DNA from: Candidatus Nealsonbacteria bacterium
GTDB lineage: Bacteria; Patescibacteriota; Minisyncoccia; Minisyncoccales; JANBVM01
Length of the DNA stretch: 64,000 bases
Reading direction: 5' to 3'
Assembly (NCBI GenBank): GCA_026016225.1
Contig: CP061210.1
Coordinates: forward strand, 593,131 to 657,130
Part shown: piece after piece, positions 1 to 64,000 of the stretch
Layout: every line of letters starts with the position of its first letter
Numbering within the stretch: the first letter of the stretch is position 1
Position numbers and translations under genes: made by a program
The notes under the pieces: model-generated
Databases searched by the model: none
Seen by the model: only the letters and a program-made list of their open reading frames with translations
Told to the model about the DNA's origin: nothing

Positions 1-133
1 CTCGATAGTCAGGATAACTTAATTTTTCAAAGGGAATTTTTTCTTTTTTCAAAAAATTACTCAGTAATTTAGTCTGGGTTTCCCCTCCAGCTCCATCCAA
101 TCCCTCAAAAACCAAAAAAGTATTTTTTTCCAT
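1..133 (-). CDS. tmk: thymidylate kinase, N-terminal fragment (gene runs off the window start)
   Basis: Reverse-strand ATG at 131-133. My translation is MEKNTFLVFEGLDGAGGETQTKLLSNFLKKEKIPFEKLSYPDYR, which has the FEGxDGxG..TQ P-loop start typical of Tmk. It is truncated, so it is absent from the ORF track. Confidence 0.7.
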   Translation of the reverse strand, partial: MEKNTFLVFEGLDGAGGETQTKLLSNFLKKEKIPFEKLSYPDYR

Positions 134-171
134 TGGTTAATTATAGACTAATTATATAAAATTTCAAAAGT

Positions 172-196
172 AAAAAAAAGGGGTCTTAAGAAACCC
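172..196 (-). terminator. putative intrinsic terminator after the NYN-like gene
   Basis: Minus strand reads GGGU-uucuuaag-ACCC followed by a U8 run, immediately after the stop at 199. The stem is short. Confidence 0.45.
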
Positions 197-198
197 TT

Positions 199-775
199 TT
201 ATGATGACAAACATAATTCTGGACTTTGTTGAACAAAGTCTTCAATGTAAAGAACTTTATTTGCGATTCCCTTTAACAGCCCTGCACAGCTTTCTTTTCC
301 AGATATTACCCAGACTTCTATTCCCTCCTTCTTAGCTCTCCGAAGGACTCGACTAAAATCTCTATCACCTGAAAGTAAAACTATTTTCTCAATCTTGCGT
401 TTATAATCAAACAATGTCTCATAGATACAAGAAGCCAAGACTACATCTACGCTATCTTTGGATAATGGGAATCCTTTATATGTTACTCTTATATCTTCTA
501 GCTGCTCGCTCAATATGTTGCAAATAAAATCTACTTTTCTTAAAGAATCTTCTTCCTTTTCCGTTCCTTCTTTGTTTTTGTTTTTTACCGACTTCCGCAG
601 TGCTAAAAAAGAATGAAATATTAATCTTTTTGCCTTCGAAATATTCTCTAATAATAAATTTAAAGAGCTTGATGTAGCTTAACTTACTAACACTTTCACT
701 TTTTTCTATAAACCTGAGATTATCTCCATCAACAAAAATAAAAATAATCGGTTCTTTTCTTTCAAATCTTTCCAA
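199..775 (-). pseudogene. NYN/LabA-like (DUF88) nuclease-fold gene split by a frameshift
   Basis: ORFs 476..775 (IIFIFVDGDNLRF...) and 199..513 (KIVLLSGDRDFSRVLRRAKKEGIEVWVISG) together make one NYN/LabA-type domain. The downstream frame stays open upstream to about 678. The frames must switch near the A6/T5 homopolymers at about 605-635. Confidence 0.55.
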
Positions 776-841
776 CTTTTTTTTACCTCTTAAACACTTT
801 AGTTTATTTTAAAATACCGCAATAAAATCATTTTGTCAACA

Positions 842-880
842 AAAAAAAGAGGCTTCAAAGAAATCTCTCTTAAAAAGCCT
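842..880 (-). terminator. possible terminator after thyX (long loop)
   Basis: Minus strand reads AGGCUU-20 nt-AAGCCU followed by a U8 run, directly after the thyX stop at 883. Confidence 0.35.
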
Positions 881-882
881 TA

Positions 883-1581
883 CTAAATTCTGTTTATTAT
901 TACTGCACTTTTACCATCTTCACTGACCTTAAAATCATCAAAAACTATTGGAACTCTTTTTTGAACATCTTTTAAGAGATTAATCATTACCCTTCTAATT
1001 TCCCAATGAGCTCCAGGAGCACATCTAAGTTTAAAAATATGCCGCCATTCTCTAAAATTTGCCCCCACGATAATCTGTGATTTTATTCCTATTGGAATTA
1101 CCTGTCTAGAATCTTCACATTTCCATTCTGCTTTTCTTAAACCTCGATACATTTGTTCGTTCAAATCCATCCAATCTCTAAAAGAAACTTTTATCTTTTT
1201 GTCGTTGGGCAAGATTAATTCAACAAGTTTTTCATCGGGATCTTTTGTGGGAGGAATAACTACTTCAAAGTCACTCTCGTCAACTCTTCTGGTTGATTCT
1301 TGAACATAAGAAGCTAAACGGTGACGCACAAGCTCATGGGTAAAACCCCTGGAAACATTATTGAATTGCACAATCATTGAAGAAAATTCAAGAACGCTTT
1401 CATGCCCTAATTTTCTTAGCATCTCGACAAATTTCGTTGCTGAAGTATCAGTGATTTTCCCTTGAGATTGGTAAGAAACCCTACCTGCTAACTCAATTAA
1501 TTGCAAAGGTTTCTCTCCTTTCAGTCCATAGGTTACAGCTACAATTTCGAAATTTCCTTCATTTTTCAAAATCTTTACCAA
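883..1581 (-). CDS. thyX: flavin-dependent thymidylate synthase
   Basis: The protein carries the ThyX signature RHRxxSxxxxSxR (RHRLASYVQESTRRV). Length is 232 aa. Confidence 0.85.
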   Translation of the reverse strand: MVKILKNEGNFEIVAVTYGLKGEKPLQLIELAGRVSYQSQGKITDTSATKFVEMLRKLGHESVLEFSSMIVQFNNVSRGFTHELVRHRLASYVQESTRRVDESDFEVVIPPTKDPDEKLVELILPNDKKIKVSFRDWMDLNEQMYRGLRKAEWKCEDSRQVIPIGIKSQIIVGANFREWRHIFKLRCAPGAHWEIRRVMINLLKDVQKRVPIVFDDFKVSEDGKSAVIINRI

Positions 1582-1640
1582 TTTTTTCTACCATTCCAAT
1601 TATATTAATTTTTTAACGAATATTATTTCCTAACACAAAC

Positions 1641-1665
1641 AAAAAACTCTGTCAAATTAACAGAG
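1641..1665 (-). terminator. intrinsic terminator after the dCMP deaminase gene
   Basis: Minus strand reads CUCUGU-uaauuug-ACAGAG followed by U6, about 25 nt after the stop at 1689. Confidence 0.55.
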
Positions 1666-1688
1666 ACTATAAATGGCTTTAAAAATCT

Positions 1689-2222
1689 TTAAACTTCTTT
1701 TAATTTCTTGTTTTGGTCCCGGCCGTATTGTTGTTTATCATCTAAGACATCTCCTTCCTGCCAATCTTTAACCCAATCTTGAACATTAAAAATTCTGTAT
1801 TCTCCATCGTTGGTGGAACAAACTACTCTGTTCAAACCAGCATTAATGAGCATTTTTTTACAAATAAAGCAAGGAAAAGCATCAGCCACCTTCCCCTGTA
1901 TATTTTCACAGTAAATAAACATATCTCCACCCAACACGCTTGCTCCCGAACGGGCTGCATTTATTAATGCATTTTGCTCTGCGTGCACGCTTCGGCAGAG
2001 TTCGTATTGTCTACCGTGAGGAATTTTCAATTTGTCTCTTAAACATTCACCTCTTTCAAAACAATCCCTTGTTTTTCTCGGAGCTCCATTATAACCGGTA
2101 GCCACAATCGCATCATCTTTTACAATAATTGCTCCAAATTTCATTCTAAAACAGGTTGAACGTTGGGCAATTTCTTTTGCAATATTTAAATAATATTTAT
2201 CCTTTGGAGGTCTTTTTTTCAT
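1689..2222 (-). CDS. deoxycytidylate (dCMP) deaminase, ComEB-type
   Basis: Zinc motifs HAEQNAL and PCFICKKMLINAG of the CMP/dCMP deaminase family. Confidence 0.8.
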   Translation of the reverse strand: MKKRPPKDKYYLNIAKEIAQRSTCFRMKFGAIIVKDDAIVATGYNGAPRKTRDCFERGECLRDKLKIPHGRQYELCRSVHAEQNALINAARSGASVLGGDMFIYCENIQGKVADAFPCFICKKMLINAGLNRVVCSTNDGEYRIFNVQDWVKDWQEGDVLDDKQQYGRDQNKKLKEV

Positions 2223-2239
2223 AGATTTGTAATGCTAAT

Positions 2240-2665
2240 TCATCCTTGAATCTCTATTCCCATATTTTTAGCTGTAGCTTCAATAATCTTCATTGCCTTT
2301 TCTACATCTTCAGTATTCAAATCAGCCATTTTCTGTTCGGCTATTTTTCTTAACTGTTCTTTTGTAATTTTACCTACCTTTTTTTTGTTGGGCTCTCCTG
2401 AACCTTTTTCAATACCTGCTGCTTTTTTTAATAAATCAGAAACCAAAGGTTGTTTTACCTTAAAATCATAACTTTTATCTTCATAAACACTAACTATTAC
2501 CGGAATTACAGAACCCTGTTTTTCTTTGGTTACATCATTAAACTTCTTACAAAAATCAGCAATGTTCAGACCGTGCTGAGCTAAAGCAGGCCCCACCGGA
2601 GGAGCAGGAGTAGCTTGACCTGCTGGAATTTGTAATTTTATTACAGCTGTGATTTTTTTAGCCAT
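2240..2665 (-). CDS. rplK: 50S ribosomal protein L11
   Basis: Canonical L11 N-terminus [26 protein letters not shown]. It follows nusG. Confidence 0.95.
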
Positions 2666-2683
2666 ATTGAAATTAGAAAACAG

Positions 2684-3229
2684 TTATAGTTTTTTCACCT
2701 GAAGAGAATCAAGTTCTATTGGGGTGTCCCTGCCAAACATATCCACTAAAACTTTTATCTTTCCCTTTTCTTCATCAATCTCTGAAACTCTGCCATCTGA
2801 ATCCTTAAAAGGACCATCTGTAATTTTTACTAAATCACCAATCTTAACCTCAATTTTAAATTGGGGCTCCTCTATTTCCATCCTCTTTTTCAAGTTATTA
2901 ATCTCTTCTTCAGAAACCGGAATAGGGATAGTTCCAGCTCCAATAAAACCCGTTACATTAGGAGTATTTCTTACAATATACCAAGAGTCATCTGTAACAA
3001 TCATTTCAACTAAAACATAACCTGGATAAATTTTTTCCTCAACCACTTTTCTTTTACCGCTTTTAATCTTTATTTTTCTTTCTTTAGGGACAATAACATT
3101 AAAGATTTTATCTTCCATACTTAAAGACTCAATCCTCTGCCTCAGATTTTTAGCTACAGATTCTTCATATCCCGAATAAGTGTGTAGAACATACCAGTTT
3201 CTTTTTTGGGGTAGTTTTTGTTTTGGCAT
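2684..3229 (-). CDS. nusG: transcription termination/antitermination factor NusG
   Basis: NGN start (WYVLHTYSGYE) and a C-terminal KOW (ITDGPFKDSDGRVSEID). It sits between secE and rplK. Confidence 0.9.
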   Translation of the reverse strand: MPKQKLPQKRNWYVLHTYSGYEESVAKNLRQRIESLSMEDKIFNVIVPKERKIKIKSGKRKVVEEKIYPGYVLVEMIVTDDSWYIVRNTPNVTGFIGAGTIPIPVSEEEINNLKKRMEIEEPQFKIEVKIGDLVKITDGPFKDSDGRVSEIDEEKGKIKVLVDMFGRDTPIELDSLQVKKL

Positions 3230-3233
3230 AGTT

Positions 3234-3431
3234 TTATAGGAATTTATTCAATATTCTGGTAAAAATGAAGTCTATTCCACCTAAAAATATAGCAACAACT
3301 ATTGAAACACCAATTACAATCAAGGTATCCCTTGCAGTTTCTTTTTTTCTCGGCCAGTTAACCTTCTTTATTTCTAATTTAACTTCCTTTAAAAAATTAG
3401 TGATGTCCTTTGGAATGTTTCTAAAATTCAT
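3234..3431 (-). CDS. secE: preprotein translocase subunit SecE
   Basis: Small protein with VNWPRKKET followed by one TM helix, upstream of nusG. I prefer the internal ATG at 3431 (MNFRNIP...), which removes the overlap with gyrB. Confidence 0.75.
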   Translation of the reverse strand: MNFRNIPKDITNFLKEVKLEIKKVNWPRKKETARDTLIVIGVSIVVAIFLGGIDFIFTRILNKFL

Positions 3432-3447
3432 AGTGTTATTTTTAATA

Positions 3448-5430
3448 TTAAATGTCAAGATTTTTTACTTTTTTTGCATAACTTTGGATAAACTTTTTTC
3501 TTGATAAAACTTCTTTCCCCATTAAAGTATCAAAAATTTTATCTGCCTCTCTTGCATCTTCAATATTAACTTGAAGTAATGTTCTATTTTCAGGGTTCAT
3601 TGTTGTATCCCATAATTCTCCTGCATTCATCTCTCCTAATCCTTTGTATCTCTGAATAGAGGGTTTAATATTTTTCTTTATTGCCTTTAAAATGCTGAAT
3701 TTCTGGTCTTCGGTGTAAGCGTATTTAATTTCTTTTCCAACCTGAATCTTATAAAGAGGGGGCTGGGCAATATATATGTAACCCTTTTCAATTAAAGGTT
3801 TAAAATAACGGTAAAATAAAGTCAAGAGTAAAGCCTTAATATGATTTCCGTCACTATCTGCATCGCACATTATGATTATACGATGATATCTTGCTTTCTC
3901 GATATTAAAATCTTCGGCAATAGCAGTACCTAAAGCAATAACTAAAGATTTAATTTCTTTTGAAGAAAGAATTCTATCCAGTCGAGCTCTCTCCACGTTC
4001 AAAATTTTACCGCGCAGAGGCAATATGGCTTGAAAATGCCTATCCCTGGCCTGTCTTGAACTTCCGCCTGCCGACTCGCCTTCCACTATATATAATTCTG
4101 ACTCTTCTGCTTTTTTAGAAGAACAATCAGCCAACTTTCCCGGTAGAGCCAGGCCATCTAAAACTCTCTTTCTTAAAATTATGTCTTTGGCAGCTTTGGC
4201 AGCTTTTCTTGCTTTTTGAGCCAAAATAAATTTTTGAATTATTGATTTGGCGTCAATTGGGTTTCTCTCTAAAAAATCCATTAAAGACATGCCCATCACC
4301 TGCTCCACTACTGCTTTGGCTTCAGAATTACCTAATTTTGCCTTTGTCTGACCTTCAAATTGAGGTTCTCTGATTTTAATGGAGATTATCGCCGTTAATC
4401 CTTCTCTGGTATCAAAACCTGTAAAGTTATTGCCGTTTTCTTTTATAAATTCATTTCTTCTGGCATAGTCGTTAAATGTCCTGGTTAAGGCACTTCTAAA
4501 ACCCGTCAGATGCATCCCTCCTTCATGAGTATAGATATTGTTGGCAAAACTATCTTCAATACACTCATACTCGTCTGTATAAATTAAAGCAGCTTCAACT
4601 ATAATTCCGTTTTTTTCTCCATAACAATAAAAAACGTTCTCGGTAAGAGGAGTACGGCCTCGAACCAAATATTTAACGTAAGAAACTATTCCTCCTTCAA
4701 AATAAAAACTATAACCGGTATTAGGTTTAACCGTTTTGTCTATAAAGGTAATTCTCAAACCTTTAGTTAAATAAGCTTGCTGACGGAGATAATCTAAAAT
4801 TTTCTTTTTGTTGAATTTTATCTCTTTAAAAATTGCTGAATCTGGTTCAAAAATAATTATTGTTCCGCTTGTCCTGCACCTGCCAATTTTTTCAACTTTT
4901 GTCTTTGGCTTTCCCCGCGAATATTCTTGGAAATATCTGAAACCATCCCGACAAATTTCAGCTCTCATATATGTTGAAAGAGCGCAAACCACAGAAATAC
5001 CAACACCATGTAATCCACCAGTAGAAACATAAACCTTTCCTCCAAATTTCGCCCCCGTATGTAGAGTTGTCATCACTGTCTCTAAAGCGGATTTTTTTGT
5101 TTGAGGGTGTTTGTCTACCGGAATACCTCTTCCATTATCTTCAACCTTAACTCTATTCCCCGGCAAAAACGTAATTTTAATATCGCTGCAGTAACCCATT
5201 ATGGCTTCATCAATGCTATTTCCAACACATTCTTTTATTAATTGATGCAAACCATCAGGCCCTGTCGACCCAATAAACATTCCCGGTCTTTTCCTAATAG
5301 GTTCTAAGCCATGCAATACATAAATATCTTTTGCCGTATATGTTTTTGACTTACTTTCTTCACTTTTCTTCATCCTCTTTATACTCTTTTTCTTCTTTAA
5401 CTTTTTTACTTTTTTTGTTTTTTTCACCAT
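3448..5430 (-). CDS. gyrB: type IIA topoisomerase subunit B (GyrB/ParE family) with Lys-rich N-terminal tail
   Basis: GHKL ATPase motifs (VEDNGRGIP, GGLHGVG), Toprim EGESAGGS and MCDADSDGNHI. GyrB versus ParE cannot be decided by eye. Confidence 0.8.
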   Translation of the reverse strand: MVKKTKKVKKLKKKKSIKRMKKSEESKSKTYTAKDIYVLHGLEPIRKRPGMFIGSTGPDGLHQLIKECVGNSIDEAIMGYCSDIKITFLPGNRVKVEDNGRGIPVDKHPQTKKSALETVMTTLHTGAKFGGKVYVSTGGLHGVGISVVCALSTYMRAEICRDGFRYFQEYSRGKPKTKVEKIGRCRTSGTIIIFEPDSAIFKEIKFNKKKILDYLRQQAYLTKGLRITFIDKTVKPNTGYSFYFEGGIVSYVKYLVRGRTPLTENVFYCYGEKNGIIVEAALIYTDEYECIEDSFANNIYTHEGGMHLTGFRSALTRTFNDYARRNEFIKENGNNFTGFDTREGLTAIISIKIREPQFEGQTKAKLGNSEAKAVVEQVMGMSLMDFLERNPIDAKSIIQKFILAQKARKAAKAAKDIILRKRVLDGLALPGKLADCSSKKAEESELYIVEGESAGGSSRQARDRHFQAILPLRGKILNVERARLDRILSSKEIKSLVIALGTAIAEDFNIEKARYHRIIIMCDADSDGNHIKALLLTLFYRYFKPLIEKGYIYIAQPPLYKIQVGKEIKYAYTEDQKFSILKAIKKNIKPSIQRYKGLGEMNAGELWDTTMNPENRTLLQVNIEDAREADKIFDTLMGKEVLSRKKFIQSYAKKVKNLDI

Positions 5431-5459
5431 TGCTAATTATAAGTTGAGATTATTAATAA

Positions 5460-7529
5460 TTATTTCCTTACCTCCCATTCAGGATCTTTTTCTAAGACTT
5501 TAATTATTTTCTCTTGAATATCATCTATTTCTTTTGAAGTTAGTGTTCTGTCTTCTGCTTGATAAATTATATGAAAAGCCAAATTCTTTTTTCCCTCAGC
5601 TATTTCTTCTCCTTCGTAAATGTCAAAAAGGTCAACATCTTTAATCAGATTAAGACCAGTTCCCTCAATTTTATTTAAAACCTCCTCAACTAAAACATCT
5701 CTCGGAACCAAAACCGCTATATCTCTGACAGCAGATGGATAAGGAGAAATTGGTCTAAATTCCTGTTCTTCTGAAACAAGTTCTTGTAGTTTTTCAAAAT
5801 CAAAATCAAAAATCACTACTTTAGCGTTTAATTTTAAGGCCTCTGTAATTTTAGAAGAAATCTCTCCCAGAAAACCGACTTCCTCATTACCTATCTTAAT
5901 CTCAGCACGCCTTTTGGAATTCCAGACAAAAGCTTTTGATTCTTCTGGTGTTGGTTGATATTGGTCATACCAAATATCGCTTATTCCCAAATTATTCAAA
6001 AGCAAATCTATAACACCTTTTGCCTCATAAAATACCTCACCTGTCATTAAACCTGTGAGAGCTGTTTTTTCTTTATCTTTTTCATTTTTGAAAATCTTTC
6101 CCAGCTCAAAAATTCTAATATCATTGAAACTCGCCTGCCATCGCCTTGAGCTCAAGCGATTGGCGGGCAGGAACTTTTGATTCTCCTGAAAGCTTTTTAG
6201 AACTTTTGGAATCAAACTTGGCCTTAAATACTGAAAGTCAGCACTAATCGGATTCTCTGTCTCAATCAACTGAAAATTTCTATAACCGAATAATTTAGCT
6301 TCTTCCTTATTAATAAAAGAAGAGCTATAAATCTCAGTAAATTCTGCTTCCTTTAATATATTTTTTGTCATATCTTCCCAGAAAACATTAAGATTTCTTT
6401 CAGGCGGAATCAAAGCAGCTTTAGGAAAAACAGAAGGAATTTTCTCATAACCATAAATCCTTCCAATTTCCTCAATTAAATCCTCAGGAATTGAAACATC
6501 CAGTCTAAAACTAGGAATCTCTATCATAAGTTGATTGGTTGATGATTTGAGAAATTTAAAACCAAGTCGCTTTAGAATATTTTTTATTCTGCTTGTTGAA
6601 ATTCTAACTCCCAGCAAACTCTCGACATAATCTAAATCTAATTTAATTTTCTTTATTGAAACTTTTTTAGGGTAAAAATCAACCAATCCCTTACAGATTT
6701 TGCCTCCGGCAATCTTTCCAATCAAATAAGCTGCTCCATTTATTCCAAATTCGGTTAAATTCAAATCCAAACCATGTTCAAATCTCCATGAAGCATCTGT
6801 TTTCAAATCTATTTTTTTGGAACCCTTACGAACAACTCTTGGATTAAAATTAGCAGACTCTAACACAATAACTTTTGTTTTTTTTGTTATCTCGGCCTTT
6901 TTCCCGCCTTTTATCCCGGCAATTGCCAAAGGGTCTTTTACATCCGAAATAACTAAAATATCCTTATTTAATTTATATCTTTCATTGTCTAAAGTAATAA
7001 TTTTTTCTCCTTTTTTAGCTCTCCTGATAATTATCTTTTGGTCTAAAATTTTATCCAAATCAAAAGCGTGTAATGGCTGACCTGTTTCCAACATCACGTA
7101 ATTTGCAATATCAACCACATTATTAATCGGTTTTAAACCTAAAATCTTTAATCTGTCCCGAAGCCATTTTGGAGAAGGAGCTATCTTGACATCTGTAACA
7201 ACTCTGGCTGTATACCTTAAACAGTCTTTTTTGCTTTTAACTTTTAGTTCTATAAAATCCTTTGCTCTATATTTTCCCTCTTTTAAAGAATAGTCTTCAA
7301 ATCTTAATTTAGTATCTAAAACAGCAGAAATCTCTCGAGCAATACCTAAATGAGAAAAACAATCAGGTCCCCTATTGGGCAAAATATCAATATCTAAAAC
7401 CCAATCCTTTCCTATTTTTTCTACCTCTTCAACCTCAAAGCTGTGCATTGTTAAAACCTCTGCTAATTTATTGGCTTTTGGCAGTTTTTTCTTAAAAAAT
7501 GATTGTAACCAGTTATAAGAAAAAAGCAT
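5460..7529 (-). CDS. pheT: phenylalanine--tRNA ligase beta subunit
   Basis: N-terminus MLFSYNWLQSF, B3/4 and B5 regions, and a C-terminal anticodon-binding-like domain. It is adjacent to pheS. It is short at 689 aa and seems to lack the N-terminal OB tRNA-binding domain. Confidence 0.9.
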   Translation of the reverse strand: MLFSYNWLQSFFKKKLPKANKLAEVLTMHSFEVEEVEKIGKDWVLDIDILPNRGPDCFSHLGIAREISAVLDTKLRFEDYSLKEGKYRAKDFIELKVKSKKDCLRYTARVVTDVKIAPSPKWLRDRLKILGLKPINNVVDIANYVMLETGQPLHAFDLDKILDQKIIIRRAKKGEKIITLDNERYKLNKDILVISDVKDPLAIAGIKGGKKAEITKKTKVIVLESANFNPRVVRKGSKKIDLKTDASWRFEHGLDLNLTEFGINGAAYLIGKIAGGKICKGLVDFYPKKVSIKKIKLDLDYVESLLGVRISTSRIKNILKRLGFKFLKSSTNQLMIEIPSFRLDVSIPEDLIEEIGRIYGYEKIPSVFPKAALIPPERNLNVFWEDMTKNILKEAEFTEIYSSSFINKEEAKLFGYRNFQLIETENPISADFQYLRPSLIPKVLKSFQENQKFLPANRLSSRRWQASFNDIRIFELGKIFKNEKDKEKTALTGLMTGEVFYEAKGVIDLLLNNLGISDIWYDQYQPTPEESKAFVWNSKRRAEIKIGNEEVGFLGEISSKITEALKLNAKVVIFDFDFEKLQELVSEEQEFRPISPYPSAVRDIAVLVPRDVLVEEVLNKIEGTGLNLIKDVDLFDIYEGEEIAEGKKNLAFHIIYQAEDRTLTSKEIDDIQEKIIKVLEKDPEWEVRK

Positions 7530-7543
7530 AGTGATAAGATAAA

Positions 7544-8596
7544 TTAAAATTGATTTAAAAATCTGAGGTCGCCTCCATAAAACAACCTAATATCATTGAT
7601 TTTATATTTAAGCATAGCCATTCTATCCATACCCATACCAAAAGCAAAAGCCTGCCAGTTTTTAGGGCTTAAACCAGAATTCTTGAAAACATTAGGATGA
7701 ACCATCCCTCCCGGAAAAACCTCTAACCATCCACTCTGACCACAAGTACTGCAACCTTTCCCATTACATATTGCACACTGAACATCTACTTCAAAAGAAG
7801 GTTCTGTAAAGGGAAAATAACCCGGTCGAAGGCGAACTTTTAAATCTTTCTTAAAAAATTGTTTGAAAAATTTTTTTGCTATTGCTTTAAAATTAGCAAC
7901 AGAAATTGTTTTATCAACCATTAATCCTTCAACCTGGTAAAAATTAATCTCATGTCTGGCATCAGTTGCCTCGTGCCTAAATACCCTGCCAGGAACAATA
8001 ATTCTTAAAGGAGGCTGATTCTTTTCCATGTAACGAACCTGAACAGGAGAAGTTTGGGTTCTCATTAAAAACTTATTTCGAGAAGGAAGATTTTCTCTAT
8101 TCCTTTGCTTTATAAACAAAGTATCTTGCATATCTCGAGCTGGATGGTTTTTGGGAAAATTCAAAGCATCAAAGTTATACCACTCATTTTCAAGCTCAGG
8201 ACCCTCAATAATTGAAAAGCCCATTGACTGGAATATCTTTTCGATTTCTATTTTAGTCTGGGTCAAGGGGTGTAAATGACCAACAGCCGGCTTTTTCCCG
8301 GGGATTGTAATATCAAAAAACTCCTCTTTTTCTCTCCTTACACCTGCCTTTTCTTTAATTTTCAGGCTTTTTTTAACAATCTTCTCTTCTAAAACAGCTT
8401 TAAGCTTATTTGCTTCTTTCCCAACCTTTACTCTTTTTTTCTTTGGCATCTTTTTCAGAGAACGCAAAACCAGGGAAAGTTCACCTTTCTTTCCTAAATA
8501 TTGTTTATAAACATCGTTCAACTCAGTTAAATTTTGGCTCTTTTTTATCTCTTTTTCAGCCCTTTTTTCAATGTTTTTTAAGTTAATTTTTTTCAT
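7544..8596 (-). CDS. pheS: phenylalanine--tRNA ligase alpha subunit
   Basis: Class II motifs (HPARDMQDTLF, FRHEATDARH, GMGMDRMAML). Confidence 0.92.
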   Translation of the reverse strand: MKKINLKNIEKRAEKEIKKSQNLTELNDVYKQYLGKKGELSLVLRSLKKMPKKKRVKVGKEANKLKAVLEEKIVKKSLKIKEKAGVRREKEEFFDITIPGKKPAVGHLHPLTQTKIEIEKIFQSMGFSIIEGPELENEWYNFDALNFPKNHPARDMQDTLFIKQRNRENLPSRNKFLMRTQTSPVQVRYMEKNQPPLRIIVPGRVFRHEATDARHEINFYQVEGLMVDKTISVANFKAIAKKFFKQFFKKDLKVRLRPGYFPFTEPSFEVDVQCAICNGKGCSTCGQSGWLEVFPGGMVHPNVFKNSGLSPKNWQAFAFGMGMDRMAMLKYKINDIRLFYGGDLRFLNQF

Positions 8597-8796
8597 TTCT
8601 TCGCTAAAAAATAAGTTCCTTCTACTATTAATTTTACCTTAATTTTTGCCTTAAATCAAGGTAAAACTGTGCACAAATAAACCTCCTTAAAATAAAAAAA
8701 ACAGAAGAAATAAATATAAAAAAAATTACATTATTTTTTCTTTCTGTTTTTTGATATACAATTACATCCAATTACATACAATTCTATCTAATTTTG

Positions 8797-8870
8797 CGGG
8801 GACGACGAGACTCGAACTCGCAACCTCGTGATCGACAATCACGAGCTCTAACCAATTGAGCTACGTCCCC
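8797..8870 (-). tRNA. tRNA-Asp (anticodon GTC)
   Basis: Minus strand: GGGGACG TA GCTC AATTGGTTA GAGC T CGTGA TTGTCGA TCACG AGGTT GCGAG TTCGAGT CTCGT CGTCCCC G. Cloverleaf is canonical with a TTCGAGT T-loop and a GG D-loop. No CCA is encoded. Confidence 0.85.
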
Positions 8871-8874
8871 AGGG

Positions 8875-8947
8875 TGCCGGTGACGGGACTCGAACCTGTA
8901 ACCTCTAGCTTATGATGCTATCGCTCTAACCATTGAGCTACACCGGC
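8875..8947 (-). tRNA. tRNA with CAT anticodon (elongator Met or Ile2/lysidine type)
   Basis: Minus strand: GCCGGTG TA GCTC AATGGTTA GAGC G ATAGC ATCATAA GCTAG AGGTT ACAGG TTCGAGT CCCGT CACCGGC A. G1-C72 is paired and the T-loop is canonical. There is one A/C mismatch in the T stem. Confidence 0.75.
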
Positions 8948-8948
8948 T

Positions 8949-9019
8949 TTGCGGTGCCTGGAATTGCACCAGGGCCTCCAGCTTATGGGACTGGCGAGGT
9001 ACTACTCCTCTACACCGCG
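8949..9019 (-). tRNA. tRNA with CAT anticodon and an initiator-like acceptor (C1/A72 mismatch), atypical loops
   Basis: Minus strand: CGCGGTG TA GAGG AGTAGTA CCTC G CCAGT CCCATAA GCTGG AGGC CCTGG TGCAATT CCAGG CACCGCA A. The acceptor resembles E. coli tRNA-fMet (CGCGGGG...CCCCGCA). Atypical points are C at position 33, no GGG/CCC in the anticodon stem, a D-loop without GG, and T-loop TGCAATT. Confidence 0.5.
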
Positions 9020-9031
9020 ACAATATCGCTA

Positions 9032-9060
9032 ATTTTAGCTTTTTTGAACACAAGAGTCAA
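9032..9060 (-). promoter_or_regulatory. sigma70-like promoter for the tRNA trio
   Basis: Minus strand reads TTGACT (9055-9060), a 17-nt spacer, then TAAAAT (9032-9037). The -10 ends 12 nt upstream of tRNA position 1. Confidence 0.5.
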
Positions 9061-9088
9061 TCCTTCGGCGCGGGCTCAGGACAACTTA

Positions 9089-9604
9089 TCACAACGCCTC
9101 CAAATCAACCAAAGCTTTTTCGTATACATCTAAAACCCTTTTTGACTCTTTTATATCCAAGCGATAACTTATATCATGAACAATATTCAAACATACTTTG
9201 TGAGCCTCTCTGACTTCTTCAATATTCTCAATAACGTTGGTAGTTAACTTGTTTAATCTCTCTTCTAAAGTCTGACCTAAAAAACCCTCTTTTTGTAAAA
9301 TATCGTTCAAAATAGCTTCTGCTTCAATTATGGCTAACTTTGCTTCAGGTTCACTGCCTGTATCCAATTTTTCTCTAATCTTAACCCATTTCTTATCGAT
9401 TCTTGGTAATCCATAATGTCGAAAAGTTAAGTATTCTTTAATGTCCCAAAATATTAGTCTTTTTAACCAGGTGGTTCTAAGTAAAACAAGAACAATTGTT
9501 ACAATGAAAAATAAATTTAGAGCTAAAAAGATAAATTTTACAATCAAAAGCCAGTCAGGAAGAATGGGGTTTAAAATAAATTGAATTATATTATCTAAGG
9601 TCAT
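9089..9604 (-). CDS. hypothetical membrane-anchored protein
   Basis: 171-aa ORF with an N-terminal TM segment (WLLIVKFIFLALNLFFIVTIVLVLL) and a helical C-terminus. I recognise no family. Confidence 0.45.
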   Translation of the reverse strand: MTLDNIIQFILNPILPDWLLIVKFIFLALNLFFIVTIVLVLLRTTWLKRLIFWDIKEYLTFRHYGLPRIDKKWVKIREKLDTGSEPEAKLAIIEAEAILNDILQKEGFLGQTLEERLNKLTTNVIENIEEVREAHKVCLNIVHDISYRLDIKESKRVLDVYEKALVDLEAL

Positions 9605-9615
9605 AAATGTATTCT

Positions 9616-11055
9616 TTAAATATATTCTTTTTCCAAAACCTCAGCTATATTCATTATCTTTTCCTCCTCAAAGGGCTTCCCAATAATTTGCAAGCCAACA
9701 GGTAAATTTTGAACTCTACCGCAGGAAACGGATATTGCAGGCAATCCAGCTAAATTAACAGAGGCAGTGAAAATATCAGATAAATACATTTGTAAGGGGT
9801 CTTTGGCTCTCTCTCCTAATTTAAATGCAGGGGTTGGAGAAGTAGGAGTAAAAATAACATCGACTTTTTCAAAGGCTTTATCAAAATCTTTTTTAATTAA
9901 TGTTCTAACTTTTTGGGCTCTTACATAATAAGCTTCATAATAACCCGAGGACAGAGCATATGTCCCTAACATTATTCTTCTTCTCACCTCATTTCCAAAA
10001 CCTTCTCCCCTACTTTTTAAATAAACATTCAATAAATTGTTGGATTGTTTGATTGTTGGATTGTTGGATATTGAGTATCCGTATTTAATTCCATCATAAC
10101 GAGCAAGATTGGCACTAGCTTCAGAAGGAGCAATTATATAATAACACGGTAAAGCATATTCTGTATGAGGAAGACTAACTTCTTCAATTTTAGCTCCTTC
10201 TTTTTCATATTTTTTTATTGCCTTTTTTATTAATTTTATCACTTCAGGGTCAGTCCCTTCAACAAAATACTCTTTGGGAACACCAATAACTAAATTGGAA
10301 ATTGGATATTGAATATTGGAAATTTTAGATTCGACTGAAGTAGAATCTAATGGGTCCTTTCCTTTTATAACATCAAATACAATTTTACAATCTTGAACCG
10401 TTTTTGTAATGGGTCCTATCTGGTCTAAAGAAGAAGCAAAAGCAATCAAGCCATATCTTGATACAGAACCATAAGTAGGTTTTAAGCCAACCAGGCCACA
10501 AAAAGAAGCAGGTTGTCTGATTGAACCTCCTGTATCAGAACCTAAAGCAAAAAGGCAAAAATTGGCAGCTACTGCAGCAGCTGACCCTCCTGAAGAGCCT
10601 CCAGGTACTCTGGTTAAATCAATCGGGTTTTTCGTCGGACCAAAAGCAGAATTCTCTGTAGAAGAACCCATTGCAAACTCATCCAGATTTGTTTTGGCCA
10701 AAATTACAGCTCCTTGTTCCTTTAATTCCTTTATACAAGTAGCATCATAGGGAGCTATGTAATTTTCTAAAATCTTAGAACCTGCAGTACATTTTATTCC
10801 CTCCACCAAGATATTATCTTTTATAGCTACCGGACTTCCTGCAAGGAAAGAAATTTCCTTTTCTTTAGAAATCATCTCATCTACCTTTTTTGCTTCAGAG
10901 AGAGCTGAATCTTCAGAAACAGTTAAAAAAGAATGAATTTTTTTATCTTCTTTTTTAATCTTTTCTAAATATGCTTTGGTTAATTCTACTGCCGAAAATT
11001 CTTTTTTTAATAGACCTTGGTGAACTTTTTTTATTGTAAGATTTATTAATTCCAT
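9616..11055 (-). CDS. gatA: Glu/Asp-tRNA amidotransferase subunit A
   Basis: Amidase signature [12 protein letters not shown]...[12 protein letters not shown]. It directly follows gatC. Confidence 0.92.
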
Positions 11056-11342
11056 TAAAGTATCTGTTTTACCTTCAGGTATCCGCCCTTTTCTTCGGGT
11101 GCTAATTCTAATAATTTTTTATTTTTTAGTTTTGATTTTTCATCCTCTTTGTCTTCTCTCATTACATTCTTAAGCTTTCCTGAAGAAATAAAAAAATCAA
11201 CACCTGAAATATCAACTTCTTTTAATTTCTCGATATAATCTAAGATCGCAGATAGCTCTTTTTGCATTTCCTCCATTTCTTTTTCACTCAATCCTAATCT
11301 GGCAAGATTAGCTACATGTTGAACTTCTTTTTTGGAAATCAT
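11055..11342 (-). CDS. gatC: Glu/Asp-tRNA amidotransferase subunit C
   Basis: 95 aa starting [22 protein letters not shown], which is GatC-like. Its stop overlaps the gatA start by 1 nt. Confidence 0.85.
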
Positions 11343-11352
11343 AAATGTAATA

Positions 11353-12396
11353 TTAATGTGGAGGTTCTAACTCTGCTGTCTCCACCAATACTTCCTCTAA
11401 CTCATCTAAATTCTCTAAAACCATCCCCGCTCCCCTAACAACAGCTGTCATTGGGTCTTCAATAATTCTTGTTGGTATCCTTGTCTCTTTCTGAATTAAT
11501 ACATTTAATCCTCTTAAAAGAGCTCCGCCACCTGACAAATAAATTCCTTTTGTCATTACGTCAGCTAAAAGTTCAGGCGGTGTCTCTTCAATAGCTATTT
11601 TAATTTCTGTCACAATTCTTCCTATAGATTTTTCCATCGCCCTCCTTACTTCCCTATGAGAAATCAAAACTTCTTCAGGAAGACCAGTTACTAAATTTCT
11701 TCCTCGCATTGGAATTTCTTTTTTCTCTTTTAAAAGATGGGCTGAACCTATACCAATTTTAATCATTTCAGCTGTTCTCTCCCCGATTAATAGTTTATAT
11801 TCTTCCTGGGCAAAATGAATTATGTCATCATTAAGCTTATCTCCAGCTATTCTAAGACTTTTTGATAAAACTATACCTCCTAAGGAAATTACTGCCACCT
11901 CTGTTGTACCTCCTCCGATATCGACAATAAAATTCCCGCCTGCTTCCTGAACGGGCAATCTAGCTCCAATGGCTGATGCCATTGGTTCGTCAATTAAGAA
12001 AACTTCTCTTGCTCCCCCCGATTTTGCAGCATCAATCACTGCTTTTTTTTCTACTTCAGTTACTCCGGAAGGTATACCAATGATAATTCTTGGTCTGAGC
12101 CACCTTTTTTTCCTGGTTTTCTCAATAAAATACCTCAGCATTTGTTCTGTGACTTCAAAGTCAGAAACCACTCCGGCCCTTAAAGGTCTGGTTGCCACAA
12201 TATAAGAAGGGGTTCTCCCTACCATTTTTTTAGCTTCAGAACCAATTGCTAAAACCTGACCTGTTTTTTTATTTACAGCAACTATCGAAGGCTCTTGCAT
12301 AACAATACCCCTTCCACGTACATAGACCACAGAGTTGGCAGTACCAAGATCAATAGCAATATCCTCTGATAAAGCTTTAAAGATTTTTTTCAACAT
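11353..12396 (-). CDS. mreB: rod shape-determining actin homolog MreB (copy 1)
   Basis: IAIDLGTANS, DIGGGTTEVAVISLGG and LSGGGALLRGL motifs. Confidence 0.9.
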   Translation of the reverse strand: MLKKIFKALSEDIAIDLGTANSVVYVRGRGIVMQEPSIVAVNKKTGQVLAIGSEAKKMVGRTPSYIVATRPLRAGVVSDFEVTEQMLRYFIEKTRKKRWLRPRIIIGIPSGVTEVEKKAVIDAAKSGGAREVFLIDEPMASAIGARLPVQEAGGNFIVDIGGGTTEVAVISLGGIVLSKSLRIAGDKLNDDIIHFAQEEYKLLIGERTAEMIKIGIGSAHLLKEKKEIPMRGRNLVTGLPEEVLISHREVRRAMEKSIGRIVTEIKIAIEETPPELLADVMTKGIYLSGGGALLRGLNVLIQKETRIPTRIIEDPMTAVVRGAGMVLENLDELEEVLVETAELEPPH

Positions 12397-13687
12397 TCTT
12401 TTTTAAATTAGTAATTTCTATTAATTTTACTCTACTTTCATCTCTTCTTTTTAACTCAACAGAGTTTTTCCTTAACGTCTTTTCAGAAACAACAATCCTC
12501 ATTGGAATACCTATCAAATCACAATCTGCAAACTTTTCTCCTGCTGATTTATCTTTCCTATCATCATATAATATTTCAATATTTTGTTTTTGTCCACCTA
12601 TGCCGGAGGCTACGGCGGATCTACCGCAACTCCTCTTCTGAGAAGCAGAAACGGATAAATCCCTGTATATTTCATCTGCCTTTTTTCTTACATTTTTAGT
12701 ATTATCAAGAGAAATTAAATGAATCTGAAAAGGAGCTATTTCCTTTGGCCAAATAATTCCATTTTTATCGCTATTGACTTCAACCGAGGTTGCCATTAAT
12801 CTGGGAAGGCCAATTCCATAACACCCCATTAAAATAAATTTCTCTTTACCGTCTTTATCTTTATATTTAGCGTTCATATCCTTACTATACTTTGTCCCCA
12901 GATAGAAGATATGTCCTACTTCAATTGATTTTTTAGTCTCCAATGGACTTTTACATTGGGGACATTTTTTGTTTCTACCCATCACTTCAATATTTACTCC
13001 GTAATTACATTTTTTGCAAAGTAAAATCTTATCCTCGCCAATATTAGATATGACCATGAATTCATGAGAAAGCTTGCCGCCAATTGTACCAGAACTTGCT
13101 TCAACGCAAACTGTTTTTAACCCACACCTCTTAAAGATTTTAAAATAAGATTTTTTTATTTTTTCATAAAAATTGACCAAGTCTTTCTTATTAGAATGAA
13201 AACTATATAAATCCTTCATTATAAATTCTATTGTTCTTAAGAGTCCGCCGGTAGCCCGCATTTCATTACGGAATTTATTCTGAATCTGAAAGAGAAAGAA
13301 AGGTAAATCTTGGTAAGAACTAACTCTTTTTCGGACCATATCCACCATTTCCTCTTCATGGGTAGAACCCAAAGCTAATTCTTTATTGTGGCGGTCTTTC
13401 AATTTAAAAAGAGGTGGATCCATAGCATTCCAGCGTTTAGTTTCCTGCCAAAGATTCTTATTTTGAAAAGTTGACAAATATACTTCTTGAGCACCCAGCT
13501 CAAGCATTTCTTCCCGGATAATTTTTTCAATTTTTTTCAAAACTAAAAATCCTAAGGGTAAAAATCTATAAACTCCGCTAATTGATTGCTCAATAAAATC
13601 CCCTTTAATTAAATATTTATGACTAATAGCTATTGCAGTTCTTGCTATTTTCTTTTTAGTTTTTGTGAAAAGTTGGGATTGAAGCAT
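12377..13687 (-). CDS. proS: proline--tRNA ligase, bacterial-type but without the INS editing domain
   Basis: Start MLQSQLF... (ATG at 13687 is preferred over the track start at 13729, which overlaps rseP). Class II motifs and the MGCYGIG motif are present. A CKKC...CPQC knuckle sits where INS normally lies. A GC-rich insert of about 20 aa lies in the anticodon-binding domain. Confidence 0.88.
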   Translation of the reverse strand: MLQSQLFTKTKKKIARTAIAISHKYLIKGDFIEQSISGVYRFLPLGFLVLKKIEKIIREEMLELGAQEVYLSTFQNKNLWQETKRWNAMDPPLFKLKDRHNKELALGSTHEEEMVDMVRKRVSSYQDLPFFLFQIQNKFRNEMRATGGLLRTIEFIMKDLYSFHSNKKDLVNFYEKIKKSYFKIFKRCGLKTVCVEASSGTIGGKLSHEFMVISNIGEDKILLCKKCNYGVNIEVMGRNKKCPQCKSPLETKKSIEVGHIFYLGTKYSKDMNAKYKDKDGKEKFILMGCYGIGLPRLMATSVEVNSDKNGIIWPKEIAPFQIHLISLDNTKNVRKKADEIYRDLSVSASQKRSCGRSAVASGIGGQKQNIEILYDDRKDKSAGEKFADCDLIGIPMRIVVSEKTLRKNSVELKRRDESRVKLIEITNLKKNVEKNL

Positions 13688-13692
13688 ATGTT

Positions 13693-14772
13693 TTAGAAAA
13701 TTCTTGCTATATCTTTTATTGTTACCCAAACCATTAGCAAGAGCAAAGCCATAAAAGAAAAAGCAATCATTTTTTGTTGAATTTTTTCAGAAACTGGTTT
13801 TTTTCTTACGGCCTCAATTGCTAAAAATAAAATTCTACCTCCGTCTACTGCCGGAATAGGTAAAAGATTAAATATGGCTAATTGAATAGAAATTAAAGAT
13901 AGAAAGTTCAAAAAATAAATTAATCCTAATCGTTGAGTCTGAGTTAACATTTGAAAGATTCCAACAGGTCCTACTATCTCTATTCCTGTCCGCTGGCCTA
14001 AAAATAAGTTTTCAAGAGCTTGAATATAAACTTGAATTACAGCCAAAGTAATCTTCCCCGTAGTCACAATTCCTTTAAAAGGAGCTAAATACCAGGGATG
14101 TTTTTGAATTGCCGTCCTAATTAAAGCTACTCCCATTGGTCCCTCACCTTCGGGCGGCAAAATTCTTGGTATTAAAGAAGCTTCGAAAACCTCTTTTTCT
14201 CTCTCAATTATCAAAATAATATTCTGACCTTTATTCTGGTTAATAATCTCTTTTATTTCTTTAATCTTCGTTACATCAAACCTCAAACCTCCAATCTTAA
14301 AACCTTTTATTATATCTCCTACTTTTAAACCCGCAATATCAGCCGGCGAATCTGAAGCTATATCTATAATATTGACTTTAGGATTTAAAAAATTAGAAAT
14401 TTCTTCATCTTCAATCATAACAGGAGCGCCGAGACCAAAGACAATACTAAAAAGAATTGCTGCTATTACCCAAAAAGAAAGCACCCCTCCCAAAGCAATC
14501 AAAAATCTTTTTCCAACCGATTGTCGAGAAAAACTATGAGGATCACGGCTTTTTTCAATCTCTCCCGGCATCCTGACAAAAGCACCGAAGGGCAAAAGAT
14601 TAAGAGAATAAATAGTTTCTCCAATTTTTTTTGCAATTATTCTTGGAGGATAACCTATCCCAAACTCTTCAACTTTTACTCTAAATTTTTTAGCCAATAT
14701 AAAATGACCCAGCTCATGAAGAGTTATTAAACTAATAAGACTGATAAGACCTATTATAAATGTTAAAATCAT
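13693..14772 (-). CDS. rseP: RIP site-2 metalloprotease (RseP/M50 family) with PDZ domain
   Basis: HELGHF zinc motif, a PDZ-like segment (ADIAGLKVGDII) and LLPIPAVDGG. Confidence 0.8.
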   Translation of the reverse strand: MILTFIIGLISLISLITLHELGHFILAKKFRVKVEEFGIGYPPRIIAKKIGETIYSLNLLPFGAFVRMPGEIEKSRDPHSFSRQSVGKRFLIALGGVLSFWVIAAILFSIVFGLGAPVMIEDEEISNFLNPKVNIIDIASDSPADIAGLKVGDIIKGFKIGGLRFDVTKIKEIKEIINQNKGQNIILIIEREKEVFEASLIPRILPPEGEGPMGVALIRTAIQKHPWYLAPFKGIVTTGKITLAVIQVYIQALENLFLGQRTGIEIVGPVGIFQMLTQTQRLGLIYFLNFLSLISIQLAIFNLLPIPAVDGGRILFLAIEAVRKKPVSEKIQQKMIAFSFMALLLLMVWVTIKDIARIF

Positions 14773-14781
14773 CTAACCATT

Positions 14782-15354
14782 TTAACCTTCTATTTCTTTT
14801 TTCTTTTTTTGTACTATTTCTTCAATTTTCTCTTGAAACTCCTTTATCAAATCCTCTAGTTCATCTTTTCCTTTATACTTATCATCTTCACTAAGCTTGC
14901 TTTCTCTAAATGCTTCCTGTATCTCTTTCCAAGCCTCATCTCTCCACTTCCTGATTGTTTTTTTAATCTGTTCTTGTTTCTCAATAACTAAACGAATCAA
15001 ATCATTTCTAAACTCTTCGCTTAAAGGCGGCAGGGTGATTCTAATTAGGGCTTTGTCAACTATTGGTGAAGCCCCTATACTGCTTTTTTCCAAAGACTTT
15101 ACAATTTCCTCGATATAGGATTTGTCCCAGGGTTGAATCAAAATCTCTCTTGGCTGGGGAATTGATATTGCAGCTAACTGCTTCAAAGAATATATCTTGC
15201 CAAAATATCCGACGCTAATATTCTCAACTAAAGAAGGAGAAGCTCTCTCGGCTCTAATTTTTTGCAATTCTCTATTTAAAAAATTGACAACCTTTTCTAA
15301 TTCAGGTTTTATTTTTTCAATAATGTCTTTGTAAGAAATTCTTTCTTCTGACAT
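14782..15354 (-). CDS. frr: ribosome recycling factor
   Basis: 190 aa with typical RRF segments (RASPSLVENISV.YFG, IPQPREILIQPWD). Confidence 0.9.
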   Translation of the reverse strand: MSEERISYKDIIEKIKPELEKVVNFLNRELQKIRAERASPSLVENISVGYFGKIYSLKQLAAISIPQPREILIQPWDKSYIEEIVKSLEKSSIGASPIVDKALIRITLPPLSEEFRNDLIRLVIEKQEQIKKTIRKWRDEAWKEIQEAFRESKLSEDDKYKGKDELEDLIKEFQEKIEEIVQKKKKEIEG

Positions 15355-15362
15355 AAAATGGC

Positions 15363-16280
15363 TTAAAGCTTCATCATTAATATTTCTAAAGCTAATCTTG
15401 GGTTAATGTTCGTGGTTGAAATTACATAAATTGTTTCTTGAATAGCGTCGAGAATGTTTTTTATTTTTAATAAATTTGGTCTGTTTTTAGCAAAAAGTAA
15501 ATTCTTTCTGAAATAAAACAACCAAGCATCCAATGTTTCTTTCAGGTCTTCTTTTTGGGATAATTCTTTAACATATTGAAAACGTAAAGAAAGCGGAGAA
15601 TTTGAAATTTTTTCCAATTTTTTTATCTTTTTCTTTCTCTGTTCTAATTTCTCGGAGTTTTGCAAAAAATTAATAGCTTTTCCGGGTCTCCCTAATGAAA
15701 GTTCAACAATTTGTTTAATATCTTCCTTCGGAACTTTTTTTTGTTTCAAGTAAAGACTTATTTCTTCATTTTTCACGGAGTAAAACTTAACATTTTCACA
15801 CCTTGAAAGGATAGTAGGTAAAAGATAACCTGGATGCTCTGTAATTAAAATTAAAAGACTTTTAGTTTTTGGTTCTTCTAAGCTCTTTAAAAAACAGTTT
15901 TGGGCCTCCCGGGTCATTAAATGAGCTTTATCAACTATTACGCCTAAAAGAGGTGCTTTTATAGGTTTTAAGGATAATTTCCAATTAAGCTCTCTAATCT
16001 GAGCAATTTGAATCTGCTCACGCACCAGAGCAGACCTCGGAGCGGGGGTGTTGCGCCCAACCGAACTTTGTTCTGGTCTGGGATGTTTTGTTCTTGGGAC
16101 AATCAAAATAAAATCTGGATGACGAGACAGTTCTTCTTTAAAAAGAGAAGAAATTAGCTCTAAAGCTATTGTTCTTTTACCTAACTCTTCGGGTCCGGTA
16201 AACAGTAAAGCATGAGGAATTTTTCCTGAGCTAACTATTTTTTTTAAAAACTCTTGTTGTTTTTTATGGCCAATAATCAC
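15363..16280 (-). CDS. holB: DNA polymerase III delta-prime subunit
   Basis: HALLFTGPEELGKRT P-loop-like start, HPDF, and the SLEEP...ILSRC sensor region. It contains a GC-rich insert of about 20 aa. Confidence 0.7.
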   Translation of the reverse strand: MIIGHKKQQEFLKKIVSSGKIPHALLFTGPEELGKRTIALELISSLFKEELSRHPDFILIVPRTKHPRPEQSSVGRNTPAPRSALVREQIQIAQIRELNWKLSLKPIKAPLLGVIVDKAHLMTREAQNCFLKSLEEPKTKSLLILITEHPGYLLPTILSRCENVKFYSVKNEEISLYLKQKKVPKEDIKQIVELSLGRPGKAINFLQNSEKLEQRKKKIKKLEKISNSPLSLRFQYVKELSQKEDLKETLDAWLFYFRKNLLFAKNRPNLLKIKNILDAIQETIYVISTTNINPRLALEILMMKL

Positions 16281-17278
16281 TGTTTCTTCCTCATTATTGT
16301 TTTTTTATAGAGGTCTAAATTTTCTAACATTACTCCTGTTCCCTTTGCTACGCATAAAGACGGGTCCTCAACTAAAATAGCTGGAACACCTATGGATTTG
16401 GCAATTAATTCTGGAAGATTATCTAATAGAGAACCTCCTCCTGTCATTACCATCCCTTTATTCATGATATCAGCCGACAGTTCAGGTGGAGTATCTCTAA
16501 GTACTAATTTAATTACGTGAATAATCTCGGAAAGAATATCAGAGAGGGCTTCGCACATATCATTTGACGAAATTTTAATATTTTTAGGTAATCCTAAAGA
16601 CATATCTCTTCCTCGAATCTCCATCTTTTTTTCTTCCTTCTCGGGAAGAGCGGTACCGATTCTCTTCTTTATCTCCTCTGATGTTTGTTCTCCGATAGCT
16701 AAATTGTATTTCTTCCTAATATAATCAGAAATAGCAATATCCATTTTATCTCCTGCTATTCTTATAGAATGAAAATTAACAATTCCACCCAAAGAAATCA
16801 CTGCAGCTTCAGTTGTCCCTCCCCCAATATCAACAATCATATTACCGGAACAACTATCAATTGGAACCCCCGCTCCAATAGCTGCTAAGATGGGCTCTTT
16901 CGCTAAATAAACTGTTTTCGCTCCGACATTCATGCCGGCTTCAATTACCGCCCTTTTTTCAGTAGAAGTAATACCGGCTGGAACACCAATCATCAAATCT
17001 GGCTTGAAAAGGCGAAAATGACCCATCGTTTTATCAATAAAATGTTTAAGCATTGCCTGGGTTACTCTAAAATCAGCAATCACTCCGTCCTTAAGAGGTC
17101 GATAAATACGGATTGTATCGGGAGTACGTCCCATCATTTCTTTAGCTTCTCTTCCCACAGCTAAAATCTCATTCTCTGCTATGGCTACTGCCACTACTGA
17201 TGGTTCTTGTAAAACCACTCCTTTTTTAGGAATAAAAACAACTGAATTGCAGGTTCCTAAATCAATACCAATTCTCAT
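16277..17278 (-). CDS. MreB-like actin homolog (copy 2)
   Basis: MRIGIDLGTCNS, DIGGGTTEAAVISLGG and MTGGGSLLDNL motifs. It lacks the N-terminal extension of copy 1. Confidence 0.85.
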   Translation of the reverse strand: MRIGIDLGTCNSVVFIPKKGVVLQEPSVVAVAIAENEILAVGREAKEMMGRTPDTIRIYRPLKDGVIADFRVTQAMLKHFIDKTMGHFRLFKPDLMIGVPAGITSTEKRAVIEAGMNVGAKTVYLAKEPILAAIGAGVPIDSCSGNMIVDIGGGTTEAAVISLGGIVNFHSIRIAGDKMDIAISDYIRKKYNLAIGEQTSEEIKKRIGTALPEKEEKKMEIRGRDMSLGLPKNIKISSNDMCEALSDILSEIIHVIKLVLRDTPPELSADIMNKGMVMTGGGSLLDNLPELIAKSIGVPAILVEDPSLCVAKGTGVMLENLDLYKKTIMRKKQ

Positions 17279-17295
17279 AGTAGTGCTAATACATA

Positions 17296-17392
17296 ATCAG
17301 GTCGCTCGCCTTCGGCGAAAGCCTGTTTTCCTACATGGGGGAAACCTGAGAGTGGTGGACACTCACTCTCGCCCCCCCCCTCCGATATAGGA
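17296..17392 (-). promoter_or_regulatory. GC-rich structured leader upstream of mreB copy 2
   Basis: Minus strand reads ...UAUAUCGGAGGGGGGGGGCGAGAGUGAGUGUCCACCACUCUCAGGUUUCCCCC...CAGGCUUUCGCCGAAGGCGAGCGACCUG. Hairpins are GAGAGUG/CACUCUC and UCGCC-GAA-GGCGA. It shares a motif of about 35 nt with the rpsQ leader. Confidence 0.4.
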
Positions 17393-17505
17393 AAGTCTGT
17401 TTAAAAGATTATCTTTTTCCTCTTTAAAGATAACTTATCTTTTCAAATTTTGCAACTTTCAAAAAAAAAGAAGTCAAAAAATAGTCCTCTATAAGTTAAT
17501 GGCTC

Positions 17506-18870
17506 TTGAAGTTAATATTTAAAACAAATATAATGTTTAAAATGAGAGGAAAAACTCGCAAAATTCTATTGTTTCTATTTTTCCTTATATTTATTATCTC
17601 AGCACCCTTATTGGTGTTTTATTTTCAGGGATATAGATTTGATTTTAAAAACAAAAAATTGATCCAAACGGGCGGTCTTTTCTTTAAAATAAAACCGAAA
17701 CAAACAAAAATTTATTTAGACGAAAAATTATCAAAAGAAACTGATTTTCTTTTTGGTTCAGCTCTAATTGAAAATCTTTTACCAAAAAAATATAATGTTA
17801 AAGTAAAAAAAGAGGGGTATTTTGATTGGGAAAAAAACTTAGAAATAAGAGAAAAGGAGGTTACAGAAGCTAGAAATATTGTTCTTTTTCCAAATGATAT
17901 TAATTTTAGTTTTTTATCAAAAGGAATTAAAGATGTTTGGCTTTCTCCCGACGAAAGAAAAATGATTTTTAAAGAAAAGAAAGAAGATATCTGGGAATTG
18001 AAAATTTATGATTTAGAGAAAAACTTAAAGAGCCACCTTCTTAAAGAAAGTGATATCTCAAGTAAAGGAGCTGATTTATTTGACCTGGAATTTTCCAGAG
18101 ACGGAAAGAAAATATATTTTGATACTTTAATTGAAGAACAATTAAGAAAAAAGAAGAGTTTTGTTTTAGAAATCGATAAGAGCCCCCCTTTCTTAAAAGA
18201 AACTGAAAAAACTTTACCACCTCTGGAAAATATTATAACCTCTCAACAAATCAATGAAGAAGTTTATTATCTGGATAATTTTGGTTATCTTTACAAATCG
18301 GATAGTTCTTTCTCTAAAGCAGAAGAAATCACAAGAGTGCCTTTTCCTTTAAAACAGGAAACCGACTATCAATTATATGTTTTTTCTGACTTTGTCTTTC
18401 TAATAGAAGGAGGGAAATCTCTGCATTTATTAAATCAAGAAACAAAATTATTCGAAAATTTCTTCGAAGGAATAAAGTCTCTAAAAATCTCTCCTGATTT
18501 TGAAAAGATAGTCTATTTCTCTAATTACGAAATTCAAATTTTTTTCCTGAAAGAAAGTCCAAAGCAGCCAAAAAGGGAAAAAGGAGAAAATATGTTTTTA
18601 CTCCGCCTTTCAGAAAAAATCAAAGATGTTTTCTGGATAACACCAAATCATTTGATTTTCAGCACCGAGAATAATATAAAAATTACTGAAATTGACAATA
18701 GAGATATAATAAATATTATTCAATTAGCTGAGTTTTCATCTTTTATTAAGAACCACGGAGAATCTACTAAAGACCGGGGAAATCTAAAAATATTCTGGAA
18801 CTCTATTAATGAAAGACTCTATGTCTTAGCTAAAGAAAGTCTATGGGTTTCAAATAAACTGACTCCCTAA
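17506..18870 (+). CDS. membrane-anchored protein with PEGA-like domain and beta-propeller-like repeats
   Basis: N-terminal TM (ILLFLFFLIFIISAPLLVF), a PEGA-like stretch (KYNVKVKKEGYFDWEKNLEI), and repeated WLSPDERKMIF / FSRDGKKIYF / ISPDFEKIVYF motifs resembling TolB/PD40 blades. The true start may be the internal MRGKTRK. Confidence 0.4.
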   Translation: MKLIFKTNIMFKMRGKTRKILLFLFFLIFIISAPLLVFYFQGYRFDFKNKKLIQTGGLFFKIKPKQTKIYLDEKLSKETDFLFGSALIENLLPKKYNVKVKKEGYFDWEKNLEIREKEVTEARNIVLFPNDINFSFLSKGIKDVWLSPDERKMIFKEKKEDIWELKIYDLEKNLKSHLLKESDISSKGADLFDLEFSRDGKKIYFDTLIEEQLRKKKSFVLEIDKSPPFLKETEKTLPPLENIITSQQINEEVYYLDNFGYLYKSDSSFSKAEEITRVPFPLKQETDYQLYVFSDFVFLIEGGKSLHLLNQETKLFENFFEGIKSLKISPDFEKIVYFSNYEIQIFFLKESPKQPKREKGENMFLLRLSEKIKDVFWITPNHLIFSTENNIKITEIDNRDIINIIQLAEFSSFIKNHGESTKDRGNLKIFWNSINERLYVLAKESLWVSNKLTP

Positions 18871-18904
18871 AAACTCTTGAAACTTAAAGGGTGAAACTTG
18901 AACC

Positions 18905-19600
18905 TTAAGCGGTTTTGTTTTGCGCCTGAATTCTTTTCTTAAATTCTTCCCAGTTTACATTTCCCCCTCCTGTCATCTGACAGACTTCTTTAAACGGACA
19001 ATAACGACATTGCCAACTTAGGGGATAATCAGCGAGCTGGGAAGGAATAATATTTGAATCTATCTTTCTTTTTAGCTCGGTTAATTTTTTCAAAAGTCCC
19101 CGGGCTCTATTTTTATCATAATCTACTAAAAATTCTTTTAATTCCTGGCTATCTTTATTAACGTAAAGCAAAATTCCTTTTGATACTTTGAAAAAATGTA
19201 AATAAAGCTGAAGCTGGTCAACGTTTTCTACTTTAGGTTCTTTTAGATTTCTAAAAATCATACTGTTCATACTTTTGATGTCAACAATATATAAATCTTT
19301 TCCGTCACTAATGATTGCATCAGCCCTTCCAGCGATTAATTCTTTGGGAGGGATATTAACCTCTGACGCTACCACATGAATCTTTCTCAAACTCAACAAA
19401 GGCTTCATAATAAGCTGATGTATATAATCTCCGTGCTCAAACAATCTTAAGATTCTCGCTTCCATATCTTCTTTGGGAGCTTTTTTGAATTTATAAAATA
19501 TTGCCCTTGGACATTTTCCAGCGTCGGTAATATAAAAACGGGTCCTTTCTCTATCTTTTTGGCGGTCTAAGTAAAATTGGTTGATAAGTTTTTTGAGCAT
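18905..19600 (-). CDS. PD-(D/E)XK nuclease with Cas4/AddB-type 4-Cys cluster
   Basis: N-terminal Cys (DAGKCPRAIFY), core GRADAI...LYIVDIKS, and C-terminal CRYCPFKEVC. No cas genes or CRISPR array are nearby. Confidence 0.5.
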   Translation of the reverse strand: MLKKLINQFYLDRQKDRERTRFYITDAGKCPRAIFYKFKKAPKEDMEARILRLFEHGDYIHQLIMKPLLSLRKIHVVASEVNIPPKELIAGRADAIISDGKDLYIVDIKSMNSMIFRNLKEPKVENVDQLQLYLHFFKVSKGILLYVNKDSQELKEFLVDYDKNRARGLLKKLTELKRKIDSNIIPSQLADYPLSWQCRYCPFKEVCQMTGGGNVNWEEFKKRIQAQNKTA

Positions 19601-19744
19601 AATAAATTAGGGTCTAGTATGTTTTTGTGTATGGTAATTTTAACAAATCCGGGGTTAATTGTCGAGGAATTTTACTCGATATATAAACTATTTTCCGCTT
19701 GAAAAATTATTTTGTTGTTATAATATAAAGAAGGTGTTTTAAAA

Positions 19745-20032
19745 ATGTCATCAGGTAAGCCATCAGATGAAATTCTAAAGGCCTTAGAAAAGATTAATCA
19801 AGATTTATCAGGAGAACTTTTGATAAGTGCATTGGATAATTTGAAAAATATCGTAGAAAAAAGTGTCTTAGAAGACCATCATAAAGAATTACTCAGGAAA
19901 ATATTTTTTTGGAAAAATATAAGGGAAAATCGAGAAGCTCGTGAAATTTTAAAGCAAATATTAACGAAATTCATTAGAGAAGCTATCCTTGACCTGTTTA
20001 AAGTCTTATCATATACCTTCAATAATCTTTAA
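19745..20032 (+). CDS. hypothetical small helical protein
   Basis: 95-aa ORF preceded by AAGGTG and by a TGtTATAAT extended -10. It is followed by a strong hairpin terminator. Confidence 0.4.
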   Translation: MSSGKPSDEILKALEKINQDLSGELLISALDNLKNIVEKSVLEDHHKELLRKIFFWKNIRENREAREILKQILTKFIREAILDLFKVLSYTFNNL

Positions 20033-20051
20033 ACTATATCCTTTTTTAAAA

Positions 20052-20080
20052 AATCTCTTTTTAAAAGAGATTATTTTTTT
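20052..20080. terminator. bidirectional intrinsic terminator
   Basis: AATCTCTTT-tta-AAAGAGATT, a 9-bp stem flanked by an A-run and a T-run, between convergent ORF 19745..20032 and rpsI. Confidence 0.65.
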
Positions 20081-20119
20081 ATATAAGATTATCACAAGAC
20101 TCAGGGTTACGAAAACGCT

Positions 20120-20695
20120 TTAGCGTTTCCTCCACTGCTTTGCTCTTCTGGCTCTTCTTAAACCAAACTTTTTTCTTTCTCTCATTCTTGAATCCCTTCT
20201 TAAAAAGCCAGCTTTTTTTAATCTTTTTCTAAAGTCGGGGTTAAAAAGAACAAGTACTCTGGCTATTCCATGACGAATAGCTTCTGCTTGACCGGAAATA
20301 CCTCCCCCTTTCACGATTACTGAAATCCTAAACTTATCTATGCACTTCATTTTTTCTAAAGAAGCTAAAGCAGTTTTTTGAAGCTCAAGAATAGGAAAAT
20401 ATTTTTCCAATGGCTTTTTGTTAACTAAAAATTCTTTCTCTCCTTTAGTCCAAATTCTCACCCTGGCTACCGATGTCTTTCTTCTCCCTTGAGATTCATA
20501 ATATTTATCAGGTTTACTAACCTTTTTTTCCGCCAGCTGGCGGATTTCTTTTCTTCTCTTGTCCTCCACATCCTTGACTACGGAGGGTTTCTCTACTTTC
20601 TTCTTTTTCTTTTCTTTCTTAGGAGCTTTAGGTTTTTTCTTGGTTTTTGTTTTAGTTTTTGTTTTAGTTTTTGTTTCTGTTTTAGCTTTTACCAT
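20120..20695 (-). CDS. rpsI: 30S ribosomal protein S9 with Lys-rich N-terminal extension of about 65 aa
   Basis: S9 core GRRKTSVARVRI...GGGISGQAEAIRHGIARVL...RRAKQWRKR. The N-terminus contains (KT)6 encoded by a hexanucleotide tandem repeat. Confidence 0.92.
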   Translation of the reverse strand: MVKAKTETKTKTKTKTKTKKKPKAPKKEKKKKKVEKPSVVKDVEDKRRKEIRQLAEKKVSKPDKYYESQGRRKTSVARVRIWTKGEKEFLVNKKPLEKYFPILELQKTALASLEKMKCIDKFRISVIVKGGGISGQAEAIRHGIARVLVLFNPDFRKRLKKAGFLRRDSRMRERKKFGLRRARRAKQWRKR

Positions 20696-20713
20696 ATAAT
20701 ATTAATTTAAAAC

Positions 20714-21070
20714 CTATTTAGATTTTTCAAATCTTAATCTTTTTATCTGTTTTGACCTTAATTTATTTTTTGGCAACATCCCATAAACTGCTTTTTTTAA
20801 AACTTCTTCAGGTTTTGTCTTAAAAAGTCGTTTTAAAGGAATTTCTTTCAATCCACCGGGATATCCTGAATATCGATAATATTTTTTCTGCTCCATTTTC
20901 CTTCCCGTAATTTTTAACTTCTCAACATTTTTAACAATTACAATATCACCCATATCTTTATAGGGTACAAAGTCAGGTTTTTGTTTGCCACGCAAAAGAA
21001 TGGCGACTTTGCTAGCTAGCCTACCCAAAACTTTATCTTCAGCATCAATAGTATGAGTTTTCCGTTGCAT
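20714..21070 (-). CDS. rplM: 50S ribosomal protein L13
   Basis: MQRKTHTIDAEDKVLGRLASKVAILLRGKQKP is the L13 N-terminus. The ATG at 21070 is preferred over the track start. Confidence 0.92.
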   Translation of the reverse strand: MQRKTHTIDAEDKVLGRLASKVAILLRGKQKPDFVPYKDMGDIVIVKNVEKLKITGRKMEQKKYYRYSGYPGGLKEIPLKRLFKTKPEEVLKKAVYGMLPKNKLRSKQIKRLRFEKSK

Positions 21071-21087
21071 AGCTAAATGGTTGCCAT

Positions 21088-21438
21088 TCATTCTACTAAT
21101 TCTATTATTGCCATTTTTGCCCCGTTGCTCTTTCTTGGTCCCAATTTAATAATTCTTGTGTATCCTCCTTTCCTCTCTTTATACCTCGGAGCTATTTCCT
21201 CGACTATTTTTTTTACCATTTGTGAAGAAAAATTCTTAGCTAATAGTCTTCTTGCTGACAGATCAGCCTTCTTGGCTTTAGTAATTTGTTTTTCGGCAAA
21301 AATAGAAAGCTCTTTAGCTTTAGCTTTCGTAGTTTTAATCTTTTCTTTTAAGAAAAATTCTCTGGCCAAAGACCTCAAAAGTGCTCTTCTTTGGTTTCTT
21401 TTCCTGCTAAGCTTTCTTCCTTTTTTTCTTTTTTTCAT
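21088..21438 (-). CDS. rplQ: 50S ribosomal protein L17
   Basis: The start KKGRKLSRKRNQRRALLRSLA is L17-like. It follows rpoA and overlaps it by 32 nt. Confidence 0.9.
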   Translation of the reverse strand: MKKRKKGRKLSRKRNQRRALLRSLAREFFLKEKIKTTKAKAKELSIFAEKQITKAKKADLSARRLLAKNFSSQMVKKIVEEIAPRYKERKGGYTRIIKLGPRKSNGAKMAIIELVE

Positions 21439-22204
21439 GTTTTTTGCTTTTAACTGTTTTATCGTGTTCTTTTTTCAACTCTCTCTTTCTCTTATCTTCA
21501 GCTTTAACTAAGGAGGATTCCTTTTTGAAGGTCTGAGAAAATAAATCAAAGTGATTTAATAAAATCTTTGAAGCTCTGAAAAATGCCTCTTGGGGAGATA
21601 TAATACCATCAGTCTCAATCTCTAAAAATAACCTATCAAAATCTGTTCTCTTCCCCACCCTCATATTCTCTACCTTAAAAGCCACTCTTTTTACCGGAGT
21701 AAAGATAGAGTCCAAAAGAATTACTCCAACTTCTAATTTTTCTTTCTTCCTTGCTTCTTTTGGTACATATCCTGTTCCTTTTTCAACCTGAATTTCTATC
21801 TCTAATTCTGCTTTTTTTTCGGTCAAAGTGGCAATATGGGCTTCTTTATCCACTAACTCTAATTGGGCTGGAAGTTTAAAATCAGAACCTGTCACTTTCT
21901 TTTCACCTTTTACCTTTAAAACAGCTTTTTGAGGCTCTTTTGTGAAAATCTTAAATCTTAACTTTTTTAAATTAAGTAGAATATCAATTACATCCTCGAG
22001 CACGCCGGGAATAGTTGAAAATTCATGGGAAACATTTTTTATCCTAACATGGGTGAGCGCAGCACCCTCTAAAGAAGAAAGTAAAACTCTTCTTAAAGAA
22101 TTTCCAATTGTGACTCCATAACCCGGATAAAGAGCTTCTATTTCAAAAATGGCTTTATTTTTTTCTTTTTTAATAGCTTTTGGCTTAAGGGGTAAAGGAA
22201 TCAT
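21407..22204 (-). CDS. rpoA: DNA-directed RNA polymerase alpha subunit, N-terminal domain only plus Lys-rich tail
   Basis: Alpha-NTD motifs (GYGVTIGNSLRRVLLSSLEGAA). The protein ends at 265 aa in KKEHDKTVKSKKHEKKKKRKKA, with no recognisable alpha-CTD. Confidence 0.88.
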   Translation of the reverse strand: MIPLPLKPKAIKKEKNKAIFEIEALYPGYGVTIGNSLRRVLLSSLEGAALTHVRIKNVSHEFSTIPGVLEDVIDILLNLKKLRFKIFTKEPQKAVLKVKGEKKVTGSDFKLPAQLELVDKEAHIATLTEKKAELEIEIQVEKGTGYVPKEARKKEKLEVGVILLDSIFTPVKRVAFKVENMRVGKRTDFDRLFLEIETDGIISPQEAFFRASKILLNHFDLFSQTFKKESSLVKAEDKRKRELKKEHDKTVKSKKHEKKKKRKKA

Positions 22205-22275
22205 GATTTAAAAAACAAGCAACAAGAGAAGGGGAATAAAGATTTTTCTTATTTTCCATTTCCTGCTCCTTGAAA

Positions 22276-22908
22276 TTATCTTGAATAAAACTCGAAAATA
22301 GTTGGTATTTCCACCGGTGGAGATACTTCTTCTAAAGTAGGAATTCCAACTATTTTCCCTTCTAATTTTTCGGTATTTAATTCAAGCCAACTCGGAACTT
22401 TTTGTTTTTTCATTAAAGCTCTAATTTCTTTCACAACCTTCCTTCCAGATTTTTTAGGTTTTAGGGAAATAACATCTCCTTTTTTTAATTGGTGAGAGGG
22501 AATATTCATGGCTTTTTTATTAACCATAAAAAACCTATGCGACACTAATTGTCTTGCTTTAGCTCTTGAAAGAGTGAAACCTAATCTAAAAACTACATTA
22601 TCTAAACGAAACTCTAACATTTGAATCAGTAAAGCTGAGGTATCTTTTACTTTGCCTCTTTTTCCCAGTATCTTCTTTATATAATTTTTAAACTGTTTTT
22701 CTCTTAAATTATACCAGTTTCTTAATTTTTGTTTTTCTCTCAACTCCTTTGCATATTCTGAAGGACGACTTCTTCTTCTTCTCTTTGCTTTTTGACCGGG
22801 AGGATAAGCCCTTTTTACCATAGCGCACTTTGGCGAAAAACAACGTTCGCCTTTTAAAAAAAGTTTTTCACCTACTCTCCGACAAATTTTGCACTTCGCA
22901 TTTATCAT
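22276..22908 (-). CDS. rpsD: 30S ribosomal protein S4
   Basis: N-terminal Zn-knuckle CKICRRVGEKLFLKGERC and an S4 domain (RLDNVVFRLGF). Confidence 0.93.
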   Translation of the reverse strand: MINAKCKICRRVGEKLFLKGERCFSPKCAMVKRAYPPGQKAKRRRRSRPSEYAKELREKQKLRNWYNLREKQFKNYIKKILGKRGKVKDTSALLIQMLEFRLDNVVFRLGFTLSRAKARQLVSHRFFMVNKKAMNIPSHQLKKGDVISLKPKKSGRKVVKEIRALMKKQKVPSWLELNTEKLEGKIVGIPTLEEVSPPVEIPTIFEFYSR

Positions 22909-22913
22909 CTTAT

Positions 22914-23033
22914 TTCTTAATTCGTAGAATCAAGGTTCTGAGGAGCGGAGCGACGAATGGTTCTTAATTCAAAGAATCAAGGTTCTGAGGAGCGGAGCGA
23001 CGAATGGTTCTTAATTCAAAGAATCAAGGTTCT
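22914..23033. repeat. 47-bp tandem repeat, about 2.5 copies, in the rpsK-rpsD spacer
   Basis: The unit ttcttaattcRWagaatcaaggttctgaggagcggagcgacgaatgg occurs at 22914-22960 and 22961-23007 with 2 mismatches, plus a 26-nt partial copy at 23008-23033. This is followed by the hairpin CTCACC-gaa-GGTGAG. Confidence 0.85.
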
Positions 23034-23050
23034 CACCGAAGGTGAGGTTC

Positions 23051-23503
23051 TTACACTCTCCTTGGTTTTTTAGGCCGACAACCGTTATGGGGAACAGGAG
23101 TTACATCTTTAATTGAGATTATATCCAAACGCCGAGCCGCCAGACTTCTTATTGCCGAGTCCCTTCCGGAACCTATTCCCTTAACTAAAACCTTAATTTT
23201 TTTGATCTTCAATTTATCTACCACTTGACTCATTGCTTCAGCTACCTTTGAAGCAGCAAAAGGAGTGCCTTTCTTTGTACCTTTAAAACCAATTCTACCC
23301 GCCGAAGTCCAGTATAAAACATTTCCTTCAAGGTCAGTTAAGCTTAAGAGTGTATTATTATACGAAGAATAAATATAAATTCTCCCCTCTTTTACTTTCT
23401 GAGGAGCTTTTATTTTAACTTCTTTCCTTACAGCTGCTTCTACTTTTTCTCTCTCTTTTAATAATTCTTCTTTAGTTTTAACAACAACACGTTTCTTACC
23501 CAT
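23051..23503 (-). CDS. rpsK: 30S ribosomal protein S11
   Basis: The S11 core GFKGTKKGTPFAASKVAE...HNGCRPKKPRRV. Confidence 0.93.
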   Translation of the reverse strand: MGKKRVVVKTKEELLKEREKVEAAVRKEVKIKAPQKVKEGRIYIYSSYNNTLLSLTDLEGNVLYWTSAGRIGFKGTKKGTPFAASKVAEAMSQVVDKLKIKKIKVLVKGIGSGRDSAIRSLAARRLDIISIKDVTPVPHNGCRPKKPRRV

Positions 23504-23528
23504 AGTGGTAATATTTTTTGATATTATT

Positions 23529-23918
23529 CTATTTTGAGGTTGGAGGCGGTTTTCTGCCTGAACCTACAGTTTTCCTTACATTTCCTCTTACTGTCCTGGT
23601 GTTTGTCTTGGTTCTCTGACCTCTAACAGGCAATCCTTTAGCATGACGAAGACCCCTCCATGTCCCGATATCTCTTAATCTTTTAATTGCCATCATTTTC
23701 CCTCTTTTCACTTCTCCTTCTACTTTATAATTTCTTTCAATTATTTCTTTTAAACGGTTAATTTCATCGGGTGTAAGATCTTTTGCTTTTTTAAAAGGAT
23801 TTATGCTGGTTTGTATAAGAATTTTACTACTTAAAGAAAGACCTATTCCGTAAATGTAGGTCAAAGCTATTTCTATTTGTTTGTTTTCTGGTATATTAAC
23901 TCCGGCAATTCTTGGCAT
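23529..23918 (-). CDS. rpsM: 30S ribosomal protein S13
   Basis: Starts MPRIAGVNIPENKQIEIALTYIYGIG. Confidence 0.94.
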   Translation of the reverse strand: MPRIAGVNIPENKQIEIALTYIYGIGLSLSSKILIQTSINPFKKAKDLTPDEINRLKEIIERNYKVEGEVKRGKMMAIKRLRDIGTWRGLRHAKGLPVRGQRTKTNTRTVRGNVRKTVGSGRKPPPTSK

Positions 23919-23932
23919 TGTATTTACTTTTT

Positions 23933-24046
23933 TTATCCTTGTCTTTGTTTATGTTTAGGGTTCTTACATATTATATAAACCCGTCCTTTTCTCCGAACAA
24001 CCTTACAATGTCGACACCTTTTTTTTACAGATGATTTTACTTTCAT
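23933..24046 (-). CDS. rpmJ: 50S ribosomal protein L36
   Basis: Below the ORF-track size cutoff. My translation is [37 protein letters not shown] (37 aa), between infA and rpsM as expected. Confidence 0.9.
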
Positions 24047-24056
24047 AAAAAGCTAA

Positions 24057-24275
24057 TTATTTATTTCGATAAACTATTCTTCCCCTCTTTTCATCATAGG
24101 GGCTTAGCTCTACCGTTACTTTGTCACCTGGTAAAACTTTAATCCTATATATCCTCAACTTTCCGGCAAGATGACATAATGCCTCTTTCCCATCCTCTAA
24201 TCTTATACGAAAATTACCAGCTGGTAGAGCCTCTAAAACTACTCCATATTTTTTAATTTTTTTGTTTTTCACCAA
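24057..24275 (-). CDS. infA: translation initiation factor IF-1
   Basis: 72-aa S1-like OB protein (GVVLEALPAGNFRIRLEDGKEALCHLAGKLR). Confidence 0.93.
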   Translation of the reverse strand: MVKNKKIKKYGVVLEALPAGNFRIRLEDGKEALCHLAGKLRIYRIKVLPGDKVTVELSPYDEKRGRIVYRNK

Positions 24276-24361
24276 TGATTGATAATTGATTAATTTACCA
24301 AAAATTTAAATTTTAGTCAACACTTTGGCTTTACTTAATACAAGCCCTTTTAGAATAGACT

Positions 24362-25597
24362 TTAATCTATAATAGGATATTTAATCTCAATTTTATTTAA
24401 ATCCTCTGGTACACTTTTCACCCAAAATGGCCAAAATCTAATTTCTATATTGATAAATTCTGATTGTTTTTCCAGAAAAATTTTTGTTTCAATTAAGGAT
24501 TTTCCGACTAACGACTCCTTTAAAAGTTGTAAATTAATATCGGGATACATCTTAATTGAAAAACTCAAAGAGAGAACAACCTTCCCAGATTCAAAATCAA
24601 CAATTTGAGGAGTATAATCTATTTTTAAGCTCTCCTCGTAGAGTAATTTTTCTTCATGAGTTTCAGAAAAGATAAATTCTTTTACAAAATTTTGGACTTC
24701 TTCTTTTTTAAAAATAATCGTAGTAGCTTCTACCGTTGCTCCGGAATTAAATCTTTCTACCTCATTTCCTTCCTTTGCTAAAGAAAATATGTCTTTAATC
24801 TCTGTCTCTAAAATGTCGTCCAAAAATACGAATTCATCTGTAACCTTGTTTTCTAAACTTACCGCAGCTTTTGTTTTTGCTTTCTTTGAGACACTCTCTT
24901 TTGCATTTTCTATATCTTCTGTAGTAATTTGAGGTGAATCTCCTCCTCCTTTTATTTCTTCAAAAGACTCTCCGTAAAATTTAGTATACCTTGGAGTTCC
25001 TCTGAAAACAAAAATAGAAAAATGGGAAGGTCCAATATTATAATCTTCACCTGCTTCAGCAGCTATTACCGGAACGTCAACATATTTTGGGATAATTTTT
25101 CCATTTTCGATTTCAGCTCCAGGCACAGCAATTTTATCTTTTGATTTATATAGTTTTCCTTCAGAGGATACAAATCTTGTTTCTGCTAACCAATTTTCGG
25201 ATTTTGTACTATAAGCATTATAAAGTCTAATAATACCTTCTGCTTTCTTTAAAGTTCTGCCAGAAGATAAAAAACTGTCAGAGATACTTTCTTCAATCTT
25301 AAGAAATTGACCGGGAATAGTTTTGTTTTCAAAATCAGGTTTTTCAACTTCTGTATCTATGGTTAAGTTTGTCTTAGAAAAATCTGTCTTTGTCTCCGGC
25401 CAAATTTTAATCTCAACTTTTGAGAGCTGAAAACCAACGATAACAGCTATTATTAAGGATAAAGGAATTAAAAACCAAACCCAGTTTATCTTGATTTTTT
25501 TAGGTAATTCTTCTTTCTCTTCTACTAATGGTTTTTCCATTTTTAAAGAGGAAGAAGGTTCTTCAGGCGGTAAAATGTCCCAGATTTTCCTTGTCAT
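24362..25597 (-). CDS. membrane-anchored hypothetical protein (possibly baseplate J/gp47-like; tentative)
   Basis: 411 aa with one N-terminal TM (WVWFLIPLSLIIAVIVGF). The central segment IRLYNAYS...ETRFVSSEGKLYKS...VPVIAAEAGEDYNIG...GTPRYTKFYGES recalls proteins often annotated as baseplate J-like in CPR genomes. This is from memory only. Confidence 0.3.
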   Translation of the reverse strand: MTRKIWDILPPEEPSSSLKMEKPLVEEKEELPKKIKINWVWFLIPLSLIIAVIVGFQLSKVEIKIWPETKTDFSKTNLTIDTEVEKPDFENKTIPGQFLKIEESISDSFLSSGRTLKKAEGIIRLYNAYSTKSENWLAETRFVSSEGKLYKSKDKIAVPGAEIENGKIIPKYVDVPVIAAEAGEDYNIGPSHFSIFVFRGTPRYTKFYGESFEEIKGGGDSPQITTEDIENAKESVSKKAKTKAAVSLENKVTDEFVFLDDILETEIKDIFSLAKEGNEVERFNSGATVEATTIIFKKEEVQNFVKEFIFSETHEEKLLYEESLKIDYTPQIVDFESGKVVLSLSFSIKMYPDINLQLLKESLVGKSLIETKIFLEKQSEFINIEIRFWPFWVKSVPEDLNKIEIKYPIID

Positions 25598-25613
25598 ACT
25601 TTATATATTATAT

Positions 25614-25644
25614 CAAAAAATCCTTTACTTTAAAATGAAGGATT
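25614..25644 (-). terminator. intrinsic terminator after alaS
   Basis: Minus strand reads AAUCCUU-12 nt-AAGGAUU followed by a U-run, about 25 nt after the stop at 25669. Confidence 0.5.
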
Positions 25645-25668
25645 AAAAAAGGATTAATGAGGTGGAAT

Positions 25669-27483
25669 TTATTCAAGAATTGCTCGAATTCTTCTTATCC
25701 CGGCTCCTGCTGACTCTTCTTTTACAATTTTAAAATGCCCTAATTCCCCTGTACTATTTTCATGGGGCCCGGCACAAATCTCTTTTGAAAAAATTTTTCC
25801 TCCAGACTCCCTAATAGAATATACCGTCACCCTATCAGGGTATTTATCTTTGAAAAAAGCCAGGGCTCCTGATTTTACGGCTGTTTGATAGGGCAATTCC
25901 TCTTTTATAACCTCTAAATCTTCTTTTATTTTCTGGTTAACCAAGTCTTGAACTCTTTTAAGTTCTTTATCTGTTAATTTTTGAGGGTGAGAAAAATCAA
26001 ACCTTAAACGTTGAGGGGTAATATCAGAACCCATCTGCTTTACATGAAAGCCTAAAACATTCCTTAAGGCTTGATGAAGTAAATGAGTAGCAGTGTGAAG
26101 TTTTGTAGCTGTATAAGTAGCTTCCTTGCCAATTCCACCAAATTTCTTTTCAACCCCTGCCCTTGAAATCTCCTGATGTTTCTTAAATTCCTCTTTAAAT
26201 CCTTTTTTATCAACCTTTATCCCCTTTTCTTTAGCTAACTCCTCGCTTAATTCCAGAGGGAATCCATAAGTATCGTAAAGATGGAAAGCATCACTGCCTG
26301 AAATATTTCCTTTTGATGAGATTTTTTTAAACTGTTTCAAACCCTTTTTTAAGGTCTTCTCAAATCTTTCTTCTTCTCTTTGAATTACGGTTAAACTATC
26401 TGTTTGTTTAGATTTTACTTCAGGATATACATCTTTGTAAATTTCAATCACTTTTTTGGCTAAAGGAACCAAGAAATTATTTGGCAAATTGAGCACTTTT
26501 CCAAATCTTATTGCTCTTCTTAAAATGCGTCTCAAGATATATCCTTGCTCCACGTTTGATGGAAGAACTCCATCAGCTGTTAGAAAAACAATTGACCTGA
26601 TGTGGTCAGCCAAAATTCTAAAAATTCTCTTTTCTTCCTTTAATTCCTTTAATTCCTCATATTTTTTAGAAGAGATTCTTTCAAGTTCCTGAATCACTGG
26701 CAAAAATAAATCTGTTTCATAAGCTGAACTTTTGTGCTGTAAAAGAGCTGCCAACCTTTCAAAACCTACTCCTGTGTCTACATTTTTTTGAGAAAGAAGT
26801 TTATAACTTCCATCCTCATCTTTAAAATATTCCATAAAAACTAAATTCCATAATTCTACAAAACGCTTGCAATTGCCGCAATTAGGACCGCATTCAACTG
26901 CCCCACAACCAAATGACTCACCTCTATCATAAAAGATTTCTGAACAAGGTCCGCAGGGACCCCTTTTCCCAACCGGTCCCCAAAAATTATCTTTTATTCC
27001 AAATTCTCTTATTCTTTCTTCTGGAATTCGGTTTTCTTGCCAGATTCTCTTTAACTCTTCATCTTTAGGTATGTTCTTCTCGCCTTTAAAAACAGTTGTC
27101 CAAAGTCTATTTTTATCTAAACCTAAAACATCCACGAAAAATTCTAAAGCATATTTAACAGCCCCTTCTTTGAAATAACCTTTCTCTGCATCTTGCCCAA
27201 TCGACCAATTCCCTAACATTTCAAAAAAAGTATGATGAGTATCATCTCCCACCTTATCAATATCGTCCGTTCTAAAACATTTCTGGCAAGAAGCCAAATG
27301 TCTCCGACCAAAATCTACGATAGGGTCTTTTTCTCCTTGTAAATATAAAGTAAATTGCTGCATTCCAGCTGTAGTAAATAAAACTGTTGTATCTTCTGGC
27401 AATAATGAAGAAGAAGGCACAATTTTATGCCCCTTTTTCCTAAAGAAGTTTAAGAATTTTTTTCTTATCTCTTTTGAAATCAT
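25669..27483 (-). CDS. alaS: alanine--tRNA ligase, short form without the C-Ala domain
   Basis: The catalytic core (FFRKKGHKIVPSSSL, WGPVGKRGPCGPCSEIFYD) and the editing-domain motifs HTATHLLHQALR and CAGPH are present. Length is 604 aa versus roughly 870 aa for typical AlaRS. Confidence 0.9.
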   Translation of the reverse strand: MISKEIRKKFLNFFRKKGHKIVPSSSLLPEDTTVLFTTAGMQQFTLYLQGEKDPIVDFGRRHLASCQKCFRTDDIDKVGDDTHHTFFEMLGNWSIGQDAEKGYFKEGAVKYALEFFVDVLGLDKNRLWTTVFKGEKNIPKDEELKRIWQENRIPEERIREFGIKDNFWGPVGKRGPCGPCSEIFYDRGESFGCGAVECGPNCGNCKRFVELWNLVFMEYFKDEDGSYKLLSQKNVDTGVGFERLAALLQHKSSAYETDLFLPVIQELERISSKKYEELKELKEEKRIFRILADHIRSIVFLTADGVLPSNVEQGYILRRILRRAIRFGKVLNLPNNFLVPLAKKVIEIYKDVYPEVKSKQTDSLTVIQREEERFEKTLKKGLKQFKKISSKGNISGSDAFHLYDTYGFPLELSEELAKEKGIKVDKKGFKEEFKKHQEISRAGVEKKFGGIGKEATYTATKLHTATHLLHQALRNVLGFHVKQMGSDITPQRLRFDFSHPQKLTDKELKRVQDLVNQKIKEDLEVIKEELPYQTAVKSGALAFFKDKYPDRVTVYSIRESGGKIFSKEICAGPHENSTGELGHFKIVKEESAGAGIRRIRAILE

Positions 27484-27507
27484 TACCTAAATTTCAAAGT
27501 TAAAAGT

Positions 27508-28056
27508 TTAAGCGTATCTATCTGCTACCGACGAAGCGACATATGCTTCGGGTTTTATTTTTGGCTCAAAACCATTTCCTCTAATCAATCCAACTACTTC
27601 TTTTATCATATCTTTCGTGCCTCCATTTTCTCCTATATCAGCGTGAATATAGCAAAATCTATAATTATAATTTTTATCTTTAGTCTCAATTCTTTTTTCA
27701 AGTTTTTCTTTAAAAAGAAGGGCCAATTTACAAGATAACAAAACCTCTTCTAATATTCTCTCCTTCCATGAGTAAAATTTTCGATTTTTATAGCTAATTT
27801 TTTTAAGAAAAAATCTTCCTCCTTCTCCCATTTTCAAAACAACAATTGCCACCGGGAAATTAGGAACTTTCTCAGAAGAAGAATCACAACCAATAATGAT
27901 ATCATAAAAATTATCAGTTTCAGATTCTATGTAAGCTAAAATCTCATCAATGACTTGATCTAATTTTAAGCTCCCTTTAGTGGGGTTATAAAAATAACCT
28001 CCAAAAACAGGATTTTTTTTCTCAGAAGATAAACGAGATTGCATGATATCTTTCAT
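27508..28056 (-). CDS. DUF458/YkuK-like RNase H-fold protein
   Basis: IIIGCDSS...VAIVVL...IHADIGENGGTKDMIKEVVGLIRGNGFEPKIKPEAYVASSVADRYA closely parallels my recollection of B. subtilis YkuK. Confidence 0.55.
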   Translation of the reverse strand: MKDIMQSRLSSEKKNPVFGGYFYNPTKGSLKLDQVIDEILAYIESETDNFYDIIIGCDSSSEKVPNFPVAIVVLKMGEGGRFFLKKISYKNRKFYSWKERILEEVLLSCKLALLFKEKLEKRIETKDKNYNYRFCYIHADIGENGGTKDMIKEVVGLIRGNGFEPKIKPEAYVASSVADRYA

Positions 28057-28125
28057 ATACTTAATATAACAAAAAAATATAAAAAATCAACCCTTCGGCA
28101 AGCTCAGGGCAAGACTCTTCGGGAT

Positions 28126-28148
28126 AAAAAAAAAGGGTTAAACCCTTT
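28126..28148 (-). terminator. intrinsic terminator after the small membrane-protein gene
   Basis: Minus strand reads AAAGGGUU-u-AACCCUUU followed by U9, about 17 nt after the stop at 28165. Confidence 0.65.
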
Positions 28149-28164
28149 AAAACTTTTTTGATTA

Positions 28165-28377
28165 TTAAAAATAGTTATCATAAAGTACGATAACAAACGC
28201 CGTAAGCAATACCATCCCTAATAAACCTCCCCAGTAAAATATATATTGTAGAATATATCCTTCGAACATAAAAGCACCAAGAATCCCAAGTCCTACCCAT
28301 AGCAATATGAAGGGAAATATTATCAAAAGGTAAATGCCCAAAAACTCTAATACAGTTCTTTCTTTCATTTTAATCAT
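28165..28377 (-). CDS. small hypothetical membrane protein (two TM helices)
   Basis: 70-aa hydrophobic ORF followed by a strong terminator. Confidence 0.4.
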   Translation of the reverse strand: MIKMKERTVLEFLGIYLLIIFPFILLWVGLGILGAFMFEGYILQYIFYWGGLLGMVLLTAFVIVLYDNYF

Positions 28378-28433
28378 CTGTAATTATTTAATTTAGAATT
28401 ACTAATTATTTAATAGCAAAATTAAAATATTTG

Positions 28434-29156
28434 TCAATAGTTACTTTTAGATAATAGTTTAACTATCTTAATAAATTCTTTTGGTTTTAAAGAAGCTCCT
28501 CCAATTAAAAGACCTTGAAATTTGGATTCTTTAATATAACCTAAGGCATTTTGAGAATTAACACTGCCACCGTATAAAACAGGATGTTTCTTTCCTAAAA
28601 CCTTTTTAATTGAAAGATTGAATCTTTTGGCCTGGGAAAAACTACAGGCTTTTCCAGTTCCAATCGCCCATATTGGTTCGTAAGCCACAATTATCTTTTT
28701 AATTTGGCTTTTTAAAATTCCCTTAATACCTCTTTTAATTTGAGAAATCTCATCAATGCATAAAATAGGTCTTAAATTTTGTTTAAGGACTGCTTTTAGC
28801 TTCTTATTAATTTCTGCGTCTTTTTCTAAGAAATGACTTCGTCTTTCAGAATGACCAATAATTACGTATTTACAACCCAAATCCGTAAGCATCAAAGGAG
28901 ATATCTCTCCTGTAAAAGCGCCTCTTTCTTCCCGGAAACAATTCTGTGAGCCGAAGGCGAGTCCTCCGTAGCTCGCCCTGCGGCGAGCGGAGGAGGGAGC
29001 TCCCAATAAAGATAGATAAACAAAAGGTGGACAAATTACTACTTCTGCATTTTTGACATCTTCAATCCCTCTTCTTATTGAATTGAAAAGATTACTTGCT
29101 TTTTTTAAGCTTGTTGGATTACATTTCCAATTACCTATAATGAAAATTTTATCCAT
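28434..29156 (-). CDS. tpiA: triosephosphate isomerase
   Basis: GNWKCN, GHSERR, AYEPIWAIGTG and GGASLK motifs. It contains a GC-rich palindromic patch at 28947-29003. Confidence 0.88.
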   Translation of the reverse strand: MDKIFIIGNWKCNPTSLKKASNLFNSIRRGIEDVKNAEVVICPPFVYLSLLGAPSSARRRASYGGLAFGSQNCFREERGAFTGEISPLMLTDLGCKYVIIGHSERRSHFLEKDAEINKKLKAVLKQNLRPILCIDEISQIKRGIKGILKSQIKKIIVAYEPIWAIGTGKACSFSQAKRFNLSIKKVLGKKHPVLYGGSVNSQNALGYIKESKFQGLLIGGASLKPKEFIKIVKLLSKSNY

Positions 29157-29160
29157 GGTT

Positions 29161-30228
29161 TCATTTTAATTTTATTTGTTTCTTCAAATATTTTGCTGCT
29201 TTTTCCGGCTCAATAGTAGAAATTTCCATCCTCGTCCCTATTTCAAAACCTGCAAAAATAGCTGTTTTTGGCAAAATTGTCCAGTGCCAGTGATAGTGAG
29301 GATGGCTTTTGCCGTCACAGGGAGCTGTATGTAAATAAAAATTATAAGCCGGGTCTGATAACCCTTTATACAAAGCCCGCATGGATGCTCTAAAGGCTTC
29401 TGCTAAATACCATTTTTCTTCTTCATTAGTTCTTTCAAAATATACTGAGTGCTGTTTTGGAGAAACAATAACTTGAAAAGCTGCTTTTGAAGCAAAGGGA
29501 CAGATTGCTAAGAAATATTTATTTTCAAAAATAACCCTCTTTCTAACTTTTCTCTCCCAATTATTCATTTCACAATAAATACATTTTTTATTCTTTTTAA
29601 AATACCTTTCAGAGTTTAAAAGGGCATTCTTTAAATCAATATCAATTAAAGGAGTGGTTATGATTTGGGAATGGGGATGAGGTTGAGAAGCCCCAGCTTC
29701 AACTCCATGATTGTGAAAAATTGAAACATAATTGACAAATCTTTTGTTCATTAAACTCAAATATCTTTCTTGATAAACATCAAATACTTCTTTTACCCGC
29801 CCTGTATTAAAATGAGGAAAGTGTTTCTGATGGTCTTTTGTTATGACCAATTCACAAAAACCAACAGCATTCATTGTTTGATAAAATTTCCCTTCTCTCT
29901 TTTTCTTCAGTTTTGAATAAGGGAGTAAAGCGGGATATTTGTTGGGAATAACAAGGGTAGACCATTCTTCTGGAAACTCACCTTTTTTGAAAAAAACTTT
30001 TTTACCTTTAAAATAAACTAAAACCGGAGGCTCTTGAGTTTCAGTATTGCAAAAAGGACAATCTTTTCTGAGCATCTTAATTTCTGTCCTTTTCTTTTTT
30101 TTGAAAGCTTCGGGTCTCTTTCCCCTGCCAGTCGCTATCACTACCCAATCTTTTGAAACTAAATCAAACCTTAGCTCTGATGGAAATTTTATCCCGGACC
30201 TTAAATGTTTTTTCTTATCTTTTTTCAT
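29161..30228 (-). CDS. galT: galactose-1-phosphate uridylyltransferase (HIT superfamily)
   Basis: CPFC zinc site and the active-site motif HPHSQI. Confidence 0.7.
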   Translation of the reverse strand: MKKDKKKHLRSGIKFPSELRFDLVSKDWVVIATGRGKRPEAFKKKKRTEIKMLRKDCPFCNTETQEPPVLVYFKGKKVFFKKGEFPEEWSTLVIPNKYPALLPYSKLKKKREGKFYQTMNAVGFCELVITKDHQKHFPHFNTGRVKEVFDVYQERYLSLMNKRFVNYVSIFHNHGVEAGASQPHPHSQIITTPLIDIDLKNALLNSERYFKKNKKCIYCEMNNWERKVRKRVIFENKYFLAICPFASKAAFQVIVSPKQHSVYFERTNEEEKWYLAEAFRASMRALYKGLSDPAYNFYLHTAPCDGKSHPHYHWHWTILPKTAIFAGFEIGTRMEISTIEPEKAAKYLKKQIKLK

Positions 30229-30952
30229 ATAAACTCTTGAACATATTTAATCTTATTTTAAATAAATCTTTTCCCATTCTGAACATACTTTTTATTTTCA
30301 CTTTGCTTTCTGGATCATTTATCCAGGTAACAGGAATTTCTTTTATTTTATATCCCATTTTTTTAGCGATGACCAATATCTCGGGGTCAAAAGCAAAACG
30401 GTCAATTATGCACTTAGGAAAAATATCTTCTGCAGCTTTTTTTGTAAATCCTTTAAATCCACACTGTGTATCCCAGATTCCCCAAAGACCACAAACAACC
30501 TGAACCATTAAATTAAAAACATCTCCTATTCTTCTTCTTAGCCAAGTTTGAGGAACAGAAAGCACAGCACCTTTTATGTCTCTGGAACCTATGACAACAT
30601 CATATCCTTTCTTAAATTCTGGCCACATTTTTTCTACCTGGTCAATGGAGGTTGAATTATCAGCATCTGTAAAAACCCTGTATTTTCCCCTGGCTGTTAA
30701 CATTCCCTGTCTTACAACATAACCCTTACCGTGATTTTCTTTGTTATCAACCAGTCTTAAATTCTCAATTTCATAAGATAGTTCTTTGACAACTTGAGCT
30801 GTGTTATCTTTTGAACCATCATTAACTAGCAAAATTTCCCAATTATAAGATTGGGTTCTCAAATACTTTGCAATCTCTCGTAAAGTTTTATGTAACCGCT
30901 TTTCCTCATTATAAGCAGGAATAATAACTGAAAGATGAATTTCTAGAAACAT
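30215..30952 (-). CDS. family 2 glycosyltransferase (dolichyl-phosphate hexosyltransferase-like)
   Basis: SVIIPAYNEE...LVNDGSKDNT...FTDADNS, the GT-A DxD pattern. Confidence 0.75.
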   Translation of the reverse strand: MFLEIHLSVIIPAYNEEKRLHKTLREIAKYLRTQSYNWEILLVNDGSKDNTAQVVKELSYEIENLRLVDNKENHGKGYVVRQGMLTARGKYRVFTDADNSTSIDQVEKMWPEFKKGYDVVIGSRDIKGAVLSVPQTWLRRRIGDVFNLMVQVVCGLWGIWDTQCGFKGFTKKAAEDIFPKCIIDRFAFDPEILVIAKKMGYKIKEIPVTWINDPESKVKIKSMFRMGKDLFKIRLNMFKSLYEKR

Positions 30953-31054
30953 TTTTTCATTTTATCACAATTTCAAAATAAATAAAAAAGAGGCCTCAGC
31001 CTCAGAAAAGATTGAAAAGAACTTTTAGAAAAGACACTTCACTCGAGATATGTC

Positions 31055-31378
31055 TCATATTATGAATATAAAACCGCACTTACAAGCTTTAACAAAAGGA
31101 ACTAAAGTCTTTTTTTCTTCACCAGATAAAAGTCTAAGAGCTACAATATGTATTTTTTTGCTTCTGTTCCTGCAAAAATTGTGATGAATCTCCATCCACG
31201 TCATCTCCCCCACTCTCTGTTTTTCTTCTGGTTTTAACTGTTGAAGAAAATTTTTAAAATATTTCTTCTTAGTCTCAGCAATTTCAGAATCTAAGTCTTT
31301 AAAAGAACTCTCGAACTTCTTCATTAGCTGATCTATTTCCAAATCTTTTTCCTCCATTACTTCTGTAATTTCTGGCAT
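31055..31378 (-). CDS. hypothetical protein
   Basis: 107-aa ORF followed by the hairpin GAGGC-cuca-GCCUC plus a U-run at about 30995-31015. I recognise no family. Confidence 0.35.
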   Translation of the reverse strand: MPEITEVMEEKDLEIDQLMKKFESSFKDLDSEIAETKKKYFKNFLQQLKPEEKQRVGEMTWMEIHHNFCRNRSKKIHIVALRLLSGEEKKTLVPFVKACKCGFIFII

Positions 31379-31407
31379 TTCATTCCACCAACTTTCATTA
31401 TATCTTA

Positions 31408-32157
31408 TTACTCAAATTTTGTTAATATCTGACAACCCTTTTTGGTTACAATTAATGTATGTTCAAAATGTGCTGATAAAGAACCGTCTTTTGTTTCAAG
31501 GCCGAATCCATCTTTTGATTTTTTAATCTCATATCCTCTCATTGTTAACATTGGCTCTAAACAAAAACACATACCTTCTTTAATCTTAGGCCCAGTCCTT
31601 CTTTTACCATAATTTAATATCTGAGGTTCTTCATGTAATTTTCTCCCAATTCCATGACCGCAAAGCTCTTTTACAACATTAAAACCCTGGTTTTCTGCGT
31701 ATCTCTGAATTGTATTTGAAATATCACCAAAAGTATTTCCAATACGTGCCTTTTTAATTCCTCTCTTTAAGGCTTTTTTTGTAGCTCTTAAAAGCCTCCT
31801 CACTTCGGGTTTAATATCTCCTACAGGTAAGGTAATTGCCATATCACTATGAAAACCATTATAAAAAATACCTAAATCTAAAGATATTATATCTCCTTCT
31901 TTCAAAACCCTTTTAGAAGGTAAAGCATGAACAATCTCTTCGTTTATTGAAGTACATAAAGCAGCCGGATATCCTTCATATCCCTTAAAGGAAGGTTTTA
32001 CTTTGTATTTAAAAATTAGACTCTCTGTGAGTCTATCTAATTCTTTGGTGGTAATTCCGGGCGTTATTCTTTTCTCTAATTCTTTCATTATCTGAGCTAA
32101 AATCTTACCACCTTCTGACATTATTTTGATTTCTTCCTCTGTTTTTATAGGAATCAT
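31408..32157 (-). CDS. map: type I methionine aminopeptidase
   Basis: Metal ligand pattern (DIISLDLG, HSDMA, CGHGIG, LEPM, HFEHT). Confidence 0.92.
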   Translation of the reverse strand: MIPIKTEEEIKIMSEGGKILAQIMKELEKRITPGITTKELDRLTESLIFKYKVKPSFKGYEGYPAALCTSINEEIVHALPSKRVLKEGDIISLDLGIFYNGFHSDMAITLPVGDIKPEVRRLLRATKKALKRGIKKARIGNTFGDISNTIQRYAENQGFNVVKELCGHGIGRKLHEEPQILNYGKRRTGPKIKEGMCFCLEPMLTMRGYEIKKSKDGFGLETKDGSLSAHFEHTLIVTKKGCQILTKFE

Positions 32158-32834
32158 TTCACAACTTTTAAGACATCTTTAAAAACATCTTCAATACTCT
32201 GTTCACCATTGATTTTTATTAATTCTCCTCTCTTTTGGTAATATCTGACTGCAGGTTTTACATCTGTCTTGTACCATGCAAGTCTTTTTTTAACCCCCTC
32301 TATTGAGTCATCCCTTCTAGTAAATAAATCTCCTCCACATTTGTCACATTTTTTAAGTTTTTTAAACTCACCAATAAAAGGGATAATCCTCCCACATTCT
32401 CTGCACATTCTTCTCTTGGTTAATCTCTTAATAACTTCTCTTTGAGAAATTTCTATAAGGAGAACTCTTTTGTTTTTTGTCCATCCATACCATCCCAGAG
32501 CCTGTTCTACCATTTCCGCTTCCAAATCAGTTCTAGGGCTTCCATCTATAATTATCCCTTTGAATCCCTCCTTTTTCTTAAACTTTTCAAATTCATCCAT
32601 CCATATTTTAAAGATAACTGGCGTTGGAACTCTTTTCCCCTGGTCAATTTCTTTACTAATTTTAATCCCGGTAAAATCTTTTTTCTTTTTCCTAGCTCTT
32701 AATAAATCTCCACTTCCAACATATTCCAGACCAAATTTCTTTTTCAAAAGTTTTGCTTGAGTTCCCTTTCCTGAACCCGGAGGTCCTAAAATAATAATGA
32801 CTTTTTTATTTTTTATTTTTCTAAAATGTATCAT
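32154..32834 (-). CDS. adk: adenylate kinase with zinc-lid
   Basis: GPPGSGKGTQA P-loop, DGSPRT, and lid CRECGRI...CDKCGGDL. Confidence 0.92.
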   Translation of the reverse strand: MIHFRKIKNKKVIIILGPPGSGKGTQAKLLKKKFGLEYVGSGDLLRARKKKKDFTGIKISKEIDQGKRVPTPVIFKIWMDEFEKFKKKEGFKGIIIDGSPRTDLEAEMVEQALGWYGWTKNKRVLLIEISQREVIKRLTKRRMCRECGRIIPFIGEFKKLKKCDKCGGDLFTRRDDSIEGVKKRLAWYKTDVKPAVRYYQKRGELIKINGEQSIEDVFKDVLKVVK

Positions 32835-34104
32835 ACTCTCTCATTTCTAATTGAGCTTGTATTTGCTTTATTGTTTCCAAAACTACCGAAACAATAATTA
32901 TGATTGAGGTTCCCCCAATCAAGAAACTAAAAGCAGTAATTTTCGTCATGCCTTGAATAATTGAAGGCATTAAGGCGATTAAAGCTAAAAACAAAGCTCC
33001 AATAGGTAAAATTCGATTTAATATAAAGTTTAAGTATTTAGCAGTGGATTTGCCGGGTCGAATACCGGGAACAAAACCGCCCATTTTTTTCAAGTTTTCT
33101 GCCACTGAATCTGGTTCAAAAGTAATAAGAGTATAAAAATAAGTAAAAAGGAAAATTAAAATAAAATATAAAATCCCGTAAAGCCAGGGGTTGTTAAAAA
33201 AATCTATAATCCCTTGAGCTGCTATACCCCAAAAACCTTCAGAACCTAATAAGAAATTAGCAATCATTGAAGGGAAAGTCAAAATCGATAAAGCAAAAAT
33301 AATTGGAATTACTCCAGCCGGATTAACACTTAAAGGCAGGTAAGTGGAAGCTCCTCCATAAACCATTCTTCCTCTCACCCTTTTTGCATAAGAAACTGGA
33401 ATATTTCTCCTTGCTTCGTTAATAATAGTAACTCCTGCAATAATAAGCAAAGAAGCAGCAAAGAAAACCAAAATTAAATAAAAAGGGATTTTTCCTTCCT
33501 GAAAAATAGCGATTAGCTGACCTAAGTTTCTAGGAAAATCAGCAATAATCCCTGCAAAAATTAAAAGGGATACACCGTTTCCAATCCCTTTTTCTGAAAT
33601 TAATTCTCCCAACCACATTAAAAAGATACTTCCAGCTGTAACGGTAACAATAGAACTTATTTTAGCTAAAGGACTAATTTCTCCAATCAATCCCTGACGA
33701 GAAAATAAAGTAAGCATTCCAAAAGATTGAAGAATGGCTAAAGGCATTGTTAAAATTCTTCCGTATTGTTCAAACTTCCTTCTACCTTCTTCTCCTTCTT
33801 CTTTATACATTTCTTCAAGTTTAGGAAATATCATTGTTAGCAACTGAAGAATAATTGTGGCTGTAATATAAGGACCTAGTCCCAGCATAATAATAGAAAA
33901 TCTTTCAAGTGCACCACCCGTAAAGATATTCATAAGACCCAGTAGTTGAAATTGTCCAAAAAACTCCTTTATTTTCGCAGGATCAATCCCTGGAATAGGA
34001 ATATTAGCCATTACTCGAAAAATAACAAAGATACCCAAAACAAAAAGAATTTTATTCCTTAAATCTTTCGCTTTAAATATTTGGATAATTGCGTTATACC
34101 ACAT
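32821..34104 (-). CDS. secY: preprotein translocase subunit SecY
   Basis: A 10-TM protein with typical SecY segments (GIDPAKI, GELISEKGIGNGVSLLIFAGI). The ATG at 34104 (MWYNAII) is preferred because the track start overlaps rplO. Confidence 0.92.
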   Translation of the reverse strand: MWYNAIIQIFKAKDLRNKILFVLGIFVIFRVMANIPIPGIDPAKIKEFFGQFQLLGLMNIFTGGALERFSIIMLGLGPYITATIILQLLTMIFPKLEEMYKEEGEEGRRKFEQYGRILTMPLAILQSFGMLTLFSRQGLIGEISPLAKISSIVTVTAGSIFLMWLGELISEKGIGNGVSLLIFAGIIADFPRNLGQLIAIFQEGKIPFYLILVFFAASLLIIAGVTIINEARRNIPVSYAKRVRGRMVYGGASTYLPLSVNPAGVIPIIFALSILTFPSMIANFLLGSEGFWGIAAQGIIDFFNNPWLYGILYFILIFLFTYFYTLITFEPDSVAENLKKMGGFVPGIRPGKSTAKYLNFILNRILPIGALFLALIALMPSIIQGMTKITAFSFLIGGTSIIIIVSVVLETIKQIQAQLEMREYDTF

Positions 34105-34115
34105 TTCAATTGCTT

Positions 34116-34550
34116 TTATGATTTTATTTCTCCTCCTGCTTTCTTTATTTTCTCTTTGGCTTTTTCTGAAAGCTGACATCCTTTAACTATCAACTTTTTA
34201 GTCAAATTACCTTGTGCCAAAATTTTTACTTCTGGCAACATTCCTTTTATTTTACGGATTAATCTCTTTTCAATCAATACCTGAGGTGAAATTAAATCTC
34301 CCTTTTTAAAAACTTTATCTAAATCTTTGATGTTAATAATGGCTGGTTTTTTCTTTCTTGATTTAAACCTATACCCTCTAAGTTTAGGATATTTTTTAAT
34401 CAACTGCCGAATCGGAGGCACCATTTTTCGGCCTGCCCTTGTTTTTTGTCCTTTTATTCCCCGGCCAGAATAAGTACCTCTTTTACCGCCACGTCCGATT
34501 CGCTTCTGCTTTTTCCTTTTATGAATTGATTTTAATTGGTGTAATTGCAT
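34116..34550 (-). CDS. rplO: 50S ribosomal protein L15
   Basis: MQLHQLKS...KRIGRGGKRGTYSGRGIKGQK. The ATG at 34550 is preferred. Confidence 0.92.
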   Translation of the reverse strand: MQLHQLKSIHKRKKQKRIGRGGKRGTYSGRGIKGQKTRAGRKMVPPIRQLIKKYPKLRGYRFKSRKKKPAIINIKDLDKVFKKGDLISPQVLIEKRLIRKIKGMLPEVKILAQGNLTKKLIVKGCQLSEKAKEKIKKAGGEIKS

Positions 34551-34576
34551 AGTGGTAACACTTATTTTCATTTTCC

Positions 34577-35059
34577 TTATTGCCTGTCTTTTCTTACTTT
34601 CAATCTCTTCAATGCCTCAATCATTGCCTTAGCATTATTTAACTTATTGCTTGTTGCTCCCAAAATCTTAGAAGATATATTTTTTATTCCAGCTAAAGTA
34701 CAGATAATTCTTACTGTTCCCCCGGCTACCAATCCTCTTCCTTTTCTCTGGGGTTTTAAAAGTATTTTAGCTGCCCCAAATTTAGCTTCAACCTGATGAG
34801 GAATGGTGTCTTCGACAATCGGTATTTCAATTAAATTCTTCTTAGACAATCTAGTTGCTTTCTCAATAGCTTTGGCAACGTCTGAACCTGAAGCTACTCC
34901 TACTCCTACTTTCCCTTGCTTATCTCCCACCACCATCACTGCTCTAAATCTTAGTTTTCTACCTCCTTCCCGGGTATGAGAAACGCGGGCTAAATCTAAA
35001 AGCTTTGATTCAAACTCATCTTTATCTCTCTGGAATCTATCTATTCTTTTATTTCTCAT
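34577..35059 (-). CDS. rpsE: 30S ribosomal protein S5
   Basis: RVSHTREGGRKLRFRAVMVVGD...GRGLVAGGTVR. Confidence 0.93.
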   Translation of the reverse strand: MRNKRIDRFQRDKDEFESKLLDLARVSHTREGGRKLRFRAVMVVGDKQGKVGVGVASGSDVAKAIEKATRLSKKNLIEIPIVEDTIPHQVEAKFGAAKILLKPQRKGRGLVAGGTVRIICTLAGIKNISSKILGATSNKLNNAKAMIEALKRLKVRKDRQ

Positions 35060-35088
35060 TTTATTAAATCTTAACTATTTTTTTAATA

Positions 35089-35490
35089 TTAAAATTTTAG
35101 TTCTCCTGCTCGAGCTCCCTCTGCTAATGATTTTACTCTTCCATGATATTTATATCCTCCCCTATCAAAAACAATCTCCTTAATCTTTAACTCTTTGGCT
35201 TTTTGGGCGATTAATTTACCAACTTCAAATGCTGGGGCTAATTTACCTGAAAATTCTTCCTTGCCCGCCGTAGCTTTCTTTATCGACTTCTTACTCTTCT
35301 TTACTACATTCAACTCCAAATCATTAGCTGAAGCAATAATCCTATTTCTTTCATCATCAATTAATTGAGCGTATATATGTTTGTTTGAACGAAAAACACA
35401 AAGACGGGGTCTCTTTGCTGTACCAGAAATTTTACCTCTTACTCTCTTATGTCGTCTATATTTTTTTCTTCTTTTCCCCTTTACATTCAT
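35089..35490 (-). CDS. rplR: 50S ribosomal protein L18
   Basis: [20 protein letters not shown]...[25 protein letters not shown]. Confidence 0.93.
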
Positions 35491-35536
35491 AGATTAATTA
35501 TTGTCTTTTAACATTTATTTTTGCGAATAATATTTT

Positions 35537-36088
35537 CTATCCAGCTACGCCTCCTGTTACTACTTTCTTTCCTGCTTTTCTTCTTACCTCTTCACCTACA
35601 TATCTAATTCCCTTTCCTTTATAGGGTTCGGGAGGTTTCACTTTCCTTGTCTTTGCTGCAATTAAACCTACAAGTTCTTTATCTATACCTGAAATAGTAA
35701 TTATATTCTTTTCTACCGAAATTTTAATTTCTTTTGGGATTTTTATCTTAACGGAATGGGTAAAACCAACCATTAAAACTAAATTATCTCCTTCGACATT
35801 AGCTTTATATCCTAAACCTCGAATTTCTAACTTCTTTTCATATCCTTCGGTTACTCCCTTTACCATATTGTTCAGGAGAGCTCTAGTTAAACCCCAAAAA
35901 GCTTTAGTATTTTTTGTTTTAGATTTTGGCAAAACAAAGATTTTTCCTTCTTTCAATTCAACCTTAATCTCAGGTCTAACTTCTCGGGATAATTCCCCTC
36001 TCGGACCTTTTATTGTTACTCTTTTATAGTCTATTTTTACTTCAACGCCTTCCGGTATTTCAATTGGTTTTTTACCTATTCGGGACAT
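35537..36088 (-). CDS. rplF: 50S ribosomal protein L6
   Basis: MSRIGKKPIEIPEGVEV...PEPYKGKGIRYVGE. Confidence 0.94.
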   Translation of the reverse strand: MSRIGKKPIEIPEGVEVKIDYKRVTIKGPRGELSREVRPEIKVELKEGKIFVLPKSKTKNTKAFWGLTRALLNNMVKGVTEGYEKKLEIRGLGYKANVEGDNLVLMVGFTHSVKIKIPKEIKISVEKNIITISGIDKELVGLIAAKTRKVKPPEPYKGKGIRYVGEEVRRKAGKKVVTGGVAG

Positions 36089-36109
36089 ATAAAGTGAATG
36101 TGTTATCTA

Positions 36110-36496
36110 TTACCATACCTCGCATATTACTTCTCCTCCTATGTTTTGTTTTCTAACTTCTTCATCTGTTAGCAAACCTTTTGAGGTTGAAATGATACTA
36201 ATACCATAACCGCTTCTTACAGGTTTTATTTTTTTTGCTCTGAGATAAATCCTCTGACCAGGCTTGGAAATTCTTTTTAAACCAGATATTACTGGTTTTT
36301 TATCTTCATACTTTAGTTTGATTTCTATAATTCTTTTGATTCCCCTACCTTTTTTCTCAACTTTTTCAACAAAAGCGTTTTTTTCTAAAATTTTAGCAAT
36401 TTCAAACTTTAATTTAGAAAAAGGAATCTTAACTGTTTCTTTTAAAACAGCCTGGGCGTTTCTAATTGATGTTAACATGTCAGCTATTGGATCCAT
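36110..36496 (-). CDS. rpsH: 30S ribosomal protein S8
   Basis: MDPIADMLTSIRNAQ...GGEVICEVW. Confidence 0.94.
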   Translation of the reverse strand: MDPIADMLTSIRNAQAVLKETVKIPFSKLKFEIAKILEKNAFVEKVEKKGRGIKRIIEIKLKYEDKKPVISGLKRISKPGQRIYLRAKKIKPVRSGYGISIISTSKGLLTDEEVRKQNIGGEVICEVW

Positions 36497-36500
36497 ACTT

Positions 36501-36701
36501 TTACCAGCTGCTTTTTTTTACCCCCGGGATTAGACCTTTATTTGCCATTTCCCTAAAGCAAATTCTGCATAGACCAAACTTTCTCATATATCCCCTTTTT
36601 CTTCCACATCTAAAGCACCTTCGCACAATTCGAGTTTTGAATTTTGGTTTTTTCTTTGCTTTAGCAATTAGGGATTTTTTTGGCATAGTGATAATACCCA
36701 A
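36501..36701 (-). CDS. rpsN: 30S ribosomal protein S14, zinc-binding type Z
   Basis: 66 aa with [23 protein letters not shown]. Confidence 0.92.
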
Positions 36702-36725
36702 TTGGGAAGGTATGTTTTACTTATA

Positions 36726-37283
36726 CTACTTTTTTATGGGGAATCCCATTAATCTTAATAACTCTAATCCTTCCTCGCGTTTTTGGGTTGTCGTAACTAT
36801 TGTTATCTCTAAACTAAAAATTATTTTAGCTTTCTCAGGTAAAATTTCAGCAAAAGATATGTGCTCTTTAATAGCTATGGTCAAATTCCCTTTTTTATCA
36901 ACAGAATCAGGTTTTATACCTGAAAAATCTCGGGAACGGGGTAATGTTATGTGAATCAATCTTTCCAAAAGGTCAAACATTTTCTTCTTCCTTAAGGTAA
37001 CCATAATTCCAACTGGAGAACCCTTACGAATTTTAAAACCAGAAATTGACTTCCTTGCTTTAGTTAGAATGGGGTGTTGACCGGTAATTAGGGTTAAACC
37101 ATTTGAAATACTATTTAAAATCTTTTTTTGCTCATCTGAAGTTTTTCCAGAAATCAATTTCCCAAACCCAACATTCACTACCACTTTTTCAATATTTGGA
37201 ACAGCCATCTTACTCTTATAGCCAAATTTTTCCATCATAGCCGAAATCACTTCTTTCTTGTACTTTTCAGTTATACCAATCAT
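36726..37283 (-). CDS. rplE: 50S ribosomal protein L5
   Basis: KYKKEVISAMMEKFGYKSKMAVPNIEKVVVNVG. The ATG at 37283 gives the usual 4-nt overlap with rplX. Confidence 0.93.
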   Translation of the reverse strand: MIGITEKYKKEVISAMMEKFGYKSKMAVPNIEKVVVNVGFGKLISGKTSDEQKKILNSISNGLTLITGQHPILTKARKSISGFKIRKGSPVGIMVTLRKKKMFDLLERLIHITLPRSRDFSGIKPDSVDKKGNLTIAIKEHISFAEILPEKAKIIFSLEITIVTTTQKREEGLELLRLMGFPIKK

Positions 37284-37585
37284 ACTTCTTTGCCGCATTT
37301 TTTACAGATGCGATATTTTTTGTTATCTATAATTTTATAACCTATCCTTGTGGACTTTCCACATTTAGGACAAATTAATTTCACATTTGAAACATCTATT
37401 GGAGAAGGCATTTCGATAATTTGACCTTTTTCTCCTGTTCTTTTAGCTCTTTGATGTTTTTTTATCAAATTTACTCCTTCAACTACAACTTTTCTCTCTT
37501 TCGGGAGAGCCCTTAAAACCCTACCTTTTTTAGTCCGATATTTGCCAGAAATAACCAGAACCTGATCACCTTTGCGTATTTTCAT
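37280..37585 (-). CDS. rplX: 50S ribosomal protein L24 with C-terminal Zn-ribbon
   Basis: KOW motif [21 protein letters not shown] and C-terminal CPKCGK...CKKCG. Confidence 0.92.
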   Translation of the reverse strand: MKIRKGDQVLVISGKYRTKKGRVLRALPKERKVVVEGVNLIKKHQRAKRTGEKGQIIEMPSPIDVSNVKLICPKCGKSTRIGYKIIDNKKYRICKKCGKEV

Positions 37586-37953
37586 ACAATTTCTCTTGCT
37601 AAAGTTATTACTTTTTCAAAACCTTTTTCTTTTATTTCTCTTGCTATAGGACCGAAAATTCTTCCTCCTCTTGGGTTTTTTGTTTTTCCTTCTAAGATAA
37701 TACAGGCATTATCATCAAATCTAATGTAAGAACCATCACGCCTCCGATATTCTTTTTTCTGTCTTACAATCAAAGCTCTAACTACATCATGTTTTTTCAC
37801 CTCCCTTCTCGGTTCTGCTACTTTTACTGTTCCGACGACAACATCACCAATTCGAGCATAACGTTTTTTGCTACCACCTAAAACATGAATGCATTGAAGA
37901 ATCTTTGCTCCGCTATTATCTATTACTTTTATTATTGTTCTTATTTGAATCAT
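37582..37953 (-). CDS. rplN: 50S ribosomal protein L14
   Basis: [17 protein letters not shown]... Confidence 0.95.
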
Positions 37954-38194
37954 AGAAACTGTTTATTTTCTTAATAACTCTCCACCTCTTCCCTTTGCTT
38001 AAGGGTCTGCACTCTTTAATTATAACCCTATCTCCAATCTTATATTCTTCTTTTTCATCATGGGCTTTATACTTTTTATGAATCTTATATCTCCTTTTAT
38101 ACTTTGGGCTTTCCTTTATTCTTTCAACCTCAACCACAACTGTTTTTTGCATTTTGTTTGAAATAATTATACCTTTTAATTGTTTTTTAGGCAT
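37916..38194 (-). CDS. rpsQ: 30S ribosomal protein S17
   Basis: [25 protein letters not shown]. The ATG at 38194 is preferred over the GTG track start at 38206. The 3' end overlaps rplN. Confidence 0.9.
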
Positions 38195-38233
38195 AGTGGT
38201 ACTCACTCTTGACCCCCCTCCGATATGGGGAGG
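38192..38233 (-). promoter_or_regulatory. G-run/hairpin leader motif abutting the rpsQ start codon
   Basis: Minus strand reads CCUCCCCAUAUCGGAGGGGGGUCAAGAGUGAGUACCACU-AUG. CCUCCCC can pair with the G-run. About 33 nt are shared with the mreB-2 leader at 17348-17388. Confidence 0.45.
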
Positions 38234-38255
38234 ATTATTTTATATTTTTCATGTT

Positions 38256-38438
38256 TCACGCTTCACGAAGAATGGTTAATATTCTTGCAATGTCTTTTTT
38301 AGTTTGTCGAACTTCTCTAACATTTTTTAGCTTTCCACCTGCTAAATGAAAACGTAAAACCCTTAATTTTTCTCTCTTATTTGCTATAAGTTTTTTTAAT
38401 TCTGATTTAGATTTATTCTGTAATTTATCTATCTTCAT
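38256..38438 (-). CDS. rpmC: 50S ribosomal protein L29
   Basis: A 60-aa helical protein between rplP and rpsQ (SELKKLIANKREKLRVLRF). Confidence 0.9.
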   Translation of the reverse strand: MKIDKLQNKSKSELKKLIANKREKLRVLRFHLAGGKLKNVREVRQTKKDIARILTILREA

Positions 38439-38440
38439 TT

Positions 38441-38854
38441 TTATCTTCGAGTAATAAATTTAGTTTTAATTGGTAATTTATCTGAGGCTCTTCTCAAAGC
38501 TTCCTTTGCTACTTCCTCTTTTACCCCTTCTAATTCAAAGATAACTCTTCCTGGTTTTATTGGAAAGACATAATGAGAAAAAGAGCCTTTTCCGCCGCCC
38601 ATCGTAAATTCTGTCCCTTTCGATGTCACAGGTTTATCCGGGAAAACTCTAATCCATAACTTCCCGCCTTTTTTTAAATATCTCATAATTGTTCTTCTGG
38701 CAGCTTCAATTTGTCTAACAGTAAGCCAATGAGTTCCTAAAGATTTCAACCCATAAGAACCAAAACTAAGTTCGGTTCCCCGTGTTGAAATGCCTTTTGA
38801 TCTTCCTTTAAACCGCTTTTTATATTTAAGTTTTTTTGGTCCTAATATAGCCAT
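38441..38854 (-). CDS. rplP: 50S ribosomal protein L16
   Basis: PKKLKYKKRFKGR...ARRTIMRYLKKGGKLWIRVFPD. Confidence 0.94.
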   Translation of the reverse strand: MAILGPKKLKYKKRFKGRSKGISTRGTELSFGSYGLKSLGTHWLTVRQIEAARRTIMRYLKKGGKLWIRVFPDKPVTSKGTEFTMGGGKGSFSHYVFPIKPGRVIFELEGVKEEVAKEALRRASDKLPIKTKFITRR

Positions 38855-38866
38855 GATATTAAAATC

Positions 38867-38943
38867 CTAAATTCAAATATCTTTTAATTGCTCCGCAATT
38901 ACAGGAAGCAAAGCGACTGGTTTGTAACTCTAAATTCAAATAT
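38867..38943. repeat. perfect 14-bp direct repeat flanking a 49-bp GC-richer segment in the rplP-rpsC spacer
   Basis: ctaaattcaaatat occurs at 38867-38880 and again at 38930-38943. The segment between them is cttttaattgctccgcaattacaggaagcaaagcgactggtttgtaact. Confidence 0.8.
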
Positions 38944-38961
38944 TATAAACATGTTTTGGAT

Positions 38962-39627
38962 TTAGAATTTTTCTCCTTTATATATCCAAACTTTTATCCC
39001 TACGGCTCCGTAACTACAAAAAGCTGTATCTCGAGCATAGTCAATATCAGCTCTCAAGGTTTGTCTCGGAAGCAAACCTTTTTGCAGCCATTCTCTTCTT
39101 GCAATAGAGATTCCATTTAATCTACCTGCAACTTCAAGTCTTGCTCCTTTCGCTCCTTTTTGACTCATAATCTTACTTAAGGTCTTTTTCAAAACTCTTC
39201 GATAGGGCATTCTTTTTTCAATTTGAGCAGCCATCAACTGAGCAACTAAAAGAGCAGAAAGCCATATGTTTTTAATTTCTCTAATTTCAATCTTTGAATC
39301 TAACTTTATGCCTCCTCTTTTGTTATAGGGAGCTTTTGTTTTTAAAATCTTTTGCCTTAATTCTTTTATTAATCTTTCAACACCTTCTCCTGCCCGACCT
39401 ATTACTAATCCCGGCCTAGCAGTAAAAATTATAATATTTATCTTACCGGGAGACCTCTCAATTTCAATCTTACCCAACCCAAACTTTTTAATCTTCTTTT
39501 TGATAAATTCTCTAATCTCAAAATCTTCCTTTAAATAGGAAGCGAAATTTTTTTCGTAAAATCCGCGAGAATCCCAATCTTTTATTTCCCTTATTCTGAA
39601 TGCTTTTGGGTGAACCTTGTGTGACAT
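38962..39627 (-). CDS. rpsC: 30S ribosomal protein S3
   Basis: MSHKVHPKAFRI..., a KH domain, and the C-terminal GAKGARLEVAGRLNG. Confidence 0.94.
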   Translation of the reverse strand: MSHKVHPKAFRIREIKDWDSRGFYEKNFASYLKEDFEIREFIKKKIKKFGLGKIEIERSPGKINIIIFTARPGLVIGRAGEGVERLIKELRQKILKTKAPYNKRGGIKLDSKIEIREIKNIWLSALLVAQLMAAQIEKRMPYRRVLKKTLSKIMSQKGAKGARLEVAGRLNGISIARREWLQKGLLPRQTLRADIDYARDTAFCSYGAVGIKVWIYKGEKF

Positions 39628-39666
39628 AATAATTTAAATTCTAAATTCTTTTTACGAAGTGAAAGG

Positions 39667-40251
39667 CTATATGGCTTTTCGCCTAAAAAATCTTTTTATC
39701 CCTCTTTCTCTTTTTGGTCTAATTCTTTTTGTTCTAATTTTTTCTGTTTTTAATCTTTTTTTCATTTTTTCTTTTATCTCTCTTGATTCCTCTGCCTTTA
39801 ATGTTTCTTTCTTTCTATCTTTTTCAATCTTAACGGTTTTTTTCTCTTCCTTCGTAGTTTTGATAAAGGAGGGTTTTTCCCCTGCCAATTTTAATTTTTT
39901 CTTGACAACTTTTTTCTCAACCTCCTCTAAAACAATTGTTATATGAGATGTTCTCTTAAGGATTATATCTGCCTTTCCTCTCGCCCGAGGAAAAGTTCTT
40001 TTATAACTTGGACCTCCGTCAACAAAAATTTTGGAAACATAAATATTTTTTTTATCCAGTTTCAAGTTTCTATCTTTAGCATTGGCTAAGGCTTGATTAA
40101 GAAGTTTCAATATTGGCAAGGCAGCTCTTTTCTGAGTGAAATTCAAAATAGTTTGAGCTTCCTCAACCTTTTCTCCCCGAATCAAATCAGCTACTAATCT
40201 TACTTTTCGAGGAGCAATCCTTAAATAACGTAGTTTAGCACTTGAAATCAT
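39667..40251 (-). CDS. rplV: 50S ribosomal protein L22 with Lys-rich C-terminal extension of about 80 aa
   Basis: LRIAPRKVRLVADLIRG...KRTFPRARGKADIILKRTSHITIVL, followed by a KKK/EKK-rich tail. Confidence 0.92.
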   Translation of the reverse strand: MISSAKLRYLRIAPRKVRLVADLIRGEKVEEAQTILNFTQKRAALPILKLLNQALANAKDRNLKLDKKNIYVSKIFVDGGPSYKRTFPRARGKADIILKRTSHITIVLEEVEKKVVKKKLKLAGEKPSFIKTTKEEKKTVKIEKDRKKETLKAEESREIKEKMKKRLKTEKIRTKRIRPKRERGIKRFFRRKAI

Positions 40252-40287
40252 AATTTGCCTTATTTAATGCCTGTATGTTCTTATGTT

Positions 40288-40596
40288 TTACTTCTTTCCT
40301 GTTTCTTTTCGAACTCCCTTCTTTTCTAAGTCTCTTTGCATTTTTCCACCATGCCTTAAAAACTTAGTGGTTGGAGAAAATTCACCAAGTTTATGTCCAA
40401 CCATAGCTTCTTCAACCTTCACAGAAATAAATTCTTTTCCGTTATGGACAAGAAAAGTAAAACCAACCATTTCCGGACTAATAACACAATTTCTTCTCCA
40501 TGTTCTGATGGGTTCTTTTTTATTACCTTTTAATCTCTCTATTTTCTTCATTAACTTTGGGTCAATATATGGACCTTTTTTAAGACTTCTAGCCAT
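40288..40596 (-). CDS. rpsS: 30S ribosomal protein S19
   Basis: [12 protein letters not shown]...[17 protein letters not shown]. Confidence 0.94.
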
Positions 40597-40597
40597 A

Positions 40598-41404
40598 TTA
40601 TTTTCTCTTTCTTCTTCTTTTAATTATTAATTTATCTGTCCATTTTTTTCTTCTGGTTCTAACTCCGAGAGCCGGTTTTCCCCAGGGTGTTTTTGGATGC
40701 TTCATTCCAATCGGACTCTTTCCAGACCCTCCTCCATGCGGATGGTCTACCGGGTTCATAGCCGTTCCTCTGACAGCTGGCCGCCAACCCCTCAATCTTC
40801 TCCTACCTGCTTTTCCTATTTTTTCAAAACGCTTTTTGGGATTTGAAACCTGACCTATTGAAGCAAAACAATCTTTAAAAACCTTTCTGATTTCTCCTGA
40901 AGGCATCTTCAAATGAGTATAACGTCCTTCGTGAACCAAAATCTTAGCAGATGTTCCAGCTGACCTTACTATTTTTCCTCCTCTACCCACCTCTAATTCA
41001 ATATTATAAACACCGCTTCCTGAAGGAATATTCTTTAATCTCATTCTATTGCCGATTTTTACCTTAGCTTTCTCAGAACAAATTATCTCATCTGATTCCT
41101 TAAGACCAACAGGAGCTAAAACATATCTTTTATCGCCATCTTCATAAGTAATTAAAGCTATAAAAGCAGTCCGGTTTGGGTCATATTCTAAAGCTAAAAC
41201 CTTTCCTTTAATGTCTAACTTTTCTTGACCAAAATCCAAAATCCTGTAAAGTCTTTTAACGCCTCCTCCTCTATGGCGAACACTTATCCTGCCTGAACTA
41301 CTCCTGCCCCCTTTTTTCTTTAAAGGCGAAAGTAGTTTTTTTTCCGGCTTTTTCTTACTTAATAACTTTCTTAATGATACTGTTTTTTTCATAATAAATT
41401 TCAA
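40598..41404 (-). CDS. rplB: 50S ribosomal protein L2
   Basis: [23 protein letters not shown]...[11 protein letters not shown]. Confidence 0.95.
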
Positions 41405-41420
41405 AAAGATATATAAATAA

Positions 41421-41840
41421 TTAGGGGGTTAGTTCTCCAATCTTTTGTCCTTCTTTTATTTTTACAATTGCTTTTTTGTAAGCTTTTGTCCATCCTGAAG
41501 TCTTACCTAATCTTCTTCTTTTTTTAGGAATTTTTATAATCTTAACACTTAAAACATCAACACCGTATAATTGTTTAACTGCTTTTTTAATTTCAGTTTT
41601 ATTAGAATCTAAAAAGACCTTAAAAGTATATTGGTTTTTTTTCGTCAAATCTGTTGCTTTTTCTGTAATATGAGGGGCTTTTAGAATAGTAACTGCTAAT
41701 TTAGTATCAGTCTTTTTCTTTTTTCTTTTTAAAATTTTCTCTGTCTTTTTTTTAATTTCCTTTGGCTCCTCAATGGTCTCTTTTACTTCTTTTTTTTCAG
41801 ATAAGGGTTTTTTCTTTTTGAATAAATCTCGTAAATCCAT
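41421..41840 (-). CDS. rplW: 50S ribosomal protein L23 with Lys-rich N-terminal extension
   Basis: L23 core ILKAPHITEKATDL...YTFKV...KAVKQLYGV, preceded by about 45 aa of K/E-rich sequence. Confidence 0.9.
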   Translation of the reverse strand: MDLRDLFKKKKPLSEKKEVKETIEEPKEIKKKTEKILKRKKKKTDTKLAVTILKAPHITEKATDLTKKNQYTFKVFLDSNKTEIKKAVKQLYGVDVLSVKIIKIPKKRRRLGKTSGWTKAYKKAIVKIKEGQKIGELTP

Positions 41841-41853
41841 AGAATGTAATTAA

Positions 41854-42486
41854 TTATTTTTTTAAAAATGTTTCTTTTATTATTTTTACACTTTCGACTG
41901 GCATAATTAAATATTTAAAAGAGGCTAAATCTAAACAATTCAAATTCTTTGCCTCTATAGTTTCTACGCGGGGAATGTTCCTTACAGCCAAAATTATTTT
42001 TTTGTCGACTGCAGGTAGAGCAACCAGAGCACTTTCTTTTTTAGAAGGAAGCCTTTCTAAAATTTGAGCTGCTTGTTTTGTTTTTGGTTGTTCTATTTTT
42101 AGCTCATCAATCAATACTATCAATTTCCTTTTTGCCTTTTCAGATAACAGCATAAAAAGAGCTGACCTTTTCATTTTTTTTGGAATTTTTTTCTTAAACT
42201 TTTTTTCTTTTGTTGGACCGAAAGTCACTCCTCCTCCTGTCCAGATAGGAGACCTGATTGAACCATGTCTTGCTCTCCCCAATCCCTTTTGGCGCCAGGG
42301 CTTCCTCCCTCCTCCTCTTACTTCACCTCTACCTTTTGTATGTGCTATCACTCTTCTTCTATTTGCCATTTGAGATGTAACAACCTGGTAAATTAAATCA
42401 GTATTAATTTTTACGCCAAAAAATTCTTCTGGTAATAATTCTTCTCCAACTTTCTTACCTCTTTGGTCTAAAACTTCATATTTCAT
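41854..42486 (-). CDS. rplD: 50S ribosomal protein L4
   Basis: GRGEVRGGGRKPWRQKGLGRARHGSIRSPIWTGGG. Confidence 0.94.
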   Translation of the reverse strand: MKYEVLDQRGKKVGEELLPEEFFGVKINTDLIYQVVTSQMANRRRVIAHTKGRGEVRGGGRKPWRQKGLGRARHGSIRSPIWTGGGVTFGPTKEKKFKKKIPKKMKRSALFMLLSEKAKRKLIVLIDELKIEQPKTKQAAQILERLPSKKESALVALPAVDKKIILAVRNIPRVETIEAKNLNCLDLASFKYLIMPVESVKIIKETFLKK

Positions 42487-42491
42487 AATAA

Positions 42492-43085
42492 TTAATCTTT
42501 AACTAATTCCAAAAGGGTTCCCTTTCTTCCAGGAACCGCTCCTTTTATCATTAATAAATTATTTTCCGGGTCAACTTTAAGTATCTTTAGATTTTTAATT
42601 GTGACTCTTTCACTTCCCATTCTTCCAGGCATTTTTTTTCCTTTCAGCACTCTTGGAGGCATTGAAGCACCTACAGAACCTATAGTCCTGTGCTCATGTT
42701 TTGTTCCCCGGGTTCTTGGTCTTCCATGGAACCCCCATTTTTTCACCACTCCTGCAAAACCTTTTCCTTTTGAAATCCCGGAAACCTTAACAATATCCCC
42801 TTCTTTAAAAATCGAGACATCAAATTCTTGTCCTGTCTCATACTCTGAAATATCTCCTCTAAATTCTCTTAAGTATTTAAAGGGTTTTTGCTTTTGTGTT
42901 TTTTTAAGCTTTTTATCTTTTAATTTTTTAAACCCAATTTGAATAGCTGTGTATCCGTCTCGTTCTTTTGTTTTAATCTGCAATACCTTACATATGCCCG
43001 ACTCAATCACTGTTAAAGGAACTTGATTACCTTGTTCATCAAAAATCTGGGACATTCCTACTTTTAAACCTAATATAAATTTCAT
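42492..43085 (-). CDS. rplC: 50S ribosomal protein L3
   Basis: MKFILGLKVGMSQIF...KGKGFAGVVKKWGFHG. Confidence 0.94.
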   Translation of the reverse strand: MKFILGLKVGMSQIFDEQGNQVPLTVIESGICKVLQIKTKERDGYTAIQIGFKKLKDKKLKKTQKQKPFKYLREFRGDISEYETGQEFDVSIFKEGDIVKVSGISKGKGFAGVVKKWGFHGRPRTRGTKHEHRTIGSVGASMPPRVLKGKKMPGRMGSERVTIKNLKILKVDPENNLLMIKGAVPGRKGTLLELVKD

Positions 43086-43131
43086 AATGGTGAATTAACT
43101 GCGAATTTTATTTTAACTTGTCTGTTAATTT

Positions 43132-43154
43132 AAAGCCGGGCATAGCCCGGCTTT
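43132..43154 (-). promoter_or_regulatory. perfect 10-bp GC-rich hairpin inside the rpsJ-rplC spacer
   Basis: AAAGCCGGGC-aua-GCCCGGCUUU reads the same on both strands. On the minus strand it is followed by AAAUUAA. The spacer is 146 nt, which is unusually long. Confidence 0.5.
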
Positions 43155-43231
43155 AAACCTTTAGCTATTTGAATTTAATTTATAAATTTATAAGATTTAC
43201 TTTTAACATTAATTTTAATTAAAAAATATTA

Positions 43232-43576
43232 CTATCGCATCTTTATCTCGATATTCACTCCTGTGGGTAGATTCAAGTCCCTCAAAGCGTCAATCACTTT
43301 AGCATTAGGTTCTAAAACATCAATCAATCTCTTATGAACTCTAATTTCAAACTGTTCCCTGCTATCTTTATGGATAAAAGTAGACCTATTGACAGTATAT
43401 TTATGAATTTCAGTAGGTAAAGGAACGGGTCCTGAAACTTTTGTTCCAAAACGGATTACTACTTCAACAATTTGTTTGGCAGAACTATCAATTACTTTAT
43501 GGTCATAAGCCCATAATTTAATACGGAGTTTTGGTTTAGCTTCTTGTTCGGTTGCTACTGTTTTTTTCTTTGGCAT
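43232..43576 (-). CDS. rpsJ: 30S ribosomal protein S10
   Basis: [22 protein letters not shown]...GPVPLPT. Confidence 0.94.
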
Positions 43577-43647
43577 CTTTAAAAATTTACTGTTGGAATG
43601 TTCGCTCGCAAAGAGTGGTCTTACAATCTAATCACTCTATCATTTAT

Positions 43648-44847
43648 TTACTTCGCTATTTTCGTTACCACTCCTGCTCCCACTGTTTTCCCACCTTCTC
43701 TAATAGCAAATCTTTGTTTCTCTTCCATTGCAATAGGAGCCATTAATTTAATTTTTAGATTTACAGTATCACCCGGCATAACCATCTCCGTTCCTTCAGA
43801 TAATGAAACCTCTCCAGTAACATCGGTAGTTCTGAAGTAAAACTGAGGTTTATAACCTGTAAAGAAAGGGGTATGTCTTCCTCCTTCTTCTTTAGTCAAA
43901 ATGTAAACCTGACCATCAAATTCACTGTGAGGAGTAATACTTCCTGGTTTAGCTAATACCTGGCCTCTCTCAACCTCTTCCTTTTTTATTCCCCTTAATA
44001 AAACTCCAACATTATCTCCTGCCCTACCTTCATCTAAAATTTTATTAAACATTTCAATTGAAACTGCTGTTGTTTTCACGGTGGGTTTTATACCAATTAA
44101 TTCCACTTCTTCGTTGGGTTTTACAATTCCTCTCTCAATTCTACCTGTAGTTACTGTTCCACGACCAGCAATTGAGAAAACATCTTCAATTGCCATTAAA
44201 AATGGTTTATCTGTTTCTCTGGAAGGTTCTGGAATATAATCATCAACAGCCTTAATCAGCTCTAAAATTGGTTTTACAGCCTCATCTTCTAAGGATTTTA
44301 CATCTAAAGCCTTTAAAGCGGAACCTCTAATTATTGGAATTTCATCTCCTGGAAACTCATATTTTTTCAAAAGCTCCCTTAATTCTGACTCAACCAAATC
44401 AATAATCTCAGGGTCATCAACAACATCGCATTTATTAATAAAAACCACTATAGAGGGAAGACCAACCTGCCTGGCTAAGAGTATATGTTCTCTTGTCTGA
44501 GGCATTGCACCATCAACGGCTGAAACAACCAAAATTGCCCCATCCATTTGAGCAGCCCCCGTAATCATGTTCTTAATATAGTCAGCGTGTCCAGGGCAAT
44601 CAATTAAAGCATAGTGACGTTTTTCTGACTCATACTCAACATGAGAAACAGAAATAGTCAAGCCCCTGGCTTTTTCCTCTGGAGCGGCGTTTAGTTCGTC
44701 TACTCCCCAGTTTGTTGCACTCAGACCCTTAAGTCTGCTGATGTGAAGAATGGCTGCGGTAGTAGTAGTCTTTCCATGAGCAACATGGCCAATGGTACCT
44801 ATATTGACGTGAGGTTTTGTTCTTACAAATTTTTCTTTTTCTGCCAT
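43648..44847 (-). CDS. tuf: elongation factor Tu
   Basis: [21 protein letters not shown] and SALKAL motifs. Confidence 0.97.
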
Positions 44848-44854
44848 AATAAAT

Positions 44855-44930
44855 CATGAAACATGGAACATGGAACATGGAACATAATTATAGAATTCAG
44901 GTCTCAGGTTTCAGGCTTCAAGCTTCAAGA
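44855..44930. repeat. two heptamer tandem arrays in the tuf 5' leader
   Basis: catgRaa occurs 4-5 times at 44855-44889. YtcaRgN occurs 5 times (ttcaggt ctcaggt ttcaggc ttcaagc ttcaaga) at 44896-44930. Confidence 0.85.
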
Positions 44931-44949
44931 AATTTTATTTATATTTGTT

Positions 44950-44978
44950 ATTTTATTTAATTTTAAAAAATAAGTCAA
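44950..44978 (-). promoter_or_regulatory. sigma70-like promoter for tuf
   Basis: Minus strand reads TTGACT (44973-44978), a 17-nt spacer, then TAAAAT (44950-44955). This gives a leader of about 95 nt containing the heptamer arrays. Confidence 0.55.
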
Positions 44979-45000
44979 CCCCGCACCACTTTATTATAAA

Positions 45001-47103
45001 CTATTTCTTCTTTCCTTCAATAATATCCTGAGCAATGTTCTGTGGCACTTCGTTATAACAATCAAATTCCATTGTAAATGTTCCCCTTCCTTCCGTCAAG
45101 CTTCTTAAGGTAGTGGCATAACCAAACATTTCAGTTAAGGGAACCTCTGCATCAATAATCTTGAGATTTAACCTATCTTTTGTTTCTTTAATTTTTCCTC
45201 TTCGAGCCGATAAATCTCCGATAACATCGCCAAAAAATTCAGAAGGAATCACTACTTCCAACTTCATTATTGGTTCTAATAAAACAAGTTCTGCTTTCTT
45301 TGCAGCTGCTTGAAGCGCCATGGAAGCTGCAATCTTAAAGGCAAATTCGGAAGAATCAACTTCATGGAAAGAACCATCATAAAGAGTAGCAGAAAAGTCA
45401 ACCAGAGGATAACCAGCCAATATTCCTTTTTCCATGGCTTCTTTCACTCCCTTCCCAACAGCAGGAATATATTCTTTCGGTATAATTCCTCCTTTAATCT
45501 TATCAATAAACTCAAAACCTTCTCCTCTTTTTTTAGGCTCTAACTTCAGCCAAACATGTCCATACTGACCTCTACCTCCAGACTGCCTAATGTATTTACC
45601 TTCAGCTTCAGCTATCTTTTTTATTGTTTCTTTAAAAGCGACCTGGGGTTTACCAATATTTCCTTCAATCTTAAATTCTCTTTTCATTCTATCAACAATA
45701 ACCTCTAAATGTAGCTCACCCATACCAGAGATAATTGTTTCACCTGTTTCTACATCTCCCTTTATTGTAAAAGTAGGGTCTTCTCCAGATAACTTTTTTA
45801 AAGCTAAATTCATTTTTTCTTCATCAATCTTATTCTTAGGTTCAATTCTAATAGAAATTACAGGTTCAGGAAAAATAATTTTTTCTAAAACAATGGGATG
45901 CTCTTGGTCACAAAGTGTATGACCTGTAGAACTATTTTTTAAACCAACCGTAGAAGCAATGTCTCCGGCTGACACTTCGTCAATATCTTCTCTTTTATCA
46001 GCGAGCATCCTCAAAATTCTACCTATCCTTTCTTTCTCTCCGGTAGTAGTATTGAAAACATAAGAACCTTTTTTTAATTGTCCTGAATAAACCCTGAAAT
46101 AGCTTAAAGTACCAACATAAGGATCTGTAGCAACCTTGAAAACTAAAGCAGAAAATGGCTCTGAATCATCACTTTTTCTTTCAATAACTTTACCAGACTT
46201 TGGGTCAGTGCCCTTAACTAACGGAATGTCAAGGGGACTGGGTAAATAATAAATTACTCCATCTAAAAGAGGTTGAACTCCTTTATTTTTCAAAGCCGAA
46301 CCGCAGAATACCGGAATTAATTTATATTCTATGGTGGCTTTTCTCAAAGCTTCTCTTAACTCATCAATAGAAATTTCTTCTTTGTTTAAATACTTTTCTA
46401 AAAGTTTTTCATCTTCAGCAACAATTTTCTCTATCAATTTTTTTCTCCACTCTTTGGCTTTTTTTAATAAATTAGAAGGGATATCAATTTCTCTTATGTT
46501 CTCCCCAGACTCACCTTCAAATTTGACAGCTTTCATTTTTAACAAATCAATAACCCCCTCATATTTTTCTTCCAAACCAATCGGTAATTGAAGAGCGACT
46601 GCCTTGGGAGATAGTTTTTTCCAGATTGATTCTAAACTTTTTTCAAAATCAGCTCCCATTCGGTCTAATTTATTTATAAAGCAGATTCTTGGAACATTAA
46701 ATTTATCTGCCTGACGCCAAACAGTTTCTGATTGAGGCTCCACTCCCGCCACTCCATCAAAAACAACAACTCCCCCATCAAGAACGCGTAAAGACCTTTG
46801 AACTTCAGCCGTAAAGTCAATATGTCCGGGCGTATCAATAATATTTATTTTATACTCTTTATCTTCTTTTTCTTTTAAATCGTCAGGTAGCCAAAAACAG
46901 GTAATGGCAGCCGAAGTAATTGTAATTCCTCTTTCCCTTTCTTGAGCCATCCAGTCAGTAATAGTGGTGCCCTTATCAACGCTTCCAATTTTATGAGTCA
47001 TGCCGGTATAAAACAAAATCCGCTCGGTAGTTGTTGTTTTACCGGCATCGATGTGAGCAATAATACCTATGTTTCTATATTTTTCAAGCGGATATTGTCT
47101 CAT
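45001..47103 (-). CDS. fusA: elongation factor G
   Basis: [23 protein letters not shown] and NKLDR motifs. Length is 700 aa. Confidence 0.97.
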
Positions 47104-47112
47104 ATCACTTCC

Positions 47113-47583
47113 TCACCATGAAAAATGAGCAAAAGCTCTATTAGCTTCTGCCATTCTATGTGTATCTTCTTTCTTTTTTACTGCCCAACCTGTATTATTG
47201 GCAGCTGCAAGCAATTCTTCGGCCAATTTCTCCTTCATTGGTTTCCCCTTCTTTGATTTTGCTGCCTGAATTATCCAGCGCATAGCCAAAACTAATTTTC
47301 TATCTCCTCTCACTTCTCTTGGAATCTGATAAGTAGCACCACCAATCCGCCTTGGCTTCACCTCTAAGAATGGACTTGTATTCTTAATAGCTACCTCAAA
47401 AACATCTATTGGGTCTTTTTTTGTTTTTTCTTTTAAAATATCAAAGGCGCCATAAACAATCTTTCTGGCAACAGTTTTTTTACCTTTCCTCATTATATAA
47501 TTAATTAATTTAGCAACAGTAACATTATTATAAACGAAGTCAGGTTCAATTATTCTTTTTTTTGCTTTCTTTTGTCGAGCCAT
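47113..47583 (-). CDS. rpsG: 30S ribosomal protein S7
   Basis: [16 protein letters not shown]...NRAFAHFSW. Confidence 0.95.
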
Positions 47584-47595
47584 GGTATTAAATGG

Positions 47596-48006
47596 TTATT
47601 TCTCTTTCTTCGTGCCGTACTTGGAGCGTTCCTGTTTTCTTCCCTCAACACCTCCTGCATCTAACACTCCTCTAACCACCTTGTAGTTTACTCCCGGTAA
47701 ATCCTTTATTTTTGCCCCCCTAATTAAGACTACCGAATGCTCTTGTAAATCGTGACCTTCTCCGGGAATATAAGCAGTCAGTTCCTGTCCATTGCTTAAA
47801 CGAACCCTGGCTACTTTTCTTAAAGCTGAGTGAGGCTTCTTTGGAGTCATAGTAAAAACCTTAATACAAACTCCTCTTTTAAAAGGAGATGGATGTCTTG
47901 ATCTTCTATTTTTCAAAACATTAAAGGTAAATTTAAAAACAGACGCTTTTTTGCGTTTTTTAATCTTTTTTCTTCCCTTTTTAATTAATTGATGAATAGT
48001 TGGCAT
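47596..48006 (-). CDS. rpsL: 30S ribosomal protein S12
   Basis: [12 protein letters not shown]...[19 protein letters not shown]...GVNYKVVRG. The ATG at 48006 is preferred. Confidence 0.94.
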
Positions 48007-48060
48007 AGTAATAATTGAAAAGATTAACACAAACTAAAAAGGAAGTCAACACTTTTCTGT

Positions 48061-48696
48061 TTAAAAAAGTGGAGCACCAACAATTATAGTAAAAATCCAA
48101 TTAACAATATAAATTAAAAATTGAAAGAACCATGGGAAAAAGAAAATAAGAAAAATCAAAATGAAAAAACCAAATTGAGTTAGAAATATTTTTATTTTCT
48201 GCATTGAATAAGGCAAGAAAGTAAAAAGAACATGTGAACCATCCAAAGGCGGAATGGGTAATAAGTTAAATACACCTAAAATTATATTTAAATAAATAAT
48301 AGAAGAAAAAATTGAAGCAAGACTACTAGGAATGAAGCCTAAAGAAAAGCGAAGAATTAAACCAAAAACTAAAGCCACAGCTAAATTTACTCCTGGTCCA
48401 GCTAAAGCTACTTTAAGGGAACCATATTTTTGGTCTCGAAAATTATAAGGATTAATTGGTACAGGTTTTGCCCAACCAAAACCTCTGCCTGTGGTAAGAA
48501 TTAAAAAAAGCGGTACAATAACTGAACCAATTAGATCTAAATGTTTTGAAGGATTCAAAGTAAGACGACCGGCGTATTTTGCTGTTGGATCGCCTAAGTA
48601 ATCTGCCATAGCTCCATGAGAAACCTCATGAATAACAATAGAAAAAATCAAAATAATAATTTGTAATATAAGAGATACCAGAAATAAAAATTCCAT
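48061..48696 (-). CDS. site-2 protease family (M50) membrane metalloprotease
   Basis: HEVSHG zinc motif in TM1, and LLPIPPLDGSH. Confidence 0.7.
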   Translation of the reverse strand: MEFLFLVSLILQIIILIFSIVIHEVSHGAMADYLGDPTAKYAGRLTLNPSKHLDLIGSVIVPLFLILTTGRGFGWAKPVPINPYNFRDQKYGSLKVALAGPGVNLAVALVFGLILRFSLGFIPSSLASIFSSIIYLNIILGVFNLLPIPPLDGSHVLFTFLPYSMQKIKIFLTQFGFFILIFLIFFFPWFFQFLIYIVNWIFTIIVGAPLF

Positions 48697-48756
48697 ATTA
48701 GATAACTATACCAGATAATTTACAAAAATAAAAATTTTTGGTAAAATGTGACTACT

Positions 48757-48978
48757 ATGGCAAAGCAATGTCAAATCTGCGGAAAAACCTCGCAAAAGTT
48801 TAGAAAACTAATTAAACTTCGAGGAAAGTATAATCCAAGCACTAAAAAAAGAAGGTACCCTAATTTGCAATGGGTCCGGGTTCCTGGTGGAACAAAAAGG
48901 AAAAAATTTAAAAGCTTTGCAGGAAAAAGGATTTTAGCCTGCACAAAATGTATCAAAACCCTGGGAAAGATAAAATAA
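48757..48978 (+). CDS. rpmB: 50S ribosomal protein L28
   Basis: MAKQCQICGKT...KKRRYPNLQWVRV matches the L28 pattern C.ICGK...R.F.PNLQ. It is preceded by a TGgTAAAAT extended -10. Confidence 0.8.
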   Translation: MAKQCQICGKTSQKFRKLIKLRGKYNPSTKKRRYPNLQWVRVPGGTKRKKFKSFAGKRILACTKCIKTLGKIK

Positions 48979-48982
48979 TTTT

Positions 48983-49057
48983 CGGGCTGTAGCGCAGTTT
49001 AGTTAGCGCGCTCGCATGGGGCGCGAGAGGCCGCCGGGGCAGAGCCGGCCAGCCCGA
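48983..49057 (+). tRNA. tRNA-Pro (anticodon GGG) with non-canonical T- and D-loops
   Basis: CGGGCTG TA GCGC AGTTTAGTTA GCGC G CTCGC ATGGGGC GCGAG AGGCC GCCGG GGCAGAG CCGGC CAGCCCG A. All four stems are perfect and G37 is present. The T-loop is GGCAGAG rather than TTCRANY, and the D-loop lacks GG. Confidence 0.6.
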
Positions 49058-49088
49058 CACTTTTATTTAGAGACGCTAAAAAATGAAC

Positions 49089-49171
49089 TACCCCGCCCTA
49101 AAGGGACGGGGTATCCCTTCCGCCAACTGGCGGAGGGGCAAGTTCTTTTGCCCCGCCTGGGCGGGGCAAAA
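49089..49171. repeat. cluster of three GC-rich hairpins between tRNA-Pro and the nuclease-like gene
   Basis: TACCCCGCCC-taaa-GGGaCGGGGTA at 49089-49113. CCTTCCGCC-aact-GGCGGAGGG at 49115-49138. TTTTGCCCCGC-ctgg-GCGGGGCAAAA at 49146-49171. None is followed by a T-run. Confidence 0.8.
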
Positions 49172-49179
49172 TAAAATCT

Positions 49180-50037
49180 ATGAGTAAAGTTATTGTTAAG
49201 TGCTCTTATTGTAAAACGGAATTCCAGCGAGAATTGGGAAGATACAACGAAGCAATAAAGAAAAGTTGGAATCAGTATTGCTCTCAAGAATGTCAAAATA
49301 AGTCTAAGATTAAAAGAGTAGAAAAAATTTGCGGTAATCCAAAATGTAACAAGAGGGTGTCTCGTAAATTCCACGAATTTAAAAAATCAAAATCAGGCAG
49401 CATCTTTTGTTCTCTTTCTTGTGCCGTGTCGGTCAACAATTCTAAATTTCCAAAAAGACAGGCAATAAAAAGAAAATGTCTCTATTGTGAAAAAGATTTT
49501 GTCGGCGGAAAGAAATATTGCTCGATAAAATGCAAAAATAAAGCCCAAATTATAAGCAAAGAAGAAATCTGTGATAAAATTAAAGGGTTCTATAAAAAAT
49601 ATAGAAGGATTCCTGTCAAAAAAGAGTTCTCTCATTATAATGCTGCTCGAGATCGGTTCGGTTCTTGGAATAAAGCAATAGAATCAGCAGGCTTCGTACC
49701 TAATCCAGTAGTATTTGCAAGAAAGCACAAAGCAGAAGATGGACATGTGTGCGATTCTCTATCGGAAAAAATTGTTGATGATTGGCTTTCTAAAAACAAC
49801 TTAAAGCACAAAATTAATGTTGCCTATCCAGGGAATCCCCGTCTAACATGTGATTTTTTAGTAGGTAACTATTTTATAGAATTTTTCGGAATTGGAAAAG
49901 AACACGTACGATACACAGAACTAATGAAAGAAAAAAGGCGATTGGCTCAACAGTATAACCTTAATATGGTAGAACTAAAGCCTGAACACATTTTTCCTAA
50001 AAATAAGTTAGACGCTGTATTAAATTTTCTTCTATAA
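49180..50037 (+). CDS. multi-Zn-ribbon protein with homing-endonuclease-associated repeat and C-terminal PD-(D/E)XK/Vsr-like nuclease-like domain
   Basis: Three CxxC...(F/Y)CSxxC modules are followed by FYKKYRRIPVKKEFSHYNAARDRFGSWNKAIESAGF, an HNH-associated-repeat-like pattern. The C-terminus is CDSLSEKIVDDWL...TCDFLVGNYFIEFFG, like small DUF559/Vsr-type nuclease folds. The family assignment is pattern-based only. Confidence 0.45.
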   Translation: MSKVIVKCSYCKTEFQRELGRYNEAIKKSWNQYCSQECQNKSKIKRVEKICGNPKCNKRVSRKFHEFKKSKSGSIFCSLSCAVSVNNSKFPKRQAIKRKCLYCEKDFVGGKKYCSIKCKNKAQIISKEEICDKIKGFYKKYRRIPVKKEFSHYNAARDRFGSWNKAIESAGFVPNPVVFARKHKAEDGHVCDSLSEKIVDDWLSKNNLKHKINVAYPGNPRLTCDFLVGNYFIEFFGIGKEHVRYTELMKEKRRLAQQYNLNMVELKPEHIFPKNKLDAVLNFLL

Positions 50038-50105
50038 AAACAACTAAGATTAATTACAGAGATAGAAATTCTCGGGTATTCTAAACTTAGCGCGAACCTA
50101 TTTTC

Positions 50106-50155
50106 AGCGAAACGCCTAACCGCCGTTTCGCTTTGCCCGCGCGAAGCGCGGGCAA
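50106..50155. repeat. two adjacent perfect GC-rich hairpins downstream of the nuclease-like gene
   Basis: AGCGAAACG-cctaaccgc-CGTTTCGCT at 50106-50132. TTGCCCGCGC-gaa-GCGCGGGCAA at 50133-50155. Confidence 0.8.
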
Positions 50156-50187
50156 GGAAAAGAAAGTTTTTCAAAAATCTTTATTGG

Positions 50188-50212
50188 ACGCCGTAAAAAT
50201 CGGTGTTTTTTT
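50188..50212 (+). terminator. intrinsic terminator
   Basis: ACGCCG-taaaaat-CGGTGT (one G-T pair) followed by T7. Confidence 0.5.
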
Positions 50213-50260
50213 GTTGTTTTTGTAAAAGGAGCATTTTTACGAAAAACCGGTCTTTTGCTC

Positions 50261-50289
50261 TTGACAAAATTAAAGTATGGGTGTATAGT
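50261..50289 (+). promoter_or_regulatory. sigma70-like promoter
   Basis: TTGACA (50261-50266), a 17-nt spacer, then TATAGT (50284-50289). Confidence 0.6.
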
Positions 50290-50341
50290 AGAGGTGTAAG
50301 AATAAGATAGTTCTTTGAAAAAATATGGGGAAGGGAATTTG

Positions 50342-50388
50342 CATCACCCGAATTGTTCATCAAATTCTGGTGGCCAGCTCGGGTGATG
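50342..50388 (+). promoter_or_regulatory. leader hairpin that can sequester the Shine-Dalgarno of the downstream ORF
   Basis: CATCACCCGA (50342-50351) and TCGGGTGATG (50379-50388) form a perfect 10-bp stem, with a nested CTGG-tgg-CCAG hairpin inside. The 3' arm contains GGTGA 7 nt before the ATG at 50394. Confidence 0.45.
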
Positions 50389-50393
50389 TAAAA

Positions 50394-50903
50394 ATGAAAA
50401 TAATAGATAATAGCAAAGCAATAATATTGGGGGAGAAGGTAAGGTTTAAGAAAAACGCAACATTAATTGATGAAAAAATAAAGGTTAACCGGGATTATAT
50501 AGTAAAACAAGTGGAAACACAAACACTTAACTTTAGAAAACGAGGAATTAGAAAGATTAATCAAATTATAGAACTACAAGAGCTACCAGGGCGCTGGTTT
50601 TCAGTAGATTGGCTTGATTTAGTCGAGTCAGAGGAAATCCCAATTCGTGGAATAAACCTAGTTTCATTCGAAGAATATAAGAAGCTTGGAGGAAAGTTGG
50701 CTAGGGAGGAACACAAACGGCTTAAGCGAATAAGCTCTCCACAAGAGGAATATCGAGAAGCATTCAGAGTGGCTGGTGATGTAGGGTGTGGATATCCTCC
50801 TCATCCAGAAATGGAGTTACTTGCAAGAGTATGCATGTTGAAGTCTAACCTTTCATCGTTAGATAAAATGTGCGAAATGCTCCTTCTGCAAGGTAAAAAA
50901 TAA
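50394..50903 (+). CDS. hypothetical protein (ORFan)
   Basis: The track ORF 50325..50903 has an alternative ATG at 50394 (MKIIDNSK...) with a GGTGA SD, whereas the ATG at 50325 has none. I recognise no family. Confidence 0.4.
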   Translation: MKIIDNSKAIILGEKVRFKKNATLIDEKIKVNRDYIVKQVETQTLNFRKRGIRKINQIIELQELPGRWFSVDWLDLVESEEIPIRGINLVSFEEYKKLGGKLAREEHKRLKRISSPQEEYREAFRVAGDVGCGYPPHPEMELLARVCMLKSNLSSLDKMCEMLLLQGKK

Positions 50904-51046
50904 TCCTCTCCCTTTCCCCCTCTCTTTTCGAGCCCATAAAGAATTGTGGGTTGGAAAAAGAAGTTAATTATCTAACAAAATTTATTATAGAAAGAGAGAA
51001 AATCAATGCTCGCTTTTTTTTATTTATTGAAAACACACCCTAAAAC

Positions 51047-51207
51047 CAAAAAACACCGCAATGCGGCGTTTTTTAGAGCCCTGCTTTACTCTGGAAAAGC
51101 TAATCTGGAAAAATCCAAGTGGGTGTCTAAGATGTGTCCCACGGGACACATTCATTTCGAACTCCCTCTAAAAGCTTATACCAGATTTAACCAGAAAAAG
51201 CAGGGCT
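51047..51207 (-). ncRNA. candidate structured sRNA of about 160 nt (closing stem / large internal bubble / apical hairpin; 6S-like architecture), class unknown
   Basis: It has its own promoter (51213-51241). Helices are 51197-51207/51077-51087 (11 bp perfect), 51191-51194/51091-51094, and 51181-51187/51102-51108. The apical hairpin is GUGUCCC..GGGACAC at 51134-51149. The terminator ACGCCGC-auu-GCGGUGU plus U6 lies at 51047-51069. Confidence 0.45.
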
Positions 51208-51212
51208 ATTTT

Positions 51213-51241
51213 ATTTTATGCTTCCTGCACCCCTTTGTCAA
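51213..51241 (-). promoter_or_regulatory. sigma70-like promoter driving the sRNA candidate
   Basis: Minus strand reads TTGACA (51236-51241), a 17-nt spacer, then TAAAAT (51213-51218). Confidence 0.55.
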
Positions 51242-51267
51242 CTTTCCTAACTTTTTAGCTTCTTAAC

Positions 51268-52332
51268 TTAAATATTGAAAACATCAACCAATTGTTTTAT
51301 CAAAGAAACAACTACCGGTGGAGGTAATAAACTATAAGAAGAGACACCTTCATCATCTGTCACTACCCATGGTTTCTCTTTTATTTTTACTTTTTTTATC
51401 TTTTTATCCCATTCAAAAATATATTCTGGGGTTATTTCATAATCATCAACAAAATTTGCAGCTTCCTTAACAGGTACCGAATTTCTCAATAAAACCTTTG
51501 GAATTCCATAGAGAGAAAAAGATTGTCTAATTAATTTATCATCCATAATTAATCTTTTTTTTATAGGTGCAATCCCCAACTCGTCTCCTTCTTTTAAAAT
51601 CATTTTAGCTTTTTTACACCTGGGATTGTCGCAAATTAAATAAAATTCATTGCTTTTTTCATCAAATCCAGCTTCTGAGGTTGGAAGTAGCTTTAAGTTT
51701 CTCGAAGTCTGGCAAACCGGACAAATCCTTCTCCATCTAATTCTTTCATCAATTACTTTTTCAGGAACATCAATTAAAATAAAAACGTCCGGGTCATCTC
51801 GATGACCAACCAAGTCTCTGAAAAACAAAGAAAAATCTATCTGGTCTAAATCCCTTGGAAAACCATCCACAAAAAGAGTTTTCTTTTCCATTCTTTCCAT
51901 CTCTCTTTTAACCAAAGTTAAAATCAATTCTGTAGGTAAAAGAACTTTTGTGCTCCTGTTTTCTAAAAGGGATATTATTTCTTTAATTGAAATCCTGCCC
52001 CGATAATTTCTTTTTAAAAAATCAAAGAATCCTTCTCTCTTTTTTTTATCTGTTAATTCTCCGTCTATTTTTCTAATCATATCTCCAATGGAAAAGTGCT
52101 CTATCTTTTCAGGCCCAATAATTTCTGCAAACATCTTTGAATAAGTTCCCTTACCTGAGTTTTTCTTACCTAACAAATAAGCAACAAAAGTATTTTCTTT
52201 CAAATACTCTTTTAATTTTTCTATCTCTTTTCCTGCTTTGGCTTTAAAATATTTTTTTCTCTCCCTGAGGTTTATTAAATTAAATTTTTTTTCAAAGCCT
52301 TTAATTTTTGTTTTAAAAAGAGGAAATTCCAT
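51268..52332 (-). CDS. divergent adenylate-kinase-family protein with extended Zn-lid and an extra C-terminal domain of about 100 aa
   Basis: P-loop GKKNSGKGT, DGFPRD, and lid RWRRICPVCQ...CDNPRCKK. It is a second AK-like gene besides adk at 32154. Confidence 0.5.
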   Translation of the reverse strand: MEFPLFKTKIKGFEKKFNLINLRERKKYFKAKAGKEIEKLKEYLKENTFVAYLLGKKNSGKGTYSKMFAEIIGPEKIEHFSIGDMIRKIDGELTDKKKREGFFDFLKRNYRGRISIKEIISLLENRSTKVLLPTELILTLVKREMERMEKKTLFVDGFPRDLDQIDFSLFFRDLVGHRDDPDVFILIDVPEKVIDERIRWRRICPVCQTSRNLKLLPTSEAGFDEKSNEFYLICDNPRCKKAKMILKEGDELGIAPIKKRLIMDDKLIRQSFSLYGIPKVLLRNSVPVKEAANFVDDYEITPEYIFEWDKKIKKVKIKEKPWVVTDDEGVSSYSLLPPPVVVSLIKQLVDVFNI

Positions 52333-53203
52333 AGTATTTAGGGTTTAGGATTTTTAAATTTTCTCCATCAGAGAAAATCTTTATATCTCCGTCTCTGTCG
52401 GTTCTTAAAACTTTTATATCATATTTATCTAAAATATCCAAAACTTCTGGATGGGGGTGCCCATAACTGTTTTCTTTACCAACAGAAATTACAGCTATTT
52501 CAGGATTCACTTCTTCCAAAAATTTTTCCGAAGTAGAAGTCTTACTTCCATGATGACCAACCTTTAAAATATCAGAATTAAGATATAATCCCCTATCCAC
52601 AAGTTTTTTCTCTATTGATTTGTAAAGGTCTCCGGTAAAGATAAAAGAATTATTATTAAAGACCAATCGAAGTGCAATTGAAGTATTGTTAGTATTCTTA
52701 ACTTCTTTACCTTCTAAATCCTCAAAAGGATGTAAGACATCAAAAAAGATTTTTGGAGTTAGTATCTTCTGACCTATTTTAGCTATCTTTGTTTTAACAT
52801 CTTCGTCCTCAATTAATTTTTTCCATTCTTTATACTCTCCAGTATCCTTTAACACACCACTCCATAAAATAAAATCTACTTTATATCTCTTTAAAACCTC
52901 AAGCAAACCTGCGATATGGTCATGCTCAGGATGAGTCAAAACAATCAAATCAATAGTTCTATCCCAAAAAGGCATTTCTTTACCTAATTTTTCCAAAACA
53001 GCGGAGGTCGGACCTCCGTCAATTAAAATTTGATAATTATTTGGGGTTTCAATAAAAATAGCATCACCTTGTCCTACATCAAAGAAACTAACCTCAAGAA
53101 ATTGAGGTTTGTTTAAATCATAAACTACAGACCAGGCAAAAATATTAACACAGAATAAAGTAACCAGAATCCAGAAAATAAGTTTTTTGTCTTTCTCTAT
53201 CAT
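52313..53203 (-). CDS. membrane-anchored MBL-fold hydrolase, ComEC/Rec2 C-terminal-domain-like
   Basis: N-terminal TM, DVGQGDAIFIE, THPEHDHIAGL (HxHxDH), and KVGHHGSKTS. Confidence 0.7.
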   Translation of the reverse strand: MIEKDKKLIFWILVTLFCVNIFAWSVVYDLNKPQFLEVSFFDVGQGDAIFIETPNNYQILIDGGPTSAVLEKLGKEMPFWDRTIDLIVLTHPEHDHIAGLLEVLKRYKVDFILWSGVLKDTGEYKEWKKLIEDEDVKTKIAKIGQKILTPKIFFDVLHPFEDLEGKEVKNTNNTSIALRLVFNNNSFIFTGDLYKSIEKKLVDRGLYLNSDILKVGHHGSKTSTSEKFLEEVNPEIAVISVGKENSYGHPHPEVLDILDKYDIKVLRTDRDGDIKIFSDGENLKILNPKYYGISSF

Positions 53204-53315
53204 TTTTTACACTATAAACAATTTGATTATTTACTTCAACAATAATCTTTGACAAAAATATAAAGATATGTTAGAAATAGGTAGTTACATTATATATTAT
53301 TTTAAATAAGACAGA

Positions 53316-53672
53316 ATGGGTGAGGAAAGATTGGAATCGTTTAAAATAAAAGCAGAAGAGGATAAGGAAAATCCTCCAGAAATACCACCGTTGCCTAATA
53401 AGAAAGGAGATTTAATAAAGTTATCAAGGAAAAGATTTGAAGTTGTAGCAAGAGGTTTACCAGACCTAAACCTGACCTTTAAACCAGGAGCAATAAGCAC
53501 ATTCTTTGAAGGCGTAAGATGTCCTTTCTGTGCTACGAGGTTCATTAGAAAAGTAACATGTGGTCATTTAAACATTACGCGTGAACCTTTCTTGTGTCCT
53601 AATTGTGACTTTCCAACAAATGTTTATAAAGTTAGAGATGCTCTTTTAAAGAAAAGTAATCTGAATTTATAA
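53316..53672 (+). CDS. hypothetical Cys-rich protein (CPFC...CPNC)
   Basis: 118-aa ORF. I prefer it over the antisense ORF 53297..53545 because of its composition and Zn-ribbon-like Cys pairs. Confidence 0.4.
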   Translation: MGEERLESFKIKAEEDKENPPEIPPLPNKKGDLIKLSRKRFEVVARGLPDLNLTFKPGAISTFFEGVRCPFCATRFIRKVTCGHLNITREPFLCPNCDFPTNVYKVRDALLKKSNLNL

Positions 53673-53704
53673 ACAATGAGGGTAATAACTTACTCTCTTT
53701 TTTT

Positions 53705-53750
53705 ACACCCTCACTGCTATCCTGAAAGGAGCATAGTTGTCTAAACTTTG
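53705..53750 (+). repeat. left copy of an imperfect 45-bp direct repeat
   Basis: acaccctcactgctatcctgaaaggagcatagttgtctaaacttt matches 54974-55019 at about 33 of 45 positions with no gaps. Confidence 0.6.
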
Positions 53751-53758
53751 AATTAACT

Positions 53759-54106
53759 GTGCTCTGGCTGACCGAAAATTTTAGTTGTGTTTCCTTTGAC
53801 AGAAGTCTAATGATAGTCTATAAACAAGATAGAAAATTAAAAAAGGTGAAATATTCTTTGATAAGGGAAGAAAGAAATTATCTGGGGATATTGATATATA
53901 TATTTGGATTAATGTCATTGTGTTATGGGCTTGAAATCTACTCTGCGAACCTTTTCCTTACAATTGTACTAGGGATTTTAGGAATAGGTTTAATATTAAC
54001 CGGTTGTGCACTTAACAAAGAAAGGGACTTTATACTGGGATTTTTTTTAGTATGTGGCTTGATTATATCTGCCATGTATTCTTTACTCTTATTTAAGTTA
54101 CTATAA
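53759..54106 (+). CDS. hypothetical small membrane protein (start uncertain)
   Basis: Hydrophobic C-terminal two thirds (ILIYIFGLMSLCYGL..., LTIVLGILGIGLILTGC, FFLVCGLIISAMYSLLLF). A good promoter at 53796-53824 lies inside the track ORF, so the real start is probably downstream of about 53830. Confidence 0.35.
   Translation: MLWLTENFSCVSFDRSLMIVYKQDRKLKKVKYSLIREERNYLGILIYIFGLMSLCYGLEIYSANLFLTIVLGILGIGLILTGCALNKERDFILGFFLVCGLIISAMYSLLLFKLL
53796..53824 (+). promoter_or_regulatory. sigma70-like promoter
   Basis: TTGACA, a 17-nt spacer, then TATAAA. The architecture is identical to the promoter at 55039. Confidence 0.5.
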
Positions 54107-54234
54107 TGTGAAGTATTGCCGTAAAAAGTAGAATAAAGTCTTGCAGGCAAAGTATAAGCCTGCCTTTTTTATTCCTAAAGCCAAAAAACCAAAGCTTTTA
54201 AACTTTGGTTTCAATTTTAAAGGGAGCTTTATTT

Positions 54235-54465
54235 TTACTTTAAAACATTTAATATTTTTTCTTCGTCAAAATCTTTTGAAAGGAGAAACTTGCAGATACT
54301 ATCCGTTATTTCTCTTTTAATATCATTTTTTCTTGGAATAGTAGTTTTTTTGCCATTTTCTTTACATTCGGCTTTAGTGTGCTTACCTCCTTCTTGAATA
54401 TCAAGCCCTAATTGTCTTAAACCACTGAGCATTACCTTTCTCTTACAAGGAAAATAAAAATTCAT
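54235..54465 (-). CDS. hicA: HicA/YcfA-like toxin (putative mRNA interferase)
   Basis: From the ATG at 54465: MNFYFPCKRKVMLSGLRQLGLDIQEGGKHTKAECKENGKKTTIPRKNDIKREITDSICKFL. This fits the HicA pattern, with GKH in place of GSH and with TIPRxxxIKxxTxxSIxK. Confidence 0.55.
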   Translation of the reverse strand: MNFYFPCKRKVMLSGLRQLGLDIQEGGKHTKAECKENGKKTTIPRKNDIKREITDSICKFLLSKDFDEEKILNVLK

Positions 54466-54473
54466 AAAATTGG

Positions 54474-54821
54474 CTAAGGGACACAAACGACTCCTCGAAA
54501 AAATGGAATTGGTCTTCGGAGAAATTCGGCTGGTATAGCCTTTTTCCAAGCTTGGACTAACTTTTTTCTTATTTCCTCAGAAGGAAAATATCGAGGCAAA
54601 TAAGGAATATATTTTTCAGGAATACCGAAATAAGTATAAATAGCGTCATTGACCATCACAAATAACTCTTCGGAGTTTTCCGCTTGCGTAAAACACCCCT
54701 CAAGATTTAATATTTTTACCCAATATCCTCCATCTTTAGATTCTTCAACCTGAACCCGAACAGAATCAGGAAGTTGTGCCTGATAGTTAATTAATTTATT
54801 AAATTCAACTTTTTCAAACAT
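54474..54821 (-). CDS. hicB: HicB-like antitoxin (N-terminal RNase H-like fold domain)
   Basis: DGGYWVKILNLEGCFTQAENSEELFVMVNDAIYTYF is the typical HicB/UPF0150 core. The ATG at 54821 is preferred over the TTG track start at 54860. The gene ends 8 nt before hicA. Confidence 0.6.
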   Translation of the reverse strand: MFEKVEFNKLINYQAQLPDSVRVQVEESKDGGYWVKILNLEGCFTQAENSEELFVMVNDAIYTYFGIPEKYIPYLPRYFPSEEIRKKLVQAWKKAIPAEFLRRPIPFFRGVVCVP

Positions 54822-54938
54822 AGGAGAGATATTAATGATTAAAAATAGTAATAAAAACAAAAGCGACTTCTCTTACAAAAGATTTAATAGTCGCATAGTG
54901 TTTTGGCTACTACTCGCATAGTCGACTTCTACATCCTC

Positions 54939-54964
54939 ATTATAGCATAAAAAATATTTGTCAA
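54939..54964 (-). promoter_or_regulatory. extended -10 promoter for hicBA with downstream direct-repeat operator candidates
   Basis: Minus strand reads TTGACA, a 14-nt spacer, then TGcTATAAT. The leader carries ACTATGCGA twice (plus-strand tcgcatagt at about 54891 and 54914). Confidence 0.45.
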
Positions 54965-54973
54965 GAAGTATTT

Positions 54974-55019
54974 AAACCCTCACCTCTATCTCAAACGGAA
55001 TATAGCTGTTTAAACCTTT
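54974..55019 (+). repeat. right copy of the imperfect 45-bp direct repeat
   Basis: aaaccctcacctctatctcaaacggaatatagctgtttaaacctt. See the left copy at 53705. Confidence 0.6.
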
Positions 55020-55038
55020 TTTTTTATTATTGCCGCTT

Positions 55039-55067
55039 TTGACAAAGGCCTAACAATAATTTATAAA
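55039..55067 (+). promoter_or_regulatory. sigma70-like promoter
   Basis: TTGACA (55039-55044), a 17-nt spacer, then TATAAA (55062-55067). Confidence 0.5.
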
Positions 55068-55116
55068 TAAAATGGTATATTAAATTATAAATAAAAAAAT
55101 AAAGGAGGTGAGAAAG

Positions 55117-55410
55117 ATGGAGAAGCTTGAATCTGTAGTTTCAACGATTATCGAACTTTTCATAAGATATTGTCCTTCGGTTAAGAAAATTGCAGGGGAT
55201 TTAATAACAGAAGAATTTAAAGTAATAGAGTTAGAAAACAAGGATGACACTCAGAAATTAGTAAAATATCTTTCCAAAAAGGGATGGAAGGGAGATTTCA
55301 CTTCAGTGGTAAATTGGAAAGAAATAAAAATAGTATGGAGGGTATATTTTAAAAGAAAAGTAGGAGTAACTAATGTACTATGTAATTATCTGAATTATAT
55401 AAAAAAATAA
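55117..55410 (+). CDS. hypothetical protein (ORFan)
   Basis: A strong SD (AAAGGAGGTG) lies 6-7 nt before the ATG at 55117. It is followed by the GGTGC-acaa-GCACC hairpin. Confidence 0.45.
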   Translation: MEKLESVVSTIIELFIRYCPSVKKIAGDLITEEFKVIELENKDDTQKLVKYLSKKGWKGDFTSVVNWKEIKIVWRVYFKRKVGVTNVLCNYLNYIKK

Positions 55411-55494
55411 TAATGATGTAGTTTTTAAGAAAAAGGGTGCACAAGCACCTCTTCTCTTTTTCTAAACTTATATTTTTTTATTTTTTATAAGAAG

Positions 55495-55527
55495 AAAAAC
55501 GCCAGTTTTCAAAAGCTGGCGTTTTTA
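55495..55527. terminator. bidirectional intrinsic terminator
   Basis: AACGCCAG-ttttcaaaag-CTGGCGTT, an 8-bp stem flanked by A5 and T5, between convergent genes. Confidence 0.6.
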
Positions 55528-55551
55528 GAAAACTTCCGGAAATTCTCTAAT

Positions 55552-55713
55552 CTATGCTTTTCCTAATATTCTAAACATTGTAGTTCCACATTTCGGACAT
55601 TTTCCTTTTGCAGCCCTTCTCTTAGTTCCACCCTTTCCCTTCATTGTCACTTCCTTCATATCTTCCATCGTCTGCTTTTTTTTACATTTTACGCAATATG
55701 CTATTGTTGCCAT
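55552..55713 (-). CDS. small zinc-ribbon protein (DUF5679-like pattern)
   Basis: Below the ORF-track cutoff. My translation is MATIAYCVKCKKKQTMEDMKEVTMKGKGGTKRRAAKGKCPKCGTTMFRILGKA (53 aa), with CxxC...CxxC. Confidence 0.55.
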   Translation of the reverse strand: MATIAYCVKCKKKQTMEDMKEVTMKGKGGTKRRAAKGKCPKCGTTMFRILGKA

Positions 55714-55775
55714 AATAATTTTAATTTAGTTTCCAAACGCGACCTTTAATATTAGACTATTTTAATTAGTTTACC

Positions 55776-56324
55776 TTATTTTAAGGAAAAATGATAGTCA
55801 AGTACTTCTAATTTTACAGCAAGGATAGTTTTGACGTCAATTATTCTTTTATCTCTTATCATCTTTAAAACCTCTTTTAAATCAAAAATCTTTACATTAT
55901 TTATAATTTCATCATTATCAAGAGCTTGATTTCCTTTTTTTAATAAATCAGCTCTAAAAAGATACATATATTCTGTGGTATAACCTGGAGATACATAAAA
56001 TTCTCCAATCTTTTCTAATTTGCCTGTTTTAAATCCTGTTTCTTCTTCTAATTCTCTTTTAGCTCCCTCTTCAGGTTTCTCATCTTTATCTAACTTACCT
56101 GCTGGAACTTCCCACAGTTCTTTTTTAGCTGGAAATCGATATTGTTTAACTAAAATTACTTTATCTTTTTTAATTAAAGGTAAAACAGCAACAGTATTTG
56201 GGAAAATAACTACTTCTTTTCTCATTTCTTTTCCCTTGAATTTCCAGTCAATCCTATTCAAAGAAATTTCATTTCCTTTGTATAGTGATTTAGTCTTTGT
56301 AATTTTAATTTTTGATTTTTTCAT
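55776..56324 (-). CDS. NUDIX hydrolase (ADP-ribose pyrophosphatase-like)
   Basis: Nudix box GKLDKDEKPEEGAKRELEEETGF. Confidence 0.8.
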   Translation of the reverse strand: MKKSKIKITKTKSLYKGNEISLNRIDWKFKGKEMRKEVVIFPNTVAVLPLIKKDKVILVKQYRFPAKKELWEVPAGKLDKDEKPEEGAKRELEEETGFKTGKLEKIGEFYVSPGYTTEYMYLFRADLLKKGNQALDNDEIINNVKIFDLKEVLKMIRDKRIIDVKTILAVKLEVLDYHFSLK

Positions 56325-56433
56325 AAATCAAGTTTTTCTGATAATAACGAAAACAAAAATTTGTCAAAAAAAACTGCCCTTAATGGCTTTTAATTTTGGT
56401 TTCAGGGAAACTCAAAAACATACTAAAATTGAA

Positions 56434-58419
56434 TTACAGAAAAAGAGGAAGAGAAATCAAGGCTACTTTTCCAATTAATTTTATCAAAATATCTATTGCC
56501 GGACCTGAAGTATCTTTAAAAGGATCTCCTACCGTATCGCCAATTATTGCTGCCCGGTGAGCAGCAGACCCCTTACCTCCTAAGTTTCCAGCTTCAATAT
56601 ATTTTTTGGCATTATCCCAGGCTCCTCCGGCATTTGCCATAGTGAGGGCAAGTGGAAAGCCAGCGATTAAACTTCCAGCTAAAATTCCAGCTAAACCTTC
56701 TACTCCTAAGAAAAGTCCGGCTAAAATTGGAACTAAAATGATTAAAATTCCAGGAAGAATCATCTCCTTTAGGGATATTTTAGTAACAAGGTCAATACAT
56801 CTTCCATAATCAGGTTTTACCTTTCCCTCCCTCAAACCAGGAATCTCTTTAAATTGTCTTCTTACTTCTTTAACAACTTTTAAGCCTCCCCTACTCACCC
56901 CCCTCATTAATAAAGAAGAAAACAAAAAAGAAAGCATAGCTCCAATGAAAAGTCCAGCCATTACTTTAGGATTTGAAAGGTTAACTGTTTCCAGGCGAGC
57001 AGCCTGAAAAAAAGCAGCTAACCAAGCCAGGGCAACTAAACCAGCCGAGCCAATAGCAAATCCTTTTCCAGCAGCAGCAGTAGTATTACCAACAGCATCT
57101 AAGGCTTCTGTTTTTTGACGCACTTCTTCTGGTAAACCAGCCATCTCAGAAATTCCAGCCGCATTATCAGCAATTGGACCATAACAATCAGCAGAAAGAT
57201 TAATTCCCAAAACTCCCAAAATTCCAATTGAGGCAATAGCAATTCCATAAAGACCCCCTAAATAATATGTCAAAACCGTAGCCACTGCCACTCCTAAAAT
57301 CGGTAAAAAGATACTTTCAATTCCAACTGAGAGTCCTTCAATAATCAAGATTGAGGCTCCGGTCTGAGAAGCTTTAGCAATGCTTAAAACTGGTGGTTTA
57401 TCTCCTGCGGTATAATATTCAGTAACCTTGCCAATCAAGAAACCAACTCCCAAGCCCAGTAAGAAACTATAAAAAAGATTAATTTGATTAAAAAGTTTAG
57501 AAATTATTAAATAAGCAGCAATAACCATTAAGACATTAGCTATTAAAATTCCTTTTCCCATAGCTTTTTGGATTTCTTCTATCTGTTTATTAAATTCAGC
57601 TTTTTCTATCCTTTTGGAAACCCTGATAAAAAAGCTGCCTACAAGTGAGCTTAAGATTCCTGCTGAGGCCAAAATTATTGGTAAGGAAACACCCTTTACT
57701 CCATAGATGTTCCAACCAATAACCATAGAAGCTATAATTGCTGAAACATAGGTTTCAAAGAGGTCCGAACCCATACCAGCAATATCCCCAACATTATCAC
57801 CAACCTGGTCAGCAATTACAGCCGGGTTTCTAATATCATCTTCTGGAATTCCTATCTCAATCTTTCCAACTAAATCTGCTCCTATATCAGCACTCTTAGT
57901 AAAAATCCCACCTCCTACTCTTAAAAAAAGAGCTGTCAGAGAAGAACCAAAAGCAAAACTTATTAAAAGCTCAACATCTTTAAAGAAAAACCAAAGTGTG
58001 CTAATACCTAACAACCCTAAGCCAACTACTAAAAATCCCATCACCATTCCAGCCGAAAAAGCAATCTTGAAACCCTTGGAAAAACTAATCCTGGTAGCTT
58101 CAGTTGTTCTAACATTGGCTTGAGTTGAAACCATCATTCCTATATATCCTGCCAGATAAGAAACTCCTGCCCCACCCAAAAAAACCAAAACCTTTAAAGG
58201 ACTCTTGGTCATCAATCCCAATCCTAAAGCAATCAAGGCCAAAACTATAACCATTACCTTAAATTCCCTTTTCAAAAAAGCCTTAGCTCCTTCCCGAATG
58301 GCCTGAGATATCTCTATCATTTTACCTGAACCAGAAGAGGCTTGTTTTATCTTTTGAATTAAAAAAACTGCAAAAGCTATGGCGGAAAGAGAACTAATAA
58401 TTGAAATTAAGTTTTCCAT
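56434..58419 (-). CDS. hppA: membrane-integral ion-translocating pyrophosphatase
   Basis: 661 aa and multi-TM, with ADLVGKIE, DNVGDIAGMGSDLFE and GDTVGDPFKDTSGPAIDILIKL motifs. Confidence 0.92.
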   Translation of the reverse strand: MENLISIISSLSAIAFAVFLIQKIKQASSGSGKMIEISQAIREGAKAFLKREFKVMVIVLALIALGLGLMTKSPLKVLVFLGGAGVSYLAGYIGMMVSTQANVRTTEATRISFSKGFKIAFSAGMVMGFLVVGLGLLGISTLWFFFKDVELLISFAFGSSLTALFLRVGGGIFTKSADIGADLVGKIEIGIPEDDIRNPAVIADQVGDNVGDIAGMGSDLFETYVSAIIASMVIGWNIYGVKGVSLPIILASAGILSSLVGSFFIRVSKRIEKAEFNKQIEEIQKAMGKGILIANVLMVIAAYLIISKLFNQINLFYSFLLGLGVGFLIGKVTEYYTAGDKPPVLSIAKASQTGASILIIEGLSVGIESIFLPILGVAVATVLTYYLGGLYGIAIASIGILGVLGINLSADCYGPIADNAAGISEMAGLPEEVRQKTEALDAVGNTTAAAGKGFAIGSAGLVALAWLAAFFQAARLETVNLSNPKVMAGLFIGAMLSFLFSSLLMRGVSRGGLKVVKEVRRQFKEIPGLREGKVKPDYGRCIDLVTKISLKEMILPGILIILVPILAGLFLGVEGLAGILAGSLIAGFPLALTMANAGGAWDNAKKYIEAGNLGGKGSAAHRAAIIGDTVGDPFKDTSGPAIDILIKLIGKVALISLPLFL

Positions 58420-58520
58420 ATTATTAAAAAATCTGTTTTTAACAGATTCATCTCCTATTTTATTTAATTAATGATATTGATTTTGAAACTATTGTCAAGA
58501 GGAAATATTTTTAAAAAATA

Positions 58521-58553
58521 AAAAAATACAGAGGACAACCCTCTGTATTTTTG
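58521..58553. terminator. bidirectional intrinsic terminator
   Basis: TACAGAGG-acaac-CCTCTGTA flanked by an A-run and a T-run. Confidence 0.6.
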
Positions 58554-58571
58554 TTTAATTATCAAGTAAGT

Positions 58572-58898
58572 TTATTCTTCTTCGTATAAATTATACGCTT
58601 TTCCCTTTTTTCTGGAAAGAGACCACCGAATTAAAAAAGTGCTGAATCCCAAAACAAGGAAAATCCATATAGTCAAACAAGCACAAATTTTAAGATAGAA
58701 AAAAATTGTCAAAATTATAAGTATTAAAGTCCAGACAAGCCAAGTTCTTGTTTCCTTGTTCCTCTTCTTCCATACCTTAATAGTTTTTACTAATGAATAT
58801 AAGACTAAGATTAAAATTATCCACCAGGGGAAACAAGAAGAAGCTTCTATACTAAATATTTGAGATATAAAGGAAAATACAAAATCATCTAAAAACAA
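58572..58898 (-). CDS. hypothetical small membrane protein
   Basis: 108-aa ORF with 3-4 hydrophobic helices. The start is uncertain because the first codon overlaps a terminator hairpin. Confidence 0.35.
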   Translation of the reverse strand: MFLDDFVFSFISQIFSIEASSCFPWWIILILVLYSLVKTIKVWKKRNKETRTWLVWTLILIILTIFFYLKICACLTIWIFLVLGFSTFLIRWSLSRKKGKAYNLYEEE

Positions 58899-58928
58899 AA
58901 ACCGATATTTTTCAAATCGGTTTTTTTT
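58898..58928 (-). terminator. intrinsic terminator after the ZIP transporter gene
   Basis: AAAACCGAT-9 nt-ATCGGTTTT with T-runs on both strands. Confidence 0.5.
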
Positions 58929-59017
58929 AATCTTTCAAAACTTTCAAATCTTTATTTTTAACAGTTCTCTTCTTTATTATATTAGTTATCTTTTTTCTGA
59001 TTTAGTCTCTGCTCTCA

Positions 59018-59770
59018 TTATAACACAATTTTTATTAACAACATTAGTGATATCCCAAATAAAAAGACAGTAAAATAGATTATTGATTTTTTAACATTTT
59101 CCTGCTGTTTAATCTCAGGGATTAAATCTGATGAAGCAATATAAATGAAATTCCCAGCAGCAAAGGGTAATAAAAAAACAATTGATTCTCCTATTCTTTC
59201 TGAAAGTAAAAACCCAATAATTCCACCAAAAATTACACTAATAGCTGATAAAAAGTTTAAAAACAAAGCCCTTGTTTTTTTAAACCCTCCATAGATTAAA
59301 ATTCCAAAGTCTCCGATTTCTTGAGGAATTTCATGAAGAGCTACTGCTAAAGAAGTAACTACTCCCAGCTGAAATGAAGCGACAAAAGAAGCTGCAATGA
59401 CTAAGCCATCAATAAAGTTATGTATGGCATCTGAAAATAAAATTAAATAAGAAAATGGCATTATCTTAGGGTGCTCTCTGGCGTGATGGTGATGCCACTT
59501 AATAAAGTTTTCCAAAACAAAAAAGGTACAAAATCCAAAAATCAAATATAAAAATAAATTCAAAATTTGGTCTGGTTCAAAGAGCTCAATTGCTTCTGGA
59601 AGTAAATGAAGAAAAGCTCCTCCGATTAAGGCGCCGGCAGAAAAAGCCACTAAAACCAATAGGAGTTGGTCTAATAATCTTTCTTTTAAAAATAAGGTTA
59701 AAGCTCCGATAAAGGCGATAAGACTGATTAAAGAAGTACAGAGAATGATATAAAAAAAGACAGCTGCCAT
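59018..59770 (-). CDS. zupT: ZIP-family divalent metal (zinc) transporter
   Basis: HNFIDGL and HEIPQEIGDF motifs, and a His-rich loop (WHHHHAREH). Confidence 0.8.
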   Translation of the reverse strand: MAAVFFYIILCTSLISLIAFIGALTLFLKERLLDQLLLVLVAFSAGALIGGAFLHLLPEAIELFEPDQILNLFLYLIFGFCTFFVLENFIKWHHHHAREHPKIMPFSYLILFSDAIHNFIDGLVIAASFVASFQLGVVTSLAVALHEIPQEIGDFGILIYGGFKKTRALFLNFLSAISVIFGGIIGFLLSERIGESIVFLLPFAAGNFIYIASSDLIPEIKQQENVKKSIIYFTVFLFGISLMLLIKIVL

Positions 59771-59818
59771 TTTATCATCTTAATTATATCACAACTTCTT
59801 AAAATTCAACTTTTGAGT

Positions 59819-60106
59819 TCAATTTCTTATCTTCTTTTGAATCCTAATTGCTTTCCCTTTAATAAGAGCTTGGGCTATTTTTCTGTGGGCTGAGATTAAG
59901 ATTCGTCCAAGAGTGCTTTGAGAAATTCTCATTTTTTTGGCAGCCTCGGTTTGACTTAATCCTCTTAAATCACAAAGTCTAATTGCTTCCAACTCATCTA
60001 CTTTTAAATCCACTTCTTCTAACACAGAAAGAGGTATAGCTCTTGGTTTAAAATAAGTGACATTGGGGTCAAATGAAATTCTTCTTGGTTTTATTGGTCT
60101 TGACAT
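59819..60106 (-). CDS. DUF134 (UPF0251) small DNA-binding protein
   Basis: MSRPIKPRRISFDPNVTYFKPRAIPL... followed by a sigma-70 region-4-like HTH (LSQTEAAKKMRISQSTLGRIL). Confidence 0.7.
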   Translation of the reverse strand: MSRPIKPRRISFDPNVTYFKPRAIPLSVLEEVDLKVDELEAIRLCDLRGLSQTEAAKKMRISQSTLGRILISAHRKIAQALIKGKAIRIQKKIRN

Positions 60107-60984
60107 ATTACATTATTTAATTTTTTAAATATTTTTTTAATTTCGGTTTTGGCTTTAAGGTTAGTTTCTACAATTGGCTTTAAGTTAGAAACTGCTTTAA
60201 ATATCTTTTTATCGTAAGAAATTTTACCTAAAATTCTTTTACCTATCTGTCCTGAGCCATGTCGAAGGGTCCATTTCTCAATTTTATTACTCAATCCAGG
60301 ATCAATATTCCACTTATTAATTACCAAACCCCAAGGAATATTAAAATGATTTACTACTTTCAAAACCCTTTTTAAATCGGAAAAAGCTGAAGGAGTAGGC
60401 TCTGTAATCAAAATAGCAAAATTTGAATCCTGTAAGGCAGCTATAACCGGACAACCTGTTCCCGGAGAAGAATCTAAGATTTGAAGCTTACAGCCAGATT
60501 TGTCTGCCTGTTTTTTAAGTTCTGTTATTATTTTTCCCGAACCTGTTTCTCCAGGTAAAAGATTTCCAATGATTAAAGGAAAACCGTATTTTGTATTCTT
60601 TATTATAATCTCCCCATTTTGAACAGGTTTTAATTTAATGGCTTTTTGAGGACAGACAATTTCACAAACACCGCACCCCTCACATAAAAATGGATTTAGT
60701 TTTGGTTTTCCATCTACCATTTTTATTGCTCCAAAACGACATTTCTCAACACATAAACCACAACCATTACACTTTTTATAATCAATTATTGGTTTAGCTG
60801 AAGTAACCACTGGAATCTTCTCCCTCGAGTCTTTAATTTCATTCAACCAAATAGCTAAATTAGGAGCATCAACATCACAATCTACAGCTACTATTTTTTT
60901 AGATTCAGTAAAAAGTATTGCTAAACTTGAAGCCAACATTGATTTTCCTACACCTCCCTTTCCGCTCGCAATTACCAATTTCAT
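60091..60984 (-). CDS. MinD/ParA-superfamily P-loop ATPase with inserted 2x[4Fe-4S] ferredoxin domain (COG1149-like), copy 1
   Basis: Deviant Walker A SGKGGVGKS and two CxxCxxCxxxC motifs (CNGCGLCVEKC, CEGCGVCEIVC). Confidence 0.72.
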   Translation of the reverse strand: MKLVIASGKGGVGKSMLASSLAILFTESKKIVAVDCDVDAPNLAIWLNEIKDSREKIPVVTSAKPIIDYKKCNGCGLCVEKCRFGAIKMVDGKPKLNPFLCEGCGVCEIVCPQKAIKLKPVQNGEIIIKNTKYGFPLIIGNLLPGETGSGKIITELKKQADKSGCKLQILDSSPGTGCPVIAALQDSNFAILITEPTPSAFSDLKRVLKVVNHFNIPWGLVINKWNIDPGLSNKIEKWTLRHGSGQIGKRILGKISYDKKIFKAVSNLKPIVETNLKAKTEIKKIFKKLNNVICQDQ

Positions 60985-61574
60985 ATTTTTGGTATTAATT
61001 TTTCTAAAATCTTAAAATCCTTTTTAAGAATTCCTTTCATATTGATGTTATAAGTAGCTACGGCCGGATGATAAAGAGGAATAATTTTAATGCTCTGAAA
61101 AAGACTTTTAACCTCAAAAACTTTTCCGTGGATTTTGCTTATTCCCTGAATTTGATCTTTTAGTCCGTATTCTTCAAAAATATATTTTGTAGAATGATTC
61201 CCTAAGGTGCAAATTACCTTGGGTTTTATGATTTTTATCTGTCTATCTAAATATGGAGAACAAGCTTCAATCTCGTTTAAATTTGGAGCTCTATTCTTCA
61301 AATCAGAAGTTACAGGCCGGCATTTAAGTAAATTGCAAATATAGACTTCTTCTCTCTTCAGGTTAATGGATTTTAAAAGCTCATCCAAAATCTTCCCCGC
61401 AGCCCCAACAAACGGTTTGCCTTTTGCGTCTTCCCAATATCCCGGGGCCTCAGCGCAAAACATTATTTTCGCCCGAGGGTTCCCTTCTCCGGGGACATAA
61501 TGGGCAATATTTTTGTACAAAGGGCATTTCTTACAGCTCAAGATTTCATTTTTTATTTTTTCTAACTCTTCCAT
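60981..61574 (-). CDS. family 4 uracil-DNA glycosylase (Fe-S type)
   Basis: CKKCPLY...GEGNPRAKIMFCAEAPG...C...HP pattern. Confidence 0.8.
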   Translation of the reverse strand: MEELEKIKNEILSCKKCPLYKNIAHYVPGEGNPRAKIMFCAEAPGYWEDAKGKPFVGAAGKILDELLKSINLKREEVYICNLLKCRPVTSDLKNRAPNLNEIEACSPYLDRQIKIIKPKVICTLGNHSTKYIFEEYGLKDQIQGISKIHGKVFEVKSLFQSIKIIPLYHPAVATYNINMKGILKKDFKILEKLIPKI

Positions 61575-61606
61575 TTAAAAAACTAAATTTTAATTATTTT
61601 TGACAT

Positions 61607-62776
61607 TTAGCCAAACATTAAAACTTCAGGACGAAACATTATAACTAAGCCCAAAAGCAAAAGTAAAATTCCACTAATCAGTTTTATTGCTTTAAGATAT
61701 TTTTGAGAGGCTTGAGTAATTCTTAGAGTCAAAACTGCAATTATAAAAATGATAAAATCATCTATCATATAAAATAAGATATAAATCAAAAGATAAAAGT
61801 AATAGGAAAGAGTAGGTAAATTGAAGCCCGTTAAAATTTTAGTAAAAACTAAAGGAAAACCAAAAGAGCAACAGAGTTCCACCATATTTACTCCAGCTGC
61901 TACTATTGCTGTCCCCAATATAGTTATAGACAAGGAAGTTTCTCTTTTGGAAATGGTTTCCATTTTTTCAAATAGTTTCCTCTCAAATCTCACAAAAACA
62001 CCTTCTTTTACAGAGCCAACCTCGCACAATTTACAAATTATGCCGTGGAAATAATCTTTTAATAAAAAGAGAGCGAAGATCGCAATAATCCCCCCAACTA
62101 AATTAGTTATGAACTTTATGTGAGATAGAACTAAGAATAAATTCAGCCAAGCAGAAATGAATAAAAAGTAAACTATTCCTGAAACCAAAATAAAAGTTCC
62201 TCCAATCAAAAACACTCTTTCTCTAATTCCGGTTGAAATCAAAACAGTAAGTAAAAATCCCAAAGCTACCATAGCACAAGCATTAAAGCCATCCAAAGCT
62301 CCTAAAACTATGGATAGAGCTAAGGGAGAAAATTTTGAAAGAGAAATTTCGCCGAAAATTGGAAGAGAAATTTTATGTTCGTCTGATGGAGGCTCATGTG
62401 GAGGCTGAGAAATTTCTTCTATTAATCCCAAAACATAATTTTCAATATCATTACCTATTTCTTGAGAAAAACCCAAAAAATAACGCTCTCCAATAAAGGT
62501 TATTGGTACATATCCTTGAACCTCTCGAGCCACTTCATAAACCTGATACATTTCTTTTAACAAATCCACATTTTCTTTTTCAAAAATGCCATATTCTTTA
62601 AGTTCAATCTCTGAATATTTATTTGCTAATTCCTCCAGAAATATCTTTTTTGAGGCACAATTAAGGCAGGTATAACTAAAGAAAAAATTAATTTCTATTT
62701 TTTCTTGTGCCTGAGTGAAATTAAACGCAGTTAACAGCAAACAAGAAAGCAAAATAACTAAGACTTTTTCTTTCAT
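61607..62776 (-). CDS. secreted thioredoxin-like (CxxC) domain fused to a multi-pass membrane domain (CcdA/DsbD-like; tentative)
   Basis: Signal peptide, FFFSYTCLNCASKK in a Trx-like N-domain, then 6 or more TM helices with the LGALDGFNACAM and CCSFGFP motifs. Confidence 0.4.
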   Translation of the reverse strand: MKEKVLVILLSCLLLTAFNFTQAQEKIEINFFFSYTCLNCASKKIFLEELANKYSEIELKEYGIFEKENVDLLKEMYQVYEVAREVQGYVPITFIGERYFLGFSQEIGNDIENYVLGLIEEISQPPHEPPSDEHKISLPIFGEISLSKFSPLALSIVLGALDGFNACAMVALGFLLTVLISTGIRERVFLIGGTFILVSGIVYFLFISAWLNLFLVLSHIKFITNLVGGIIAIFALFLLKDYFHGIICKLCEVGSVKEGVFVRFERKLFEKMETISKRETSLSITILGTAIVAAGVNMVELCCSFGFPLVFTKILTGFNLPTLSYYFYLLIYILFYMIDDFIIFIIAVLTLRITQASQKYLKAIKLISGILLLLLGLVIMFRPEVLMFG

Positions 62777-62842
62777 ATTTTGATAAATTATTAATTATTT
62801 TTATTGAGGAAGAATACAAAAAGAAGAAATAATAGCCACAAT

Positions 62843-63685
62843 TTATATACATTTATTATAATCAAAGTCTAATAAACGACCTTTTGAATAAAGTTCAACT
62901 AATTTTCTTGAATAAGGAATTTCTTTTTCAACGCTCACACCAAATTTCTTGGTGATGGGGTAAATTTTTTTCTTATCACCCAAGTTTGCTTGATTTAAAA
63001 TTACCTTAGCTGGCACTTTGAGTTTTTGGCACAAATCCAGAATTAAATTCAAGTCGTGGGCTCCCATTGGGGTAGGTTCCGTAACAGCATAAGCTAAATC
63101 ACAATCCAATAAAGCTGAAATTACCGGACAATGGGTACCGGGAGCTGTATCAAATAAAATGAAATCTGCTTTTTGTTTTTTAGCAAAATCTAAAGCAAAT
63201 TTTTTAGTCTTAGCAACAATGGGTCCTGTTTCCTCTACTCCAGGATTAGATAGTCCTGAAATTAACCAAAAATTATTTTTTATTCGATTTACAAAAATCT
63301 GACCTACTTTTTCTTTTCTTGACATTATAGCTCCGTAAGGACAAACTATCCAGCATGCTCCGCAAGAAGAACACAATTCTTTAATAAATATTGGAAATTT
63401 CTTTGGTGGCTGAAACACAGCGTTACTCCTGCAGGTCTTTACACATAATCCACATTTTTTGCATTTTTGTTTAATTAATCTGGGATATTCAGCATAAACA
63501 TTTTTTCTGACTTTTTTCAGTTTCTGTCCCAATAACAAATAATCATTGGGACACTCCACGTCGCAATCACAAAGAATAACTCTCTGTTTCTTTCTTATTA
63601 GCTGACTTGCCATCAAAATAGAGAAGGTGCTTTTTCCCGTACCTCCCTTCCCTCCTGTGATAGCGAATTTCTTAATTTTTCCCAT
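62843..63685 (-). CDS. MinD/ParA-superfamily P-loop ATPase with inserted ferredoxin domain (COG1149-like), copy 2
   Basis: TGGKGGTGKST with CKKCGLCVKTC and CSSCGACWIVC. Confidence 0.72.
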   Translation of the reverse strand: MGKIKKFAITGGKGGTGKSTFSILMASQLIRKKQRVILCDCDVECPNDYLLLGQKLKKVRKNVYAEYPRLIKQKCKKCGLCVKTCRSNAVFQPPKKFPIFIKELCSSCGACWIVCPYGAIMSRKEKVGQIFVNRIKNNFWLISGLSNPGVEETGPIVAKTKKFALDFAKKQKADFILFDTAPGTHCPVISALLDCDLAYAVTEPTPMGAHDLNLILDLCQKLKVPAKVILNQANLGDKKKIYPITKKFGVSVEKEIPYSRKLVELYSKGRLLDFDYNKCI

Positions 63686-63790
63686 ACCCTACTAACAAAT
63701 ATTTTGTTCCCCTAATTCACAAAGGTTACCTTTTTGGAATTCTTCTATATTCTTGGCAATATTTTTATCAAACGCCTTATATATTTTTAA

Positions 63791-64000
63791 TTACTCTTTT
63801 TCTTTTGTCGGCTTTTCCAACTTAACCAATTGGTTCTCTGAAAAATCTTTTATTATTTGTCTTATTGTGCCCTGTTCCGCTTTATAAACCTCTATTAAAT
63901 TATCCCTTAATGTATGAAAAGATATGGGACCGATTTGTCTTACAATTAAAACATCTGGTTTTTGTTCTAATAAATATTTAGCTACCGCAAGACCTGCCCT
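63791..64000 (-). CDS. NifX/NifB-C-terminal-like (dinitrogenase Fe-Mo cofactor family, PF02579-type) protein, C-terminal fragment
   Basis: My translation from the window edge is RAGLAVAKYLLEQKPDVLIVRQIGPISFHTLRDNLIEVYKAEQGTIRQIIKDF...KEKE*. It fits the G.G..A...L...gvdvvI...iGp.a...L...gI.vy pattern. The gene continues beyond 64000. Confidence 0.55.
   Translation of the reverse strand, partial: RAGLAVAKYLLEQKPDVLIVRQIGPISFHTLRDNLIEVYKAEQGTIRQIIKDFSENQLVKLEKPTKEKE

Follow-up and report, generated by a model that had tools for sequence, protein, structure and literature searches.

Short diverged repeats as recombination boundaries of a strain-variable modular locus in Candidatus Nealsonbacteria

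Two diverged copies of a 48-bp element, here named S1 and S3, were found to act as recombination boundaries of a segment that varies between strains of a Candidatus Nealsonbacteria (Patescibacteria) species with a tiny genome, since a sister genome (CP179892.1) has an empty site with a single chimeric copy of the element. We interpret S1 and S3 as paralogous boundary elements of a modular slot, from which modules are deleted when short diverged repeats recombine by a slippage-type process; we give this reading a probability of about 0.5. The behaviour of the repeat is in this respect that of ordinary gene loss through repeats, and not that of a site dedicated to insertion. The analysis was based on a stretch of 64,000 nucleotides (referred to as the window) with a G+C content of 33%, and on related loci from other strains and from another species.

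The strain-variable slot has a core gene on either side, one of them MBL-fold/ComEC-like and the other of the DUF5679 family. Its order in the window, Z-S1-M-T-hicBA-S3-X, is the fullest arrangement among the haplotypes, and modules Z, M, hicBA and X are each self-contained, with their own promoter and terminator. Module Z is a 118-aa Cys-rich (zinc-ribbon-like) gene (53316-53672, + strand) without a Pfam family; exact look-up of its product gave no record and homology search detected only two clusters. It is preceded by promoter P1 (~53249-53277, +) and followed by a terminator detected by terminator scan (53678-53704). Module M codes for an 82-aa predicted membrane protein (53858-54106, +), whose start is most likely a TTG located 6 nt after AAGGTGA; it has no Pfam family, and homology search found its homologues in this lineage only. 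Its promoter, P2, is a TTGACA-N17-TATAAA read from the sequence (53796-53824, +), and its terminator lies at 54144-54170. Module X is a hypervariable gene of 97-100 aa (55117-55410, +); its versions in different strains share 76-91% of their nucleotides and encode products 93-107 aa long, and a bidirectional terminator (55435-55450) follows the gene. It is served by P3, also a TTGACA-N17-TATAAA read from the sequence (55039-55067, +), which is kept at 96-98% in all haplotypes. P2 was 74% similar to P1 (53247-53277), and its similarity to P3 (35/48, 53793 versus 55036) is a second match colinear with S1/S3, although marginal when taken alone (p 0.03-0.05, dinucleotide shuffles). None of the five small proteins of the locus had a PADLOC defence-system match.

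Modules M and hicBA account for all genes between S1 and S3, in agreement with the earlier note on this DNA, which had placed one membrane-protein gene and a hicB-hicA-like operon between the copies. The putative hicA-like toxin gene (76 aa, 54235-54465) and the putative hicB-like antitoxin gene (115 aa, 54474-54821) are both on the minus strand, and the 8-nt gap between them together with a single upstream promoter suggests that they are co-transcribed. This promoter, PhicBA (54939-54964, minus strand), is predicted from consensus only, on the basis of a TTGACA box combined with an extended -10 element (TGCTATAAT); the interval between this promoter and hicB contains TCGCATAGT twice (54891-54899 and 54914-54922). 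The HicA-like protein had no direct Pfam or PDB match of its own, and shares 45% of its residues (E 4e-18) with the product of a gene that is paired with a HicB homologue and is assigned to PF07927 (HicA_toxin) in precomputed Pfam. The HicB-like protein scored 18.4 bits (E 0.003) against PF15919, below the gathering cut-off of 27 bits; 17 of 20 homologues in its family match PF15919 (best E 1e-5), and the top PDB matches of the family profile were the HicB chains 6hpb and 6u0i (E 0.03). As in HicAB type II toxin-antitoxin (TA) systems, a probable HicB-fold antitoxin would be paired with a putative HicA-like small toxin, and the module is strain-variable and horizontally exchanged. In contrast to these systems, both proteins are under Pfam thresholds, the antitoxin gene comes first, and no DNA-binding domain was recognised in the HicB-like protein in Pfam. 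The hicBA module is also bracketed by an imperfect repeat of its own (TTTAAACTTTGGTTTC / TTTAAACCCTCACCTC).

S1 (53702-53749) lies in the spacer between the module Z terminator and P2, and S3 (54971-55018) lies between the divergent promoters PhicBA (minus) and P3 (plus), starting 6 nt upstream of the PhicBA -35. The two copies are identical at 36/48 positions, with a start-to-start spacing of 1,269 bp; they differ at the other 12, and their longest identical blocks are 8 nt. What had been described as a 45-bp imperfect direct repeat is thus real, with 33/46 positions identical without gaps over the span first reported, and it extends 3 bases further to the left. The CTAT...ATAG pair, whose halves are 12 nt apart, is indeed retained in both copies, and a TTGACA-N17-TATAAA promoter does follow each of them, at a distance of 46 nt from S1 to P2 and 20 nt from S3 to P3. 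Neither copy lies in transcribed DNA, and each is a short distance upstream of a sigma-70-like promoter. A further element, T (54163-54212), is a conserved hairpin, which terminator scan identified as the terminator of hicA on the minus strand. Towards its 3' end (54196-54212, TTTAAACTTTGGTTTC) it is similar to the left end of S; the locus contains two full copies of S and one partial copy. A third degenerate copy at the left end of hicBA (54193-54250) was considered, and was unsupported statistically past the first ~17 nt.

The earlier note had judged the repeat similarity to be above chance, and this was borne out. When all 48-mers of the 64-kb window were compared with each other, only three pairs reached at least 36/48, S1/S3 included; the other two were a coding paralogue pair and a T-rich low-complexity pair. 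In eight second-order Markov shuffles the maximum was never above 35/48, although 34-35/48 did occur. Gapped local alignment of the two upstream regions was better than 999 of 1000 dinucleotide shuffles (p ~0.001). No third copy of S was detected in the window by conserved-position scan or nhmmer profile, and profile search of ~0.69 Mb (the 64-kb window plus ~0.62 Mb of related loci) revealed none of the further copies that had been envisaged. The two 22-base-specified halves of S had no match in genome/metagenome contig collections, which do not cover this species, as the pattern-matching JGI contig (L056) was not returned. Similarly, the T-element pattern had no match in a metagenome scan and the S pattern none in a scan of a viral collection; 27 viral matches to an 18-mer of T came from a conserved coding sequence of phages that has no relation to T.

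The locus was found in six or more haplotypes, i.e., the window (haplotype A) and at least five more, with the module combinations ZMHX, ZMX, ZX, MHX and M. The modules thus vary independently of one another, and hicBA in particular may be present or absent irrespective of module M. Haplotype B (L001/L058, CP179892.1), in a sister genome 98.3% identical to the window, provides the single-copy empty site that the earlier note had proposed to look for in relatives: it is without the 1,269 bp between the S copies and keeps one chimeric S, composed of S1 positions 1-35 (35/35 matches to S1), S3 positions 36-48 (13/13 matches to S3) and the P3 flank. Its crossover lies within ATAG (positions 32-35), where the identical core is only 4 nt. 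Haplotype E (L064) is also empty; all 48 nt of its S are of S1 type, joined to the P3 flank, with the crossover at ~positions 46-48 (its right arm matched S1 at 11/13 and S3 at 9/13 positions). In haplotype D (L060, L061 and L063), which has module M without hicBA, T is joined directly to S, window position 54212 being connected to 54993, at ~position 16-22 of S. Haplotypes C (L056) and G (L068) contain module M and lack both module Z and S1; their junction falls in the P1/P2 promoter repeat, at its -10 end. The left copy was kept up to the junction every time, in a set of only four junctions, and two of these sit in 2-4 nt of local identity, outside the 8-nt block. Flanks were 98% conserved between occupied and empty genomes. 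CP179892.1 has a second deletion (ZIP gene), in which no repeat is involved.

Divergence along the locus was uneven. Haplotypes A and C differed by ~12% in module M and by ~1.6% across 54185-55180, and haplotype D was 98% identical to the window on the left of its junction, with 78% in module X and 97% in P3 on the right. This mosaic points to frequent homologous exchange. Among versions of the element, S1 is identical between haplotypes A and D, and at positions 21-22 the S3 of L056 falls between the S1 and S3 types. The CTAT/ATAG pair and its flanking blocks were invariant in five of six S versions, substitutions being located at positions that vary between S1 and S3; the 36 positions shared by S1 and S3 were spared (2/9, binomial p 0.0013), which hints at sequence-specific constraint or gene conversion.

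The following sequence of events would account for these haplotypes. S1/S3, the S-like end of T and P1/P2 would act as short imperfect direct repeats, and modules would be removed by recombination between them, most likely without RecA, through strand slippage or template switching on the nascent + strand. The + strand is probably the lagging strand, because the window has a negative GC skew throughout and the flanking core genes are encoded on the minus strand. The change would be in the direction of loss, not gain, and co-resident strains would then reshuffle the haplotypes by homologous exchange. As expected of slippage, the endpoints of B, E, D and C/G are in register within direct repeats (S1/S3, T/S3 and P1/P2), and retention of the left copy is consistent with template switching with the + strand lagging. 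The S duplication itself could have originated from an old cassette insertion or from a duplicated spacer-plus-promoter head. RecA-independent deletion between short direct repeats has been described for E. coli lacI and for plasmid tandem-repeat deletions. Common features are the loss, in register, of the segment between two nearby direct repeats with one chimera left, the occurrence of several independent junctions, all inside repeats, and a one-copy bias compatible with strand-specific replication error. The present case is different in that the 48-nt repeats are 75% identical with identical runs of no more than 8 nt, the junctions do not favour the longest identical run, and the mechanism is deduced from comparative data only.

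Several observations weigh against slippage. A 36/48 match with longest blocks of 8 nt is a poor substrate, the same chimera would be expected from site-specific excision or integration, and, the strains being mosaics, the polarity of each change may be read in either direction. Besides, divergence between A and C is much lower in hicBA, with its own flanking imperfect repeat, than in the DNA around it, a pattern that looks like a recent arrival, not a relic. The sparing of the positions shared by S1 and S3, the ZIP gene deletion made without a repeat, the junctions in 2-4 nt of identity and the small number of junctions behind the left-copy pattern also speak against slippage. Comparison with another species (L007) gave information on the age of S. 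At the same locus, L007 also has T joined directly to a short S, with the S3-type blocks TTTAAAC, CCTCTATC and TGTTTAAACCTT; T is 93% identical over 45 nt, compared with 78-79% for the neighbouring core genes, and the S-type blocks are conserved where the intergenic surroundings are not alignable. S therefore appears to be old and locus-bound, as it is present at the same position in L007 and no other copy was detected in the ~0.69 Mb searched. L007 was considered as a polarity outgroup and rejected, as its 129-aa zinc-ribbon gene was not demonstrably homologous to Z (E 0.06) and its T-S junction may itself be either ancestral or a deletion chimera.

S was also compared with the sites of known mobile systems and with other classes of repeats. 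The arrangement resembles integrase attL/attR in that an accessory segment is enclosed by direct repeats and the unoccupied site of a relative has a single copy; however, the repeats share only 75% of their positions, 4 nt of them at the B crossover, neither integrase nor excisionase is present in or beside the segment, there is no tRNA target, and other junctions occur. Chromosomal integron arrays often carry TA cassettes, and integron cassettes share with this locus small recombinase-less modules, one of them a TA pair that has a promoter of its own, and imperfectly repeated sites of ~50 bp that are chimeric after cassette loss. They differ from it in that the locus has no IntI, no attI/Pc, only 2-3 sites, and modules in both directions. 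An attC identity was rejected: single-stranded DNA folds of S were weak (-1.2 to -4.1 kcal/mol; z -0.3 to -0.7, with one S3 strand at -2.6), its length is 48 nt versus 55-141 nt, and the R''/R' boxes (RYYYAAC...GTTRRRY) were unmatched on reading; the haplotype B crossover is to the left of the G/TT position that an attC R' box would use. An integron array or CALIN was likewise discarded, with two full sites and one partial site only and no integrase nearby. A dif/Xer site was dismissed, as both a skew switch in the window and the 11-6-11 arm architecture are absent; the right arm of S, TGTnTAAAC, also differs on reading from dif consensus arms of the TTATGTTAAAT type. Modules bounded by inversely oriented pdif sites are found on Acinetobacter plasmids, with TA genes as typical cargo. 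IMEX and pdif modules have in common with our locus recombinase-less modules, similar but non-identical sites and TA cargo, and rely on a host recombinase in trans; S differs in the absence of an XerC/XerD 11-6-11 dyad and XerD arm and in that its copies are direct repeats. Among other classes, a REP/MITE or regulon motif does not fit copies restricted to this locus (0.69 Mb profile search), a target-site duplication does not fit copies that differ at 12/48 with flanks 98% conserved between occupied and empty genomes, and a structured or cis-regulatory RNA was rejected since S is untranscribed, folds weakly and has no Rfam match. The covariation test that had been proposed for the CTAT...ATAG stem showed an invariant stem apart from one compensatory change, and covariation was not significant (89/500 shuffles).

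The suggestion of the earlier note that the copies are att-like scars survives in part: the boundary and its empty site are real, yet the segment is composite, the junctions vary, no integrase is nearby, and an S-like element is present in L007. In its fuller form this explanation holds that S is an att-like site and that M, hicBA and perhaps Z and X are recombinase-less cassettes moved by a trans-encoded recombinase. The empty chimeric site has attB geometry (attL-left plus attR-right), and the putative attP and attB would be similar and not identical, as in IMEX and attC systems. Also, hicBA, bracketed by its S-left-like imperfect repeat, is much less diverged than its flanks between A and C and has a homologue (nucleotide identity 81%) on an unrelated contig of phage-like character, and substitutions in S tend to miss its conserved positions. 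An excised 1,269-bp circle would join S3-left to S1-right (...GGAATATAG to TTGTCTAAACTTTGAATT..., ...AAACGGAATATAG to TTGTCTAAACTTTGAATTAAC) and set S between divergent promoters, a compact design. We nevertheless consider it unlikely. Because the junctions of B, D, E and C/G are at different positions, at most one of them can be a canonical crossover. Precomputed Pfam assignments of called genes included no integrase, transposase or resolvase within ~10 kb on each side, and the cassette proteins have no recombinase domain. S has neither a dif-like dyad nor a location at a skew switch, nor a stable attC-like hairpin with significant covariation; extra S sites were absent from all searched DNA, and the hicBA homologue of L057 has no S. 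A related and still more doubtful idea is that S and the T hairpin are the ends of undescribed recombinase-less, promoter-bearing micro-cassettes of ultra-small Patescibacteria. These would be single-gene or TA modules of 0.5-1.3 kb with non-identical 48-bp sites, mobilised by a host enzyme in trans, and would by analogy be functionally like integron cassettes or pdif modules with an unrelated site architecture.

It had alternatively been proposed that S is a shared regulatory site. If it were an operator or activator site, with the blocks ACCCTCAC, CTATC...ATAG and TGTnTAAAC bound by a common protein that co-regulates the modules, the similarity would be kept by function and deletion between the copies would be a side effect. 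The untranscribed location of both copies upstream of sigma-70-like promoters, the proximity of S3 to the PhicBA -35, the invariance of CTAT/ATAG and its flanking blocks, and the retention of S-type blocks in L007 amid non-alignable intergenic DNA would all suit such a role. However, the distances to the -35 differ by 26 nt, haplotype D has other sequence in place of the left half of its P3-proximal copy, and in C/G module M has P1 as its promoter without any S in front. The element would thus seem dispensable for expression of these genes. Neither the window nor the ~0.69 Mb of related loci had further copies upstream of other genes, and no candidate regulator was found, HicB being without a recognisable Pfam DNA-binding domain. 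These results gave no positive support to regulation by S, which we regard as improbable for these two promoters. Chance resemblance of two AT-rich intergenic regions could draw on the low G+C content, on the 34-35/48 matches in shuffles and on the promoter consensus, which explains part of the extended similarity. It is nonetheless very improbable, given a match above all eight Markov shuffles, the local alignment result and the intermediate S3 of L056, and it is effectively refuted by the CP179892.1 chimera, a natural recombinant in exact register.

Little is known about gain and loss of accessory genes in the tiny genomes of Patescibacteria (CPR), and this locus offers a base-pair-resolved example, with four self-contained modules including a HicBA-like pair, at least six haplotypes, and junctions that are all in short diverged repeats. 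If repeat-mediated loss is correct, streamlining can proceed via boundary repeats, and TA modules are not protected from it. If the cassette interpretation is correct instead, the locus would represent a new trans-mobilised cassette system in an uncultivated phylum. Either way, the S junctions are handy strain markers for co-resident Nealsonbacteria populations.

The imperfect 45-bp direct repeat that the earlier note placed around a small membrane-protein gene and hicBA was present as quoted, with 33 of 46 ungapped positions matching, and the likeness reached 3 bases further left. The two copies of the resulting 48-bp boundary element (S), S1 on the left (53702–53749) and S3 on the right (54971–55018), were identical at 36/48 positions with a spacing of 1,269 bp. 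In an all-against-all comparison, just three pairs of 48-mers in the window reached at least 36/48, S1/S3 among them; the other two were a coding paralogue pair (11879/16788) and T-rich low-complexity sequence. Two statistical tests put S1/S3 above shuffled sequence: second-order Markov shuffles (n = 8) gave maxima of 34–35/48, and the upstream regions of S1 and S3 scored above 999 of 1000 dinucleotide shuffles in gapped local alignment. Chance resemblance is effectively excluded; the repeat is real and homologous and is a recombination boundary. The window contains only two S copies, and the further copies sought on the suggestion of the earlier note did not appear in 0.69 Mb of the window and related loci. 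Pattern scans for S of genome, metagenome and viral collections, evidently without this species, also found none.

The minus strand carries almost every gene of the window, and GC skew is negative throughout. The exception in strand is the interval between a core MBL-fold gene (52313–53203) and a core DUF5679 gene (55552–55713), both on the minus strand, which holds four self-contained modules (Z, M, H and X). Module Z consists of promoter P1 (~53249–53277), a plus-strand gene for a 118-aa Cys-rich protein (53316–53672) and a terminator (53678–53704). Module M has promoter P2 (TTGACA 53796–53801, 17-nt spacer, TATAAA 53819–53824), a plus-strand gene for an 82-aa membrane protein (53858–54106) and a terminator (54144–54170). 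A hairpin element, T (54163–54212), is the minus-strand terminator of hicA (54235–54465), which together with hicB (54474–54821) forms module H on the minus strand; the predicted promoter PhicBA (54939–54964, minus strand) combines an extended −10 (TGCTATAAT) with TTGACA. Module X has promoter P3 (TTGACA 55039–55044, 17-nt spacer, TATAAA 55062–55067), a plus-strand gene for a 97–100-aa protein (55117–55410) and a bidirectional terminator (55435–55450). Both TTGACA-N17-TATAAA promoters named previously were thus found, P2 starting 46 nt after S1 and P3 20 nt after S3; they are alike at 35/48 positions, a likeness that by itself is marginal (p 0.03–0.05). S1 follows a terminator and precedes the next promoter, S3 separates two divergent promoters, and neither is expected to be transcribed. 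Besides, a plus-strand gene pair at 49180–50903, 2–4 kb from the locus, encodes an HNH_repeat protein of 285 aa and a second, unknown one of ~167–192 aa; it breaks the minus-strand order, local GC skew flips there, and it may be another accessory insertion.

The predicted HicBA assignment is supported, but below curated thresholds only. The window HicB matched PF15919 with an E of 0.003, 17 of 20 homologues also matched this family, the top PDB matches of the family profile were HicB chains, and HicA shared 45% identity with a partner gene that carries a PF07927 annotation. Direct repeats of TCGCATAGT (54891–54899 and 54914–54922, 23 nt apart) between PhicBA and the hicB start are a candidate operator for hicBA autoregulation. 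A hicBA pair 81% identical to that of the window at the nucleotide level was found, without S or T, in an unrelated, phage-like Logan contig (SRR26215687; L057 4967–5584), where its neighbours are HNH, HNH_3 and Peptidase_C1 genes and one for a 1,371-aa protein; this contig may come from a phage or mobile element that has a related host.

Exact-protein look-ups assigned the locus to complete genomes of Candidatus Nealsonbacteria, ~0.65–0.69 Mb in size. Haplotype A (Z-S1-M-T-H-S3-X) is shared by the window, Logan contigs and CP179891.1 (98.5% identical, arrangement unchanged). Haplotype B (Z-S-X; CP179892.1, L001/L058, 98.3% identical) lacks exactly the 1,269 bp of the S1–S3 spacing and is what the earlier note had proposed looking for, an empty site with one copy of the repeat; this copy is identical to S1 at positions 1–35 and to S3 at 36–48 and onward, with the exchange point within ATAG. 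Haplotype E (Z-S-X; L064, ~92% identical) is empty too: all 48 nt are S1-type and joined straight to the P3 flank, the right arm matches S1 at 11/13 and S3 at 9/13 positions, and the junction is the right edge of the repeat. In haplotype D (Z-S1-M-T/S-X, without hicBA; L060, L061 and L063), window position 54212 is joined to 54993, so that the 3′ part of T, which resembles S (TTTAAACTTTGGTTTC), runs into the right-hand two-thirds of S3. Haplotypes C (P1-M-T-H-S3-X; JGI contig L056, ~93% identical) and G (P1-M; L068) are without Z and S1, and P1 is joined to the M leader at the end of the P1/P2 repeat (31 nt, 74% identical). Therefore, all four kinds of junction (B, D, E and C/G) lie within short imperfect direct repeats; their positions differ, and the left-hand copy is kept up to the junction in each.

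Divergence along the locus is mosaic. A and C differ by ~12% in M and by ~1.6% over 54185–55180, and D matches the window at 98% identity left of its junction and at 78% in X to the right. It follows that strains frequently undergo homologous exchange, which undermines simple polarity arguments. Gene X (55117–55410) is hypervariable between strains (76–91% nucleotide identity, products of 93–107 aa), whereas the P3 region (55019–55116) is 96–98% identical and the DUF5679 gene 99–100% in most strains, which suggests diversifying selection or allele swapping. Other differences were observed nearby. For example, a ZIP-family permease gene is truncated in CP179892.1 by a 950-bp deletion (window 58722–59673, L001 ~5690) whose junction, in contrast to the repeat-bounded indels, has only 1–2 nt of microhomology. 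The same genome carries an extra ~1.4 kb (L001 2943–4377; window ~60989–61014) with ABC_tran and ABC-3 genes between the UDG and ParA/Fer4 genes, absent from the window and CP179891.1. Also, window 58537–58889, upstream of an H+-PPase gene, cannot be aligned with CP179891.1 (L003 2154–2285), and its flanks are 98.5–99% identical.

An older layer was seen in CP179887.1 (L007), a different species with core genes 78–79% identical at the nucleotide level. Immediately past the stop codon that ends a 129-aa zinc-ribbon gene beside the MBL gene it carries CCTTTTTTATTTCTAAACCCAAAAAATCAAAGCTTTTAAACTTTGACCTCTATCATTGTTTAAACCTT, in which a T hairpin, 93% identical, is fused without a spacer to a short version of S, with the S3-type blocks present and the central ~14 nt missing. 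S and T therefore belong to this locus, and are either older than the species split or exchanged between co-resident species. The 45-nt hairpin (L007 5432–5476) is better conserved than the flanking core genes, and overlaps the last codons of the 129-aa ORF. The contiguous T-S state is either ancestral or a deletion chimera; T joins S at different positions in CP179887.1 and D.

We consider, with a probability of about 0.5, that the locus is a modular accessory slot with S1 and S3 as its paralogous boundary elements, and that its modules are lost by recombination between the copies. Module loss would proceed by deletion through strand slippage or template switching on the nascent plus strand, which GC skew and gene orientation suggest is the lagging strand. 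All junctions are in register, lie inside short diverged direct repeats and keep the left copy, the pattern that such deletion would be expected to give. The S duplication could derive from an old cassette insertion or from a duplicated spacer-plus-promoter head. The att-like scars proposed earlier are partly supported: they agree with the empty-site geometry of haplotype B and with no other defining feature of att, attC or dif sites at S, and one site-specific reaction that crosses over at a fixed point cannot account for the spread of junction positions. No recombinase family was found among genes within ~10 kb. A true cassette mobilised in trans is seen by us as unlikely, although three observations speak for it: hicBA is little diverged, it is flanked in A and C by an imperfect repeat of its own (TTTAAACTTTGGTTTC ... 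TTTAAACCCTCACCTC), and conserved S positions are spared. The other earlier proposal, a shared regulator site, found no support; that S acts as a local operator, which is compatible with either module loss or a cassette, also appears improbable.

Six distinct versions of S have 28 invariant columns in common. Among substitutions in C versus S3 and E versus S1, only 2 of 9 hit the 36 positions at which S1 and S3 agree (binomial p 0.0013), which points either to constraint or to gene conversion between the copies. Single-stranded DNA folding of S was weak (z-scores −0.3 to −0.7, and −2.6 for one S3 strand), and S had no Rfam match. The CTAT/ATAG stem was invariant, and the covariation check proposed for it yielded a single compensatory change nearby, which was not significant (89/500 shuffles). 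TGAGGGT (53677–53683), which forms the 5′ arm of the 118-aa gene's terminator, is a perfect complement of ACCCTCA in S1 (53707–53713). The S3 counterpart block CTCACCTC is complementary to the Shine-Dalgarno region of gene X (GAGGTGAG, ~55103–55110); both complementarities may be coincidence.

The locus is a well-resolved case of a feature of known type: an accessory islet that varies between strains, carries a toxin-antitoxin module and is bounded by direct repeats. Its host belongs to an under-studied phylum, and the chance that the locus is something more novel is small.

Follow-up and report, generated by a model that had tools for sequence, protein, structure and literature searches.

A gene cluster at one end of a 64-kb window (the whole stretch of DNA that we analyzed, from Candidatus Nealsonbacteria, which belongs to the Parcubacteria/CPR) most likely forms part of a regulated operon for Fe-S or metal-cluster handling and metal homeostasis. 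The core of the cluster is the already known ORP-type module of anaerobes: a NifX-like protein, two MinD-family ATPases with ferredoxin inserts, DUF134, and DUF5320. The form seen here is a distinct variant of this module that is common to ultrasmall bacteria (CPR) and archaea (DPANN), and we think it probable that the cluster is the CPR/DPANN configuration of the module and works as proposed below. Such an arrangement is very unlikely to be accidental: dozens of independent loci carry these genes together. The initial annotation had described an ORP-complex-like cluster, and the paired COG1149 ATPases, the Nitro_FeMo-Co domain, DUF134, and a conserved neighborhood bear this out.

We assigned genes by Pfam and NCBIfam profile searches with family cut-offs. 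The operon reads on the minus strand, and all of the minus-strand ORFs in the initial annotation are present at the coordinates given there. In the order of transcription, the features in the window are:

63791-64000, minus strand: 3' end of CDF::NifX (last 69 codons and stop); PF02579, 30.5 bits (cut-off 26.3)
62843-63685, minus strand: ATPase A, 280 amino acids; CbiA, 53.5 bits, and Fer4
61607-62776, minus strand: TRXM, 389 amino acids; no Pfam match; CxxC thioredoxin fold and polytopic membrane domain
60981-61574, minus strand: family-4 uracil-DNA glycosylase (UDG4), 197 amino acids; TIGR00758, 211 bits (cut-off 125)
60091-60984, minus strand: ATPase B, 297 amino acids; CbiA, 66.8 bits, and two Fer4 motifs
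59819-60106, minus strand: DUF134, 95 amino acids; PF02001, 82.5 bits, and HTH families
59018-59770, minus strand: ZIP divalent metal importer, 250 amino acids, the last gene of the operon; PF02535, 149 bits
58522-58552, no strand assigned: hairpin with a stem of 13-14 bp and a T-run (consensus scan only)
58498-58471: near-consensus promoter of the pyrophosphatase gene downstream of the operon (consensus scan only)

The genes are tightly spaced, with overlaps of 4 bp (UDG4 stop and ATPase B start) and 16 bp (ATPase B and DUF134, the overlap that had been described initially). The hairpin is likely the terminator that closes the operon, as judged from its sequence. A complete Ca. Nealsonbacteria genome that is 99.6% identical (CP179891.1, 695 kb) carries the full unit, in the order DUF5320, an IssA/ORP-like NifX protein, CDF::NifX, ATPase A, TRXM, UDG4, ATPase B, DUF134, and ZIP. 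The window probably holds the 3' two-thirds of one transcription unit of nine genes. Its operator and first three genes fall beyond the window end, and we took their sequence from this 99.6%-identical strain (locus L001) instead of the window's own genome. A consensus scan places a σ70-type promoter at 5040-5068 of L001. The operon leader has no σ54 (−24/−12) match, matches to this motif occur at the level expected by chance, and no gene for an enhancer-binding protein was found in the operon's neighborhood.

The module's core is also found in Clostridia, methanogens, Thermoplasmata, Asgard archaea, and Planctomycetes. Three genes are enriched in the 26 loci of the CPR/DPANN type relative to the 55 others: CDF::NifX (16/26 versus 2/55), UDG4 (12/26 versus 0/55), and TRXM (11/26 versus 1/55). 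Because of this enrichment, the genes that had seemed to be embedded in the cluster are conserved partners, not accidents. The initial annotation had considered such a module notable in a minimal CPR-type genome; it is not rare there, and Patescibacteria have thousands of close homologs. The neighborhood itself is conserved in the CPR/DPANN loci and beyond.

ATPase A belongs to the MinD/ParA superfamily of P-loop proteins (COG1149 type). Its Walker A motif is deviant (GKGGTGKS), a 2x[4Fe-4S] ferredoxin domain is inserted, and switch II contains a cysteine. ATPase B is its paralog, with GKGGVGKS, a 2x4Fe-4S insert, and C178. Profile search shows two 4Fe-4S motifs in each ATPase (for ATPase A they had been noted initially), which is also how Orp3 and Orp4 of Desulfovibrio vulgaris are described; those proteins receive their clusters from MrpORP. 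Across 149 ATPase homologs, the Walker A motif, the eight ferredoxin cysteines, and D171-x2-PG-x2-C178 are about 90% conserved. In their logic, these genes resemble NifX/NafY/NifB-C with NifH: a NifX-fold carrier is paired with a dimeric deviant-Walker-A Fe-S ATPase that has a switch-II cysteine. The D-x6-C spacing of the ATPases would match that of Asp125/Cys132 in NifH. In contrast to NifH, the ATPases carry inserted ferredoxin domains, and their Fer4_NifH scores are below the cut-off. Also, no genes for nitrogenase, NifEN, or NifB radical-SAM are present here.

Two other identities for the ATPases were rejected. They are not ordinary Mrp/ApbC proteins, as the MrpORP model (NF041136) gives 44-50 bits against a cut-off of 450 and matches the P-loop only, and they are not bacterial MinD (TIGR01968, 31.7 and 45.9 bits against a cut-off of 212.9). 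The MinD scores bear on whether this might be a cell-division or positioning system, in which the MinD-like ATPases determine where the septum or some other structure forms, with accessory roles for the remaining genes. The MinD/ParA-superfamily fold and the deviant Walker A motif would fit this. For the ORP complex of D. vulgaris, a putative role in cell division has been described, with MrpORP at the poles and a defect in cell morphology as the sole reported phenotype of the system. However, besides the poor MinD scores, there were no MinC/MinE or division genes in 80 neighborhoods; the constant partners are NifX-fold proteins, metal transporters, and an HTH regulator; and the eight ferredoxin cysteines plus the switch-II cysteine in every ATPase are features of a redox or metal ATPase. 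We consider a role in cell division or positioning to be very unlikely.

Extending the sequence past position 64000 (via CP179891.1) revealed further genes of the operon: upstream of CDF::NifX are genes for DUF5320 and for a standalone NifX-like protein. It also changed the reading of the gene at the window's edge, which had been taken for a NifX-like gene. The NifX domain is real, and the fragment encodes the C-terminal half of a Nitro_FeMo-Co domain, but the gene is not a standalone orange protein; it is the C-terminus of a transporter fusion. The full CDF::NifX protein (414 amino acids, L001 5950-7194) has Cation_efflux (130 bits), ZT_dimer (64 bits), and Nitro_FeMo-Co domains, with the first two scores above the cut-offs, and this three-domain architecture is kept in 120 of the 120 top homologs. 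The closest solved structures to its CDF part are the FieF/YiiP proteins of E. coli and Shewanella (6e-18), which share the Cation_efflux and ZT_dimer domains. Unlike them, CDF::NifX has a C-terminal NifX-fold domain and its transport site is H-D/E-H instead of D-D/H-D; the ligands (H46, D50, E154, and H158) are invariant in the family but non-canonical.

The standalone NifX-like protein (137 amino acids, L001 5529-5942; PF02579, 64 bits) matches the solved structures of MTH1175 (1e-19), then TM1290, and then the D. gigas orange protein (2wfb, 2e-12). MTH1175 is called IssA-type (PMC5524996). The protein has an unstructured-looking cationic Gly/Arg tail, with 9 Arg/Lys, 7 Gly, 1 acidic residue, and few aromatics in the last 30 amino acids. 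Nearly all loci of the CPR/DPANN variant have such a tail on the first NifX gene, versus 6 of 89 elsewhere. IssA, which stores Fe-S as thioferrate in Pyrococcus furiosus, likewise has a globular IPR003731/Nitro_FeMo-Co domain. For IssA, a cationic, unstructured C-terminal tail with W/G/R repeats, rich in glycine and aromatic residues, and the binding of anionic Fe-S have been described (PMC5524996). Judging by composition and by the closest solved relative, the protein may thus be IssA-like, with some differences. The IssA tail is 70 amino acids, whereas the tail here is about 30 and has neither Trp nor a Pro-rich segment; IssA carries the W/G/R repeats on its own tail, whereas here they are on the neighboring DUF5320, a separate protein beside the NifX-like gene that also has a coiled coil; and no paired ATPases or transporters are reported for IssA, while both are present here. 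In other genomes, these families are joined in Rosetta-stone fusions (DUF134::NifX, DUF134::DUF5320, NifX::DUF5320, and Mrp::NifX).

As an alternative, the NifX-like proteins might, as the orange protein does, bind Mo/W-S-Cu clusters, and the module might detoxify or traffic thiomolybdate or thiotungstate. Consistent with this, the D. gigas protein is a clear homolog of the standalone NifX-like protein, homologs of Orp8 hold a [S2MoS2CuS2MoS2] cluster, and one DPANN locus (L023) has an in-cluster radical-SAM gene with weak similarity to MoaA and W-cofactor maturases. But no ModABC, Moa/Moe, or Mo/W-enzyme genes are present in the CPR loci, the transporters (ZIP and CDF) are for divalent cations and not of an oxyanion type, the closest relatives are IssA-type rather than ORP, and the cationic tails suit polymeric anionic Fe-S. 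Overall, heterometal handling seems quite unlikely.

TRXM, the 389-amino-acid protein without a Pfam match, is an uncharacterized CPR/DPANN family with more than 1100 homologs. A signal-like N-terminus is followed by an extracytoplasmic thioredoxin-fold domain with C37xxC40 (the fold was confirmed) and then by a polytopic membrane domain with an invariant C167 (DGFNACA), C248xxC251, and E300/C303. The membrane domain has no Pfam family and no match to a solved structure. We considered DsbD/CcdA, DsbB, and VKOR and rejected them, as the membrane domain has no profile or fold match to them. By analogy, TRXM may resemble the DsbD/CcdA and MerT/MerP relays, which combine an extracytoplasmic CxxC, cysteines inside membrane helices, and a CxxC predicted to lie in a cytoplasmic loop, although comparisons by sequence and with solved structures show no similarity for the membrane domain. 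The partners also differ: thioredoxin or MerA for those relays, and ZIP and a small ferredoxin for TRXM. ZIP is the most common neighbor of TRXM (14 of 39 fully flanked loci), and the link to a small ferredoxin gene comes from the neighborhood survey.

The sequence identifies the UDG4 gene as a family-4 uracil-DNA glycosylase. All four of its Fe-S cysteines (C14, C17, C85, and C105) align with those of the Sulfolobus tokodaii enzyme (4zbx, E = 7e-60), and motifs A (AEAPG) and B (HPA) are conserved in alignments to 4zbx, 1l9g, and 1ui0. The gene's position varies between loci but remains inside the cluster, and several divergent lineages show translational coupling of UDG4 to ATPase B. The strong lineage-wide linkage fits the initial suggestion of a shared Fe-S or metal operon for UDG4 and the thioredoxin-membrane protein. 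UDG4 could also have come to lie there through inherited synteny or co-transfer and need not be a client.

Another alternative is that the unit serves zinc or general divalent-metal homeostasis, with DUF134 regulating ZIP and CDF, and that the ATPases, UDG4, and TRXM are passengers of compact-genome packing and shared descent. ZIP and CDF proteins are classically zinc transporters, an ATPase-free mini-module (DUF5320-DUF134-(CDF)-ZIP-TRXM) exists, and CPR genomes are compact, with long runs of genes on the same strand. On the other hand, in many phyla the core of NifX and two ATPases occurs together with DUF134 and an operator of the same family, but ZIP and CDF are missing. Also, all 120 of the top homologs have CDF covalently joined to NifX, UDG4 stays in the cluster and is coupled to ATPase B in divergent lineages, and the variant is common to both domains (CPR and DPANN). 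Zinc homeostasis with passenger genes therefore appears unlikely.

DUF134 is a small HTH protein that resembles region 4 of sigma-70, and it is the sole DNA-binding domain in the module. It is a candidate, and the likely one, for the operon's regulator. A 20-bp palindrome, TTATGGGTATATACTCATAA, lies over the −10 box of the operon's promoter and is a putative operator, and related palindromes occur across phyla. Sites with at most two mismatches to the palindrome number 28 in about 2 Mb, and 25 of these are upstream of module genes. A cross-phylum operator frame, which was defined post hoc from the same sequences that were scored, gave 35 sites versus 1.8 in shuffles, with 31 of the 35 upstream of module genes. 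The presence of the palindrome tracks the presence of DUF134 (p = 0.0024 and p = 6.5e-13), and because the loci are phylogenetically related, these operator statistics overstate independence. Furthermore, the recognition helix of DUF134 co-varies with the operator core: SQSTFQRIL goes with GGGTATATACTC, and ARTTVQGIY goes with TGACATATGTCA.

A regulator encoded elsewhere, of the CRP/FNR or DtxR/Fur type, might bind the palindrome instead, and DUF134 might be, for example, an Fe-S-binding subunit of the complex. The half-sites of the Clostridial version of the operator (TTGAC-N4-GTCAA) also resemble CRP/FNR-family boxes. Clostridial DUF134 has conserved cysteines (CC…EEC), and Orp5 is described as similar to a [2Fe-2S]-binding protein. 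The DUF134 in the window lacks both the N-terminal and the "EEC" cysteines. Against this, the operator tracks DUF134, its core co-varies with the recognition helix of DUF134, the module has no other DNA-binding domain, and the palindrome persists in CPR/DPANN genomes that have very few regulators. We view binding by another regulator as unlikely.

The comparison with the orp1/orp2 genes of D. vulgaris Hildenborough (DVU2103-2109), which the initial annotation had drawn, holds for the paired ATPases and the NifX fold but not for Orp9 or σ54 control. Both systems have paired MinD-family ATPases with two [4Fe-4S] ferredoxin motifs each and a small Nitro_FeMo-Co (orange-protein-fold) protein, which appears in the window only as the domain fused to CDF, and both are restricted to anaerobes. 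The published D. vulgaris complex contains Orp3, Orp4, Orp5, Orp8, and Orp9. Orp9 (MrpORP) is an Mrp/NBP35::NifX protein; we found no Mrp-type ORF in the 64-kb window and none in the CPR/DPANN loci, while some Firmicutes loci (e.g., L046) have an Mrp::NifX fusion. The D. vulgaris genes form two divergent operons with σ54 promoters and an enhancer-binding protein (DVU2106), whereas here there is a single co-directional operon with a σ70-type promoter and a palindromic operator. Conserved members that are extra relative to D. vulgaris are CDF::NifX, ZIP, TRXM, UDG4, and DUF5320.

What we observed is the gene content, its conservation, the fusions, and the operator with its specificity. On top of this we propose what the ligand is, which way it is transported, how the ATPases work, and which protein binds the operator. 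ZIP would import a divalent metal and CDF::NifX would export or sense one, in both cases most plausibly Fe2+ (Zn2+ is possible); the choice of Fe2+ is weakened because the ZIP and CDF families are mostly zinc transporters and the CDF site is non-canonical. The cationic-tailed NifX-fold proteins and the W/G/R-repeat DUF5320 would hold anionic metal-sulfur species. ATPases A and B may form an ATP-driven heterodimer that assembles clusters, reduces them, or passes them on to clients, of which UDG4 with its [4Fe-4S] cluster would be one. Alongside ZIP, TRXM would carry redox equivalents (thiol/disulfide) or else a thiophilic metal from one side of the membrane to the other. DUF134 would bind the palindrome over the −10 box and repress or derepress the unit according to cluster or metal status, which it may sense via its NifX and DUF5320 partners.

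A broader reading goes further, and we consider it rather unlikely. DUF134 would be the DNA-binding subunit of an unrecognized cross-domain family of metallocluster-responsive switches (with a TTAT-N4-ATAT-N4-ATAA operator) and would sense the cluster load via its partners, NifX-fold proteins and DUF5320, with which it is fused in some lineages. The module would be an ancient ATP-driven system for storing and mobilizing Fe-S of the IssA/thioferrate type. In CPR and DPANN, it would have become connected with Fe2+ transport (ZIP and CDF::NifX), a ferredoxin-fed trans-membrane thiol relay (TRXM), and an Fe-S client (UDG4), and it would have been exchanged between the two radiations of ultrasmall cells.

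An ORF check of the window placed every gene named in the initial annotation on the minus strand at its annotated coordinates. Profile searches of the window likewise bore these genes out: they identified DUF134 (a small helix-turn-helix protein), two ATPases of the CbiA/MinD superfamily that both bear a pair of 4Fe-4S ferredoxin motifs, a family-4 uracil-DNA glycosylase (UDG4), a ZIP metal transporter, and a fragment of a Nitro_FeMo-Co (NifX) domain at the window's edge. The 389-amino-acid thioredoxin-membrane protein (TRXM) was not assigned to any family by Pfam or NCBIfam searches. A Logan contig matches the window at 100% identity, and NCBI CP179891.1, a complete genome of 694,748 bp, is 99.6% identical over the cluster. 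This genome came from an exact-sequence look-up of ATPase B; the same kind of look-up with ATPase A gave no match. NCBI assigns the identical proteins to Candidatus Nealsonbacteria. In that genome, the edge fragment, which had been described as NifX/NifB-C-like, does carry the Nitro_FeMo-Co domain, but it is the C-terminus of a 414-amino-acid fusion of Cation_efflux, ZT_dimer, and Nitro_FeMo-Co domains (CDF::NifX). Upstream of the fusion gene are genes for a 137-amino-acid standalone Nitro_FeMo-Co protein and a 124-amino-acid DUF5320 protein. EF-Tu, EF-G, PheST, GyrB, and SecY of bacterial type, all encoded in the window, confirm that the host is a bacterium; the GC content (33%) and the near-uniform strand bias agree.

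DUF134 and ATPase B overlap by 16 bp, UDG4 and ATPase B overlap by 4 bp, and the remaining intergenic gaps are 32–105 bp, with all genes on a single strand. A near-consensus promoter (TTGACA-17-TATACT) lies about 60 bp 5' of DUF5320, and a hairpin follows ZIP. From the gene order, the spacing, the promoter, and the hairpin, we therefore read a nine-gene unit that is probably co-transcribed: DUF5320, NifX-like, CDF::NifX, ATPase A, TRXM, UDG4, ATPase B, DUF134, and ZIP. The limits of this unit and other features nearby are as follows (L001 is the locus in CP179891.1).

Window 58522-58552: hairpin of 13–14 bp with a T-run, after ZIP
Window 58498-58471: near-consensus promoter TTGACA-16-TATCAT of the downstream pyrophosphatase itself, directly after this hairpin, the likely operon terminator
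Window 56434-58498: membrane pyrophosphatase, which among NCBIfam models scores best with that for the sodium-translocating type (833 bits versus a cut-off of 546)
Window 58537-58889: the single sizeable difference between the window and CP179891.1 (about 350 bp here versus about 130 bp there)
Window 58572-58898: 108-amino-acid hydrophobic ORF with a TTG start, in this window-specific stretch; it is not among the genes called on the identical Logan contig
Window 8796-9020, minus strand: tight tRNA cluster (Asp-GTC, Met-CAT, Met-CAT)
L001 3657-4205, outside the window: dCTP deaminase/dUTPase-family gene, some 0.9 kb 5' of the operon promoter, which places another uracil-avoidance function near UDG4

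A pyrophosphatase is also found near the cluster at L008, another of the loci that we compared.

The initial annotation had called this an ORP-like cluster. In Desulfovibrio vulgaris, the ORP ("orange protein") complex consists of Orp3, Orp4, Orp5, Orp8, and Orp9/MrpORP, of which Orp3 and Orp4 are paralogues with two 4Fe-4S motifs apiece, Orp8 is an orange-protein homologue, and Orp9/MrpORP combines an Mrp/NBP35 domain with a NifX-like domain; the genes form two divergent operons that are σ54-dependent. Our operon shares the ATPase pair and a small protein of the NifX fold, so the kind of module was correctly recognized, but several details do not hold: we found no Mrp/NBP35-type gene in the window and no σ54 element in the operon leader, and we rejected σ54 control of the operon on the latter ground. 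Among solved structures, the 137-amino-acid NifX-fold protein matches 2wfb, the ORP of D. gigas, at 2e-12, and MTH1175 (1e-19) and TM1290 are closer. Curated models rejected the possibility that the ATPases are ordinary Mrp/ApbC or MinD proteins. Across 149 ATPase homologues from all phyla, the deviant Walker A motif with its signature lysine, the two switch I aspartates, the eight ferredoxin cysteines, and a switch-II segment (D-x2-P-G-x2-C) are about 90–100% conserved. The spacing of the cysteine from the switch-II aspartate presumably recalls NifH.

To examine how widely this neighborhood is conserved, we scanned one genome per GTDB species with the ATPase as the anchor, which yielded 80 loci, and annotated these with iterated HMMs made from the operon's proteins. 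A core of a NifX-like gene and two ATPases, usually with DUF134 and often with DUF5320, recurs in Clostridia, Pelotomaculum, methanogens, Thermoplasmata, Asgard archaea, Planctomycetes, and others, and corresponds to the "anaerobe-specific" module that was already known. A distinct variant of this module is formed by 26 loci, all from CPR bacteria or DPANN-type archaea, in which the ATPase has 44% or more identity to the query.

Genes of the variant (the CPR/DPANN-type counts are minima, since truncation affects many of those 26 contigs)
CDF::NifX: 16 of 26 CPR/DPANN-type loci; 2 of 55 other loci
UDG4: 12 of 26 CPR/DPANN-type loci; 0 of 55 other loci
TRXM: 11 of 26 CPR/DPANN-type loci; 1 of 55 other loci

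The interleaved glycosylase and thioredoxin-membrane genes, which had been singled out as unusual, are thus conserved members of the variant. UDG4 is found in between the two ATPase genes, behind DUF134, or on the opposite strand upstream, always within the cluster, and its overlap with the start of ATPase B recurs among loci. Given this recurrence in both ATPase- and TRXM-anchored neighborhoods, we rejected chance juxtaposition of the genes. Two clusters have lineage-specific insertions: a glutamate-synthase-like FMN-domain gene and a 197-amino-acid ORF between the two ATPases in a CPR locus (L004 8180-9977), and a radical-SAM gene with weak similarity to MoaA and W-maturases in a Nanohaloarchaeota-labelled locus (L023 3917-4879).

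The CPR-type cluster (CDF::NifX, TRXM, and UDG4, with ATPases 44–59% identical) also occurs on archaeal DPANN-type contigs (L014, L021, L022, L023, L024, and L029). These might have been mislabelled bacterial MAG contigs, but L022 encodes reverse gyrase and MCM and L014 encodes an archaeal RecJ, so we rejected this explanation; both are truly archaeal, and the variant is therefore shared across domains. Its occurrence in DPANN would imply transfer of the module between domains. Several titles of binchicken MAGs look unreliable and were left out of the analysis: titles such as uncultured Saccharibacteria, Gammaproteobacteria, or Pseudomonadales (L004-L016 and others) stand against Parcubacteria-like gene content and ATPase identity.

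As a fusion, CDF::NifX is stable: every one of its 120 closest homologues, which range down to 48% identity, keeps the three-domain architecture. Its transport site (H46, D50, E154, and H158) is invariant and differs from the D-D/H-D site of FieF. In the CPR/DPANN variant, nearly every product of the first NifX-like gene has a cationic Gly/Arg tail at its C-terminus (here SPGRFRRRGFGPGGRRHRHRGR), a feature that is uncommon elsewhere (6 of 89). DUF5320 has GRGWGRGWGRGGGRGFGRGRGWGRGWGW, followed by a coiled coil. IssA, as described, combines an IPR003731 domain with a cationic W/G/R tail, which is unstructured and binds thioferrate, an anionic species, and MTH1175 has been named as IssA-type (PMC5524996). 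The tailed NifX-domain protein and the chemistry of DUF5320 resemble this description, which supports, and does not prove, the idea that the operon's proteins bind anionic Fe-S species.

TRXM belongs to a family of over 1100 homologues, essentially all from Patescibacteria. C37xxC40 (consensus CPHC) is invariant, as are D162-G-F-N-x-C167, C248xxC251, and E300/C303 in the membrane part. In the AF2 model, confidence is high for the thioredoxin domain and modest for the membrane part, and Foldseek confirmed only the thioredoxin fold. When we searched metagenomes with TRXM as the anchor, ZIP was its commonest neighbor (14 of 39 fully flanked loci), and a mini-module, DUF5320-DUF134-(CDF)-ZIP-TRXM, recurs without the ATPases. 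In several Patescibacteria lineages, a single-cluster ferredoxin (CxxCxxC…CP) of 60–69 amino acids is encoded 5–10 bp upstream of TRXM, which suggests that it is a partner of TRXM.

Small ferredoxin genes next to TRXM
L113 7082-7288
L116 7671-7871
L117 7677-7877
L139 7766-7948
L153 568-777

TRXM could be a trans-membrane cysteine relay with a functional link to metal import, and what it passes on would be either redox equivalents or a thiophilic metal. We flag it as a large membrane-redox family without a characterized member.

The 5' regions of DUF5320-led operons from about 20 divergent CPR loci share TTGACA-N7-TTATGGGTATATACTCATAA, in which TTATGGGTATATACTCATAA is a 20-bp near-palindrome that overlaps the −10 box in the promoter at the operon's head. 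The operon's own copy is at L001 5054-5073, about 1.9 kb past the window end (virtual window ~65,912-65,931), and about 30 other loci have one; a scan within the window found no site. With up to two mismatches, the 16-bp core of this operator has only 28 sites in about 2 Mb of fetched DNA, and 25 of these are 40–254 bp upstream of module genes. Related palindromes head non-CPR ORP-type clusters, such as TTATTGACATATGTCAATAA in Clostridia, whose half-sites are similar to CRP/FNR boxes as well. A generic frame (TTAT-N4-ATAT-N4-ATAA, with N4 palindromic and G/C-containing), derived from these same data, has 35 sites versus 1.8 in shuffles, 31 of them upstream of module genes. About 12 of 27 CPR operon leaders (L001 ~5090-5100, and L004, L005, L008, L010, L111, L116, L122, L130, L133, L139, and L141) contain a second conserved element, AAAGGTCG, 6–21+ nt 3' of the −10 box; this element matches nothing in Rfam and lacks an obvious pairing partner. 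An Rfam search of the operon leader gave nothing credible.

Operator presence tracks DUF134 (p = 0.0024 and 6.5e-13, for loci that are phylogenetically non-independent, with exceptions on truncated contigs), and the recognition helix of DUF134 co-varies with the operator core: SQSTFQRIL goes with GGGTATATACTC and ARTTVQGIY with TGACATATGTCA. Pfam-confirmed fusions (DUF134::NifX, DUF134::DUF5320, and NifX::DUF5320) imply that the three act together. DUF134 would then be a repressor-type regulator of the operon, with NifX and DUF5320 as its putative sensing partners. Cysteines are conserved in the DUF134 proteins of Clostridia (VCCLPE…QEEC), and two of them persist in many versions from CPR mini-modules; in the DUF134 alignment, the window's protein (59819-60106, minus strand) and its closest relatives have none. 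Any Fe-S binding by DUF134 itself would therefore depend on the lineage.

The ORP-type module is among the most widespread "conserved hypothetical" gene sets of anaerobes, and after fifteen years, in which both cell division and Fe-S maturation have been proposed, its function is still unclear. The locus is a CPR/DPANN-specific variant of this known, functionally unsolved module, and it offers several handles on it: divalent-metal transporters are tied to the module both covalently and through the operon, the cationic tails resemble those of IssA, a putative Fe-S client enzyme (UDG4) is translationally coupled, and Rosetta-stone fusions link DUF134, NifX, and DUF5320. We lean toward regulated handling of Fe-S or other metal clusters, coupled to metal transport, as the most likely function, ahead of cell division, Mo/W-Cu handling, and plain Zn homeostasis. 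In the searchable literature, we found no description of the CPR/DPANN variant or of the operator, which is not proof of absence, and nothing relevant on DUF134, COG1149, DUF5320, or ORP or IssA in CPR; many "DUF134" matches are to DUF134x families. The operator and the regulatory reading are new here. Because the operator is sharply defined, DUF134 is a directly testable regulator. To our knowledge, CPR and DPANN organisms have very few regulators and no electron-transport chains. For their biology, the finding means a conserved unit of metal and Fe-S homeostasis that is apparently shared across domains.
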